Shown: piece by piece, positions 1 to 12,348 of the stretch | How positions within the stretch are numbered: the stretch's first letter is position 1 | How the letters are laid out: the number at the start of each line of letters is the position of its first letter | Virus record (IMG/VR): IMGVR_UViG_2671180921_000029 | Span: 1 to 12,348 of that record | DNA: 12,348 bases | Reading direction: 5' to 3' (one strand) | From: a virus | Taxonomy: Duplodnaviria > Heunggongvirae > Uroviricota > Caudoviricetes | Notes under the pieces: model-generated | Seen by the model: the letters and a program-made list of their open reading frames with translations, nothing else | The model's database searches: none | What the model was told of the DNA's origin: nothing | Position numbers and translations under genes: made by a program

Positions 1-1020
1 CTACTTACTGACCACAAGCGGCAAATCCAGTGTTGGCGTGATTTTGGTTTTACGATCGTAAATCAACACCTGATTTTCTGTTTTGTGTCCACTGAAAATT
101 TGTTTGTCGCGACTGCTGCCTTCGTAATCTGAAATCCCTTTGGCTTTTATGTCATGGAAGTTGCACCCAAACGGAACGCCGGCTTTTTGCTCGGCTGCAC
201 GTTTAGCCTGATTCCACCAGTTGTTCAGCGTCTTGGCTATTACCTTCCCGCCTTTGGTTGTGTTGATCACATATTCGCATGTGCCGGAAGATACATTTCG
301 GGCTAACTGGATCGCCGTACGTAATCGTGGAGACCATTCCTTGATTTGTTTGGTGCCGGTCTTGTTTTGCTCAATGTAAATCCCTTTGTCCATAATATCC
401 TGCCATTTCAGCTCGAGCACATCACCGAGCCTTGCCGCACAGAGATAGGATATCTCCATTGCAATACGTAACTGTGGAATTGCTTCCGCATATATCGCAG
501 CATACTGTTCATCGGTGATGTAAACAGTACGGGCTTTAAGCGTGAATTTTCTGACTCCTTTGCATGGATTATTTTGCACATACCCACGCTCATATCCCCA
601 TCCGTATACGCGACTCAGACTTGCCAGTTCATGGTTTGCCTGGGTCTTGCTCTCAAGACCCCGCTTATCCATGAAAATTCTTACCTGCTCAATTTTTACA
701 TTATCAGCAAGCATTTTCCCGAATACCGCCAGTAATGCCCTTTGATGTTGCCGATAATCTTTTTGGGTTCGGGGGGCCAGTTCTGTAAATGCAGGGGAGT
801 CCATAAACATGTGCCATAATTTAGCTACGGTCATTATGTCGTGGAGTTTTGCCTTTTCCAGTTCATAATTTTGCCAGACTTTAGCCACGCTGGTTTCCCG
901 CACTCTTCCGAGCTTTATCGTTCTTGTGCTTCCTTTGGGCTTCCATACGTAACTGTAACCATTCGATCTAACGCGCGGTGGCAGTACATTATCTTTTTTG
1001 TCTTTTCTTGGTCTTCCCAT
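1..1020 (-). CDS. int: Phage tyrosine integrase (339 aa); window begins at its stop codon, so attL lies outside the window to the left
   Basis: Long ORF at the prophage edge. C-terminal region has the tyrosine-recombinase pattern (ARLGDV..., HDIKAKG..., GHKTENQVLIYDRK with terminal catalytic Tyr candidate). Overlapped at its 5' end by a small basic xis-like ORF, as in lambda. Confidence 0.85.
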   Translation of the reverse strand: MGRPRKDKKDNVLPPRVRSNGYSYVWKPKGSTRTIKLGRVRETSVAKVWQNYELEKAKLHDIMTVAKLWHMFMDSPAFTELAPRTQKDYRQHQRALLAVFGKMLADNVKIEQVRIFMDKRGLESKTQANHELASLSRVYGWGYERGYVQNNPCKGVRKFTLKARTVYITDEQYAAIYAEAIPQLRIAMEISYLCAARLGDVLELKWQDIMDKGIYIEQNKTGTKQIKEWSPRLRTAIQLARNVSSGTCEYVINTTKGGKVIAKTLNNWWNQAKRAAEQKAGVPFGCNFHDIKAKGISDYEGSSRDKQIFSGHKTENQVLIYDRKTKITPTLDLPLVVSK

Positions 1021-1240
1021 TATTCAGTGCCTCAAAATCGGGGTCAGCAGAAACCAGTTCAGATACTTTTGACATTGCTGTTAGTCCACGTGGAATATCA
1101 CAGCGTAGAACTATCGGCTCGTTTTTAGGCCCGATTAAAAATGGGATGCCGTGCAGTCTTAACTGGTGTTGCTGTCTTGTGTATCGCTTGTATTTCGTGA
1201 TCTCTTGAATCTCTGCTGGCGATAGAGTTAATTCATACAT
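989..1240 (-). CDS. xis: Excisionase-like small DNA-binding protein (83 aa), overlapping the int start by 32 nt
   Basis: Position directly upstream of and overlapping int. Starts MYELTL (lambda Xis starts MYLTL) and ends in a basic tail (GKTKKRQKR). No clear SD upstream, so the exact start is uncertain. Confidence 0.6.
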   Translation of the reverse strand: MYELTLSPAEIQEITKYKRYTRQQHQLRLHGIPFLIGPKNEPIVLRCDIPRGLTAMSKVSELVSADPDFEALNNGKTKKRQKR

Positions 1241-1306
1241 GTGGTCACGTGCCTTACAGCATGACCGCCGCCAATATAATTCGGAGGCGGCGATCAGGGT
1301 TGAACA

Positions 1307-3787
1307 TTAAAAATCAGCCTGACTCGGGATCATTTTTTGTATCGTGGCTGTAACGTATTTTGCCTGGTGACGGGCGTCATCCAGTGCATTGTGGCGCACG
1401 CCTTCGAATGGAATAAAGGTTCTGGCATCAAAGTCGATTGTTTTTCCCAGCTCAACGATTGTGCGTACATCGCGATCGTTGTGGTAGCGCCACGGGCAGG
1501 GGATGTCCAGACGTTCGTATGAGGTGCGCAAAATTGCGTTATCGAAAGTTGCACCATTACCCCATACCTGAACGAATTTTTCATCTGAGTATTCGTTGAT
1601 GAACTCCCGAAACCGCGAAAGGGCATCCTTCAGTTTTACCTGGTCTGTTAAAATGGCAGCTCTGGCTTCACTGGACTGCTTCAGCCACCATTCGATGGTT
1701 CCACCGTCAGGAACAGCCCCTGTATTCATTGCGTCAGTCAGACTGATAACGATATAAAATACTGGCCCGATTTCCCCTGTTTGTGGGTCGAAGAAAACCG
1801 CACCAATAACCACGATGGGCGCATTGGTGTTGGTTCCCATTGTTTCAAGGTCGATCATCAGGTGGTACCACACTCTGCTGGTGGATGTGATAACGTGATG
1901 ACCGTTCACCGCAATTAAGGGAGCTGCCGTCTCGCCAGTTTCATTATCGCTGGCGTGGTCCTGAGCGCTGCCAGCATTCTCCTTGTGTGGATGTTCAGCG
2001 CCTTCCATTTCCTCCGGATCATTTTCCTGAACTTCAACCTGATTCTCTTCATCGAATGTTTCCTGGTATGTTGCGTCGCCCATCACGGCGCCACAATCAG
2101 GGCAGTTGCCGCCACCGCTCTGACCGCAGGCGGTGCAGACTTTTTCCGCTTCCTGTTGCGCTACTGGCTCAGGTTGTTTCGTTTCTGGCTCGTTTTGTAA
2201 CGCATTTTGGCTGTTTTGTTCCGCTTTCTGGTCGTTCTGTTCCGTTTCTTGCTGGTTCTGATTCACTGAATCGCGGGTTTCAATCCCCTTCACCCATTTC
2301 GGATCATTCGGGTCGCTAATCCCTGCAACAAATTCACCACGTGATGCGGCGAGCAACTGATTGGCGTCAGGCTGGCTGATATTGGCTGCCTGCATAATTT
2401 TCTTTACTTCGTCAGCGGTAACTTTTACCGGTTCTGGTTGTTCAGAATTTTGTGCGGTATTTGCATTTTGCGGTAAGCCTGTGTATGTGCCATTTTTTCG
2501 GGCAAAATATTCTTCTTTTGTGATTTCAGTAGCCCCTGCAGTCAGCGCCTTATTCAGACCAGAAAGTTTGTTTGCGCGACCGTATTTTTCGCCATCCTTG
2601 TCGGTGAAGAGGAAGTAGAACGGCCCCTCACGCTCTACAGATGGTTCGATTTCCACTTTGCATTCGGTTTTTTCGTTGTCCGGAATTGCCGTTTCCACTG
2701 CATCAGTTTCTGGTACTGGCGATGAGAGAGTATCAGTTGCGCTCTGATTTGTTCCTTCATCTTCAAACACGCCCTTTGTAGTCAGGTATTCAGTAATGTA
2801 TTTGTTCAGTGCCACAGGGTCTTTGTGAATGTCGATCGGACGTTCACGGACAAGGCCAAAAATAGTCTGGCGGTCGTAGCGAAGGGCATCAGGCTGTTTG
2901 CGCATTGATGCCGAGATACGCTTCCAGTCTTCACGGTCGTTGTCGATAACTTCATTTTTTGCCCAGCGATGGATGCTGCCGTCAATGTTTCCGGCATCCA
3001 CATCACCAGGCCAGAGAGCGTAGGCCAGTTCGTCATCCAGTGTTTTCCATGTCTGCTTGTATTCGCGATGAATGGCAGCAATGACCGGGCTGATTTTTCC
3101 TGTTGAATTTTCAGTGTGCTGTTGATTGGCTCTGGCGCGGGCGAGATCAACAACAGACGTGTATTTTCCGGTTTCCTTGCGTTCACCTTCGCGACGTTTT
3201 TTCCAGATGCGCATCTCTGCCTGAATTTCGGGCCATTTGGCACCTGGCTTACATTTATGCTTAACCCACCCGATGGCATGCAGCTTAAGCTCCGGATACA
3301 TGGCGTTAACTTCTGGCATTTTCATCAACGCTTCAACGATATGTCCGTCGAATGTTGCCATGTCTTCCTGCAACAGTTCCTGCGCACTAATCACCATATC
3401 AACGGTGATGTTTTCACATGTGTCGAACTTAACCATGACAGCGTTCTGTACTTCAGGGGCCAGCTTGTCAAAAGTGACGTTCATCGGATCTGATTCAGTC
3501 TCAACCGGGACAAAGGAAGCAGAGTCCTCATCCCAGCGGTTTTCCTGCATATATTCAGCATCCCAGGAATCGAGGGCAGGGCGGGGTATACCGGGTTTAT
3601 CCTCGCAAACAAGAAATTTATAAGCGCAGTCCTGAGCAGCCGGATATTGCTCCAGGAATTGCCAGGTAAATTTGGCACGGGCGCGGCGTTCGTCACCGGC
3701 TTCAATGGCAGTGGCTACAGCAATTGCACCTTCTTCCTTTATTGCCTGTTCGTCCGGAATGGCGGCGCAAATAAAGACTTTACTCAT
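1307..3787 (-). CDS. Large phage exonuclease (826 aa) with C-terminal DEDDh/DnaQ-like 3'-5' exonuclease domain; often annotated as exodeoxyribonuclease VIII-like in related prophages
   Basis: C-terminal ~187 aa (nt ~1310-1870) carries DEDDh motifs: MIDLETMG, WGNGATFDNAIL, HNALDDARHQ. Central acidic/Gln-rich low-complexity linker and a CxxC-(9)-CxxC zinc ribbon (CTACGQSGGGNCPDCG, nt ~2090-2130). Weak SD (GAGGT, 9-nt spacer) before the ATG at 3787. Confidence 0.8.
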   Translation of the reverse strand: MSKVFICAAIPDEQAIKEEGAIAVATAIEAGDERRARAKFTWQFLEQYPAAQDCAYKFLVCEDKPGIPRPALDSWDAEYMQENRWDEDSASFVPVETESDPMNVTFDKLAPEVQNAVMVKFDTCENITVDMVISAQELLQEDMATFDGHIVEALMKMPEVNAMYPELKLHAIGWVKHKCKPGAKWPEIQAEMRIWKKRREGERKETGKYTSVVDLARARANQQHTENSTGKISPVIAAIHREYKQTWKTLDDELAYALWPGDVDAGNIDGSIHRWAKNEVIDNDREDWKRISASMRKQPDALRYDRQTIFGLVRERPIDIHKDPVALNKYITEYLTTKGVFEDEGTNQSATDTLSSPVPETDAVETAIPDNEKTECKVEIEPSVEREGPFYFLFTDKDGEKYGRANKLSGLNKALTAGATEITKEEYFARKNGTYTGLPQNANTAQNSEQPEPVKVTADEVKKIMQAANISQPDANQLLAASRGEFVAGISDPNDPKWVKGIETRDSVNQNQQETEQNDQKAEQNSQNALQNEPETKQPEPVAQQEAEKVCTACGQSGGGNCPDCGAVMGDATYQETFDEENQVEVQENDPEEMEGAEHPHKENAGSAQDHASDNETGETAAPLIAVNGHHVITSTSRVWYHLMIDLETMGTNTNAPIVVIGAVFFDPQTGEIGPVFYIVISLTDAMNTGAVPDGGTIEWWLKQSSEARAAILTDQVKLKDALSRFREFINEYSDEKFVQVWGNGATFDNAILRTSYERLDIPCPWRYHNDRDVRTIVELGKTIDFDARTFIPFEGVRHNALDDARHQAKYVTATIQKMIPSQADF

Positions 3788-3910
3788 TTTGTTTTAACCT
3801 CATGACATATTTAAGGATGAACAAATCCCTGCCATTGCTGGCATATAAGAATCAAATCTGATGTATTCATTAAGCTGAATGTCGTATTGTGGCAGTTATT
3901 TTATTACTGC

Positions 3911-4132
3911 TCACCATGACTCTGCTTTTACAGGTAAACCATCACGACCAAGGAAGACTTTAATCATGGTTTCCTTAATACAGTGTTGTGTGGAAAAATC
4001 ACGAATATAGAGCCGTTGTTTTTTAATGTTGTTTACCGAAGCAATATATGTTCTTCCTTTATGAATAACATAATCACCGGGAGTCACGCACTGACGAGGA
4101 ATCTCATCAGTTCCGAAGTGATGAGCAATCAT
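3911..4132 (-). CDS. Hypothetical small protein (73 aa); start moved to the internal ATG at 4132
   Basis: ORF-track ORF 3911..4144. The ATG at 4130-4132 is preceded by a strong SD (aaATGGAGGTaattATG), whereas the upstream ATG at 4144 has none. No recognisable motif. Confidence 0.55.
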
Positions 4133-4697
4133 AATTACCTCCATTTTTACAAATGAACTTTGTTGATGCGGTGCCTGGTGCCTCCAGGTGACGTTAACCA
4201 GTTAACAATTAATGCCGGATACAGAGAATCCACCCATAACACTGTTTTTGGTTTTAACTGTTCCGCGTGCGCTTAGCCGCATTCACCGCATCACAAAATT
4301 CACTTTAAAAAGGGCGGCAGAGCAGTCACGGAGTAAAACTGATACCGCCAAACGCCACCAGAAAATTGATAACAGAGGGCGTTGTAGCGGGGTTGTCACT
4401 TAAGCGTATGGTCAACCTGACAACCCGGTGTCCTCAACGGGGAAGGAATAACCCCGCCATACTTACCGCCGCGCCATTTCGCGGAGTGCCACAACCGGAA
4501 GCGCACGGTCGACGAAAATTTAACGACAGGCTATCTATGAACCAGCAACCTCGCCGTGCGCTTTCGCGTTATGCTCTGACTTTTCAGAGAAATATCCTTT
4601 CAGTAAACTGTCAGTGCCGGATGCTCACCCGTGTCCGGCGCACGCACTCCACTTCACCCGTGGAGAACTCCTTAATTACCAACCCTCAGGAGGGTGA

Positions 4698-4931
4698 ATG
4701 TTAAAATCAACTCTTATTGCTAAATGCCTTTATCAAAATCGCATGGTAAGCAGCATTTCAATAGGCGAGTCTGCAGTTAAAAGTATTTTCGAAGAGTACT
4801 TTCCCGGGCATGATTTTAATAAATGGAATACCAAATTACCGCCAGCAGTTTCAACGCGTATTCTGAAAGCAACTGAAAGAGCAAGTACAATTCGCGTTAA
4901 CTATTTCATTAAAGATTTGTGGGATCTTTGA
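4698..4931 (+). CDS. Hypothetical protein (77 aa) on the strand opposite the leftward operon; 3' end overlaps the convergent gene at 4909..5316 by 23 nt
   Basis: Near-consensus SD (cAGGAGGgtgaATG). Sits in an AT-rich segment that differs by eye from the GC-rich flank to its left. No recognisable family. Confidence 0.5.
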   Translation: MLKSTLIAKCLYQNRMVSSISIGESAVKSIFEEYFPGHDFNKWNTKLPPAVSTRILKATERASTIRVNYFIKDLWDL

Positions 4932-5316
4932 TATCCACAGAGCCTAAAGTATGTGCATATGGATGTGCTATTGTGCGCCCTCGCAGATTTGCATCATTTT
5001 CTAAATTCACTGAACGAAACAGGGCATCAACAAGGCTCTGTACAATGCAAAGGCAATCGAAGACTGTCGCCGTTTCTGTTTTGATTGATGAAAGAACATG
5101 GCCATTCACGCAAACAGAAATTACCCGTTTATTAACATCGCTTTCCTGCTTTTGATTATCAGAACCATATAGCCCAGAAAAAGCATTGCGCACATTACGA
5201 ACCATATTATCGATGGTTTCTTTTTTGGTGTATGCCGGGTCAATTTTCACCAGACTATCACCGAGAGTCGTTGCAGCAATTGTCTGGATTTCTTTTGGTA
5301 AATCTTTAAATTCCAT
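4909..5316 (-). CDS. Hypothetical protein (135 aa)
   Basis: ORF with SD-like ACGAGG 7 nt before the ATG. AT-rich codon composition like its neighbours. No recognisable motif. Confidence 0.6.
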   Translation of the reverse strand: MEFKDLPKEIQTIAATTLGDSLVKIDPAYTKKETIDNMVRNVRNAFSGLYGSDNQKQESDVNKRVISVCVNGHVLSSIKTETATVFDCLCIVQSLVDALFRSVNLENDANLRGRTIAHPYAHTLGSVDIKDPTNL

Positions 5317-5338
5317 TATTAGCCTCGTTGGTTAGCTA

Positions 5339-5557
5339 TTAACGTGGGTATGTAATCATTCTGGCAATGCTTAATGCCGCTGCTTTTTCCAGATTGGTGA
5401 TATCCTGCTCCAGAGCGGACAGATTTTCAGCCTGCTTAGCCCTGGCTTCATTGGCCCATTTCAGATCCTGCGCTGCATTAATTTTCTGGCGCATCCACTC
5501 ATAAAGTTCATCATCGGTATAGTCTGGCGCGATGATGACGGGTTCTCGTTTCTGCAT
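5339..5557 (-). CDS. Hypothetical small protein (72 aa), probably helical
   Basis: Strong SD (CAAGGAGccgacATG). Stop lies 22 nt upstream of the next gene's start, suggesting co-transcription with 4909..5316. Confidence 0.6.
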   Translation of the reverse strand: MQKREPVIIAPDYTDDELYEWMRQKINAAQDLKWANEARAKQAENLSALEQDITNLEKAAALSIARMITYPR

Positions 5558-5649
5558 GTCGGCTCCTTGTGGTTAGCGTTGCCTGCTTTTAACCACGTCA
5601 GGCGAGGTGGTATCCTCTGAGGGATCTGTTACTCGAGAGGAAATTGGTT

Positions 5650-5850
5650 ATGAATACAATCAAGTTTTCTTGCCCAGAATGTGGCGGCGAAGTCTTTGAC
5701 ACATCCTTTAAACCGCATGGCTCTGACAGTTTCGCGGGAGCCATCTGCAAAAATTGTGGTCACCTTGTAACTGAAGATGAGTCCTCGCAGTTCGATGACG
5801 AAATCGTTGACAATATCTTCGGTGCACTCACCAGAGACTTTCTGAAGTAA
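5650..5850 (+). CDS. Small zinc-ribbon protein (66 aa; CPEC-x22-CKNC)
   Basis: Two CxxC pairs (KFSCPECGG ... AICKNCGH) typical of a zinc ribbon. GAGAGG SD 9 nt before the ATG at 5650 (the ORF track starts 6 nt earlier at a TTG). A perfect hairpin plus T-tract 46 nt downstream is oriented for this strand. Conflicts with the overlapping minus-strand ORF 5629..5985. Confidence 0.5.
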   Translation: MNTIKFSCPECGGEVFDTSFKPHGSDSFAGAICKNCGHLVTEDESSQFDDEIVDNIFGALTRDFLK

Positions 5851-5895
5851 AGGCGCATACCGCTTAGTTACCGCTCTGATAACTCTTACCTGTCC

Positions 5896-5941
5896 GGCAA
5901 TGGCGCTGATGTCAATATAAAGCGCCATTGCCGCTTCTTTG
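5896..5941 (+). terminator. Candidate rho-independent terminator: perfect 12-bp inverted repeat with 13-nt loop, followed by a T-rich tract
   Basis: GGCAATGGCGCT (5896-5907) pairs with AGCGCCATTGCC (5921-5932), followed by gCTTCTTTg. The T-tract is present only in the plus-strand orientation. Confidence 0.5.
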
Positions 5942-6159
5942 CCGATCCCGGGATGCCTTCCATTCTGATGTTTGACTTCGCCCACTGAGAAACCCTCTGT
6001 TTCCCCTTAACGCCGGGGTAGCGGAACAAAAACCTGCTGCATAGTTATTAAAGTTGAACCCTGCCGTCATGTTCTTACGCCTCGGGCTGGCTACTTAACC
6101 CCTGACCACTGCCGGGTAACTCGAAGTATTGCCCTGCGTTCTGTGGGGCGGGGTGGGTT

Positions 6160-6196
6160 GGTATTTTTAGTTTAATAAACATTAAACTTAAGTCAA
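6160..6196 (-). promoter_or_regulatory. PL-like leftward early promoter (-35 TTGACT, 16-nt spacer, -10 TAAACT read on the minus strand), an inverted copy of the PR-like element
   Basis: Plus 6191-6196 agtcaa and 6169-6174 agttta are the reverse complements of the TTGACT and TAAACT hexamers at 7184-7189 and 7208-7213. The surrounding ~30 bp is an inverted near-copy of 7175-7205. Confidence 0.4.
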
Positions 6197-6280
6197 GCAA
6201 AAACTAAACCGTGGGGCGTAACAAACACAACGCTTTTGGTAAAGTCGTTGCGGTTGTTATGTTTCTATTGGTAGTTAAAG

Positions 6281-6559
6281 TTAGGGAAACTGGCGTCTTG
6301 CGTGGATCACGTTTACTACTTCAACGCTTGATGTTGTTACGCGGTATAGAATTATATAGTTAGGGTGGGCCACAATCTCACGCAAGCCAGGTACTCTGTC
6401 GCTTGGTGGGTATAAATACGGATGTTCGGATAACGGCAGCACACAACCCCTTAATCGCTGCCATAAGCGTTCAGCCGCATCTATGTCGAAACGAGCAATA
6501 TAACTGGTTATATCATCTAGGTCGGTATCTGCGTTTTCAAGCCATAACACGGGTAACAT
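6281..6559 (-). CDS. parE2: ParE/RelE-family type II toxin (92 aa), ParE2-like
   Basis: Start moved to the internal ATG (MLPVLWLENADTDLDDITSYI...), giving the canonical 92-aa size. C-terminus LREIVAHPNYIILYRVTTSSVEVVNVIHARRQFP is typical of ParE/RelE. Start lies 1 nt after the upstream antitoxin stop. The sequence matches my recollection of E. coli O157 ParE2. Confidence 0.85.
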   Translation of the reverse strand: MLPVLWLENADTDLDDITSYIARFDIDAAERLWQRLRGCVLPLSEHPYLYPPSDRVPGLREIVAHPNYIILYRVTTSSVEVVNVIHARRQFP

Positions 6560-6560
6560 T

Positions 6561-6752
6561 TTACTGCTTGCTCCGTTCCTTGCGCATTCTAGCAAAGCGT
6601 TCTGCCATTCTGCGCTCAACTTCGTCATGGGGAATTGCTGGGCGCGGATCTGCAAGGCTCGTTGCTACTTTCGCACGCAGCCATTCGTTGTAACTGTTTT
6701 CTTGTTCAATGGTTTCAAATTCAGAAACCATTGGTGAAAGGGCTCTATTCAT
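6561..6752 (-). CDS. paaA2: PaaA2-type antitoxin (63 aa)
   Basis: Internal start MNRALSPMVSEFETIEQENSYNEWLRAKV... preceded by a strong SD (GGAGGaaacATG). Size and sequence match my recollection of PaaA2. Lies immediately upstream of the ParE toxin on the same strand. Confidence 0.85.
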   Translation of the reverse strand: MNRALSPMVSEFETIEQENSYNEWLRAKVATSLADPRPAIPHDEVERRMAERFARMRKERSKQ

Positions 6753-6772
6753 GTTTCCTCCGGTTTTATAAC

Positions 6773-7144
6773 TTAGGCGCGGCGGCATTTTTGCGCCGCA
6801 ATCCATCTCGCTATGAGATCTTCCATTGATTCTTTTTTCTGCTTTAACTCGCTGATTATCTGGCGTTGCTCATCCTCAGGGAAGGCTGAAAAAATCTGCA
6901 ATAATTCCAGTTGATTAGACGTTAACCCTGCATGTGGTGGAGAAATCTCCGGTTGTTCTGCGTATTCCGCATCCAGATACCCTTCCGGCATCCCGTATGT
7001 TTGCTCTATTCTTCTGGCAGCCTTTTCTCCAAACGAGGCCCTCCCACTCATTAGTTGAGATAGGTAGCTCTTCTCTTTGGGTGGCAGAGTTTTATCTTTA
7101 AACCACTCCTTGAGACGTAAACGGCGAATTTCTTTTTTCTGCAT
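6773..7144 (-). CDS. paaR2: PaaR2-type HTH transcriptional regulator (123 aa from the ATG at 7144), in the cI-repressor position
   Basis: XRE-type HTH-like segment (KSYLSQLMSGRASFGEKAARRIEQ). Divergent from a Cro-like gene and first gene of the paaA2-parE2 operon. Start ambiguous: ATG at 7144 (weak SD) or GTG at 7207, which would place the start inside the promoter/operator repeats. Confidence 0.75.
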   Translation of the reverse strand: MQKKEIRRLRLKEWFKDKTLPPKEKSYLSQLMSGRASFGEKAARRIEQTYGMPEGYLDAEYAEQPEISPPHAGLTSNQLELLQIFSAFPEDEQRQIISELKQKKESMEDLIARWIAAQKCRRA

Positions 7145-7183
7145 GTGGTAATTATCTTTAGTAATCACTAAACAAGCAAATAC

Positions 7184-7241
7184 TTGACTTAATGGTTTAT
7201 TAAACACTAAACTCGCAAGAAAACACTAAACCGAGGAAGGT
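7184..7241 (+). promoter_or_regulatory. PR-like rightward promoter (-35 TTGACT 7184-7189, 18-nt spacer, -10 TAAACT 7208-7213) with CACTAAAC operator-like repeats
   Basis: Hexamers at sigma70-like spacing upstream of the Cro-like gene. CACTAAAC occurs at 7166-7173, 7205-7212 and 7224-7231, overlapping the -10 and leader. SD GAGGAAGG precedes the ATG at 7242. Confidence 0.5.
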
Positions 7242-7544
7242 ATGACATTAAAAGAGTTTATTAAATCATTGAGGGTTGGTGATGCTAAGAAATTCGCGGC
7301 CAGACTTGGTGTATCGCCATCTTACTTATCGCAAATGGCGTCCAGACGAGCAGCTATATCTCCAACCCGCGCCCTTATGATCGAATCTGCGACGGAAGGC
7401 CAAGTAAGTAGGGCGGAGCTACGACCCCATGATTGGGAGCTTATTTGGCCTGAGTATGCTAGCGGCATTCGTTTGGGGCAAACGCATGTAGTTCATGCTG
7501 AAGGTGATTGTAGTGCATGCTTATCTGATGGAGTTGATTCATGA
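7242..7544 (+). CDS. Cro-like HTH regulator, YdaS-type (100 aa)
   Basis: HTH segment (FAARLGVSPSYLSQMASRRAAISPTRALMIESAT). Divergent from the repressor-like gene and first gene of the rightward operon. Confidence 0.8.
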   Translation: MTLKEFIKSLRVGDAKKFAARLGVSPSYLSQMASRRAAISPTRALMIESATEGQVSRAELRPHDWELIWPEYASGIRLGQTHVVHAEGDCSACLSDGVDS

Positions 7545-7966
7545 AAATCAAGCATGAACACATCCGCATGGCGATGAATGCCTGGGCGCATCCGGACGGC
7601 GAAAAAGTTCCGGCAGCTGAAATAACCCAGGCTTATTTTGAGCTGGGTATGACGTTCCCGGAGCTATATGACGACAGGCATCCGGAAGCGCTGGCTCGTA
7701 ATACCCAGAAAATTTTCCGTTGGCTGGATAAAGACACCCCTGATGCGGTTAAAAAAATTCAGGCATTGTTACCAGCGATCGAAAAAGCAATGCCTCCTCT
7801 GCTGGTGGCCCGAATGCGCAGCCACAGTTCAGCCTGGTTTCGGGAGCTGGTGGAGACGCGGGAACGACTGGTGAGAGACGCTGATGATTTTGTCGCAGTG
7901 GCGATCGCTGGTTTCAACCAGATGAATCGTGGTGGCCCGGCGGGAAACATTGTGGTTGTGCATTGA
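7541..7966 (+). CDS. YdaT-type protein (141 aa) in the CII position
   Basis: Start overlaps the upstream stop (ATGA), with GGAG SD 7 nt upstream. N-terminus MKIKHEHI... resembles the YdaT family as I recall it. Confidence 0.7.
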   Translation: MKIKHEHIRMAMNAWAHPDGEKVPAAEITQAYFELGMTFPELYDDRHPEALARNTQKIFRWLDKDTPDAVKKIQALLPAIEKAMPPLLVARMRSHSSAWFRELVETRERLVRDADDFVAVAIAGFNQMNRGGPAGNIVVVH

Positions 7967-8037
7967 CTGACAATATTTATACCGGATCGCTTCCGGCAAT
8001 TCGTGAGTAAAAAGATTCGGTATCAGAAGAGGTGAGT

Positions 8038-9108
8038 ATGGCTAACGCCTGGCTCAGATTATGGCATGACATGCCAAATGATCCTAAGTGGCGAACAATT
8101 TCCAGGGTGTCAGGACAGCCAATCGCAACAGTGATGGCTGTGTATATCCACCTCCTGGTGAGCGCGTCACGAAATGTCACGCGAGGTCACATTGATGTCA
8201 CGACAGAAGATTTGGCAAGTGCGCTCGACGTGACAGAAGAGGTAATTGATTCAATTTTGCAGACGATGCAGGGGCGGGTACTTGATGGTGATTTAATCAC
8301 TGGATGGGAAAAACGCCAGGTGCTTAAAGAGGACAACGGCAATATTTCGCAAACCGCAAAATCTCCTGCAGAGCGCAAGAGGGCGCAGCGAGAGAGGGAA
8401 AGAAAGCGGGAACAAAATGGCGATTGTCACGGCGCGTCACGAAATGTCACGCACATGTCACGGCAAGTCACGACAGATAAAGATACAGATAAAGATACAG
8501 ATAAAGAAGATCAAAACACTATGGTCCATGGCGTAAAAAACGCCACGAACCAGGCAGGGGATGTTCAGACCGTCAATCCTGGTCAGCCAGCAGGCACGAC
8601 ACCGAAAGCCGATTCAGCGTATGCGCTGAAAGCCGATTCGGGCGCTGTGCAGCAGGTGATGACCGCAAGGCCGGAGCAATCACTCCAACTGCAGCAGCCT
8701 GAAGCCGATTCCGCCATTCAGCGGGAAGCCGATCGGGTAGCCCCGGAAAACACCGGGCAGCCTGTGGGACGAGTGGATTATCCAGATGTGTTCGAACAGG
8801 TCTGGCGGGAATACCCGTTGCGTGCCGGGGCAAACCCGAAGAAATCCGCTTTCAGTGCCTGGAAGGCCAGATTACGCGAGGGGGTGCCACCAGAAGCCAT
8901 GCTGGATGGTGTGAGGCGTTACGCAAGATACCTGGTGGCTACCGGGAAAACGGGAACGGAATTTGTTCAGCGAGCGACGACGTTTTTTGGACCGGACCGG
9001 AATTTTGAAAACCCCTGGTTGCTCCCGGTAAGCGGTACGAACAACCAGCGTTGCGTGAATCACATTTCTGAACCAGATACCGAAATTCCACCGGGCTTCA
9101 GGGGGTAA
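8038..9108 (+). CDS. Putative replication initiator / replisome-organiser protein (356 aa) with the origin embedded in its coding sequence
   Basis: Position after the cro/cII-like genes. SD GAGGTGA before the ATG at 8038 (the ORF track starts at a GTG at 8032). The gene contains iteron-like repeat arrays (see repeat features), as in lambda O / ori. Low-complexity linker between N- and C-terminal domains. Confidence 0.6.
   Translation: MANAWLRLWHDMPNDPKWRTISRVSGQPIATVMAVYIHLLVSASRNVTRGHIDVTTEDLASALDVTEEVIDSILQTMQGRVLDGDLITGWEKRQVLKEDNGNISQTAKSPAERKRAQRERERKREQNGDCHGASRNVTHMSRQVTTDKDTDKDTDKEDQNTMVHGVKNATNQAGDVQTVNPGQPAGTTPKADSAYALKADSGAVQQVMTARPEQSLQLQQPEADSAIQREADRVAPENTGQPVGRVDYPDVFEQVWREYPLRAGANPKKSAFSAWKARLREGVPPEAMLDGVRRYARYLVATGKTGTEFVQRATTFFGPDRNFENPWLLPVSGTNNQRCVNHISEPDTEIPPGFRG
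8164..8201 (+). repeat. Iteron array 1: four GTCAC(G) copies at 10-11 bp spacing
   Basis: GTCAC at 8166, 8176, 8186 and 8197. Includes the 19-bp string gcgtcacgaaatgtcacgc, which recurs exactly at 8434-8452. Confidence 0.7.
8426..8472 (+). repeat. Iteron array 2: five GTCACG copies at 10-11 bp spacing
   Basis: GTCAC at 8426, 8436, 8446, 8457 and 8467, with helical-turn periodicity. Confidence 0.7.
8474..8509 (+). repeat. Tandem 12-bp repeat (CAGATAAAGATA x3, last copy degenerate), A-rich, abutting iteron array 2
   Basis: Read directly from the sequence. Encodes DKDTDKDTDKE in the rep protein linker. Confidence 0.75.
8606..8735 (+). repeat. Four dispersed direct repeats of AAGCCGATYC at 24/72/24 bp spacing
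   Basis: Copies at 8606-8615, 8630-8639, 8702-8711 and 8726-8735 (last copy AAGCCGATCG). They encode a reiterated K/E-A-D-S/R peptide motif. Confidence 0.6.
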
Positions 9109-9148
9109 GTGTTTATTTCAGGTCACGAGGTAATTTTCAGGAGGACTT

Positions 9149-9571
9149 GTGGCAAAAGTTTTTACACAAGAAGAGCGAGAAAAAATTAAAGGGCAGGTTG
9201 TTGAACTCGTACGCCAGAGTGGGCGTGAGACGTTACGGCAACTGGAAGTCAAGACAGGTGCGACAAGATATCTGATGAGCGTTCTCGCAAGAGAGCTGGT
9301 TGCCAGCGGTGATGTATACAACTCTGATTACGGGTTATTCCCGTCTGAACAGGTGCGTAAGGACTGGCAAAATGCCCGTAAAAAGCTCTCAAGGGCAAAG
9401 CTGAAGAAACCATCTGCGGTTGATCCGGACCTTATCTGGTCATTACCAGACGGAGAAATACGCCGCTACGACAGGCGTCAGAACATAATCTGTAGCGAGT
9501 GCCGGAAGAGCGAAGTTATGCAGCGCGTGCTGGCTTTTTATCGGGGAAACTTTCAGGAGGTGCTGTTGTGA
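9149..9571 (+). CDS. Hypothetical protein (140 aa), GTG start
   Basis: SD GGAGGA 4 nt before the GTG at 9149. Lies downstream of the rep gene. No recognisable motif. Confidence 0.5.
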   Translation: MAKVFTQEEREKIKGQVVELVRQSGRETLRQLEVKTGATRYLMSVLARELVASGDVYNSDYGLFPSEQVRKDWQNARKKLSRAKLKKPSAVDPDLIWSLPDGEIRRYDRRQNIICSECRKSEVMQRVLAFYRGNFQEVLL

Positions 9572-9719
9572 GCCAAATTAACAATCGGAACTTGGTGAAG
9601 AGAAAGCATAATCCAAATCTGAATAATTAAATTGAGCACTGTTAAAAAATTAATCCTTAACCGGAGGGATTTCTGCACCCTCAGAACAGCAGGAGGCCAC
9701 CAGAAAGGGCGGTAGTGAA

Positions 9720-9902
9720 ATGCGAAAGTTCAAAATAATTATTGAAACTGGAATAGCTGGTGGGGGTTTTGAGGATGTATTCGAAGTGGATGATGACGCA
9801 ACACCTGATGAAATTCATGACGAAGCAAAAGAAATTTTCTTTAACTACTGCAATTACTCATATCACGAAATAAAAGACGAGGAGGAAGAACAAAATGGCT
9901 GA
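9720..9902 (+). CDS. Hypothetical small acidic protein (60 aa)
   Basis: ORF with a weak SD. First gene of a translationally coupled string of small genes. Confidence 0.45.
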   Translation: MRKFKIIIETGIAGGGFEDVFEVDDDATPDEIHDEAKEIFFNYCNYSYHEIKDEEEEQNG

Positions 9903-10077
9903 TTTTGGTTCAACTAAATACAACGTCAGTTTTAAAGAATGGCATGAACTGTTAATGGACTATGCAGAGTTACGCGGTGGAAGTGCTGCTGATGCTGATG
10001 CTGAAGCATGGCGTGATGATTATGAAGCAGGGAAAACTCCGGTCGAAGCATATTGTGATGAGTGGGGCGATGAATGA
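9895..10077 (+). CDS. Hypothetical small acidic protein (60 aa)
   Basis: Strong SD (GAGGAGGAAG) 6 nt before the ATG. Start overlaps the previous gene's stop by 8 nt. Confidence 0.55.
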   Translation: MADFGSTKYNVSFKEWHELLMDYAELRGGSAADADAEAWRDDYEAGKTPVEAYCDEWGDE

Positions 10078-10631
10078 GCGGGATTAACTATCAGATGCTG
10101 CGGGATAAGGCAGAGAACGCAACTAAAGGAGGCTACATCGTAGGGCATACATCTGTTAACCAGCACGGTAATTTAACAGGAGTTTTTGTTTGTCAAAAAT
10201 GGAAAGGAGAACCAGGTGGCGTGATTGCAGAATGTCATGCTAACTGCCTGGTTGAAACAGATGCTCAGGCTTATGCAAACGCAGAATTCATAGCAGAGGC
10301 TAGCCCGGCTACCGTGCTGGCACTACTGGATGAACGGGAAGCAGCCAACAAGCGCATAGCAGAACTGGAAGCACGGGAAATAAAACCAGCCAAAGGCGAA
10401 GTTCTTGTCGTTGTATCTGGTTTTACTGGTTGCGGAAAAAGCGCCATCGCCGGGGAAATAGAAATCGCGATGAAGGCTATTGGTGTACCGGTTAAGTGGA
10501 CTAATGGCGATGCAGAAAAGCGCATGACTGGCGCTGACTGGCTGACAGCGATTGAGATGTACAAACCAACTGTGCGCATCGTGGAAGTTAATGTGCCACG
10601 CGCCGCTGGCATTCGCATCAAAGGAGAGTGA
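10074..10631 (+). CDS. Phage protein (185 aa), possibly Ead/Ea22-like
   Basis: ATGA start/stop overlap with the upstream gene. The motif ANAEFIAEASPATVLALLDEREAANKRIAELEA resembles the conserved N-terminal motif of lambdoid Ead/Ea22-like proteins as I recall it. Confidence 0.55.
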   Translation: MSGINYQMLRDKAENATKGGYIVGHTSVNQHGNLTGVFVCQKWKGEPGGVIAECHANCLVETDAQAYANAEFIAEASPATVLALLDEREAANKRIAELEAREIKPAKGEVLVVVSGFTGCGKSAIAGEIEIAMKAIGVPVKWTNGDAEKRMTGADWLTAIEMYKPTVRIVEVNVPRAAGIRIKGE

Positions 10632-10632
10632 T

Positions 10633-10842
10633 ATGGCTATCGCTGCAAGTTACACCATGCATCTCTATTGTGATTGCCTCCAGTGTACAGATGGCAAATA
10701 TAAGTCGCCAGACTTCGGTGAGTATATAGGTACGTCATGGGCTGGCTGTGCAAAAGAGGCGCGCAAGGATGGCTGGCGAATAAGCAAAGACAAAACGCGT
10801 GCTTTTTCACCCGGGCATAAAGTTTTGAGGATTAACAAATGA
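10633..10842 (+). CDS. Hypothetical Cys-containing small protein (69 aa); start moved to the ATG at 10633
   Basis: Strong SD (AAGGAGAGtgatATG) before the internal ATG. The upstream part of the ORF-track ORF overlaps the preceding gene. Confidence 0.5.
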   Translation: MAIAASYTMHLYCDCLQCTDGKYKSPDFGEYIGTSWAGCAKEARKDGWRISKDKTRAFSPGHKVLRINK

Positions 10843-11648
10843 CAACATTTACCGACGACGACAAGAAACTAATTAAAGAAATCAAAGAGCGTATCAGCAG
10901 CCCGGAGGTTCGAGACGATATTGAGCGCCGGGCTTATGAAATAGCGTTAGCCTCGCTGGAAGCAGAGCCGGTGGCATGGCTGCATTCAGACAATGGCTTA
11001 GGTATTCCGGCAATAACGAGGAGTAAAAACATTGCTGACAGTTGGTTATCAAAGAGCTGGTATGTTCAGCCGCTATATATAGCCAAGCCAGTGCCGGTGG
11101 TGCCAGATGCTCGTCCGTCTTTAAATAATGGCATAGTCGGCTTTGATGAAGGCTGGAACGCTTGCCGCGCCGCCATGATTCATGCCGGAAACTTTCGGGA
11201 AAACTTGAATTCGTCAACCAATAATTTTCGGGAAATTGCGGAAACGTCAATCAACTCTCCGGTAGTTCCTGGTGAGGTGTTGTCCGCAATCCGGGAGGTT
11301 GCCAGGGTTCGTGCCGATTTCGATGATTTTGACGGTGACAGGCGAGGTATCGGTGATTGTCTGAATGAGTCTGAGCAAGAGCTTATCGTTACCATTAACA
11401 AATATGCCAGTCAGATTGCAGCAAAGCCGCCGCAGGAGGAGAAGAGTGGGAACGCTGACTGTACCGCCACTTCTGGTAAAACTGACAATCCACAAGCATC
11501 CGGAAAACAGGTTGATGAATTAACCATGTTGGTTAAGCGATTAGCCAGTTCGTTAAAAAGCGTCAATAAATCAAGTAAGCTGCCTGATAAGGCGATGGAT
11601 TATCTTTTGCGGAACGGACTGGTAAGTGTGGAGGGGAGGGGACGATGA
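10839..11648 (+). CDS. Hypothetical phage protein (269 aa)
   Basis: ATGA overlap with the upstream gene and GAGGA SD. Long ORF with ordinary composition. Confidence 0.6.
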   Translation: MTTFTDDDKKLIKEIKERISSPEVRDDIERRAYEIALASLEAEPVAWLHSDNGLGIPAITRSKNIADSWLSKSWYVQPLYIAKPVPVVPDARPSLNNGIVGFDEGWNACRAAMIHAGNFRENLNSSTNNFREIAETSINSPVVPGEVLSAIREVARVRADFDDFDGDRRGIGDCLNESEQELIVTINKYASQIAAKPPQEEKSGNADCTATSGKTDNPQASGKQVDELTMLVKRLASSLKSVNKSSKLPDKAMDYLLRNGLVSVEGRGR

Positions 11649-11728
11649 CCTGGCCTGAGGCATTTACCACGGTAGGGATTGCAATGGCCGTGGCGTTGGT
11701 GGTGTATTCGATTTGCCGCTGGGGGTAA
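11645..11728 (+). CDS. Candidate 27-aa hydrophobic peptide (MTWPEAFTTVGIAMAVALVVYSICRWG), translationally coupled to the upstream gene
   Basis: Below the ORF-track size cutoff. ATGA overlap with the upstream stop, SD GGAGGGGAGGGG just upstream, and one predicted transmembrane helix. Confidence 0.3.
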   Translation: MTWPEAFTTVGIAMAVALVVYSICRWG

Positions 11729-11875
11729 GGTATTAAAGAATGCCCCCGCACACATAAGTTGAGCGTCTGAGGTGTGGGGATAGGGAGTTAGTTAAATTGT
11801 TATACAACAATATCTGATTTTGTATTGAAGCAAGGAAGAGGTTGCCACATATTGAATCATGCACGTGTACGTCAA

Positions 11876-11980
11876 ATGTGGGAGGTCATCGTGCTGGTTC
11901 TGAAATGTGCGCTGGCTATTGCGGTTGTAATGGCAATTTATTGTCTTGTTATCGTTCTTATGGATCACCTTTCTGATTGA
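11876..11980 (+). CDS. Candidate 34-aa hydrophobic peptide (MWEVIVLVLKCALAIAVVMAIYCLVIVLMDHLSD); alternative GTG start at 11891 with GGGAGG SD
   Basis: Below the ORF-track cutoff. Single strongly hydrophobic helix resembling small type I toxin or membrane peptides. Sits in an intergenic region upstream of hok. Confidence 0.3.
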   Translation: MWEVIVLVLKCALAIAVVMAIYCLVIVLMDHLSD

Positions 11981-12192
11981 TTTTATATTGGCGAGGTGAC
12001 GGGAGTTAAGTAGAATTGCTGCGGGTGCTTGAGGCTGTCTGCCTCAGGCATGAACACCAAAAGGCAGATAGAGAAAAGCCCCAGTTAACATTACGCGTCC
12101 TGCAAGACGCTTAACATTAATCTGAGGCCATATCTATGCTCTACACACGTAGGTTAGCCTCTTACGTGCCGAAAGGCAAGGAGAAGCAGGCT

Positions 12193-12348
12193 ATGAAGCA
12201 GCAAAAGGCGATGCTAATCGCCCTGATCGTCATCTGTTTAACCGTCATAGTGACGGCACTGGTAACGAGGAAAGACCTCTGCGAGGTACGAATCCGAACC
12301 GGCCAGACGGAGGTCGCTGTCTTCACAGCTTACGAACCTGAGGAGTAA
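12193..12348 (+). CDS. hok: Hok/Gef-family type I toxin (51 aa), HokD/RelF-like; stop codon is the last triplet of the window
   Basis: MKQQKAMLIALIVICLTVIVTALVTRKDLCEVRIRTGQTEVAVFTAYEPEE has the Hok architecture (N-terminal TM helix, then RKxLCE...). SD AAGGAG 9 nt upstream. The ORF track shows an in-frame 19-codon upstream extension from 12136. Confidence 0.85.
   Translation: MKQQKAMLIALIVICLTVIVTALVTRKDLCEVRIRTGQTEVAVFTAYEPEE

Follow-up and report, generated by a model that had tools for sequence, protein, structure and literature searches.

A RecE-family prophage protein with a predicted DEDDh exonuclease domain and no neighboring annealase gene

The exonuclease activity of RecE (exonuclease VIII), encoded by the Rac prophage of E. 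coli K-12, is 5'-3' and resides in a C-terminal PD-(D/E)xK domain (RecE aa ~564/606-866, Pfam PF12684-like); RecE works together with RecT. A 2025 study told two phage strategies apart by their recombination modules and Chi content (Zheng et al., PMC12315714). One class in that study has no Rec module and is rich in Chi sites, and its growth is helped by RecBCD (the LLS functional type). The nucleases of epsilon34 and g341c (gp29) are DnaQ-like members of lambdoid recombination modules, DnaQ-type nuclease genes near int were not counted as members of such modules, and the 'RecE-2' proteins are relatives of the scaffold described below that have no recognizable nuclease domain. The same authors point out that 3'-5' exonucleases in E. 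coli usually lower recombination by removing 3' tails.

T4 DexA and EcD are two nucleases of another kind, whose substrate is DNA (Kang et al. 2025, PMC12153337). W152 and D169 of DexA (W and E in EcD) are needed for recognition of 5-hydroxymethylcytosine (5hmC), and loss of the tetramer-forming D90 of DexA (A78 in EcD) marks the dimeric, defense-type enzyme. EcD guarded E. coli against T4 (PMC12153337). T4 DexA has a role in scavenging host DNA.

We analyzed a 12,348-nt stretch of viral DNA (IMGVR_UViG_2671180921_000029:1-12348; hereafter the window), which belongs to a Rac/Qin-like lambdoid prophage. A first-pass annotation had placed an 826-aa multidomain exonuclease at 1307..3787, and this held. 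The open reading frame runs intact from ATG to stop on the minus strand, as do all features below unless noted. It has a GAGG Shine-Dalgarno sequence 10 nt 5' of the start codon and matches PHROG 2082 ('exonuclease') over its full length. The gene is 96% identical in nucleotide sequence to the copy in phage Evi and 87-91% identical to the copies in Tritos, HannyBb, mEp460_ev081, and PPompW. We found no paper on this protein in a literature search.

The gene is part of the repressor-proximal leftward early operon. The next gene upstream in that operon is a kilR homologue (3911..4144; 81% amino acid identity to Rac KilR), and directly downstream are xis and int. The excisionase gene (989..1240; PHROG 1266) lies 66 nt beyond the exonuclease stop codon. 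This gap is free of genes; Rac has recT, ralR, and rcbA there.

We found that the C-terminal part of the protein is a DEDDh exonuclease domain, as had been proposed (aa 642-814; 1346..1864), with a predicted 3'-5' polarity. It matches the Pfam family PF16473 (Rv2179c-like) with E=1.8e-67 and 226.9 bits (gathering cut-off 27), covering profile positions 2-175 of 177. AlphaFold2 (AF2) models the domain with pLDDT >90. In an alignment that included DexA, an EcD-like protein, and g341c gp29, the catalytic pentad D646, E648, D749, H799, and D804 corresponded to D7, E9, D119, H186, and D191 of T4 DexA. The Asp-Glu-Asp-His-Asp pentad was kept in all six aligned sequences. Pfam, BLASTP against K-12 RecE, and phmmer with the RecE C-terminus revealed no PD-(D/E)xK domain in the window protein. 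The Pfam match, the BLASTP comparison, and the pentad alignment thus agree with the earlier claim that the nuclease fold is DEDDh and differs from the PD-(D/E)xK fold of RecE and lambda Exo.

The first-pass annotation had missed a relationship to RecE. BLASTP against K-12 RecE aligned aa 262-625 with Rac RecE aa 278-591, with 39% identity overall and far higher identity from about aa 470. Within this region, blastn against the MG1655 Rac region detected DNA homology to recE (1914..2356; 77% nucleotide identity; aa 478-625, corresponding to RecE aa 458-591). The left end of this homology is a mosaic junction just ahead of the nuclease domain, and the homology breaks off exactly at the start of the PD-(D/E)xK domain of RecE. 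A phmmer search with RecE aa 600-866 found the family members P0131 and P0246 and had no match in the window protein. The NCBIfam RecE model NF007259 scored 282.5 bits (cut-off 1269), with its best stretch just aa 451-626. PF06630, the RecE N-terminus, was not found in the window protein, in which aa 1-260 form an alternative module. These modules are shuffled within the family: DEDDh and PD-(D/E)xK C-termini are each found joined to both kinds of N-terminus, type A and type B (PF06630), and some relatives keep the scaffold with no recognizable nuclease domain.

As judged from these alignments, the window gene encodes a chimera of the RecE (exonuclease VIII) family. The retained scaffold is long and non-catalytic and consists of three N-terminal subdomains, a mini-domain, a GISDPNDPKW motif, a zinc ribbon, and disordered acidic and Gln-rich linkers. 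The exchanged unit, by the same comparisons, is a PD-(D/E)xK domain plus recT (plus ralR and rcbA) on one side and a DEDDh domain on the other, with the junction in the linker that precedes the nuclease.

The N-terminal module, type A (aa 1-260; 3008..3787), has two subdomains predicted with confidence by AF2, an alpha/beta unit (aa 1-95) and a helical unit (aa 105-205), and it alternates within the family with PF06630. A third, helical subdomain (aa 245-340; 2768..3055) was identified by AF2 and by BLASTP against K-12 RecE, with which it is shared (RecE aa ~278-355). It is the module under the tightest constraint (dN/dS 0.09). An alpha/beta mini-domain follows (aa 385-437; 2477..2635; module M346_450; pLDDT ~95). 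This mini-domain, with the motif GPFYF...GRANK...EITKEEY.ARKNG, is kept in many family members and missing in K-12 RecE. The first-pass annotation had assigned no function to the N-terminal region, and a Pfam search of it likewise gave no match in the copy searched; close homologues carry the precomputed new families PF27430 and PF27432 there. Fold searches with this region returned no informative match, and none to any known anti-defense protein or fold.

Downstream of the mini-domain is a helical segment (aa 458-505; 2273..2416; BLASTP; pLDDT 61-82) with the motif LAASRGEFVxGISDPNDPKW. The motif is strongly conserved, including in distant members, is shared with RecE (aa ~440-482), and may be a partner-binding motif. 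Next are a Gln/Asn/Glu-rich disordered linker (aa 506-549; 2141..2272), a zinc ribbon (2093..2137), and an acidic disordered linker (aa 568-635; 1883..2086) in which the RecE homology extends as far as aa 625. The low-complexity linker described by the first-pass annotation is evident in composition (28% Q+N and 17% D+E at aa 470-545; 24% D+E at aa 575-640) and in a pLDDT of ~40 for both linkers. The zinc ribbon is also present, between the linkers at aa 551-565, with one correction: its arrangement is C551xxC554-x7-C562xxC565, with a spacer of seven residues and not nine. It is shared with RecE (C518..C532), has a pLDDT of ~68, and gives a weak match to Pfam DZR (E=0.068).

The gene is intact and widespread. 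We read 84 homologues from phages and IMG/VR loci, and all 84 were intact open reading frames of 820-830 aa. Among these homologues, the modules had dN/dS values of 0.09-0.43, with 0.17 for the nuclease domain, indicating that the exonuclease gene is under purifying selection in every module. Purifying selection together with 84 intact copies argues that the gene is functional. Of 5426 complete E. coli genomes, 3484 carry at least 80% of the gene, which places it among the commonest E. coli prophage genes. Many database entries of the family are partial, and those entries sit on short contigs.

We found no annealase gene near the exonuclease gene. PHROG annotation identified none among the 20 other open reading frames of the window. 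Nothing in the window matched RecT (three subtypes), Bet, Erf, Gam, Abc1/2, lambda Exo, or the RecE C-terminus by tblastn or phmmer. The three approaches were thus all negative for the interval between int and the immunity region, where a Bet/RecT-like partner had been reported missing. The first-pass annotation had also called for a check for an annealase elsewhere in the prophage. There was none in the rest of the window, and the complete Tritos and HannyBb genomes contained no annealase, Gam, or Abc2 gene. Neither a PD-(D/E)xK domain nor a RecT/Bet homologue, the two findings named beforehand as incompatible with its reading, was therefore detected. In a lambdoid Rec module as defined by Zheng et al. 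[quoted passage not shown]

The association of nuclease type with annealase was consistent across loci. By tblastn and phmmer, RecT, Bet, and Erf were absent from the window, from four related phage records, and from the 123 IMG/VR loci in which the C-terminus is of the DEDDh type (annealase nearby in 0/123). In contrast, a RecT-family gene was immediately downstream in 37/37 of the IMG/VR PD-(D/E)xK loci that extended far enough downstream; two others (L118 and L184) were cut by contig ends. Four loci (L119, L153, L154, and L170) had appeared to encode a PD-(D/E)xK protein without RecT. We rejected this, as a divergent RecT-family gene is present in each (Pfam E=1e-39 to 3e-43). The difference between the two types of loci strengthens the earlier suggestion that the protein does not have a standard Red/RecET role.

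The two types of loci also differed in Chi content. In the window, there are four Chi sites on the plus strand and none on the minus strand (~0.19 expected per strand). One, GCTGGTGG (1877..1884, plus strand), is inside the exonuclease gene, between the end of the recE homology and the DEDDh domain, and occurs at the same position in Tritos (L002 27079). Counts for the two strands were 9 and 2 in Tritos and 5 and 2 in HannyBb. The 123 DEDDh loci had 0.356 Chi sites per kb, split 409 to 74 between strands. In contrast, the 39 RecE+RecT loci had 0.039 per kb, which is at chance (0.031 per kb). The window has no Rec module and abundant Chi, the features of the RecBCD-helped class; the whole-genome figures are those of its relatives, the prophage itself being seen over 12 kb. 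E. coli prophages with the DEDDh-type gene seem to rely on host RecBCD/Chi recombination. Nuclease type is thus a genomic marker of two phage strategies, PD-(D/E)xK with RecT in Chi-poor phages and DEDDh without an annealase in Chi-rich ones, and the split offers a candidate gene for DNA-end handling in phages with no Rec module.

Based on these comparisons, we read the window protein as a domain-swapped member of the RecE family and not as a Red/RecET-type recombinase. Such genes are still often annotated as 'exodeoxyribonuclease VIII', a label that suggests 5'-3' chemistry like that of RecE and a RecET role in recombination. The window protein cannot have these. It is probably a 3'-5' DNA-end exonuclease of host-dependent lambdoid phages without a recombination module, a role suggested by its domain and context. 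The best overall explanation, which we hold tentatively and rate somewhat short of an even chance, is that this RecE-family chimera acts as a 3'-5' DNA-end accessory in phages that use RecBCD, Chi, and RecA. Judging from the position of the gene, expression would be from the early-left promoter and the exonuclease would be made after induction or infection. It would be a Mg2+-dependent 3'-5' exonuclease acting on DNA 3' ends, such as tails, flaps, or oligonucleotides. Our guess is that the RecE-type scaffold carries the nuclease to the same target as RecE. The protein would not be part of a SynExo two-component recombinase, because its predicted polarity is the reverse and an annealase to be loaded is missing. 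More likely, it would be an end-processing accessory, with recombination-dependent replication left to host RecBCD-Chi-RecA. A setting in DNA recombination is supported by homologues of the g341c gp29 type, which sit in the order erf-ssb-[DEDDh]-abc2 (Erf and Abc2 in 71 of 80 such loci). However, a positive role in recombination is not obvious, since 3'-5' exonucleases usually reduce recombination in E. coli.

A broader version of this proposal, which we consider doubtful, is that the RecE-family scaffold (~600 aa) is a delivery platform for interchangeable nucleases and that the DEDDh version is a dedicated, hitherto unrecognized phage factor tuning RecBCD/Chi-dependent replication. The platform might carry a 5'-3' PD-(D/E)xK nuclease, with RecT, in phages supplying their own recombination; a 3'-5' DEDDh nuclease in Chi-rich phages using host RecBCD-RecA; or no nuclease. 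Tuning might consist of trimming 3' ends at the target bound by the scaffold. If so, the DEDDh gene would be the missing 'universal' early-left gene in a large share of lambdoid phages without a Rec module. These results bear on an old question, the job of the dispensable 600-aa N-terminus of RecE. Purifying selection maintains the scaffold whichever polarity its nuclease has, so whatever it does must depend on neither RecT nor resection polarity.

Our results might also indicate other functions. One is nucleotide salvage, in which DNA fragments or oligonucleotides would be converted to dNMPs for phage replication, much like the scavenging described for T4 DexA. Standalone homologues of the P0350 type (61% identity) point to such a role, as no annealase is nearby in any of 80 loci and their neighbors include a YfdR-like dNMP phosphatase, a PF04447 dATP/dGTP pyrophosphohydrolase, and a TGT/DpdA-like protein. 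However, the window contains none of these nucleotide-metabolism genes. Lambdoid phages are not known to break down the chromosome of their host, and it is not evident why an enzyme for salvage would need a RecE-type scaffold, which is under strong purifying selection (dN/dS 0.09-0.16). We consider salvage unlikely.

Defense or superinfection exclusion of the HREX type, in which the protein would protect the lysogen by EcD-like degradation of the hydroxymethylcytosine DNA of T-even phages, is quite unlikely. Defense genes are frequent in prophages. The domain is in the same Pfam family as DexA and EcD, an EcD-like protein of 189 aa is 34% identical (E=1e-32), and EcD has the anti-T4 activity noted above. 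However, the residues needed for 5hmC recognition are replaced, by H769 and K782 in the window protein (W and E in the EcD-like protein; the assignment is moderately secure, with alignment gaps nearby). The defense-type loss of DexA D90 is also absent: its equivalent, D721, is still Asp (the equivalent of S87 is K718). The gene is the last before xis in a repressed early-left operon. It has no promoter-like site of its own: a consensus scan for promoters and terminators, a weak indication, gave none 5' of the gene on its strand and no excess of sites over shuffled sequence. PADLOC found no defense-system match beyond a generic DEDDh model (E=4e-5). Defense would also leave the 640-aa RecE-type scaffold and the link to Chi-rich genomes unexplained.

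An RNA substrate is conceivable because the Pfam family is named for a 3'-5' exoribonuclease, its founder Rv2179c, and the protein might then trim the 3' ends of phage or host transcripts or sRNAs. DEDDh active sites often take both RNA and DNA, and the window domain has weak similarity to RNase T (E=8e-5) and oligoribonuclease (E=0.015). However, the only solved relative detected in the PDB by sequence or profile was a DNase, T4 DexA (8KEL/8KEN; E=2e-8 by sequence and 1.5e-10 by profile), and neither type of PDB search with the window domain retrieved Rv2179c. The nearest standalone homologues lie within modules for DNA recombination, and RecE, with which the scaffold is shared, is a DNA exonuclease. 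We therefore regard exoribonuclease function as very unlikely.

It is equally improbable that the scaffold, with or without the nuclease, neutralizes a host system, for example as a missing RecBCD modulator or by degrading retron msDNA or signaling oligonucleotides. These phages have no Gam or Abc2 homologue, and the scaffold is kept whichever nuclease is attached, even with none ('RecE-2'), suggesting that it may have a function of its own. Against this, the fold searches found nothing resembling a known anti-defense protein, and the Chi richness of the genome speaks for RecBCD being used and not blocked (PMC12315714).

Finally, the idea that mosaic recombination in decaying prophages produced the gene as a by-product without function, as the silence of Rac recE in K-12 and the many partial database entries might suggest, is largely refuted by the intact homologues and their dN/dS (<0.45 in all modules), and is highly implausible given the retained catalytic residues, the origin of the partial entries from short contigs, and the presence of the gene in viable phages, HannyBb (isolated as a virion) and Tritos (known as inducible).

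The reading that we prefer, a RecE-family chimera acting at DNA 3' ends, places the window protein among several known systems. Rv2179c of M. tuberculosis, the founder of PF16473, has the same DEDDh chemistry. However, it is a bacterial, standalone exoribonuclease and is more distant than DexA, as judged by the PDB searches. EcD also has a DexA-family DEDDh domain and comes from Escherichia, but it is a standalone protein with W, E, and Ala in place of the H, K, and Asp of the window protein. We considered whether the published EcD might be the window C-terminal domain itself and rejected this: the EcD-like sequence reconstructed from the primers in that paper is a separate protein. DexA, a phage-encoded 3'-5' DNA exonuclease, has the identical pentad. 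Unlike the window protein, it is a standalone enzyme of 227 aa from a lytic phage, with extra loops, ~30% identity over 139 aa, and the 5hmC residues that are H769 and K782 here.

Among the closest standalone relatives are the DnaQ-like nucleases of epsilon34 and g341c (gp29, 56% identity), which are likewise encoded in the early-left operons of temperate enterobacterial phages. The gp29 type is a single-domain protein of ~182 aa encoded between ssb and abc2 and beside erf. In contrast, the window protein is fused to a scaffold and encoded beside xis, in a prophage without an annealase, SSB, or Abc2. A standalone homologue also occurs in the Chi-like phage SAP012, where annotation around the gene is sparse.

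Rac RecE and the window protein have several features in common. The two are similar in size (826 and 866 aa), occupy the same slot in the leftward early operon, from kilR to xis and int, and have a homologous central scaffold, including GISDPNDPKW, the zinc ribbon, and acidic linkers. In contrast to RecE, the window protein has no PD-(D/E)xK domain and no RecT, its first 260 aa are not PF06630, and its predicted polarity is 3'-5' rather than 5'-3'. The phages that carry the window type are Chi-rich, whereas those that carry RecE are Chi-poor.

We found that the exonuclease encoded at window positions 1307-3787 (- strand) is, judged by its sequence, a relative of RecE, the 866-aa exonuclease VIII of the E. 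coli K-12 Rac prophage. This kinship had escaped the first-pass annotation. Residues 262-625 align with K-12 RecE aa 278-591 (BLASTP, E=3e-61), and identity is very high from ~aa 470 onward, through a LAASRGEFVxGISDPNDPKW motif, the zinc ribbon and the acidic tail. DNA homology with Rac recE extends over window 1914-2356 and stops at aa 625, equivalent to RecE aa 591. This is just ahead of the RecE nuclease domain, the crystallised and genetically sufficient part of which begins near aa 564-606 (review PMC11611040).

The C-terminus is a DEDDh exonuclease domain, as the first-pass annotation had proposed. Residues 642-814 match Pfam PF16473 (Rv2179c-like 3'-5' exonuclease family; E=1.8e-67), and the catalytic residues of T4 DexA align with D646, E648, D749, H799 and D804, indicating an intact active site. 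DexA (PDB 8KEL/8KEN) was the sole solved relative retrieved, by sequence or by profile. Pfam, BLASTP against RecE and phmmer found no PD-(D/E)xK domain in the protein, in agreement with the earlier reading. The internal zinc ribbon described there is present, with a spacer of seven rather than nine residues (C551xxC554-x7-C562xxC565), a small miscount. The acidic/Gln-rich linker is also real: Gln/Asn/acid-rich linkers are evident by composition and are disordered in the AlphaFold2 prediction (model of aa 346-826). That model is confident for a mini-domain at aa 385-437 (pLDDT ~95) and for the DEDDh domain at aa 636-822 (pLDDT >90), moderately confident for a helical segment at aa 458-505, and marginal for the zinc ribbon (C551-C565, pLDDT ~68). 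The model of aa 1-344, built on a 25-sequence alignment (mean pLDDT 87), has three subdomains: one alpha/beta (aa 1-95) and two helical (aa 105-205 and 245-340), with a disordered stretch at aa 222-237. Fold searches with the N-terminus gave no functional lead. Close homologues carry precomputed matches to PF27430 and PF27432 over aa 1-345; these families were not in the local Pfam copy used for the window protein.

The gene is one uninterrupted ORF from ATG to stop (826 aa), with a ribosome binding site (GAGG) 10 nt upstream of the start, in the leftward early operon of a lambdoid prophage. Rac has the order recE, recT, ralR, rcbA, xisR, but in the window 66 nt separate the exonuclease stop codon from xis (989-1240, -), after which comes int (1-1020, -). 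By this comparison, the unit exchanged is the PD-(D/E)xK domain with recT, ralR and rcbA on one side and the DEDDh domain on the other, the swap falling at the linker. A Chi site (GCTGGTGG) lies inside the gene at 1877-1884 (+), within the 50 nt that separate the end of recE homology (1914) from the start of the DEDDh domain (~1864). Phage Tritos has Chi at the matching position (27079 in its record, L002). Chance may or may not account for the siting of a recombination hotspot at this junction of the mosaic. The gap from the exonuclease stop to the xis start holds an inverted repeat (CGCCGCC ... GGCGGCG, ~1262-1296; 13-nt loop, no T-run), a candidate hairpin for RNA processing or attenuation.

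Upstream in the operon are a kilR homologue (3911-4144, -; 81% identity to Rac KilR), the DicF antisense sRNA (4312-4363, -; Rfam RF00039, 76 bits, full length), placed between kilR and the next ORFs, and several small ORFs of unassigned function. The repressor gene (6773-7207, -) is directly followed downstream by genes for a PaaA2-type antitoxin (6561-6752, -; PF21217, E=1e-19) and a ParE-family toxin (6281-6562, -; PF05016, E=5e-16), which may therefore be co-transcribed with it in the lysogen. The cro-like, cII/YdaT-like and replication genes are rightward. A hok/mok-like ORF (from 12136) that continues past the window's end is overlapped at its start by a sok antitoxin RNA (12023-12198, +; RF01794, 118 bits). 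Besides recE, DNA-level homology to Rac is limited to two short stretches, the kilR region (3896-4317, 82%) and a 160-nt piece resembling the ydaG-racR intergenic region (6002-6164, 87%). Compared as a whole with E. coli sequences, the window reaches 98.5% identity across 81% in its best match.

The protein belongs to a small and modular family. Out of 1.84 billion representatives, its non-nuclease part (aa 1-640) retrieved only 255 clusters (E<=1e-3). A phmmer module map contained all four combinations of N- and C-terminus. The window's own N-terminal type (aa 1-260) is joined to DEDDh in the window protein and P0121 and to PD-(D/E)xK in P0131, P0200 and P0256; the RecE type (PF06630) is joined to DEDDh in P0128 and P0141 and to PD-(D/E)xK in K-12 RecE. 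Many members of 680-790 aa have C-termini without a Pfam match. Eight proteins of 700-790 aa (P0125, P0130, P0133, P0136, P0155, P0165, P0187 and P0212) have the window protein's N-terminal modules and a C-terminal 250-400 aa of neither nuclease type and no Pfam family. Members without a recognisable nuclease are probably the nuclease-less 'RecE-2' proteins mentioned by Zheng et al. 2025.

We found that nuclease type predicts both annealase partner and genome type. The first-pass annotation had seen no Bet/RecT-like gene between int and the immunity region, and the window as a whole has no annealase gene: PHROG annotation found none among 20 ORFs, and searches by tblastn and phmmer gave no hit with RecT (three subtypes), Bet, Erf (two proteins), Gam, Abc1/2, SSB, lambda Exo or the RecE C-terminus as query. 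The window thus lacks both an annealase and a RecBCD inhibitor. The window protein, P0128 and P0131 served as queries to collect IMG/VR loci. Of these loci, none of 123 with a DEDDh C-terminus (80 with the window's N-terminal type, 43 with that of RecE) had a RecT, Bet or Erf gene; at least 1 kb of downstream DNA was present in 114 of them. Of 39 PD-(D/E)xK loci, 33 had a Rac-type recT overlapping the stop codon, 2 were cut off by the contig end, and in the other 4 the RecT-family gene was a divergent one (Pfam E about 1e-40). Chi density was 0.356 per kb in the 123 DEDDh loci versus 0.039 per kb in PD-(D/E)xK+RecT loci, a difference of ~9 times (chance, 0.031 per kb). Chi in DEDDh loci was biased 5.5:1 to the strand opposite the gene (409 vs 74). 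The window itself is Chi-rich, with four sites, all on the + strand (1877-1884, 7801, 7846 and 9756); in Tritos and HannyBb, relatives with complete genomes, the counts are 9+2 and 5+2. This split reproduces the dichotomy described by Zheng, Casjens, Davidson, Amundsen and Smith (Genome Res 2025; PMC12315714): among the lambdoid phages of their panel, those lacking a Rec module are rich in Chi, and RecBCD improves the growth of one of them. The authors note 'sporadic' DnaQ-type nuclease genes near int, which they do not count as Rec-module genes; the text consulted contains no description of a fusion to a RecE scaffold.

What might the exonuclease do? A SynExo recombinase role would not be possible, given the reversed polarity predicted for it and the lack of an annealase to load. 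The gene would be expressed from the early-left operon after induction; a consensus scan, which is weak evidence, saw no promoter-like site upstream on its own strand. The protein would remove nucleotides from DNA 3' ends, and its RecE-type scaffold may deliver the nuclease to whatever the RecE N-terminus binds. We tentatively regard processing of DNA ends or flaps, during recombination-dependent replication running on host RecBCD-Chi-RecA, as the most likely role. Our doubt arises because 3'-5' exonucleases usually lower recombination and because one close homologue set points to nucleotide metabolism.

That set favors nucleotide salvage. The CPS-53-like standalone genes of Salmonella prophages (61% identity to the window domain) adjoin xis-int, as does the window gene, and have no annealase (0/80 loci). 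Their neighbors encode a YfdR-like dNMP phosphatase, a TGT/DpdA-like protein and a PF04447 dATP/dGTP pyrophosphohydrolase, a nucleotide-metabolism context. In one Salmonella prophage contig (L035, 2993-10005) the last gene ahead of xis-int is a standalone homologue, again at 61% identity, in an operon with YfdP, YfdQ (DUF2303) and these three, which suggests a nucleotide-pool or DNA-modification cluster. An RNase and a counter-defence function are further alternatives. One more is HREX-type defence, proposed for the anti-T4 nuclease EcD of E. coli (PMC12153337). An EcD-like sequence reconstructed from primers in that paper is a separate 189-aa protein with 34% identity to the window domain. 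At the positions of W152 and D169 (DexA numbering), reported there as necessary for 5hmC recognition, the window protein has H769 and K782, and it retains the Asp lost in EcD; in the alignment, therefore, the window domain does not look like an HREX nuclease.

The weakest alternative is a relic gene: all 84 homologues, from four phage records and 80 IMG/VR loci, have an intact ORF of 820-830 aa, and the gene is under purifying selection. Median dN/dS against the window gene was 0.16 (aa 1-260), 0.09 (261-345), 0.33 (346-450), 0.19 (451-545), 0.43 (546-640) and 0.17 (DEDDh domain). The window's DEDDh domain (1307-1867) is a divergent allele, with dS of ~1.08 against most homologues versus 0.09-0.23 for other modules. 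Alleles have therefore exchanged the nuclease domain independently of the scaffold. Of 5426 complete E. coli genomes, 3484 contain at least 80% of the gene's length, and the gene is also carried by phages Evi and mEp460_ev081, by the strain LF82 prophage Tritos, by HannyBb, for which bird faeces is the source on record, and by the PPompW phages.

The chemistry of the window protein is ordinary, and databases already list its sequence family, as PHROG 2082, under the NCBI name '3'-5' exonuclease' and often still as 'exodeoxyribonuclease VIII'. Our literature search found no paper characterising the family or describing a RecE scaffold with a swapped nuclease. What merits attention is its abundance, the strict exclusion of RecT and link to Chi-rich phages, and its bearing on the unexplained RecE N-terminus. 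The nuclease domain family is widespread in phages (1241 records with a match). Its g341c-like standalone genes, with 56% identity to the window domain, are flanked by ssb and abc2 with erf adjoining (Erf and Abc2 in 71/80 IMG/VR loci, SSB in 79/80), and their context is DNA recombination.

Follow-up and report, generated by a model that had tools for sequence, protein, structure and literature searches.

Approximately 550 bp of the 12,348-nt viral sequence IMGVR_UViG_2671180921_000029:1-12348 (the whole of which is referred to here as the window) were singled out in a first-pass annotation, made from the sequence alone, as lacking a credible open reading frame (ORF) while being dense in GC-rich hairpins, raising the question of whether this stretch represents a structured RNA, a cluster of regulatory or termination sites, or a decayed gene. 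With a high degree of confidence, we identify it as the dicF segment of the early-left operon ("dicBF" type) of a lambdoid prophage, located at 4133–4697, with long duplexes and with roles in RNA processing and termination. The first two options both turned out to apply: the segment contains the DicF small RNA together with structured flanks that have covariation support, and an intrinsic terminator, two putative RNase III duplexes, and a putative RNase E site are present; the third option was not borne out. DicF has been known since 1989; the literature on dicF and the dicBF operon of the Qin prophage includes Faubladier 1990, Balasubramanian 2016, and Ragunathan 2023. The identity of DicF, the untranslated region, the terminator, and the processing steps of RNase III and RNase E are all already known, and the locus is real but ordinary.

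Identity and Limits of the Untranslated Segment

An Rfam scan, which had been suggested as a check, identified DicF (RF00039) on the minus strand at 4363–4312, with 76.4 bits (as compared to a gathering score of 48), an E value of 8e-16, and model positions 1–52 of 52 aligned. The match has the 3′ stem-loop and U-run of the family and is embedded downstream of ydfC in an early-left untranslated stretch, in synteny with E. coli K-12, phage Tritos, and a RefSeq genome. In a minus-strand alignment, window positions 4152–4684 are ~97% identical to the ydfC–dicB intergenic region of the K-12 Qin prophage; Tritos, in which DicF is annotated, shows ~97% identity over the same positions, and phage Evi is 99.8% identical over the stretch queried by megablast (query 4100–4750). 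This query was matched in 4722 of 5426 complete E. coli genomes, at a median of two places per genome, and in 60 phage records, including Evi and Tritos. [quoted passage not shown] Neither DicF nor the minus-strand function of the region had been noticed in the first-pass annotation.

The right end originally given for the stretch (4697) stands, but the left end (4145) does not; the kil start codon preceded by a Shine–Dalgarno (SD) sequence is the ATG at 4132 rather than at 4144, in agreement with how RefSeq annotates a locus that is 99.8% identical, and the untranslated interval is 4133–4697. The absence of a credible ORF was confirmed by family searches and by the broken frame in homologues. 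The 112-aa and 63-aa ORFs, which are the two longest and both located on the plus strand, have no Pfam or PHROG family match, and the 112-aa frame is open in ~33 of the 105 distinct homologous sequences, with most others reaching a stop after 28–57 codons; protein coding was ruled out on these grounds.

Operon Context and Comparative Sample

From right to left, the window contains genes encoding a cI-like repressor, ParE/PaaA2, and a 99–118-aa protein, followed by ydfC, orf135, the untranslated segment, kil, and the exonuclease, xis, and int genes (Table 1). Transcription of the segment presumably proceeds right to left, starting upstream of ydfC at a PL-like promoter under repressor control. 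Of the 115 DicF loci that could be assessed, ~107 have dicB after DicF and ~6 have kil; the window is thus a minority recombinant in which DicF precedes Kil instead of DicB, both of which are division inhibitors.

Table 1. Coordinates of the untranslated segment, its structured elements, and the surrounding genes in the window, listed from right to left.
Feature	Position	Strand	Basis and remarks
cI-like repressor	6773–7207		
ParE toxin and PaaA2-type antitoxin	6281–6806	−	PF05016, E 1e-15 (ParE); PF21217, E 2e-19 (PaaA2 type)
Gene of 99–118 aa	between toxin–antitoxin pair and ydfC		no assigned function
ydfC	5339–5557	−	100% identical to K-12 YdfC
orf135	4909–5316	−	
orf77	4698–4931	+	small gene, hypothetical protein in RefSeq; PHROG 10348, E 1e-47; SD AGGAGG at 4687–4692
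Whole untranslated dicF segment, early-left (dicBF-type) operon	4133–4697	−	homology to K-12 Qin; no family-matching ORF
Distal leader	4574–4697	−	hairpins 4574–4589, 4616–4639, and 4647–4665; "type A" form common to K-12
Stem CTCCAC..GTGGAG	4647–4665		
Stem GCCGGA..TCCGGC	4616–4639		
Duplex 1	4490–4573 (5′ arm 4551–4573, 3′ arm 4490–4512)	−	21-bp imperfect long-range helix with variable apical region; repeat I3 and fold
Three-hairpin block	4381–4495	−	folds; hairpins 4469–4484, 4438–4456, and 4390–4426, closed by UUGUGGCA / GCUACAAC
Stem CCGCG..CGCGG	4469–4484		
Stem CGGGG..CCCCG	4438–4456		
Perfect 9-bp inverted repeat GGGTTGTCA / TGACAACCC	4390–4398 / 4418–4426		19 nt between arms; also repeat I5 of the repeat finder
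AU-rich linker CGCCCUCUGUUAUCAA, then DicF start UUUCUGG	4365–4380	−	largely unpaired in folds; identical to K-12
DicF small RNA	4312–4364	−	Rfam and K-12 alignment; taken as equivalent of the K-12 annotated 53-nt form (b1574)
DicF 3′ hairpin and U-run (intrinsic terminator)	4307–4349 (stem 4313–4349, UUUUU 4307–4311)	−	Rfam consensus structure and fold
STnc100-like structured element, 158 nt	4148–4305	−	sub-threshold Rfam match, covariation, fold
Closing duplex of STnc100-like element, 21 bp	4284–4304 / 4152–4173	−	
Internal hairpins of STnc100-like element	4265–4280; 4190–4216 (carries GTTAACCAGTTAAC); 4174–4188	−	
GTTAACCAGTTAAC	4193–4206		
kil, in the place of dicB	3911–4132	−	Rac-type FtsZ/septation inhibitor; PHROG 294 "Kil protein", E 3e-34; RefSeq annotation
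826-aa exonuclease, excisionase, integrase	downstream of kil, in right-to-left order		

Two further observations concern toxin–antitoxin genes. The ParE/PaaA2 pair sits between the cI-like repressor and the presumed early-left promoter, the position at which lambda carries rexAB. At 12023–12198 (plus strand), the Rfam model of the sok antitoxin RNA (RF01794) is matched over its full length (117.8 bits, E = 7e-27), and an ORF that starts at 12136 runs off the end of the window; this is a hok/sok-type toxin–antitoxin locus of the prophage.

For comparative analysis, DicF-pattern anchoring yielded 8 loci in a set of contigs with one genome for each species (Escherichia, Shigella, Salmonella, and MAGs) and, among viral contigs, at least 120 contigs with 105 distinct 563-nt segments. 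Across 104 distinct loci, identity to the window was 82–100% in the proximal leader, 94–100% in DicF (87% in Salmonella), 78–100% in the spacer, and 35–100% in the distal leader. Most of the proximal region gives no covariation test because it is too conserved.

Structured Elements of the Segment

Every stem named in the first-pass annotation is present in the segment (Table 1), and the repeat finder identified two longer imperfect repeats that had been missed (4146–4173 / 4284–4311 and 4496–4508 / 4554–4566). On both strands, the fold of the 553-nt stretch is more stable than that of each of 100 dinucleotide shuffles (minus strand, z = −4.7; plus strand, z = −5.3). By sub-region of the minus strand, fold z scores were −3.5 for duplex 1, −2.2 for the three-hairpin block, −2.6 for DicF, and −2.5 for the downstream element; the distal 124 nt (4574–4697), with a z of −1.1, were not above shuffles and are therefore not exceptional. 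Covariation supported the two long duplexes (neither of which had been listed in the first-pass annotation) and was not convincing in the distal hairpins, and the three-hairpin block was nearly invariant. We infer that the many GC-rich hairpins serve in processing and termination.

DicF in the window differs from K-12 DicF only at position 10 (window 4355, minus strand), which is G instead of A. This variant is rare, being present in 4 of 104 distinct sequences, with A, as in K-12, in the other 100. The 5′ part of DicF, where position 10 lies, has been linked to xylR pairing by published work. The predicted duplex between DicF and the ribosome-binding region of ftsZ (−28 to +26) is the same as for K-12 DicF and has an energy of −37.7 kcal/mol, as compared to −38.5 kcal/mol for K-12 DicF, and is no evidence of function because it is not better than that of shuffled DicF (−33.3 ± 3.9). 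In the DicF terminator, each stem pair is kept in at least 103 of 104 sequences; the role of this hairpin in ending a ydfABC–dicF type transcript is known from the literature (PMC5069750, PMC9438474). The DicF terminator was missed by a consensus terminator scan, presumably because its apical part is larger than the loop of 3–8 nt that the scan allows. Upstream of DicF, the AU-rich linker ends at the predicted RNase E cut that would create the DicF 5′ end.

Further upstream, the 21-bp helix of duplex 1 was assessed in 15 variants, including Salmonella and one DicF-less relative. A total of 95.9% of the cells were paired, as compared to 27–45% in slid controls, and four pairs were changed on both sides, as compared to 0.8 ± 0.8 in shuffles (0 of 500 reached four). 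Covariation thus supports duplex 1; this support is graded as moderate because the compensatory changes come from two divergent sequences only (contig L174 and Salmonella). The three-hairpin block, with a fold energy of −45.9 kcal/mol, would form the 5′ part of the 190-nt DicF precursor. This block is nearly invariant in the 104 distinct DicF loci and absent from the Salmonella DicF locus; covariation in the block and in DicF is not assessable because the sequences are nearly invariant, and the search yielded no homologues of the block with <~85% identity. The stems of the distal leader are kept in 78 type-A sequences, with no convincing covariation among them, and the other (non-type-A) DicF loci have a different sequence at this position.

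The spacer between DicF and kil contains an element that resembles STnc100 (RF02076). The Rfam match (4125–4310, minus strand) covers the full model length with an E value of 1.6e-5, and its score of 34.4 bits lies below the gathering score of 47. A closing helix of the form UGGUG...CACCA surrounds internal hairpins including CCNGGAGGCACCNGG, and the element runs into the kil SD and start codon (4132–4147) with no 3′ terminator hairpin of its own. Full membership in the STnc100 family was rejected, as both the window and the SfV-type loci fall below the gathering score (39.5 bits in an SfV-type relative). Among 15 diverse variants, 96.0% of the cells of the element were paired, as compared to 31–43% in slid controls, and 18 of 40 pairs were changed on both sides, as compared to 8.5 ± 1.9 in shuffles (0 of 500); in the closing duplex, 12 of 20 pairs were compensated. 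These data strongly support that the spacer between DicF and dicB or kil is a genuine structured RNA related to STnc100. Beyond offering a putative RNase III site, its conserved core may, though with low probability, control translation or stability of the kil or dicB message, or read-through of the terminator.

On the minus strand, the kil SD region UAAAAAUGGAGG (4138–4149) shows 83% complementarity to CCGCCCUUUUUA (4306–4317), which makes up the U-run and descending arm of the DicF terminator, a pairing (repeat I4) that extends the closing duplex of the STnc100-like element. It is possible that pairing with the DicF terminator would occlude the kil ribosome-binding site, an effect that would be specific to the DicF–kil recombinant.

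Model for Processing and Termination

In K-12, DicF derives from a polycistronic transcript starting at dicBp (PMC10448788, PMC5069750, PMC9438474). A 190-nt species requires RNase III and accumulates on RNase E inactivation, RNase E is needed for the 53-nt DicF species, and terminated and read-through transcripts both exist (PMC10448788). [quoted passage not shown] Counted from the DicF ends, these product lengths place the 5′ end of the 190-nt species at ~4496–4501, inside the 3′ arm of duplex 1, and the 3′ end of the 72-nt form at ~4293, halfway along the closing duplex's 5′ arm; duplex 1 and the closing duplex are thus the predicted RNase III sites for these two ends. The cleavage sites were placed by product length only (± 5 nt), because we could not bring the cleavage position "813/814" into line with the stated transcript length of 1,146 nt (PMC10448788); the main text of two reports on genome-wide RNase III mapping (PMC6212723 and PMC5371410) gives no dicF site coordinates.

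All processing steps have been shown in K-12 and are transferred to the window based on near-identity; what the window itself provides are the substrates, i.e., two covariation-supported long duplexes at the expected positions and a linker identical to that of K-12. In this model, the early-left transcript would cross the segment, and the untranslated RNA would fold into the two long duplexes bracketing DicF. Cleavage of duplex 1 by RNase III would yield a 190-nt precursor with a 5′ monophosphate, which, as we infer, may favor RNase E, and RNase E would cut the AU-rich linker to release 53-nt DicF. Transcription would either stop at the intrinsic terminator of DicF itself or read on; in read-through RNA, RNase III would cut in the closing duplex, producing the 72-nt form and splitting off the kil message. 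DicF, together with Hfq, would then act in trans to repress ftsZ and metabolic mRNAs. In addition, the dense structure may shield the 565-nt untranslated RNA from Rho.

Alternative Explanations

Three other explanations were weighed against the identification as a dicF segment. Descent of the stretch from a disrupted protein gene, such as dicB, is extremely improbable, even though RefSeq annotates a partial "DicB" pseudogene at the equivalent of window 4159–4242 in a near-identical locus (NZ_CP148401.1 2633735–2633818) and an N-terminally extended K-12 dicB frame matches 4272–4159 at 95% identity in tblastn. This match represents only 38 codons that in K-12 precede the true start of DicB; tblastn with the 62-aa DicB itself gave no match in the window, and the dicB-upstream stretch sits within covariation-supported structure. 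Its middle part is swapped for unrelated sequences of varying length in homologues, frame-breaking indels are seen among these homologues, and the same untranslated interval, of 570 nt, is present in K-12, whose dicB is intact. The translated search ruled out a dicB pseudogene, as the DicB coding sequence is wholly absent and only the in-frame untranslated leader survives. The "incomplete DicB" called at 4159–4242 (minus strand) by the RefSeq/NCBI pipeline is an annotation artefact, because all that is matched there is the in-frame, untranslated extension that precedes the real start of dicB. Control of elongation in cis, in which the leader would modify RNA polymerase (as in HK022 put) or recruit an antiterminator (as in nut) for transcription past the DicF terminator to kil, the exonuclease gene, xis, and int, is improbable as well. 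It would be consistent with the intrinsic DicF terminator preceding the delayed-early genes in an operon that has no recognizable N-like gene, with the presence of both terminated and read-through transcripts in K-12 (PMC10448788), and with the related structured leaders that occupy the same position in other N-less lambdoid phages (e.g., SfV), followed by a terminator-like hairpin and U-run. However, the best match between HK022 22000–33500 and the window leader is 12 nt (blastn-short, E = 0.38), the boxA consensus (GCTCTTWA) is found nowhere in the window, and other Rfam matches below E 1 inside 4133–4697 are limited to the sub-threshold STnc100 match and a chance-level tsr32 match (E = 0.52). 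Moreover, the leader lies >1.5 kb from the presumed promoter, unlike putL, and the known roles of RNase III and RNase E already explain both long duplexes. Two specific candidates were rejected, i.e., an HK022 put-like antiterminator, given that HK022 22000–33500 yielded only chance matches with the window leader and the SfV leader, and a lambda-type nut site, given the lack of boxA in the window and of an N-like family among the scanned operon ORFs. By eye, a conserved sequence of the apical part of duplex 1, UGUCGUUAAAUUU, bears only a loose resemblance to boxA.

A function of the plus strand, which would be compatible with the role of the segment in producing DicF, is somewhat less remote, albeit still unlikely; here, part of the region, especially 4600–4697, would serve as promoter/operator and 5′ leader of orf77, and some of the repeats would be DNA-level sites. 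Because the orf77 start codon abuts the leader, the orf77 promoter should lie within 4600–4697; orf77 starts at 4698 with a strong SD, there is no other room for a promoter, and a promoter-like TTCACC-N15-TAATTA, read by eye, overlaps the hairpin at 4647–4665. A similar arrangement was read in the SfV, Salmonella, and "type B" DicF loci, where an opposite-strand small ORF adjoins a related ACCACC..GTGGT motif with TTCACC or TTAACC, N16, and TATCCT, and the RNA fold of the distal leader does not stand out from shuffles. Against this, a consensus promoter scan of the plus strand found nothing in 4600–4697, the only plus-strand promoter match in the region (4202–4229) is at chance level (7 found, as compared to 5.9 expected), and K-12 keeps the distal leader even though it lacks orf77. 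The identification as a dicF segment is the preferred explanation for 4133–4697.

Right at the 5′ edge of the leader, an opposite-strand small gene starts in the window (orf77), in SfV (contig L252, ~3340–3500, minus strand), and in Salmonella and "type B" DicF loci (contigs L006, 3702–4130, plus strand, and L004, ~511–590). The −35-like TTCACC/TTAACC and the −10-like TA...T overlap a conserved inverted repeat (the hairpin at 4647–4665 or the ACCACC..GTGGT motif), which may be an RNA hairpin, a promoter/operator, or both.

Leaders of N-less Lambdoid Phages

In the "type B" E. coli and Salmonella DicF loci, duplex 1 is preceded by the motif ACCACCnnGCCTGAnGTGGTnAAAAG(n)CAGGC. This motif was also found in at least 120 further viral contigs (L132–L251) and in phage SfV (L252, 3533–3570), mostly without DicF and always with a long duplex and/or an STnc100-like element downstream; because it contains two interleaved complementary pairs, a pseudoknot is possible. 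In the commonest form, represented by SfV, the motif is followed by a short hairpin, the STnc100-like element, and a terminator-like hairpin, all within 600 nt of non-coding sequence that occupies the same place in the operon. In the form represented by L174, duplex 1 runs straight into the STnc100-like core. Relative to these forms, alignments read by eye give the three-hairpin block together with DicF the look of a cassette that entered between UUGUGG and UGAAUGCGG. A speculative reading, to which we assign a low probability, is that early-left operons of N-less lambdoid phages share portable RNA modules, of which the DicF locus is a composite. The ancestral leader would then have consisted of the ACCACC..GCCUGA.GUGGU..CAGGC motif, the long duplex, the STnc100-like element, and sometimes a terminator, and would be seen in its DicF-less state in SfV- and L174-type contigs.

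Two observations were made in these leaders. The terminator-like hairpin of SfV (L252, 3740–3800) begins with GGCGGUACCAGUUUGUAC, resembling GGCGGUAUCAGUUUUAC of DicF; a common origin is a guess, as the Rfam DicF model gives no score there. Contig L186, which has an STnc100-like leader, contains matches to isrK and C4 antisense RNA at 6467–6655 (plus strand), both above their Rfam gathering scores; these matches indicate a P1/P7-like or Gifsy-like immunity module.

Our analysis assigns the hairpins noticed earlier to the minus strand and to known processing steps, documents a DicF–kil recombinant as well as the RefSeq "partial DicB" artefact, and adds covariation evidence that the spacer between DicF and dicB or kil is a structured RNA related to STnc100. 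A modular origin of the leader, if true, would bear on the organization and processing of early transcripts in N-less lambdoid phages.

Comparison with Known Systems

The closest known system is the K-12 Qin prophage, which has the same small RNA, untranslated flanks of ~530 nt that are ~97% identical, ydfC upstream, and an early-left operon under repressor control that is oriented in the same way; the RNase III ends known from the literature coincide with the duplexes predicted in the window. However, K-12 has dicB and ydfD where the window has a Rac-type kil, with the break located ~15 nt before the dicB ATG. The window lacks both ydfA and ydfB of K-12, and contains orf135 (minus strand) and orf77 (plus strand), which K-12 lacks, between ydfC and the leader. 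In addition, the prophage in the window appears intact, being near-identical to phage Evi across the stretch, whereas K-12 Qin is cryptic.

With STnc100, a prophage-associated small RNA of Salmonella and pathogenic E. coli, the element downstream of DicF shares the UGGUGAAU...CACCNGGAGGCACCNGGCACC signature and the closing-helix architecture. STnc100 is a discrete small RNA, whereas the element in the window lacks a terminator of its own, stops at the ribosome-binding site of kil, and is part of an operon; for canonical STnc100, locations downstream of stx2 or in Fels-1 contexts have been reported (PMC12370729; bioRxiv 10.64898/2026.05.13.724894). HK022 put is likewise a structured cis RNA in the early operon of an N-less lambdoid phage, but is ~70 nt long and located just downstream of the promoter, and the element in the window differs from it in size, position, and sequence.

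The sites in T7 early mRNA and the site in the lambda N leader are intercistronic RNase III processing signals of phage early transcripts. As predicted for the duplexes in the window, they are long imperfect duplexes between early cistrons, cut to separate functional RNAs; in the window, however, the excised product would be a trans-acting, Hfq-dependent small RNA, and the second duplex surrounds a conserved core of 110 nt with multiple hairpins.

Follow-up and report, generated by a model that had tools for sequence, protein, structure and literature searches.

The closest described counterpart of the locus analyzed here is the dicBF operon of the Qin prophage of E. coli K-12 (ydfA-ydfB-ydfC-dicF-dicB-ydfD), an operon type that is present in most E. 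coli genomes. Its ydfC is a core gene, and its transcript carries a long untranslated region that is cut by RNase E and RNase III (PMC5069750). A second precedent is the sieB-esc-sas locus of P22 and lambda, in which an accessory gene of the P_L operon region is regulated via antisense RNA: the gene is expressed in the prophage state, and a phage-encoded escape function operates in lytic growth, so that the resident phage does not exclude itself. Prophage-expressed antisense elements with a role in exclusion include P22 sas/sieB and BTP1 STnc6030 (PMC12197685).

The window, i.e. the whole stretch of 12,348 nucleotides that was analyzed, contains, as judged by sequence comparison, the segment closest to the promoter in a leftward (P_L-like) operon of the dicBF type, carried by a CP-933P/Qin-like prophage, and the RefSeq annotation agrees with this context. 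As in Qin, a DicA/PaaR2-type repressor is found upstream of the operon, ydfC (5339-5557, minus strand; 72 aa, coiled-coil-like) is retained with 97.5% nucleotide identity, and the GC-rich, structured spacer between ydfC and dicF (4364-4684, minus strand; 96.6% identity), which corresponds to the long untranslated region of the dicBF transcript, is shared; folding of 4364-4700 on the minus strand gave a minimum free energy of -131 kcal/mol (z -3.4 versus shuffled sequences). The DicF sRNA with its terminator hairpin (4312-4363, minus strand) was recovered at full length by the Rfam model RF00039 (76.4 bits, gathering threshold 48; E 8e-16) and, as in Qin, is followed by a cell-division inhibitor gene. 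A DicF-like element at the equivalent place of a Klebsiella locus (L004) scores 29.9 bits, below the gathering threshold. The leader region (6000-6196, minus strand) also has a fragment in common with Qin, a 28-nt blastn match of 6027-6000 to Qin 1971-1998 just upstream of ydfA, and a promoter scan placed a promoter-like site, TTGACT-16-TAAACT, at 6196-6169 on the minus strand as a consensus match only.

The window differs from Qin in its accessory genes. A module composed of a zinc ribbon gene (ZnR) and an ORF on the opposite strand (C) stands where Qin has ydfA and ydfB, and a blastn comparison for these two promoter-proximal genes found no Qin similarity in 5558-5999 beyond the 28-nt leader match. 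A 634-bp cassette carrying two further genes, A and B, is added 20 nt past the ydfC stop. The dicB position is occupied by a KilR-type FtsZ inhibitor gene (3911-4132, minus strand; NF008465, E 2.3e-41, residues 5-77; PHROG 294, Kil); dicB itself is absent downstream of dicF in the window, whereas close relatives (L001 and L012) do have it. In addition, a PaaA2-ParE2 toxin-antitoxin pair, with Pfam and NCBIfam matches for ParE and PaaA2, lies between the repressor and the operon. The original prediction had placed four small ORFs, A (4698-4931, plus strand), B (4909-5316, minus strand), ydfC and ZnR (5650-5850, plus strand), between the exonuclease gene (1307-3787; 826 aa) and the promoter region of the operon (about 6170-6196), with the 77-aa A and the 66-aa ZnR opposing the leftward operon, and had viewed the locus as the accessory, sieB- or kil-type part of a lambdoid leftward operon; the coordinates and orientations are confirmed and the view of the locus is supported. 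Its listing did not contain DicF, the KilR-type gene and the 99-aa minus-strand ORF C (5629-5928). With the last of these, the operon may comprise two sense/antisense couples of small genes, B/A and C/ZnR.

The small genes of this region are annotated as hypothetical, save that RefSeq does name the 72-aa ORF 'protein YdfC', and the CP-933P paper covers the repressor switch and the toxin-antitoxin system without these genes. The claim that none of the four has a recognizable family could not be upheld, as the 72-aa protein is YdfC, the zinc ribbon belongs to NF047912, and A and B belong to PHROG 10348 and PHROG 1363, respectively. All PHROGs matched by A, B, C (PHROG 21318) and ZnR are families of unknown function. 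No Pfam, NCBIfam or PADLOC match was obtained for A, B or C, which for A and B covers toxin and antitoxin families; in PADLOC-DB v2, A, B, YdfC and C had no match and ZnR had a marginal one only (E 0.0015-0.009). None of A, B, C and ZnR matched a Pfam or NCBIfam SieB model, and a fold comparison for the A/B pair returned no match.

A is a basic (pI 9.5), all-helical protein with a predicted structure of pLDDT 96. Its family comprises 163 clusters at 50% identity, and an exhaustive profile search recovered only stand-alone proteins and no domain fusions. Across genera, the N-terminus of A is invariant, and third-position divergence is about 0.5-0.6 at ~60% identity. The 135-aa B protein (whole-protein pI 5.9) consists of an E. 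coli-specific N-terminal domain (codons 1-58; 5143-5316, minus strand), which is missing altogether in most genera, and a conserved core of ~75 residues (codons about 59-135; 4909-5142, minus strand), for which 92 family matches were collected. Both A and B are real proteins. As had been predicted, the two convergent genes overlap by 23 nt at their 3' ends (4909-4931), with the B stop codon set within the Ile-Lys codons of A: ATT AAA yields TAA and ATC AAA yields TGA at the same position.

This arrangement is widespread in Klebsiella, Serratia, Yersinia, Dickeya and Citrobacter. A convergent, overlapping B core was detected in 87 of the 89 loci found through A, mostly with the 23-nt overlap (extended to 26 nt in three loci by an additional codon of A), and a convergent, overlapping A in 21 of the 23 loci found through B; A and B therefore occur together in 108 of 112 loci (~96%), with identical geometry at 55-60% protein identity. 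These counts come from IMG/VR contigs and from contigs that an exact look-up of proteins returned, because a locus search in reference genomes gave no confirmed locus. Common descent of a compact segment could partly explain so tight a linkage. A remote A (L204) and a divergent A missed by the gene caller (L202) also lie opposite B-like ORFs; another remote relative of A, on a short GC-rich contig (L203), has no B-like partner. Since the same overlapping arrangement has been kept across many enterobacterial prophages, A and B almost certainly form a working two-part system, and A and the B core appear to be an obligate cognate pair. The expectation of an undescribed accessory system is thus well placed for these two genes, which with such linkage in more than 100 loci and no family, defence or fold match are a good candidate for a two-component one.

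In the two prophages with mapped operators (L004 and L010), operator palindromes and a P_L-like promoter are located between the repressor gene and B, which is the first P_L gene in both. This position led us to consider B as a lambda N-like antiterminator, an idea that we do not favor because B is not basic and the aligned N-termini of the B core contain no arginine-rich motif.

The explanation that we favor, with a probability of roughly 45% for the whole of it, is that the locus couples a lysogen-expressed antisense gene to a lytic-phase partner, in a logic like that of sieB/esc and of convergent colicin/immunity genes. A and B would be expressed in alternation: A would be made from a promoter of its own in the lysogen, while P_L is repressed, and B would be the earliest P_L product upon induction or infection, when P_L transcription running antisense through A would silence it. 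The two proteins would also act on each other, A most likely being a prophage-state effector of exclusion or host modulation and B a lytic-phase partner that neutralizes A so that the phage can develop. The likeness to sieB-esc-sas would then lie both in architecture, an accessory gene of the P_L operon region under antisense control, and in the combination of prophage-state expression with an escape function for lytic growth. However, there is no sequence or fold similarity between sieB/esc and the window proteins. In sieB/esc, a single gene also gives rise to the antidote as an in-frame internal product, and the switch is a processed antisense RNA; A and B, by contrast, are distinct convergent genes that overlap at their 3' ends. 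SieB is a membrane protein, unlike the soluble and basic A, for which exclusion is hypothetical. The A/B pair is a candidate for a system of exclusion and self-immunity, or for a leak guard, built from new protein folds, and, if the proposal is true, it would provide a compact new example of a prophage separating its lysogen-state from its lytic-state functions.

In an alternative that we consider unlikely, the polarity is reversed, and the harmful function of the lytic phase resides in B, or in the toxic operon headed by it (kil, dicB, dicF), with A or ZnR as the antidote. The antisense gene would be constitutive in the lysogen and would neutralize B produced from a leaky P_L, convergent transcription further damping the leak. 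Such an arrangement is known from pore-forming colicin operons, where an SOS- or repressor-controlled gene faces, at its 3' end, a small constitutive immunity gene on the opposite strand. Colicin/immunity loci are polymorphic cognate pairs with a conserved N-terminal and a variable C-terminal part, and the slot is polymorphic in a comparable way, as one locus (L200) combines the same B N-terminal domain as in the window with another C-terminal part and another small convergent gene, which also fits the favored explanation. Among E. coli haplotypes, the N-terminal domain of B has no third-position bias (20/13/11 variable sites by codon position), which suggests fast evolution. The division inhibitors DicF and KilR encoded downstream and the toxicity of dicBF (PMC5069750) are further points in favor of the antidote polarity. 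It is at odds with the nature of the B core, which is small, not basic and without enzyme-like or membrane features; the window proteins are small, cytoplasmic and unrelated to colicins, and in most genera B lacks the N-terminal domain. A/B also resembles type II toxin-antitoxin systems, for instance the neighboring PaaR2-PaaA2-ParE2, in having two small, linked, cognate prophage genes with one basic and one neutral or acidic product. However, the classical type II organization is co-directional, bicistronic and autoregulated, whereas A and B face each other and overlap at their 3' ends in every locus examined, have no toxin-antitoxin or defence profile match and lack a DNA-binding antitoxin domain.

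A possible source of the antisense transcript in either case is a sigma-70-like block, P_anti (5589-5616, plus strand), which consists of TTAACC, 16 nt and TGG TATCCT (pattern match at 5592-5616) and which we take as a putative promoter of the antisense gene. In the window it ends 33 nt before the ZnR ATG. Among 29 distinct sequences from upstream of A outside E. coli, 22 have the same block at a distance of 30-33 nt from A; of the other seven, five depart from it by a single base, one (L081) is more diverged and one (L204) has no recognizable block. It also precedes both non-E. coli ZnR genes, which are found in the two exceptional loci (L102 and L116) where a ZnR homologue with 56-63% identity takes the place of A opposite B. 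ZnR may accordingly be an alternative cargo of the same antisense slot, and in the window it is embedded antisense in ORF C. ZnR has 66 aa when read from the ATG (68 aa from the TTG at 5644), is acidic (pI 4.4), carries the CPECG...CKNCG pattern and passes the NCBIfam model NF047912 (ECs_2282; 57.4 bits versus a cut-off of 37, profile positions 1-56 of 60), a family with a CxxC...CxxC pattern and undescribed function. No account of the antisense placement of ECs_2282, of the block that it has in common with A or of a conserved opposite-strand ORF was found in the literature, and searches with locus tags (ECs_2282 and others) returned nothing relevant. A broader proposal, which we advance tentatively and regard as somewhat unlikely in its full extent, is that an undescribed 'antisense slot' heads the P_L operon in lambdoid prophages of Enterobacterales, in which an outward-facing promoter drives a swappable, lysogen-expressed cargo (A or ECs_2282) against the first lytic gene, B or B-C; the slot would define a new effector-antidote family without known fold, with C/ZnR as a maintained, fully overlapping pair.

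Across genera, the block and the 5' UTR show nucleotide-level conservation even though the cargo varies between A and ZnR, and this favors a mainly cis-regulatory role, in which the antisense promoter facing P_L would be the conserved feature, with the small proteins as secondary passengers. By convergent transcription and by duplex formation with the P_L/dicBF mRNA, it would then tune the lysis-lysogeny switch or silence a toxic early-left operon; no terminator-like site was found between the convergent A and B, and there are precedents among regulatory antisense RNAs of prophages. Nevertheless, we judge this role improbable, as A, with its invariant N-terminus, its third-position divergence and its confidently predicted fold, is strongly conserved as a protein, and ZnR retains four cysteines, with both knuckles (CPEC and CKNC) invariant in homologues, and shows synonymous-biased substitutions: variable sites in 33 E. 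coli haplotypes are distributed 8/3/20 over codon positions 1/2/3, and 16 of the 20 at the third position leave the amino acid unchanged. Furthermore, A of the window has no block, only 13 nt of the cassette preceding its ATG, and nevertheless nearly all of 26 E. coli haplotypes retain an intact A ORF. Nonsense alleles were absent from this set, and indels occur in four copies, just one of them (L095) inside A.

In E. coli, A and B are the only content of the cassette (4685-5318), which stands out against K-12 Qin as an exact indel of 634 bp: in the blastn comparison with Qin (L003), 5557-5319 corresponds to 2324-2562 and 4684-4152 to 2563-3094. Among 5426 complete E. coli genomes, 677 (~12%) carry the cassette, O157:H7, O26, O111 and O145 pathogens among them. 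Purifying selection on A is weak in E. coli, where variable sites among the haplotypes are spread 8/4/7 over the three codon positions, with 7 synonymous and 12 non-synonymous changes. This weak constraint, the missing block before A of E. coli and the remote relative of A without a B-like partner count against the effector-antidote explanation preferred above.

The view that the four ORFs are one horizontally acquired AT-rich accessory, exclusion or anti-defence system has a small chance of being right. The AT-richness that had been noted by eye applies to the cassette, with a GC content of 0.391 that is equaled or undercut by just 0.24% of the 634-bp windows in the 12.3 kb (the lowest, 0.388, starts at 4688), but not to ydfC (0.475) and the ZnR gene (0.453), which are near the window average (0.475); the segment to the left (4364-4684) is indeed GC-rich (0.536). 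The cassette and the ZnR/C module are also separable in E. coli: one locus (L016) has ydfA-ydfB-ydfC plus A/B, so the cassette can coexist with ydfA/ydfB, and another (L015) has ZnR and ydfC without A/B. YdfC is constant in the dicBF operon even where both modules are absent, as in K-12 Qin, and no known defence system was matched. On the other hand, the locus is a classical accessory region of lambdoid P_L operons, and its parts are associated across genera. In Yersinia (L011; 38% identity, E 5e-11) and in a further locus (L118), the B core is preceded by a YdfC-like segment within one fused protein, YdfC adjoins B in Citrobacter (L202), and, besides the replacement of A by ZnR, C is fused in frame to B in L116. 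Because of the fusions, YdfC may belong to the same functional neighborhood as B.

ORF C, which runs in the operon direction and contains the whole ZnR gene on its antisense strand, is probably a second real, translated gene, as indicated by its comparison among lineages. In six copies that represent five divergent lineages, its frame stays open over the full length of ZnR; under synonymous recoding, an open frame had a chance of 4-12% per lineage, and all four lineages were open in 0 of 5000 simulations. C continues ~27 codons past ZnR with a conserved motif, where pairwise differences are distributed 58/50/92 by C codon position, and third-position divergence is lower in ZnR (0.41) than in A (0.52-0.58) at similar identity. 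Antisense frames in which the second codon positions lie opposite each other often contain shadow ORFs, and C was considered as a mere shadow of ZnR. The E. coli polymorphisms agree with neutrality of the C frame inside the overlap and with selection on ZnR only, whereas the openness, the extension and the codon periodicity in the five lineages speak against a shadow. That nothing here is functional, the genes being chance neighbors in a mosaic prophage with an overlap due to genome compaction and C a shadow, draws on this neutrality and on the weak constraint on A in E. coli, but is very improbable given the conserved extension of C and the shared geometry of A and B, for which the chance-neighbor reading is largely refuted. 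If both C and ZnR are translated, they would be among the few antisense overlapping pairs with comparative evidence, beyond expression data alone. Gene callers give either C or ZnR, never both, and they sometimes miss A entirely, as in the Citrobacter locus.

The window covers the immunity and early-left region of an E. coli lambdoid prophage, and over 4400-6400 its identity is 99.5% to phage Evi and 99.9% to the chromosome of a chicken E. coli. Its leftward operon shares the architecture of the dicBF operon of Qin, the cryptic prophage of E. coli K-12 (PMC5069750), and its backbone is this known operon. On the minus strand, a DicA/PaaR2-like repressor gene (6773-7144) and a PaaA2-ParE2 toxin-antitoxin pair (6281-6752) are followed by a promoter-like site with its leader (about 6196-6000), the 99-aa ORF C (5928-5629), ydfC (5557-5339, encoding 72 aa), the 135-aa gene B (5316-4909), a GC-rich structured spacer (4684-4364, z -3.4), the DicF sRNA (4363-4312, Rfam 76.4 bits), a gene for a KilR-type FtsZ inhibitor (4132-3911), and then an 826-aa exonuclease, xis and int. 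Two genes lie on the plus strand, against the operon direction: the 77-aa gene A (4698-4931) and the 66-aa zinc-ribbon gene ZnR (5650-5850). A three-component PaaR2-PaaA2-ParE2 locus comprising toxin-antitoxin and repressor has been described for CP-933P (PMC8630535); in the window this locus (6281-7144, minus strand) is positioned between the repressor and the dicBF-type operon. A mosaic junction at 3872-4152 places the KilR-type gene after DicF, where the closest chromosomal relatives, L001 and L012, have dicB and a DUF1482 gene. An STnc100-like match at 4125-4310 (minus strand) is sub-threshold (34 bits; gathering score 47).

In the alignment with Qin, Qin ydfC plus 20 nt corresponds unambiguously to 5557-5319, and the Qin spacer plus dicF to 4684-4152; because these flanks match Qin contiguously, the interval 4685-5318 is a 634-bp indel, and it contains A and B and nothing else. 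Of 5426 complete E. coli genomes, 677 carry this cassette, O157:H7, O26, O111 and O145 strains among them, and it is compatible with either upstream content, ydfA/ydfB or the C/ZnR module. The four small ORFs of the original prediction and the 23-nt overlap of A and B (4909-4931) are confirmed. The AT-richness that it ascribed to the whole cluster holds for the cassette (GC 0.391; across the 12.3 kb, just 0.24% of windows of 634 bp equal or undercut this value) but not for ydfC (0.475) or ZnR (0.453), and the neighbouring spacer to the left is indeed more GC-rich (0.536). Similarly, the absence of a recognisable family stands for A and B, which have no match in Pfam, NCBIfam or PADLOC and, like C, are catalogued solely as hypothetical PHROGs, but not for the 72-aa ORF, which is YdfC, or for ZnR, which scores above the curated cut-off of NCBIfam NF047912, the named but uncharacterised 'ECs_2282 family'.

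Full-length homologues of A with 55-72% identity occur in Klebsiella, Raoultella, Dickeya, Xenorhabdus, Serratia, Yersinia, Morganella and Salmonella, and an exhaustive profile search placed the family in 163 clusters at 50% identity, nearly all stand-alone proteins of 75-80 aa. For B, the conserved part is the C-terminal ~75 residues, with motifs VNG, AVAADY and LExEANASGKT; this core is encoded alone in most genera, and its predicted structure, a beta-hairpin and two helices (pLDDT 70-79), has no match in the PDB. The distant loci examined first all had A and B convergent, with the overlap starting at the same position. Among IMG/VR contigs and exact-match look-ups, a convergent B core was found in 87 of 89 loci with A, the exceptions being a contig end and a rearranged copy, and A was present in 21 of 23 loci retrieved via the B core. 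A remote A relative in L204 faces a B-like ORF, and no B was visible near another on one short GC-rich contig. The overlap is mostly 23 nt; in three loci A has one codon more and the overlap is 26 nt. The B stop codon stays within the Ile-Lys codons of A while synonymous sites in the overlap vary: it is the geometry that is conserved and not the RNA sequence. On comparative grounds, A and B are real genes and an obligate convergent pair. Among E. coli haplotypes, A is weakly constrained (variable sites 8/4/7 by codon position), the B core has a third-position bias (16/12/23) and the B N-terminal domain has none (20/13/11). A divergent 78-aa A homologue missed by the gene caller lies in Citrobacter L202 (2870-3106, minus strand), behind the conserved promoter block described below; 51 nt of this gene coincide with the 3' end of a ClpX-zinc-finger/B fusion.

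The position of the pair relative to the leftward early promoter P_L is clearest in Klebsiella (L004) and Serratia (L010), where two operator-like palindromes lie between the repressor gene and cro and two more between the repressor gene and B. Because a P_L-like promoter overlaps the latter set, B is the first P_L gene in both loci and A is antisense to P_L transcription. The sequence upstream of A contains a block shared across genera (TTcACC, 16 nt, then TGG-TATCTT) and similar to a sigma-70 promoter of the extended -10 type; 30-33 nt separate its end from the ATG, and a conserved leader (CACACAACCAAGAAGG) comes after it. Of 29 distinct upstream sequences, 22 fit the strict pattern of this putative promoter and five others depart from it by a single base; of the remaining two, L081 has diverged further and in L204 no such block can be recognised. 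No terminator-like site was found between the convergent A and B genes. The sole plus-strand terminator-like hairpin downstream of A is at 5362-5379, inside the 3' end of ydfC, and therefore an A transcript would be antisense to all of B. The A gene of the window is without the block, having only 13 nt of cassette ahead of its ATG and then the Qin-type spacer. In that ydfC-dicF spacer, a weak promoter-like sequence at 4592-4620 on the plus strand (TTTTCA, 17 nt, TAAACT; 8/12 matches, judged by eye) is kept in the E. coli locus L200. It could be the source of the E. coli A transcript, which, if made, would also be an antisense RNA to the dicBF leader.

For ZnR, the two B loci without A (L102 and L116) each encode a 66-aa zinc ribbon on the antisense strand instead, with the same block and leader upstream and 56-63% identity to ZnR of the window. 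The window ZnR likewise stands behind the block (-35 at 5589-5594, -10 at 5611-5616, ATG at 5650), and ZnR is an alternative cargo of the antisense slot of A.

The whole of ZnR is enclosed by ORF C, which runs on the opposite strand with second codon positions of the two frames facing each other. Variable ZnR sites among 33 E. coli haplotypes number 8/3/20 at codon positions 1/2/3, and 16 of the 20 changes at third positions leave the ZnR protein unaltered, nearly all of them altering C; the E. coli polymorphism favours ZnR as the frame under selection. ZnR also has two independent nonsense alleles in E. coli, G5689T (E14*, O157:H7) and G5779T (E44*), found in L012, L014 and IMG/VR copies; RefSeq calls the 99-aa C rather than ZnR in genomes with G5689T. 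In deeper comparison, the C frame is open across the entire ZnR in the window, L198, L102, L116, L199 and Klebsiella phage KP12. When the four ZnR proteins were synonymously recoded, the antisense frame stayed open in only 4-12% of trials for each, and in none of 5000 for all four together. In addition, C runs ~27 codons past ZnR, with a conserved motif and start, and differences in this extension by C codon position are 58/50/92, from six non-independent pairs of four sequences. B and C are fused in frame in L116, and third-position divergence in ZnR is 0.41 at 62% identity versus 0.52-0.58 in singly coding A at similar identity. The deeper comparison points to maintenance of both frames, and C is probably translated.

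Other parts of the region are linked to B as well. In Yersinia and in L118, the B core is preceded by a fused YdfC-like segment (in Yersinia, 60 residues at 38% identity, E 5e-11), and such a segment adjoins the A/B pair in Citrobacter L202. B can also be extended at its N-terminus by a ClpX-type C4 zinc finger or, in E. coli, by a domain of 58 residues; this E. coli domain is also found on proteins with unrelated C-terminal parts. In the slot after ydfC, L200 (2013-2849) encodes a 208-aa protein with the B-type N-terminal domain and an unrelated C-terminal part, and a different, unrelated 69-aa convergent gene abuts its stop; neither product has a Pfam match. Because the N-terminal domain is retained while the C-terminal part and convergent gene differ, the slot is polymorphic in the manner of cognate-pair loci.

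Architecture and conservation together suggest alternating expression: the antisense gene, A or ZnR, would be expressed in the lysogen, P_L would switch on B, C and YdfC and then read antisense through A or ZnR, and the products would interact as cognate partners, with A as a prophage-state effector and B as its lytic-phase neutraliser. We give this model a probability of roughly 0.45. Its logic is that of sieB/esc-sas, for which antisense control is documented (PMC12197685), and prophage accessory genes antisense to P_L with a lytic-phase partner are a known kind of system. Nearly as plausible, though itself unlikely, is a model with the roles exchanged: the danger would come from B or the toxic kil/dicF operon, and A would guard against it. 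A purely cis-regulatory role of convergent transcription is improbable because the proteins are so well conserved. A literature search found no account of A and B as partners, of an antisense promoter block common to A and ZnR, of the exchange between these two genes, of YdfC fused to B or of a conserved ORF facing ZnR.

In Klebsiella L004, a DicF-like element (3874-3922, minus strand) lies immediately beyond the A/B pair in the direction of P_L transcription. It scores 29.9 bits with the Rfam DicF model (E 0.011), less than the gathering score, and may be a divergent member of the DicF family; with this weak element the order of B/A and then a DicF-like RNA is not peculiar to E. coli. Its terminator hairpin is similar to that of DicF and its 5' region different. 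In Yersinia L011, a tRNA-like match with a 69-nt insertion (3497-3624, minus strand, 38.5 bits) separates the A/B pair from the early gene that follows. A complete hok/sok-type module (12023-12198, plus strand; Rfam sok 117.8 bits, E 7e-27) is found at the right end of the window, and a small hydrophobic Hok-like ORF at 12136-12348 forms part of it.

Follow-up and report, generated by a model that had tools for sequence, protein, structure and literature searches.

A near-identical copy of the CP-933P paaR2-paaA2-parE2 immunity region on a backbone resembling phage Evi

The paaR2-paaA2-parE2 operon was reportedly first described by Hallez et al. in 2010. In the cryptic prophage CP-933P of E. 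coli O157:H7 EDL933 the paaR2 gene occupies the slot of cI, and a detailed study of this locus identified PaaR2 as the CI analogue, YdaS as the Cro analogue and YdaT as the CII analogue (Jurenas et al., 2021, mBio, PMC8630535). The evidence came from EMSA, DNase I footprints, gfp fusions and a two-colour bistability reporter, and the experiments were done in a K-12 host, with the reporters on plasmids and the regulators under arabinose control, and not in the native prophage (PMC8630535). The intergenic region of 97 bp carries four equally spaced 18-bp inverted repeats and three operators, and of this region PaaR2 protects ~78 bp and YdaS ~65 bp. Transcription from PRM933P starts at the ATG of paaR2, giving a leaderless mRNA, and the N-terminus was found to be MQKKE by protein sequencing. 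PR933P and PRM933P are repressed by both PaaR2 and YdaS, and PRM is activated by low PaaR2; PL933P, whose -35 and -10 hexamers are identical to those of PR933P, is repressed ~100-fold by PaaR2 or YdaS, and the PRE933P promoter is activated by YdaT. The two-colour reporter was bistable, with two heritable states dependent on paaR2 and ydaS, and a paaR2 stop mutant lost one of the two expression states (all PMC8630535). PaaR2 is described in published work as an HTH repressor which forms octamers and is without a RecA-cleavable peptidase domain; the authors noted no peptidase motif in PaaR2 and no DNA-binding motif in PaaA2 (PMC8630535).

The toxin-antitoxin (TA) genes of CP-933P were transcribed appreciably in both the RAE2-on and the ydaST-on state, though operon expression differs between the two, and ParE2 activity was detected in neither (PMC8630535). 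The SOS-positive fractions were alike, 0.876% vs 0.953%. On the EDL933 copy ParE2 toxicity was shown to be neutralised by PaaA2. The whole region matches ccdAB in stabilising a mini-F plasmid, and the authors proposed that addiction guards the immunity region against recombinational replacement (PMC8630535). The structure of YdaT has since been published together with its operator, TTGATT-N6-AATCAA (Prolic-Kalinsek et al., 2023, PMC9986795).

The DNA analysed here, below called the window, is a stretch of 12,348 nucleotides from a Caudoviricetes virus record. A 1.8-kb part of it, positions 5900-7700, is 97.6% identical at the DNA level to CP-933P of EDL933 and has the same gene order. The genes of the operon and its divergent neighbours are the following:

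6281-6559, minus strand: parE2, ParE-family toxin of 92 aa (Pfam PF05016 ParE_toxin, E=4.4e-16; PDB 5cw7_B)
6561-6752, minus strand: paaA2, antitoxin of 63 aa without a DNA-binding domain (Pfam PF21217 PaaA2, E=1e-19; PDB 3zbe_A)
6773-7144, minus strand: paaR2, first gene of the operon, CI-analogue repressor of 123 aa starting with MQKKE (PDB 7nkv; phrog_5736)
7242-7544, plus strand: ydaS, Cro analogue with HTH, 100 aa (Pfam PF15943 YdaS, E=3.7e-12, and HTH_3; phrog_35 transcriptional repressor)
7541-7966, plus strand: ydaT, CII analogue of 141 aa (Pfam PF06254; phrog_163 CII-like activator, E=7e-46; PDB 3c4r, 8bt1)

All five open reading frames are intact. The coordinates bear out an initial annotation of the DNA, according to which regulator, antitoxin and toxin are tightly spaced in one direction (6281-7144, minus strand), with the regulator divergent from a Cro-like gene. 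The stop codon of paaA2 (6561-6563) and the ATG of parE2 (6557-6559) are separated by the single base 6560, as that annotation had also stated. By the open reading frame list and the raw sequence, 20 nt with a GGAGG among them lie between the stop codon of paaR2 and the ATG of paaA2. On the other side paaR2 is separated from the divergent ydaS, which starts at 7242, by 97 bp (7145-7241), and ydaS and ydaT overlap by 4 nt.

The initial annotation had guessed that this is the known arrangement of the O157:H7 paaR2-paaA2-parE2 locus and had proposed a comparison of the three proteins; the guess was right and the comparison gave near identity, 98-99% for ParE2, PaaA2 and PaaR2, with YdaS alike and YdaT as the exception. 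ParE2 has 91/92 residues identical to PDB 5cw7_B (E=1.9e-59) and a single substitution, N9S, relative to EDL933; its fold also gives weak matches to 3kxe and 6x0a. PaaA2 is identical to PDB 3zbe at 61/62 residues and differs from the EDL933 protein by R55K. Its sole match in the Pfam scan, PF21217, covers the 33-residue PaaA2 toxin-binding motif. The N-terminal domain of PaaR2 is identical to all 65 native residues (65/65) of PDB 7nkv, which was deposited as 'Phage repressor protein CI'. Along its full length PaaR2 agrees with the EDL933 protein at 121/123 positions, both changes (E66G and I67G) lying in the linker, and it matches the transcriptional regulator family phrog_5736 with E=4e-39. 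YdaS has 98/100 residues in common with its EDL933 counterpart. YdaT is 84% identical to EDL933 YdaT (119/141); it matches PDB 3c4r (E=2.7e-88) and 8bt1 (E=1.7e-79) and is near-identical to the crystallised homologue 3c4r.

In RefSeq the paaR2 product is labelled 'hypothetical protein', paaA2 'RelB family antitoxin' and YdaT 'toxin YdaT family protein'. The value of the comparison for annotation is that these labels can be replaced by CI-like repressor, PaaA2 antitoxin and CII-like activator, as in the experimental literature.

The control elements of the switch were placed by a consensus scan, by a repeat search and by motif:

6166-6209, unstranded: OL operator repeats over PL, of the same repeat families as at OR; OL1-OL3 have been reported there (PMC8630535)
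6196-6169, minus strand: PL (PL933P equivalent), TTGACT-16 nt-TAAACT, reading leftward, away from the operon; consensus scan, inside the published PL933P fragment
7145-7241 (97 bp), unstranded: OR region with the IR1-IR4 operators/inverted repeats and the divergent PRM and PR; coincides with the published EMSA fragment
7151-7179, minus strand: putative PRM (PRM933P equivalent), TTGCTT at 7179-7174, 17 nt, GATAAT at 7156-7151; hexamers read by eye
7156-7173, 7195-7212 and 7214-7231, unstranded: OR repeats; repeat search
7184-7213, plus strand: PR (PR933P equivalent), TTGACT-18 nt-TAAACT, driving ydaS-ydaT; consensus scan, inside the published PR reporter fragment
7534-7551, unstranded: YdaT operator OM, TTGATT-N6-AATCAA, at the ydaS/ydaT junction in the PRE region; exact match TTGATTCATGAAAATCAA, motif and footprint from PMC9986795

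Published elements were located by mapping the primers in Table S3 of PMC8630535 onto the window. All published PR/PRM, PL, PRE, EMSA and footprint primers map with 0-1 mismatch, which gives these fragments:

6163-6280: PL933P reporter fragment, primer mismatches 0 and 1, containing the leftward hexamers
7144-7217: PR/PRM reporter fragment, primer mismatches 0
7145-7241: EMSA fragment (primers FL1/FL2), primer mismatches 0
7450-7569: PRE933P reporter fragment, primer mismatches 0 and 1

A base-by-base comparison of the 1.8 kb with EDL933 gave 43 differences, none of them in 6160-6210 and one, at 7219, in 7145-7241. The changed base falls between the -10 of PR and the ribosome-binding site of ydaS, and the PRM stretch has the same sequence as in EDL933. 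Between the -10 of the putative PRM and the A of the paaR2 ATG (7144) lie six bases; such a position fits the start found by 5' RACE at the paaR2 start codon, which leaves the mRNA leaderless (PMC8630535).

The initial annotation had placed the same TTGACT/TAAACT pair at 7184-7213 and, inverted, at 6169-6196, and these coordinates are exact. TTGACT N16-18 TAAACT has 2 matches in the 12.3-kb window where 0.01 is expected, a count not attained in any of 200 shuffles. The further statement that the pair lies within inverted near-copies of ~30 bp is roughly right: there is an inverted exact match of 10 bp (6188-6197 / 7183-7192), the surroundings of PL and PR form a pair of 24-nt arms with 79% complementarity, and when PL and PR are aligned with a spacer indel of 2 bp, 23/32 columns agree over the stretch that begins just ahead of the -35 and closes with the -10. 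The operators are related too. The repeat families (A/G)TTTA-TAA-CA-TAAAC are common to 6170-6209 and 7156-7231, GTTTAATAAACATTAAAC at 6170-6187 and AGCAAAAACTAAAC at 6196-6209 belonging to the same families as the OR sites. ACTAAAC occurs in four copies in the window (6203, 7167, 7206 and 7225), all in the two operator regions; chance expectation is 1.16 copies, and four were reached in 6/200 shuffles.

A search with the half-site consensus GTTTAGTAA allowing two mismatches or fewer was too permissive, with matches across the AT-rich parts, and was dropped as evidence; the longer repeat families and the exact ACTAAAC count tell more. The stable hairpin at 6219-6259 (z=-2.79) was considered as an intrinsic terminator of the operon; it has no U-tract after it and was not called by the terminator scan.

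Every defining feature of a CP-933P-type RAE2 immunity region which can be tested in sequence is present: a ParE2-type toxin of 92 aa with the 63-aa PaaA2 directly upstream, paaR2 first in the operon, the divergent ydaS-ydaT across 97 bp, a PL with the -35 and -10 of PR together with OL repeats, and the YdaT operator. CP-933P (Sp12 in Sakai) agrees with it in the five genes, in their order and spacing and in the length of the intergenic region, and the PR, PRM and PL hexamers, the OL and OR repeats and the YdaT operator are all identical. Judged from its sequence, the region is thus confirmed as a near-identical copy of the published locus; the arrangement is real, was correctly read, and is already known.

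The differences from CP-933P all lie outside the immunity region, and the CP-933P backbone matches the window in blocks only. The integrase open reading frame is full length in the window and frameshifted in EDL933; the replication gene of the window is phrog_3729 / LvrA-C-related, where CP-933P has an HTH protein and ATPase pair; and the window has extra genes between kil and ydfC. Positions 1-9546 are collinear with Escherichia phage Evi at 96.9% identity, and Evi was isolated from a faecal sample as a coliphage. Positions 1-9542 are collinear, at 98.7%, with a prophage adjoining yccA in strain EC12. The EC12 prophage is the closest genome copy, and it sits beside yccA while CP-933P sits beside ynfA. 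EC12 also gives the best coverage of the window, 81%; full coverage was found in none of the complete E. coli genomes in the collection. At least 80% of the 1.8-kb region is present in 591 of 5426 complete E. coli genomes. Since the backbones of the window and of CP-933P differ, the same immunity cassette circulates among lambdoid backbones. The backbone, which resembles the isolated phage Evi and not the cryptic CP-933P, is the sole new context of the region.

We consider it highly probable that a lambdoid prophage has its immunity switch in this region, that the switch is of the CP-933P/Sp12 type, and that the type II TA pair paaA2-parE2 is carried on the repressor transcript. The proposal in the initial annotation that the TA regulator is also the immunity repressor is thereby supported: repression has been shown at PR, PRM and PL on the EDL933 locus (PMC8630535), and these elements are conserved here. 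From this conservation we infer that the present copy would behave like the EDL933 locus, in the following way. A leaderless transcript from PRM would give PaaR2 together with PaaA2 and ParE2. PaaR2 would bind the repeated operators at OR (97 bp) and OL and repress PR, and with it ydaS-ydaT and the replication genes, as well as PL and the leftward early genes. Its own promoter, PRM, would be stimulated when PaaR2 is low and repressed when PaaR2 is high. YdaS would compete for the operators of PaaR2 with a preference for PRM, and two heritable expression states would be the outcome. YdaT, bound to TTGATT-N6-AATCAA, would activate the leftward PRE and so provide a second route to expression of paaR2-paaA2-parE2. 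PaaA2 would neutralise ParE2 by direct binding and have no DNA-binding role, and paaA2-parE2 would act as an addiction module, with a penalty on losing or replacing the immunity region.

The initial annotation had also suggested that switching between the states would alter the output of toxin and antitoxin. This holds in so far as expression of the operon differs between the states. Switching does not, however, activate ParE2, because the SOS-positive fractions are 0.876% and 0.953% and the TA genes are transcribed in both states (PMC8630535).

It might be argued that PaaR2 supplies no more than the DNA-binding part of a 'split antitoxin', that it autoregulates the TA operon without a role in immunity, and that a separate CI-like repressor elsewhere in the prophage controls PR and PL. 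The idea was raised by the authors of PMC8630535 themselves. Some regulator must make up for the lack of a DNA-binding domain in PaaA2, and PaaR2, for which the Pfam scan found no family at E<=0.01 and no S24 peptidase domain, is not a full-length homologue of CI/LexA. The separate repressor was looked for, since the initial annotation had named a cI-like repressor elsewhere in the element as an observation that would speak against its reading. Pfam and PHROGs scans of all sizeable open reading frames from the integrase to hokD, where the window ends, found no second repressor and no antirepressor, and no other HTH or repressor-like frame; among the products scanned are the integrase, a DUF4224 excisionase-like protein, an 826-aa exonuclease, kil, ydfC, the replication initiator, DUF977, DUF7167 and an Ead/Ea22-like protein. 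The gene paaR2 itself is in the cI position, 97 bp from the divergent Cro-like gene, and PL, which is ~1 kb off and outside the TA operon, carries the same hexamers and operator repeats. In EDL933 this promoter is repressed ~100-fold by PaaR2, and the paaR2 stop mutant loses one state (PMC8630535). The published data on repression of PL and PR have thus already largely refuted a role confined to the TA operon, which we regard as very improbable.

Alternatively the locus could be a decayed remnant, with the sequences kept and the switch itself dead, by the changes in the PaaR2 linker or through the divergent YdaT, and with TA addiction alone retaining it. CP-933P, the studied carrier of the switch, is cryptic; YdaT differs from the studied protein at 22/141 residues; and stabilisation of the region by addiction was proposed by the authors of PMC8630535. 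Against this, the five open reading frames are intact and the promoters and operators essentially unchanged, the YdaT operator is exact and YdaT is nearly the same as crystallised 3c4r, and the backbone is collinear with an isolated coliphage (1-9546, 96.9%, Evi) and has a full-length integrase frame. A dead switch is in our opinion the least probable of these explanations, slightly behind the one with a separate repressor.

Taken as the immunity switch, the region invites comparison with the cI-rexA-rexB region of lambda. In both the repressor gene is leaderless from PRM, faces away from a cro-like gene and is followed on its transcript by accessory genes; the repressor and the Cro analogue compete for multi-site operators with related operators at a distant PL/OL, and a CII-like activator drives a PRE-like promoter. 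PaaR2, YdaS and YdaT, however, are without detectable full-length homology to CI, Cro and CII. PaaR2 lacks the S24 autocleavage domain of CI, and CP-933P has been reported to be unresponsive to mitomycin C (PMC8630535). The OR region has four 18-bp inverted repeats at equal spacing (PMC8630535) instead of the three operators of lambda, and the cargo is a TA pair where lambda has the rexAB exclusion genes. PaaR2, with its 123 aa and no Pfam match at E<=0.01, works like CI but stands outside the CI/LexA (S24 peptidase) family.

The racR-ydaS-ydaT region of Rac and the dicA-dicC region of Qin in K-12 have the same layout, i.e., a repressor in the cI slot, a divergent Cro analogue of the ydaS/dicC type, and then ydaT; the leftward neighbours kil, dicB and ydfC are in common as well. 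The difference is that their repressor gene has no TA pair attached. YdaS and YdaT of K-12 are just 26% and 31% identical to the CP-933P proteins (PMC8630535).

With the parDE modules (RK2 ParDE, Caulobacter ParDE1, Vibrio ParDE2) the region shares a toxin of the ParE fold and an antitoxin whose gene directly precedes that of the toxin and which neutralises the toxin by binding, and these modules likewise stabilise plasmids. It departs from them in that PaaA2 lacks a DNA-binding domain, so that the operon is not autoregulated by the PaaA2-ParE2 complex and its transcription is left to the phage switch proteins (PMC8630535). As PaaA2 matches the toxin-binding motif only, the pair does not belong to the canonical autoregulated type II TA systems.

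There is little new in the arrangement, which is common and has been published as a case of a TA module built into a phage genetic switch. The backbone gives it a context and no new mechanism. All published work on the PaaR2 switch has used the cryptic CP-933P, and some lambdoid backbones with the PaaR2 cassette may be active. The question which the backbone raises is how an active phage of the Evi type would be induced without a cleavable repressor. It is conceivable, though we think it rather unlikely, that the PaaR2/YdaS/YdaT switch, lacking a RecA-cleavable repressor, governs a genuine decision between lysis and lysogeny in an active temperate phage. If this were true, the co-transcribed ParE2 could act in induction or superinfection, beyond its part in stabilising the immunity region, for example by abortive infection or by SOS feedback upon degradation of PaaA2.

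Over a long distance the backbone of this prophage resembles that of the Escherichia phage Evi (LR597642.1), a coliphage isolate whose source was infant faeces. It is 96.9% identical to and collinear with the window from 1 to 9546 (842-10388 of the Evi locus, L003), a stretch which comprises the entire left arm, the immunity region and the replication gene. A prophage adjoining yccA in E. coli EC12 (L002) matches window 1-9542 at 98.7%. The backbone carrying this copy of the immunity cassette is thus a different one from that of the cryptic prophage CP-933P of E. coli O157:H7 EDL933 (L001), and apparently less decayed. The integrase ORF in the window is full length, in contrast to the cryptic CP-933P, and the replication initiator (phrog_3729) is of another type than the one found there.

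The genes to the left of ydaT are 98-99% identical to their CP-933P counterparts. Of the 141 residues of YdaT itself (7541-7966, plus strand), 22 differ from the CP-933P protein, and most of these lie in the C-terminal half; YdaT is far nearer to the protein of PDB entry 3c4r. The DNA differences cluster beyond about 7580. Taken together these sequence comparisons suggest a recombination joint inside or directly after ydaT.

Between the toxin gene parE2 and the leftward promoter PL the following element was found:

6219-6259, minus strand: imperfect hairpin with 19-bp arms, flanked by the parE2 stop (6281) and the PL -35 (6196)

The RNA fold has an energy of -19.5 kcal/mol (z=-2.79), and the sole difference from EDL933 within it is position 6239, in the loop. 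As no U-tract follows, the hairpin is not a canonical intrinsic terminator. The operon transcript may have its 3' end here or be stabilised by the hairpin.

Immediately downstream of PL two antiparallel ORFs overlap almost completely:

5629-5985, minus strand: ORF of 99-118 aa, phrog_21318 (E=2e-66), annotated in phage Evi
5644-5850, plus strand: zinc-ribbon ORF of 68 aa with CxxC...CxxC, 'ECs_2282 family', annotated by RefSeq

Of the two, only the ORF on the minus strand has the direction of PL transcription. The ORFs downstream of PL have no assignable function according to the published study of the switch (PMC8630535).

Further to the left in the window are:

3911-4144, minus strand: homologue of kil, an FtsZ inhibitor
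1307-3787, minus strand: exonuclease-domain protein of 826 aa with a C-terminal Rv2179c-like 3'-5' exonuclease (residues 642-814, E=2e-67)

Beside kil, the stretch 4152-4684 has its match in the dicB region of both CP-933P and EC12; the dicB gene there is incomplete. kil and dicB are host-killing genes of the leftward early arm, and PL presumably controls them. The 826-aa protein has a long acidic, Q/E-rich, low-complexity N-terminal and central part, which contains a CxxC...CxxC motif and gave no match in a Pfam search; RefSeq labels the protein simply 'exonuclease'.

The present RefSeq names in the equivalent of window 6561-7966 in L001 and L002 are misleading. There paaR2 is a 'hypothetical protein', paaA2 'relB / RelB family antitoxin' and YdaT 'toxin YdaT family protein', whereas published experiments show that the first is a CI-like repressor, the second the antitoxin PaaA2 and the third a CII-like activator that is not toxic.

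The right end of the window contains one more toxin gene:

12136-12348, plus strand: mok/hokD-type type I toxin gene (…MKQQKAMLIALIVICLTVIVTALVTRKDLCEVRIRTGQTEVAVFTAYEPEE), cut off at the window end

Identity to the hokD region of CP-933P is 94.9%, and the gene constitutes a second toxin system within the prophage.

Follow-up and report, generated by a model that had tools for sequence, protein, structure and literature searches.

Do the short direct repeats inside a prophage replication initiator gene mark the origin at which the gene product acts, or do they serve some other purpose? The question is raised by a 12,348-nucleotide stretch of viral DNA (the window; IMG/VR record IMGVR_UViG_2671180921_000029) that comprises the early region of an E. 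coli lambdoid (Rac/Qin-like) prophage (Table 1). A first inspection of the letters, referred to here as the sequence-only reading, had taken repeated GTCAC(G) motifs in the initiator gene (rep) for two iteron arrays and had proposed that they form a lambda-type origin within it. The same segment is present at 96-97% identity in the isolated phages Tritos, Evi, and vB_EcoS-689R5, and the rep gene in isolated phages carries labels as different as "DNA replication protein O," "Primosomal protein I," and "phage replisome organiser."

The only structured RNAs that Rfam identified in the window were DicF and sok, both outside the rep region. No DnaA boxes were found in the rep gene, the nearest match to TTWTNCACA being at 9160. 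The sequence ATATCCACC, just 5' of array I, was considered as a DnaA box and dropped because it has two mismatches and appears to be driven by the protein sequence.

TABLE 1 Features of the window discussed in the text, in positions of the 12,348-nucleotide stretch
Feature	Position	Strand	Remarks
Integrase	1-1020	minus	
RecE-like exonuclease	1307-3787	minus	
DicF RNA	4312-4363	minus	Rfam
DicA-like repressor	6773-7207	minus	
cro/YdaS-like gene	7242-7544		
cII-like/YdaT gene	7541-7966		Directly upstream of rep
Replication initiator gene (rep)	8038-9108	plus	356 aa
Array I	8165-8203	plus	Four (T/C/G)GTCAC(G/A) copies; starts at 8166, 8176, 8186 (GTCACA), and 8197
Single inverted GTCACG	8229-8234	minus	33 bp, start to start, past the last array I copy (8197 to 8230)
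Array II	8425-8472	plus	Five (T)GTCACG copies; starts at 8426, 8436, 8446, 8457, and 8467
A-rich, purine-rich tract	8473-8515	plus	3 x ACAGATAAAGAT, then AAGATCAAAA; proposed DNA unwinding element
DnaT-like C-terminal tail of the initiator	9034-9105	plus	...NHISEPDTEIPPGFRG; possible link to host helicase loading
DUF977/LygF gene	9149-9571		

Two arrays of helically phased repeats lie within rep

All nine GTCAC(G) copies were found where the sequence-only reading had placed them, in two clusters whose first copies are 260 bp apart. The spacing is 10/10/11 bp in array I and 10/10/11/10 bp in array II, and the repeat finder that had been suggested as a check of this periodicity (TRF) returned a period of 10 with 5 copies. 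An iteron origin is expected to contain at least three helically phased tandem direct repeats in one orientation, and the two arrays supply four and five. The 19-bp string that had been noticed in both arrays, GCGTCACGAAATGTCACGC, is indeed exact at 8164-8182 and 8434-8452, and matches of this kind arose in 0 of 200 shuffles. GTCACG as such is overrepresented in the window, with 13 occurrences where 4.4 would be expected; nine of them fall within 8166-8472. The present analysis also added the single inverted copy at 8229-8234 to what the sequence-only reading had described.

The repeats recur at the same positions in homologues with different core sequences

If the repeats are sites for the initiator, they should be found in related initiator genes. 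A tblastn search with the N-terminal 161 aa of the window protein recovered Aeromonas phage pAEv1818 and several Pseudomonas phages (phi1 and others), with ~70% identity over aa 1-137. In pAEv1818 and phi1, whose C-terminal halves are unrelated to that of the window protein, array I consists of four copies at +128/138/148/159 with the inverted copy 33 bp further, and array II of three or four copies near +388 followed by an A-rich tract, all at the offsets seen in the window. More distant homologues carry a different core. Ralstonia phage Firinga has GCAACG in both arrays and an inverted GTTGC downstream of array I, and a Manatee-Spring virus has four copies of GAACGC 10 bp apart, with a run rich in GAA behind them.

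When one genome per species was scanned, 63 loci were obtained, from Gamma-, Beta-, and Alphaproteobacteria, Acidobacteria, and others. With a phased array defined as a 5-mer recurring at least 3 times at 9-12 bp spacing, the array II position contains phased repeats in ~55 of the 64 loci with enough sequence, and in ~37 of those 55 the 5-mer is repeated at the array I position as well; both counts are approximate, as the k-mer picker took A-tract k-mers instead of GTCAC for four loci (L002, L011, L018, and L025), all of which have phased GTCAC copies, with arrays visible in the sequence for L002 and L025. Three loci (L033, L034, and L045) have two copies only, and no recognizable repeats were seen in L048 and L068. 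The cores fall into the classes GTCAC(G), GTAAC(G), GCAAC(G), GAACG(C), and a few others, all at the same gene positions and with the same spacing. The two arrays are probably not equivalent: array II with its adjoining tract is near-universal, and array I is found in part of the family.

Array length shifts by whole iterons, and the reading frame is kept. Array I of the E. albertii locus (L007) has two extra copies, which amount to 21 bp and +7 aa, and a Pseudomonas locus (L032) has a 23-aa insert that carries more copies, some forward and some inverted. From locus to locus, the arrays also lie at varying distances from each other, about 210 to 350 bp, which led us to reject a fixed phasing between them and argues against a rigid looping geometry. 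Closer to the window, all nine copies are kept in phage Tritos and in 76 of 80 near-identical viral contigs.

An A-rich tract adjoins array II, and the region is very likely an origin

Directly after the last copy of array II come three 12-bp ACAGATAAAGAT units (8473-8508), with the A-rich run continuing to ~8515. The AT content of this tract is 73%, as is the purine content of its top strand, and only two other 40-bp stretches of the 12.3-kb window are less stable than 8476-8515 (-43.5 kcal/mol versus a mean of -55.8, with a standard deviation of 4.1). The span given by the sequence-only reading, 8164-8472, therefore encloses the arrays correctly but ends too early, since the feature runs on to ~8515. 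Across the family, the 3' flank of array II is (C)AGATAAAGATA, CAGATACAGATA, AGAGAAGAG, or AGAGAAG in nearly all members, whatever their core class, with many purines on the coding strand and a higher AT content than that of the host. An easily melted AT-rich tract next to the repeats, as expected of an iteron origin, is thus present in the window and has equivalents across the family.

We predict that the GTCACG motifs are very probably the initiator-binding sites of a prophage origin inside the initiator gene. That the region as a whole functions as an origin within its own initiator gene appears highly likely to us, with array II and the A-rich tract as the putative core, array I as a putative auxiliary element, and the mechanism proposed below. 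We assign the core to array II and its tract because these are near-universal in the family and array I is not. The earlier proposal of initiator-binding iterons in rep is favored by every computational test applied here: selection on the DNA and linkage to the N-domain of the initiator (see below), conservation, and the melting tract. The term lambda-type applies to the layout only; the O-family protein and the ~20-bp iterons that it would imply are not part of this locus.

The sites could instead bind the initiator mainly for control, through autorepression or a roadblock, through titration or handcuffing, or as a fork barrier, with the origin located elsewhere. We judge this improbable, although several observations fit it. 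Two arrays are also found in the iteron plasmids P1 and F, one of them controlling copy number. A protein bound at array I, near the start of the gene, could block transcription, and with up to 7 copies of the module in an E. coli genome, titration is plausible. SPP1 gp38 bound at oriR has likewise been proposed to stall forks (PMC6316719). What argues against control as the main function is that the neighbor of array II is always an A-rich tract that melts easily and is asymmetric between the strands, as is characteristic of unwinding elements and not of operators; that the layout agrees with the mapped origins of lambda and SPP1 (PMC7466680, PMC6316719); and that no other iteron clusters were seen in the 12.3-kb window. 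A control role for array I alone is quite possible.

The repeats are linked to the initiator N-domain

An iteron origin should be linked to its cognate initiator and should co-vary with it. Among the 26 loci of the GTCAC class, the Rep N-domain is encoded within ±2.5 kb in 26, cII/YdaT in 3, cro and cI in 2 each, and the Rep C-domain and LygF in 2-3 each. With at least four core classes in the family, the sub-families of the N-domain track the core sequence. By these neighborhood counts, the repeats are tied to the Rep N-domain, which is their sole constant partner. When the N-domains were aligned by iteron class, no class-specific residues were clear by eye.

These counts weigh on the possibility that the repeats bind another protein, whether a cII-like/YdaT activator, a repressor, or a host factor. 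A cII-like gene is directly upstream of rep, and short direct repeats at 10-bp spacing in coding DNA, as seen here, are typical of the sites bound by lambda CII. We removed the idea of cII-binding sites because a cII-like protein is encoded at few of the GTCAC loci and the Rep N-domain at all 26, and the cro and cI counts are no higher. A shared host factor is difficult to reconcile with hosts that span Enterobacteria to Acidobacteria and with a core that changes with the Rep sub-family. Binding by a protein other than the initiator is therefore very unlikely.

Codon usage points to selection on DNA rather than on peptide

Since the arrays lie in coding DNA, the repeats could reflect the protein sequence. 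The sequence-only reading had argued the reverse, that the repeats force repeated peptide segments, and this was borne out: ASRNVT is present at aa 43-48 and 133-138 and VTT at aa 54-56 and 144-146, and recoding of the same protein never recreates the repeats. In 20,000 synonymous recodings with the protein held fixed, the mean number of GTCAC copies was 1.2-1.9 and the maximum 8, compared with 9 observed, and there were at most 4 phased pairs, compared with 7 observed. Further, the heptamer of array II is translated in three frames, being read successively as TGT CAC (CH), TCA CGA (SR), GTC ACG (VT), TCA CGG (SR), and GTC ACG (VT).

We compared codons across 25 nonredundant homologues from hosts with 34-69% GC. 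Mean codon entropy was 0.14 bits in the cores and 1.41 bits outside them (Mann-Whitney p = 2e-5). Codons with their third base in a core are nearly fixed (Ser44 TCA in 23/25, Val47 GTC in 24/24, Gly50 GGT in 25/25, His51 CAC in 24/24, and Val54 GTC in 24/24), and in the inverted copy the codon for Val65 is GTG in all 20 homologues that have Val at this position. Neighboring codons vary freely, as at Val41 (GTT in 12, GTG in 6, GTC in 5, and GTA in 1) and Arg49 (CGA in 9, CGC in 8, CGT in 7, and CGG in 1). The codons of least entropy outside the cores are those at the motif flanks, which supply a T before the core and a G after it, and the conserved unit is therefore (T)GTCACG, a 7-bp core separated by free spacers of 3-4 bp. 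On this codon evidence, the GTCAC repeats are selected as DNA and not as peptide.

It is hardly credible, then, that the repeats are a by-product of selection on the peptide or of recent slippage, or that they serve mainly as a junction for the shuffling of C-terminal modules: the repeated peptides, the indels of whole iteron pairs by which arrays differ in length, and the position of the arrays and A-rich tract at the border between the conserved N-domain and mosaic C-termini would fit such explanations, but one heptamer is read in three frames, synonymous sites in the motif are frozen across hosts of widely different GC content while neighboring codons are free, recoding does not restore the pattern, and the repeats are not a recent duplication because the pattern is still seen, with different cores, in proteins that are about 40% identical.

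The initiator protein and a proposed mechanism

The initiator consists of a winged-helix N-domain (aa 1-97), a helix (aa 110-130), a disordered linker (aa 131-245), and a helical C-domain (aa 249-317). In an AlphaFold model built on a 34-sequence alignment, the N-domain is confidently predicted (pLDDT of about 90 for aa 11-90), with helices at 3-11, 16-25, and 29-45, a loop at 46-55, helices at 56-63 and 67-77, and a beta hairpin at 78-88. Array I codes for the end of helix 29-45 and for the loop at aa 46-55, which is the insertion-tolerant part of the domain. Array II and the A-rich tract code for the start of the disordered linker. The only conserved residues of the linker are H131, S134, R135, V144, T145, and D147, all of them encoded by iteron or tract sequence. 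Being situated in coding DNA, the sites would dictate the ASRNVT...VTT segments in a surface loop and in a disordered linker.

Profile searches place the protein near known replication proteins. It matches PHROG 3729, "replication initiation protein," along its whole length (E 5.9e-253, aa 1-356 on profile positions 1-356 of 356), a family name that is an annotation and not an experimentally derived function. Pfam returned no match above threshold. We tried the lambda O family (Pfam Phage_rep_O) as a relative and rejected it, as nothing matched at E <= 0.01, nor at E <= 1 for the window protein and 33 homologues. PF09681 (Phage_rep_org_N) aligned from end to end (aa 5-122 against positions 1-118 of a 121-position profile), with a score of 13.1 bits against a cutoff of 23.3 (E 0.1), and just 2 of the 34 family members gave a match to it. 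Two PHROG "replisome organizer" families, 4880 and 5968, gave E values of 1.3e-6 and 6.3e-5, and the nearest replication relatives of the N-domain are the winged-helix domains of DnaD (DnaD-NTD) and pSK41 RepA. Together, the profile matches indicate that the initiator is remotely related to Phage_rep_org_N and the replisome organizers, at a level that falls short of demonstrated family membership.

The C terminus suggests how the protein might act on host proteins. Its last ~24 residues (...SEPDTEIPPGFRG) match the C terminus of host DnaT (...SEPDNHIPPGFRG; E 0.003), the phmmer E values against the PDB DnaT chains 6aep, 2ru8, and 9zbt being 0.003-0.011. The NCBIfam DnaT model matched at E 0.0015, with 18.2 bits against a cutoff of 201. 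The DnaT C-terminal domain, PF17948, is matched by 13 of 34 family members (best E 1.9e-17), the window protein not being among the matches at E <= 1. DnaT is a component of the preprimosome that is thought to bring in DnaB/DnaC (PMC13377028). Relatives with other C termini have DnaC-like, DnaB, or P-like genes after rep, and in the window no helicase or loader gene follows rep.

We propose that initiator monomers would bind the (T)GTCACG cores head to tail through their N-terminal winged-helix domains. With one core per helical turn, the bound initiators would line one face of the DNA. Tandem binding by winged-helix domains is known from OmpR/PhoB-type proteins, which the arrangement of one site per turn resembles. 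Once assembled on array II with its five copies, the complex would strain and open the A-rich tract, after which the C-domain may recruit host helicase-loading proteins. We propose host loading because the prophage has no helicase or loader beside rep and the tail matches DnaT; this step draws on a 24-residue similarity with a modest E value.

Array I and the inverted copy would be extra sites for the same initiator, ~260 bp upstream. Array I is most likely auxiliary. It may stabilize or loop the complex at the origin, it may keep rep transcription and the firing of the origin in check, or it may serve copy control; any one of these roles is a guess among several. A more specific version, about which we are tentative and lean slightly toward doubt, is that array I is a distinct second array, placed in the part of the gene that codes for the DNA-binding domain, and cooperates from ~25 helical turns away by wrapping, looping, or throttling. 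If this is true, a switch of specificity among GTCACG, GTAACG, GCAACG, and GAACGC would rewrite the binding specificity and two peptide segments together, and resident prophages of the same class would cross-activate or titrate each other's origins.

Distribution and implications

Of 5426 complete E. coli genomes, 2186 (about 40%) carry the N-domain with its iteron segment, in up to 7 places per genome. RefSeq mostly labels the gene "hypothetical protein" or "phage replisome organizer," with no origin annotated. The N-domain family comprises 2190 clusters at 50% identity with a threshold of E <= 1e-3 and 987 with E <= 1e-10, and it ranges over Proteobacteria, Acidobacteria, and other phyla.

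We found no published description of this origin in a search that covered subscription journals in part, so that an earlier description is possible, and no mapped initiation site in this initiator family in the searchable literature. The papers on oriJ of the Rac prophage give no sequence.

The proposed origin and its specificity classes would provide a testable map of where these prophages start replication. They would help to predict cross-activation or interference between co-resident prophages, for example in lambdoid-rich EHEC strains, and they may offer compact ori-plus-rep cassettes of differing specificity for vector design. The locus would also be a natural case of overlapping constraints, in which DNA sites dictate a loop and a linker of the protein that is predicted to bind them.

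Comparison with known origins

The lambda ori consists of iterons and an AT-rich tract in the middle of O, and two iterons with the tract are the minimal unwinding unit (PMC7466680). The window is similar in that the predicted origin lies in the initiator gene and comprises tandem repeats, here predicted to bind the initiator, with an AT-rich tract on their 3' side. In both systems the segment codes for a linker between an N-terminal DNA-binding domain and a C-terminal domain that recruits partners, functions that are predicted in the case of the window protein. In both, additional iterons lengthen the initiator: extra iterons add residues to O, and Stx-phage variants with six iterons have been described (PMC7466680). 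There are also differences. The window initiator has no match to the O family; lambda iterons are ~19-20 bp (PMC8022706, PMC7466680), whereas the window has a 7-bp core every 10-11 bp; the window has a second array and an inverted copy in the part that codes for the DNA-binding domain; and no P-type gene follows its rep gene, which has a DnaT-like tail instead. Judged from sequence, the locus shares the layout of lambda ori, but its protein is no homologue of lambda O.

In SPP1, gp38 binds direct repeats and a DUE inside gene 38, at oriL (PMC6316719). The window resembles SPP1 in that direct repeats for the initiator adjoin an AT-rich DUE in its own gene and that there are two separate binding regions (PMC6316719), the DUE and the binding regions of the window being predicted. 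There is also a likeness by name, as NCBI and some phage records call the window protein "phage replisome organizer." We considered homology to gp38 and rejected it, since hhalign gave a probability of 0.2% and gp38 matches only Phg_2220_C in Pfam. The second SPP1 site, oriR, is ~13 kb away, in contrast to array I of the window, which is 260 bp upstream in the same gene, and SPP1 encodes its own loader and helicase, whereas the window has none beside rep.

Gene 18 of P22 and of phage L contains in-gene repeats, which in phage L are six imprecise repeats of 11 bp (PMC8022706). These phages, too, are lambdoid, their gene for the ori-binding protein holds presumed iterons, and the period in phage L is one per turn. 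The repeat sequence of P22/L is different (TGTCCAACGGA), a single array has been described, and the phage L repeats are presumed iterons. A tblastn search with the N-domain at E <= 1e-3 retrieved no Salmonella phages.

The plasmids P1 and F have winged-helix initiators and two direct-repeat arrays, as the window does. In P1 (incC and incA) and F (incB and incC), the two arrays flank rep, and the one that adjoins the unwinding element is the origin, the other serving copy control. Iterons of P1 and F are ~19-22 bp and intergenic, whereas the window has 7-bp cores with both arrays in coding sequence. We consider the locus described here to be a new, uncharacterized member of the known in-gene iteron origins of temperate phages, with the two-array arrangement as its only architectural novelty.

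In-frame enlargement of array I

The first iteron array inside the replication initiator gene (rep) is longer at two homologous loci. In Escherichia albertii (L007, +128..+180), array I contains a 21-bp insert made up of two iterons and encoding seven amino acids, TCHGVSL, and in a Pseudomonas sp. prophage (L032, +148..+218), a 69-bp insert adds 23 amino acids and includes both forward and inverted copies. Array I is thus enlarged in both by blocks that preserve the reading frame. Iteron number therefore evolves through the gain of complete iterons, in frame, within the loop of the DNA-binding domain.

A single betaproteobacterial metagenome-assembled genome, CAIJRK01, has four copies of an N-domain homologue (54 to 57% identity). 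Neither phased repeats nor the A-rich tract that follows array II was seen in two of the copies (L048 and L050). In the other two (L055 and L059), no phased repeat was found in the array I region, and both loci stop short of the array II position.

The junction after array II

The initial bases 3' of array II are nearly identical throughout the family, reading (C)AGATAAAGATA or CAGATACAGATA. This string is kept across subfamilies with unlike iteron cores and in hosts of widely different GC content. It marks the point where the conserved N-domain gives way to the mosaic C-termini and could also be a recombination joint for module exchange.

Database representation and other features of the window

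Pseudomonas phage phi1 (GenBank accession no. KT887557) encodes a 299-aa homologue of the initiator (L003, 3001-3900) that carries both GTCACG arrays. The gene is wholly unannotated in this record, in which a gap separates a 68-aa hypothetical protein from “replication protein P.” Among the database hits to the window protein, very many entries are marked “partial”; one example cluster has 1121 member sequences, from contigs of <1 kb. The abundance of such entries suggests that short-read E. coli assemblies often break within the multicopy prophage rep gene.

An additional GTCACG is found 14 bp past the rep stop codon (9122-9127), and a DnaA-box-like sequence, TTTTACACA, lies at 9160-9168, at the 5' end of the LygF/DUF977 gene. 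The segment from approximately 9046 to 9198 is common to phages with a different replication gene, with approximately 90% identity. Elsewhere, a small ORF continues past the window end and presumably encodes a hok-type toxin; its 5' end overlaps the sok RNA.

Positions of additional features in the window
Feature	Position	Strand	Remarks
21-bp tandem repeat	2174-2257		4 copies, 74% matches; inside RecE-like exonuclease gene, opposite strand
DicF antisense RNA	4312-4363	-	Rfam, 76 bits
Post-array II string	8473-8484		Likewise in L054, L064, and L052
DnaT-like initiator tail	9034-9105		Sequence likeness to DnaT C-terminus
sok antitoxin RNA	12023-12198	+	Rfam, 118 bits

The initiator C-terminus resembles that of DnaT

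The initiator ends in 24 residues, NHISEPDTEIPPGFRG, that are closely similar to the extreme C-terminus of the host primosomal protein DnaT, SEPDNHIPPGFRG. A similar tail, PDxxIPPGF(R/K)G, is found at the end of several homologues in A1 (P0041, P0049, P0099, and P0032); the C-domains of the first three differ. On the basis of this resemblance, the tail may mimic DnaT, providing a route to the host DnaB/DnaC or PriA/PriB machinery.

Follow-up and report, generated by a model that had tools for sequence, protein, structure and literature searches.

The window, a 12,348-nucleotide stretch of E. coli prophage DNA (Caudoviricetes), carries two short open reading frames upstream of a hok gene, which we call ORF1 and ORF2 (Table 1). 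With a probability of roughly 0.6, we read these as distinct and genuine genes, each for a single-pass micropeptide of the inner membrane, that are carried by lambdoid prophages and have hok as a neighbor, not as a component. Both frames are conserved and evolve under coding-type selection; ORF1 is translationally coupled to the gene before it, and both are distributed as modules. Judged from their sequences, ORF1 and ORF2 are new small membrane-protein families, and hok is part of neither peptide gene.

Table 1. Positions of ORF1, ORF2, hok and associated elements in the window
Feature	Position	Strand	Details
Early-operon gene, 269 aa	10839..11648	+	TGA stop overlaps ORF1 start; coupling partner
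Shine-Dalgarno of ORF1	11630..11641	+	GGAGGGGAGGGG, GGAGG-type
ORF1	11645..11728	+	27-aa single-helix peptide MTWPEAFTTVGIAMAVALVVYSICRWG
Direct repeat, left copy	11815..11827		13 nt, TGATTTTGTATTG; flanks ORF2 module
ORF2 promoter-like pair	11825..11853	+	-35 TTGAAG 11825-11830, 17-nt spacer, -10 CATATT 11848-11853
Conserved leader element	11865..11873	+	GTGTACGTC
34-aa ORF2 version of the first-pass annotation	11876..11980	+	ATG at 11876; possible minor isoform here
Shine-Dalgarno of ORF2	11880..11885	+	GGGAGG, 5 nt 5' of GTG 11891
ORF2	11891..11980	+	29-aa single-helix peptide, GTG start, MLVLKCALAIAVVMAIYCLVIVLMDHLSD
Direct repeat, right copy	11978..11990		TGATTTTATATTG; covers ORF2 stop and start of hok -35
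hok promoter	11988..12016	+	TTGGCG-17-TAGAAT; begins 8 nt past ORF2 stop
hok mRNA leader / sok region	12023..12198	+	Rfam RF01794, 117.8 bits
hok, HokD/HokW-type, 51 aa	12193..12348	+	PF01848, E = 1.2e-23; hokD in relatives

ORF1 is exactly as the first-pass annotation described it, a 27-aa frame at 11645-11728 with a Shine-Dalgarno (SD) sequence, coupled to the preceding 269-aa gene through an ATGA in which its ATG overlaps the upstream TGA. The PHROG matches of the 269-aa gene are families of unknown function, with C-terminal residues 211-265 matching phrog_924. The ORF1 start overlaps an upstream TGA in all 90 non-redundant relatives (ATGA in 89, GTGA in one). In about 71 of the 90 contexts this TGA is the stop of an upstream ORF 13-303 codons long, and in the remaining 19 a second TGA lies directly 5' in the reading frame (ATGATGA). 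The upstream genes themselves vary among relatives, all ending in (A/G)TGA, and at least three unrelated sequence families precede ORF1; a GGAGG-type SD is found 5-12 nt from the start in each family, and in every context listed. Only for ORF1 did we find the combination typical of coupled cistrons: a start/stop overlap and an SD within the upstream ORF, kept across contexts. We reject the reading of ORF1 as a C-terminal extension of the protein encoded upstream, although some database entries bear the label 'DUF551, partial': its frame differs from that of the upstream gene and many unrelated genes precede it.

The conservation check proposed in the first-pass annotation came out in favor of both genes, as diverged copies keep the frames open and show codon-phased substitution. 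Start, frame and stop of ORF1 are intact in 60 of the 64 DNA variants recovered, and the parsimony steps per codon position (39/29/85) show a third-position excess. Its reading frame has a pN/pS of 0.32, compared with 0.96-1.87 in four other frames and 0.36 in the antisense frame that shares its third positions; dN/dS against the diverged lineage is 0.16, and the length variants among protein matches are in-frame. The survival under random mutation of an open frame plus a hydrophobic core has a probability of about 0.004-0.006 for ORF1 and ORF2. Both peptides are, as had been proposed, small (<60 aa) and hydrophobic with a predicted transmembrane helix, the top 19-residue Kyte-Doolittle windows (2.11 for ORF1, 2.97 for ORF2) lying well over the transmembrane threshold. 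Small residues recur in ORF1 (G11, A13, A15, A17), which also has a C-R-W motif common to both lineages; ORF2 likewise keeps a Y-C-L motif in both.

ORF2 is indeed a free-standing gene for a single-helix peptide. The first-pass annotation had assigned it 34 aa and a strong SD; a frame does exist at 11876-11980, but the start, length and SD assignment were wrong. The GGGAGG at 11880-11885 is internal to the 34-aa frame and serves the GTG at 11891, and no purine-rich SD-like motif stands 5' of ATG 11876. In most type-A relatives the position of this ATG is occupied by ATA or GAG, whereas the GTG start (ATG on the Shigella virulence plasmid pINV, which bears an intact ORF2 relic upstream of icsP) is kept together with the SD (AGGAGG or GGGAGG in all type-A relatives), so the conserved product is 29 aa long. 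The homolog in the diverged lineage starts at the ATG 11876 position with its own upstream SD, and its 34-aa form aligns position by position with the 34-aa version in the window, which makes the longer form an ancestral or alternative isoform.

The coding signal of ORF2 comes from several comparisons. The frame is intact in 27 of 29 variants, with 9/8/22 parsimony steps per codon position, although on another tree this periodicity is less clear (13/16/25, P = 0.14). Within type A, pN/pS is 0.47 versus 0.53-0.75 in other frames, a modest discrimination. The pINV copy, at 80% DNA identity, has changed its start from GTG to ATG and carries many synonymous changes. In the diverged 34-aa homolog, at 62% DNA identity, the frame stays open and the hydrophobic core persists (P = 0.004); dN/dS is 0.39. 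The coding part is also the slowest-evolving segment, with 0.63-0.83 steps per site versus 1.87 in its own promoter and leader and 1.18 in the hok promoter and leader. Alternative frames and minus-strand ORFs annotated in phage HannyBb were rejected, as they have worse pN/pS or consensus stops.

ORF2 sits in a module of ~175 bp with a conserved promoter-like pair, TTGAAG-17-CATATT, and a predicted transcription start near 11860. The pair has 8 of 12 consensus matches, which places it under the threshold of the promoter scan. Across 70 non-redundant relatives and pINV the hexamers are conserved while the spacer has diverged, all six positions of the -10 being at least 90% conserved in the 70 relatives; the pair is a putative ORF2 promoter. 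The columns of the leader element GTGTACGTC agree in roughly 80% or more of the 70 sequences (most in at least 90%), and the neighboring leader bases vary. In the lineage with the 34-aa form the spacer is 37 nt and leaves no room for a promoter. On the left, homology of the module begins near 11820; on the right, in hok-less relatives, it stops ~12 nt past the ORF2 stop. The flanking direct repeats (TGATTTTGTATTG and TGATTTTATATTG) are 92% identical at a spacing of 163 nt. The stretch from the ORF2 stop to the hok promoter showed no terminator, the single terminator-like match being an AT-rich hairpin inside ORF2. The predicted leader is ~30 nt long and unstructured, and inspection showed that REL606 and pINV do not keep its small 5' hairpin. 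A structured RNA, riboswitch or attenuator in the module was rejected on folding scores (z = +0.44 for 11860-12022 in sense, -0.84 in antisense), as was a role of ORF2 as a leader peptide or attenuator, given no significant structure and a hok promoter that lies downstream of ORF2.

ORF1, ORF2 and hok are separable mosaic modules at a common insertion hot-spot. ORF1 is found directly before hok (as in 933W), before other toxin-antitoxin loci such as those of the ParDE type, before other genes, or alone. ORF2 occurs without ORF1 in REL606 and HannyBb, and persists without hok. ORF1 is present with 15 of 65 type-A ORF2 copies versus 22 of 51 hok loci that have no ORF2. The slot of ORF2 is also taken by hok, ParDE or a tehB-like gene, with sharp homology boundaries. 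Usually the ORF2 module is joined to hok, at a constant distance of ~211 nt, and of the 134 distinct hok promoters of this type 83 directly follow an ORF2-family gene. In a second lineage, diverged copies of both peptides stand in tight tandem in at least 18 distinct contexts: ORF1' is separated from ORF2' by 37 nt that include an SD, and a palindrome and then the hok promoter follow. The two peptide pairs have diverged similarly between lineages (dS 1.4 and 1.1). The earlier suggestion of a cluster of membrane-active small proteins thus draws weak support from this tandem, while the separability of the modules speaks against it.

Homologs of both short peptides were sought using padded queries and DNA patterns. 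Among 5426 complete E. coli genomes, 1532 (28%) match the ORF1 stretch of DNA and 1926 (35%) the ORF2 stretch. A scan of one genome per species returned Escherichia and Shigella only, besides matches on three very short contigs from unrelated taxa, apparently contaminants. The description of both ORFs as unannotated is mostly true, with rare exceptions: they are almost never annotated in RefSeq, where the rows inspected had no feature under ORF2 matches except a 29-aa CDS in one genome (WP_000960667.1, 90 nt) that is exactly ORF2 and was annotated once, and a few GenBank entries name the peptides as 'membrane protein' (29 aa) or 'bacteriophage protein' (27 aa). A full-text literature search with peptide substrings found no paper with either sequence; neither peptide was found in the supplementary data of the small-gene study on O157 Sakai, and the hokW-sokW paper does not mention the upstream ORFs.

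Sequence searches of Pfam, NCBIfam, PADLOC and PDB gave sub-threshold noise only for both peptides. The one PHROGs match is weak, aligning ORF1 residues 1-23 to positions 33-54 of the 57 in phrog_4612 (E = 0.019), a phage family of unknown function; such a match would fit the N-terminally over-extended gene calls that occur for the ORF1 peptide among its protein matches. Using tblastn, neither peptide matched the DLP12, Rac and Qin regions of MG1655, and YlcH, YlcG, YlcJ, YdfB, YdaG, YnfR, YnfS, YnfT and YnaM are unrelated to them.

The first-pass annotation had likened the peptides to type I toxins. Under such a reading ORF2, or less likely ORF1, would encode the membrane-depolarizing toxin of an unrecognized or orphan type I system, restrained by a cis-antisense RNA, the GTG start and a weak promoter. 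ORF2 is small, extremely hydrophobic and encoded by a free-standing cassette beside a bona fide type I locus, yet we consider this unlikely. Toxin families in Pfam, NCBIfam and PADLOC gave no match for either peptide at E-values up to 1-10, and Rfam showed no sRNA at the locus apart from the hok/sok leader. The search for antisense promoters, another check proposed earlier, found none opposite ORF1 and one promoter-like site opposite ORF2, TTAACT-18-TAAAAT on the minus strand at 12009-11980, which would fire antisense transcription through ORF2 and whose TAAAAT is kept in ~60% of relatives. However, this site overlaps the hok promoter; conservation of its -35 alone says nothing, as that hexamer lies inside the conserved hok promoter, and where ORF2 stands intact without hok or on pINV the site has not been kept. 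The short, unstructured leader predicted for ORF2 is not the long structured kind that hides a ribosome-binding site, and the folding of its antisense strand is unremarkable. ORF1 lacks a separate leader and is a promoterless cistron coupled to ordinary genes. We also rejected Sok as a shared antitoxin, as its duplex energies to both start regions are within the range of shuffled sequences. The toxin reading is therefore unsupported by a toxin-family match, a structured leader, a conserved antisense promoter or Sok complementarity.

Other readings tie the peptides to hok. It is rather improbable that the ORF2-family peptide, possibly with ORF1, is an accessory that tunes Hok, where it would be an immunity factor, chaperone or enhancer, or else an orphan membrane toxin with undescribed regulation. 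We give still less credence to a two-peptide membrane module of ORF1 and ORF2 functionally tied to Hok, for instance through its insertion, oligomerization or toxicity. Such a module would account for the tandem of diverged copies before hok promoters, the similar dS of both pairs, the frequency of ORF2-family genes at these promoters and the motifs retained in both lineages, but the peptides mostly occur apart, ORF1 is also found ahead of ParDE-type loci or with no toxin gene behind it, ORF2 survives without hok, and linkage in mosaic phage genomes can come from descent alone. Lastly, ORF2 might be untranslated, its open frame being incidental to a conserved ~175-bp cis-acting part of hok, for example an upstream promoter that yields 5'-extended hok transcripts or acts by transcriptional interference. 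The 8-nt distance from the ORF2 stop to the hok -35 with no intervening terminator, the usual fusion to hok at fixed spacing and the statistically weak periodicity in one analysis all fit this idea, which we nevertheless regard as very improbable: the SD and start are kept, with a switch from GTG to ATG on pINV and, in the diverged lineage, a shifted start that has its own new SD, the hydrophobic core outlasts the divergence of the DNA, the coding part evolves most slowly, and the module stands intact without hok.

In the preferred reading of two independent micropeptide genes, ORF1 would be the promoterless last cistron of the rightward early operon, translated by termination-reinitiation at the AUGA overlap behind GGAGG; as it is coupled to the preceding early gene, the peptide would be made whenever that gene is translated. 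ORF2 would form a self-contained cassette of ~175 bp in which a weak sigma-70-like promoter and an SD precede the ORF, and hence be expressible from a repressed prophage; as no terminator precedes the hok promoter, its transcript probably continues into the hok leader. Each peptide is predicted to insert as one transmembrane helix, and the charge distribution suggests N-out/C-in for ORF1 and N-in/C-out for ORF2. By analogy with other small membrane proteins, they may bind a larger host or phage membrane protein instead of killing the cell.

About one-third of the complete E. coli genomes searched have matches, including REL606 and Shiga-toxin phages such as 933W, and ORF2 reaches the Shigella virulence plasmid, yet standard annotation omits both peptides. 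They are easy, well-defined candidates for functional work on small proteins. The hok/sok system is a model for RNA-controlled killing, and because ORF1 and ORF2 adjoin it, hokD or hokW deletions and reporters may unknowingly remove or include them. If ORF2 transcription enters hok, or the peptide interacts with Hok, prophage hok loci would have to be reinterpreted, and the accessory or orphan-toxin reading, if true, would add a protein component to the RNA-only hok/sok paradigm.

Several E. coli small membrane proteins of up to 50 aa, such as AcrZ, MgtS, MgrB, KdpF and CydX, bind larger membrane proteins. Like these, ORF1 and ORF2 are short (27-29 aa), have one hydrophobic helix with short charged ends and are routinely overlooked by annotation pipelines, but they share no sequence relationship with them (the KdpF model at E = 0.024 is far below the cut-off) and, unlike those of core operons, are prophage-encoded. 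They resemble Hok/Gef (PF01848) and other type I toxins in being small, hydrophobic and membrane-directed and in adjoining hok/sok; in contrast to Hok they have no family match or periplasmic domain, and, unlike type I toxins, they lack an overlapping frame of the mok kind, an extended folded leader and a demonstrable antisense RNA. ORF1 has the start/stop overlap and the SD inside the upstream coding sequence of AUGA termination-reinitiation cistrons, yet this 27-aa frame follows a variety of unrelated genes instead of being the fixed partner of one protein. ORF2 is built like a phage moron, as a short unit between phage genes that has sharp boundaries and a promoter-like element of its own, and differs from one in having no terminator of its own ahead of the hok promoter.

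The window spans the left-hand and early region of an E. coli prophage of lambdoid, Rac/Qin-like type, in which two short open reading frames, ORF1 (27 aa) and ORF2 (29 aa), precede the toxin gene hok. The closest relative, E. coli Z1323CEC0003 (L002), shares 99.9% identity with the 949-base query over its first 785 bases, and at positions 3735-4823 a gene for an integrase-core-domain protein is inserted directly before hok, parting hok from most of its leader. We read this gene as an IS transposase; IS insertions near chromosomal hok loci have been reported previously.

Features of the prophage segment
Feature	Positions	Strand	Remarks
Integrase	1-1020	minus	
826-aa exonuclease-domain protein	1307-3787	minus	
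DicF sRNA homologue	4312-4363	minus	leftward early region; Rfam RF00039, 76.4 bits
YdaS/YdaT-like regulators, DUF977		plus	
Ead/Ea22-like gene	10074-10631	plus	
269-aa gene	10839-11648	plus	followed by ORF1, ORF2 and hok in order
ORF1	11645-11728	plus	
ORF2	11891-11980	plus	GTG start
hok promoter	11988-12016		TTGGCG-17-TAGAAT
hok/sok leader	12023-12198		Rfam model match, 117.8 bits
hok	12193-12348	plus	HokD/HokW-type

ORF1 is almost certainly a gene. Its first-pass description was borne out exactly: there is an ATG overlapping the upstream TGA, preceded by GGAGGGGAGGGG at 11630-11641. Start, frame and stop are intact in 60 of 64 distinct DNA variants from IMG/VR loci, among which the stop codon alternates between TAA and TGA, and the database proteins differing in length are all in-frame variants. 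The start reads [A/G]TGA in 90 of 90 non-redundant contexts; in about 71 of these the TGA is the stop of an ORF (13-303 codons) lying upstream, and the remaining 19 have a second TGA directly upstream in the reading frame (ATGATGA). Sequences 5′ of ORF1 belong to at least three unrelated families, each with a GGAGG-type Shine-Dalgarno (SD) sequence. Parsimony steps per codon position are 39/29/85, and pN/pS is 0.32 in frame versus 0.96-1.87 in four other frames, with 0.36 in the antisense frame that has common third positions. The spacer between ORF1 and ORF2 (11729-11826) is common to the closest relatives only (L001 and L003) and lacks a canonical terminator. It has hairpins, such as CCCCGCACAC...GTGTGGGG, with a fold z-score of only -1.27. 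An 11-nt stretch 3′ of ORF1 (11758-11768) is 91% complementary to 12105-12115 in the hok leader near sok, 336 nt away, probably by chance.

ORF2 had been called as 34 codons from an ATG at 11876. That frame exists, but its presumed SD sequence, GGGAGG at 11880-11885, sits inside it, 5 nt ahead of the GTG at 11891. Relatives have ATA or GAG at 11876 while the SD and GTG stay, and the Shigella virulence plasmid (pINV) pWR501 has an ATG at the exact position of this GTG. The sole RefSeq annotation found, WP_000960667.1, spans 90 nt and 29 codons. The description of both frames as unannotated mostly holds; a few GenBank entries are named ‘membrane protein’ (29 aa) or ‘bacteriophage protein’ (27 aa). 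ORF2 is very probably a gene: 27 of 29 DNA variants are intact, parsimony steps per codon position are 9/8/22, and the pINV copy has 80% DNA identity with numerous synonymous changes. The periodicity is weaker on a longer-region tree (13/16/25, p = 0.14), on which the coding part evolves slowest of all module segments. Five IMG/VR contexts seeded with the hok promoter appear to hold just the last six ORF2 codons (MDHLSD and stop) behind residues unrelated to ORF2, which would be a mosaic junction within the gene.

Homology of the ORF2 module starts near 11820 and, in hok-less relatives, stops about 12 nt past the ORF2 stop. Its relatives keep TTGAAG (11825-11830) and CATATT (11848-11853) across a diverged 17-nt spacer, and most of 70 relatives keep GTGTACGTC (11865-11873) in the predicted leader, where adjoining bases vary. 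In the window, a 13-nt direct repeat flanks the module (TGATTTTGTATTG, 11815-11827; TGATTTTATATTG, 11978-11990), each copy extending into a promoter-like -35 element, one belonging to ORF2 and the other to hok; the pair may reflect a past duplication or recombination event at this site. With no terminator found between ORF2 and the hok promoter, ORF2 transcription probably continues into the hok leader.

A second prophage lineage, read from hok-promoter-seeded IMG/VR loci (e.g. contexts u85, u93 and u98), encodes diverged copies ORF1′ (MNWPEAFAITGVAMAIAFLVYVICRWG) and ORF2′ (MSDDISLAMEGALAVIAVVGVYCLVVFLMDRLGN). Here a 37-nt spacer containing AAGGAGG separates an ATGA-coupled ORF1′ from ORF2′ (34 aa), and a perfect palindrome of 22 nt (CGATATGGGAATTCCCATATCG) stands between ORF2′ and the hok promoter. 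Between lineages, ORF1 has a dN/dS of 0.16 and ORF2 one of 0.39, and the probability that an open frame and hydrophobic core survive random mutation is about 0.006 and 0.004, respectively. Direct repeats GGGTAAAAACG bracket ORF2′ and the palindrome, so that the arrangement in 933W, with AAAACGGTTTGCGG immediately after the ORF1 stop, looks like a deletion product.

ORF1, ORF2 and hok are separable units. In 933W, ORF1 is followed 210 nt on by hokW, without ORF2; in ArgO145 and strain 95-3322 it is followed by an opposite-strand type II toxin-antitoxin locus (ParDE in 95-3322). REL606, HannyBb, Tritos and mEp460 have ORF2 and hok without ORF1, and in about 17 IMG/VR loci lacking hok, ORF2 is followed by a convergent gene that by sequence resembles tehB. 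ORF2-type matches occur in 143 plasmid records, mostly Shigella. On pINV, ORF2 lies about 290 nt before icsP, and of the hok leader just the initial ~55 nt go with it; in Shigella flexneri pWR501 (L246, 2501-2587) the intact homologue MLVLKGTLAIAAVMTIYCLIVVLMERFSD has an ATG start and a hok-type promoter. The segment upstream of icsP thus resembles the remnant of a prophage. In a hok-promoter-seeded sample of 134 distinct upstream contexts, unbiased as to either peptide, 65 carry the 29-aa kind of ORF2 (type A), 18 the diverged kind (type B) and 51 neither; an ORF2-family gene thus precedes hok promoters of this type in about 62% of cases. ORF1 is present in 15/65, 14/18 and 22/51 of these contexts, respectively. 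By inspection, ORF1′ is also present in the four seeming type-B exceptions, in two cases with premature stops; point changes had hidden it from the search pattern. The association of ORF1 with ORF2 is therefore not general, and the pair recurs in two diverged arrangements.

Both peptides had been likened to type I toxins. For ORF1, given its coupling to ordinary early genes and its lack of a promoter, this is unlikely. For ORF2 it is possible, yet positive support is lacking: Pfam, NCBIfam, PADLOC and PDB gave a profile match for neither peptide (PHROGs gave a single weak one, for ORF1), and no sRNA family other than the hok/sok leader was found. The predicted ORF2 leader, of about 30 nt, is without structure and its antisense strand unremarkable; the only promoter-like site running antisense (12009-11980) overlaps the hok promoter, which confounds it, and is missing wherever hok is missing, and complementarity to Sok is no more than chance. 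We favor a different explanation, with a probability of roughly 0.6, in which termination-reinitiation would yield ORF1 as the final product of the early operon, and ORF2 would be expressed from a weak promoter of its own, starting at the GTG. Each peptide would insert as a single helix and work by binding another membrane protein. We hold the description of genes and modules with high confidence, and the mode of action with low to moderate confidence.

Of 5,426 complete E. coli genomes, 1,532 match the ORF1 stretch at the DNA level, in up to six copies each, and 1,926 match the ORF2 stretch. Protein matches also appear under the names Salmonella, Shigella and E. albertii; a scan of one genome per species gave nothing credible beyond Escherichia and Shigella, and a literature search found neither peptide sequence in any paper. 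ORF1 and ORF2 represent new families, as yet uncharacterised, within a familiar kind, the small membrane proteins of prophages, which makes them a useful find rather than a startling one.
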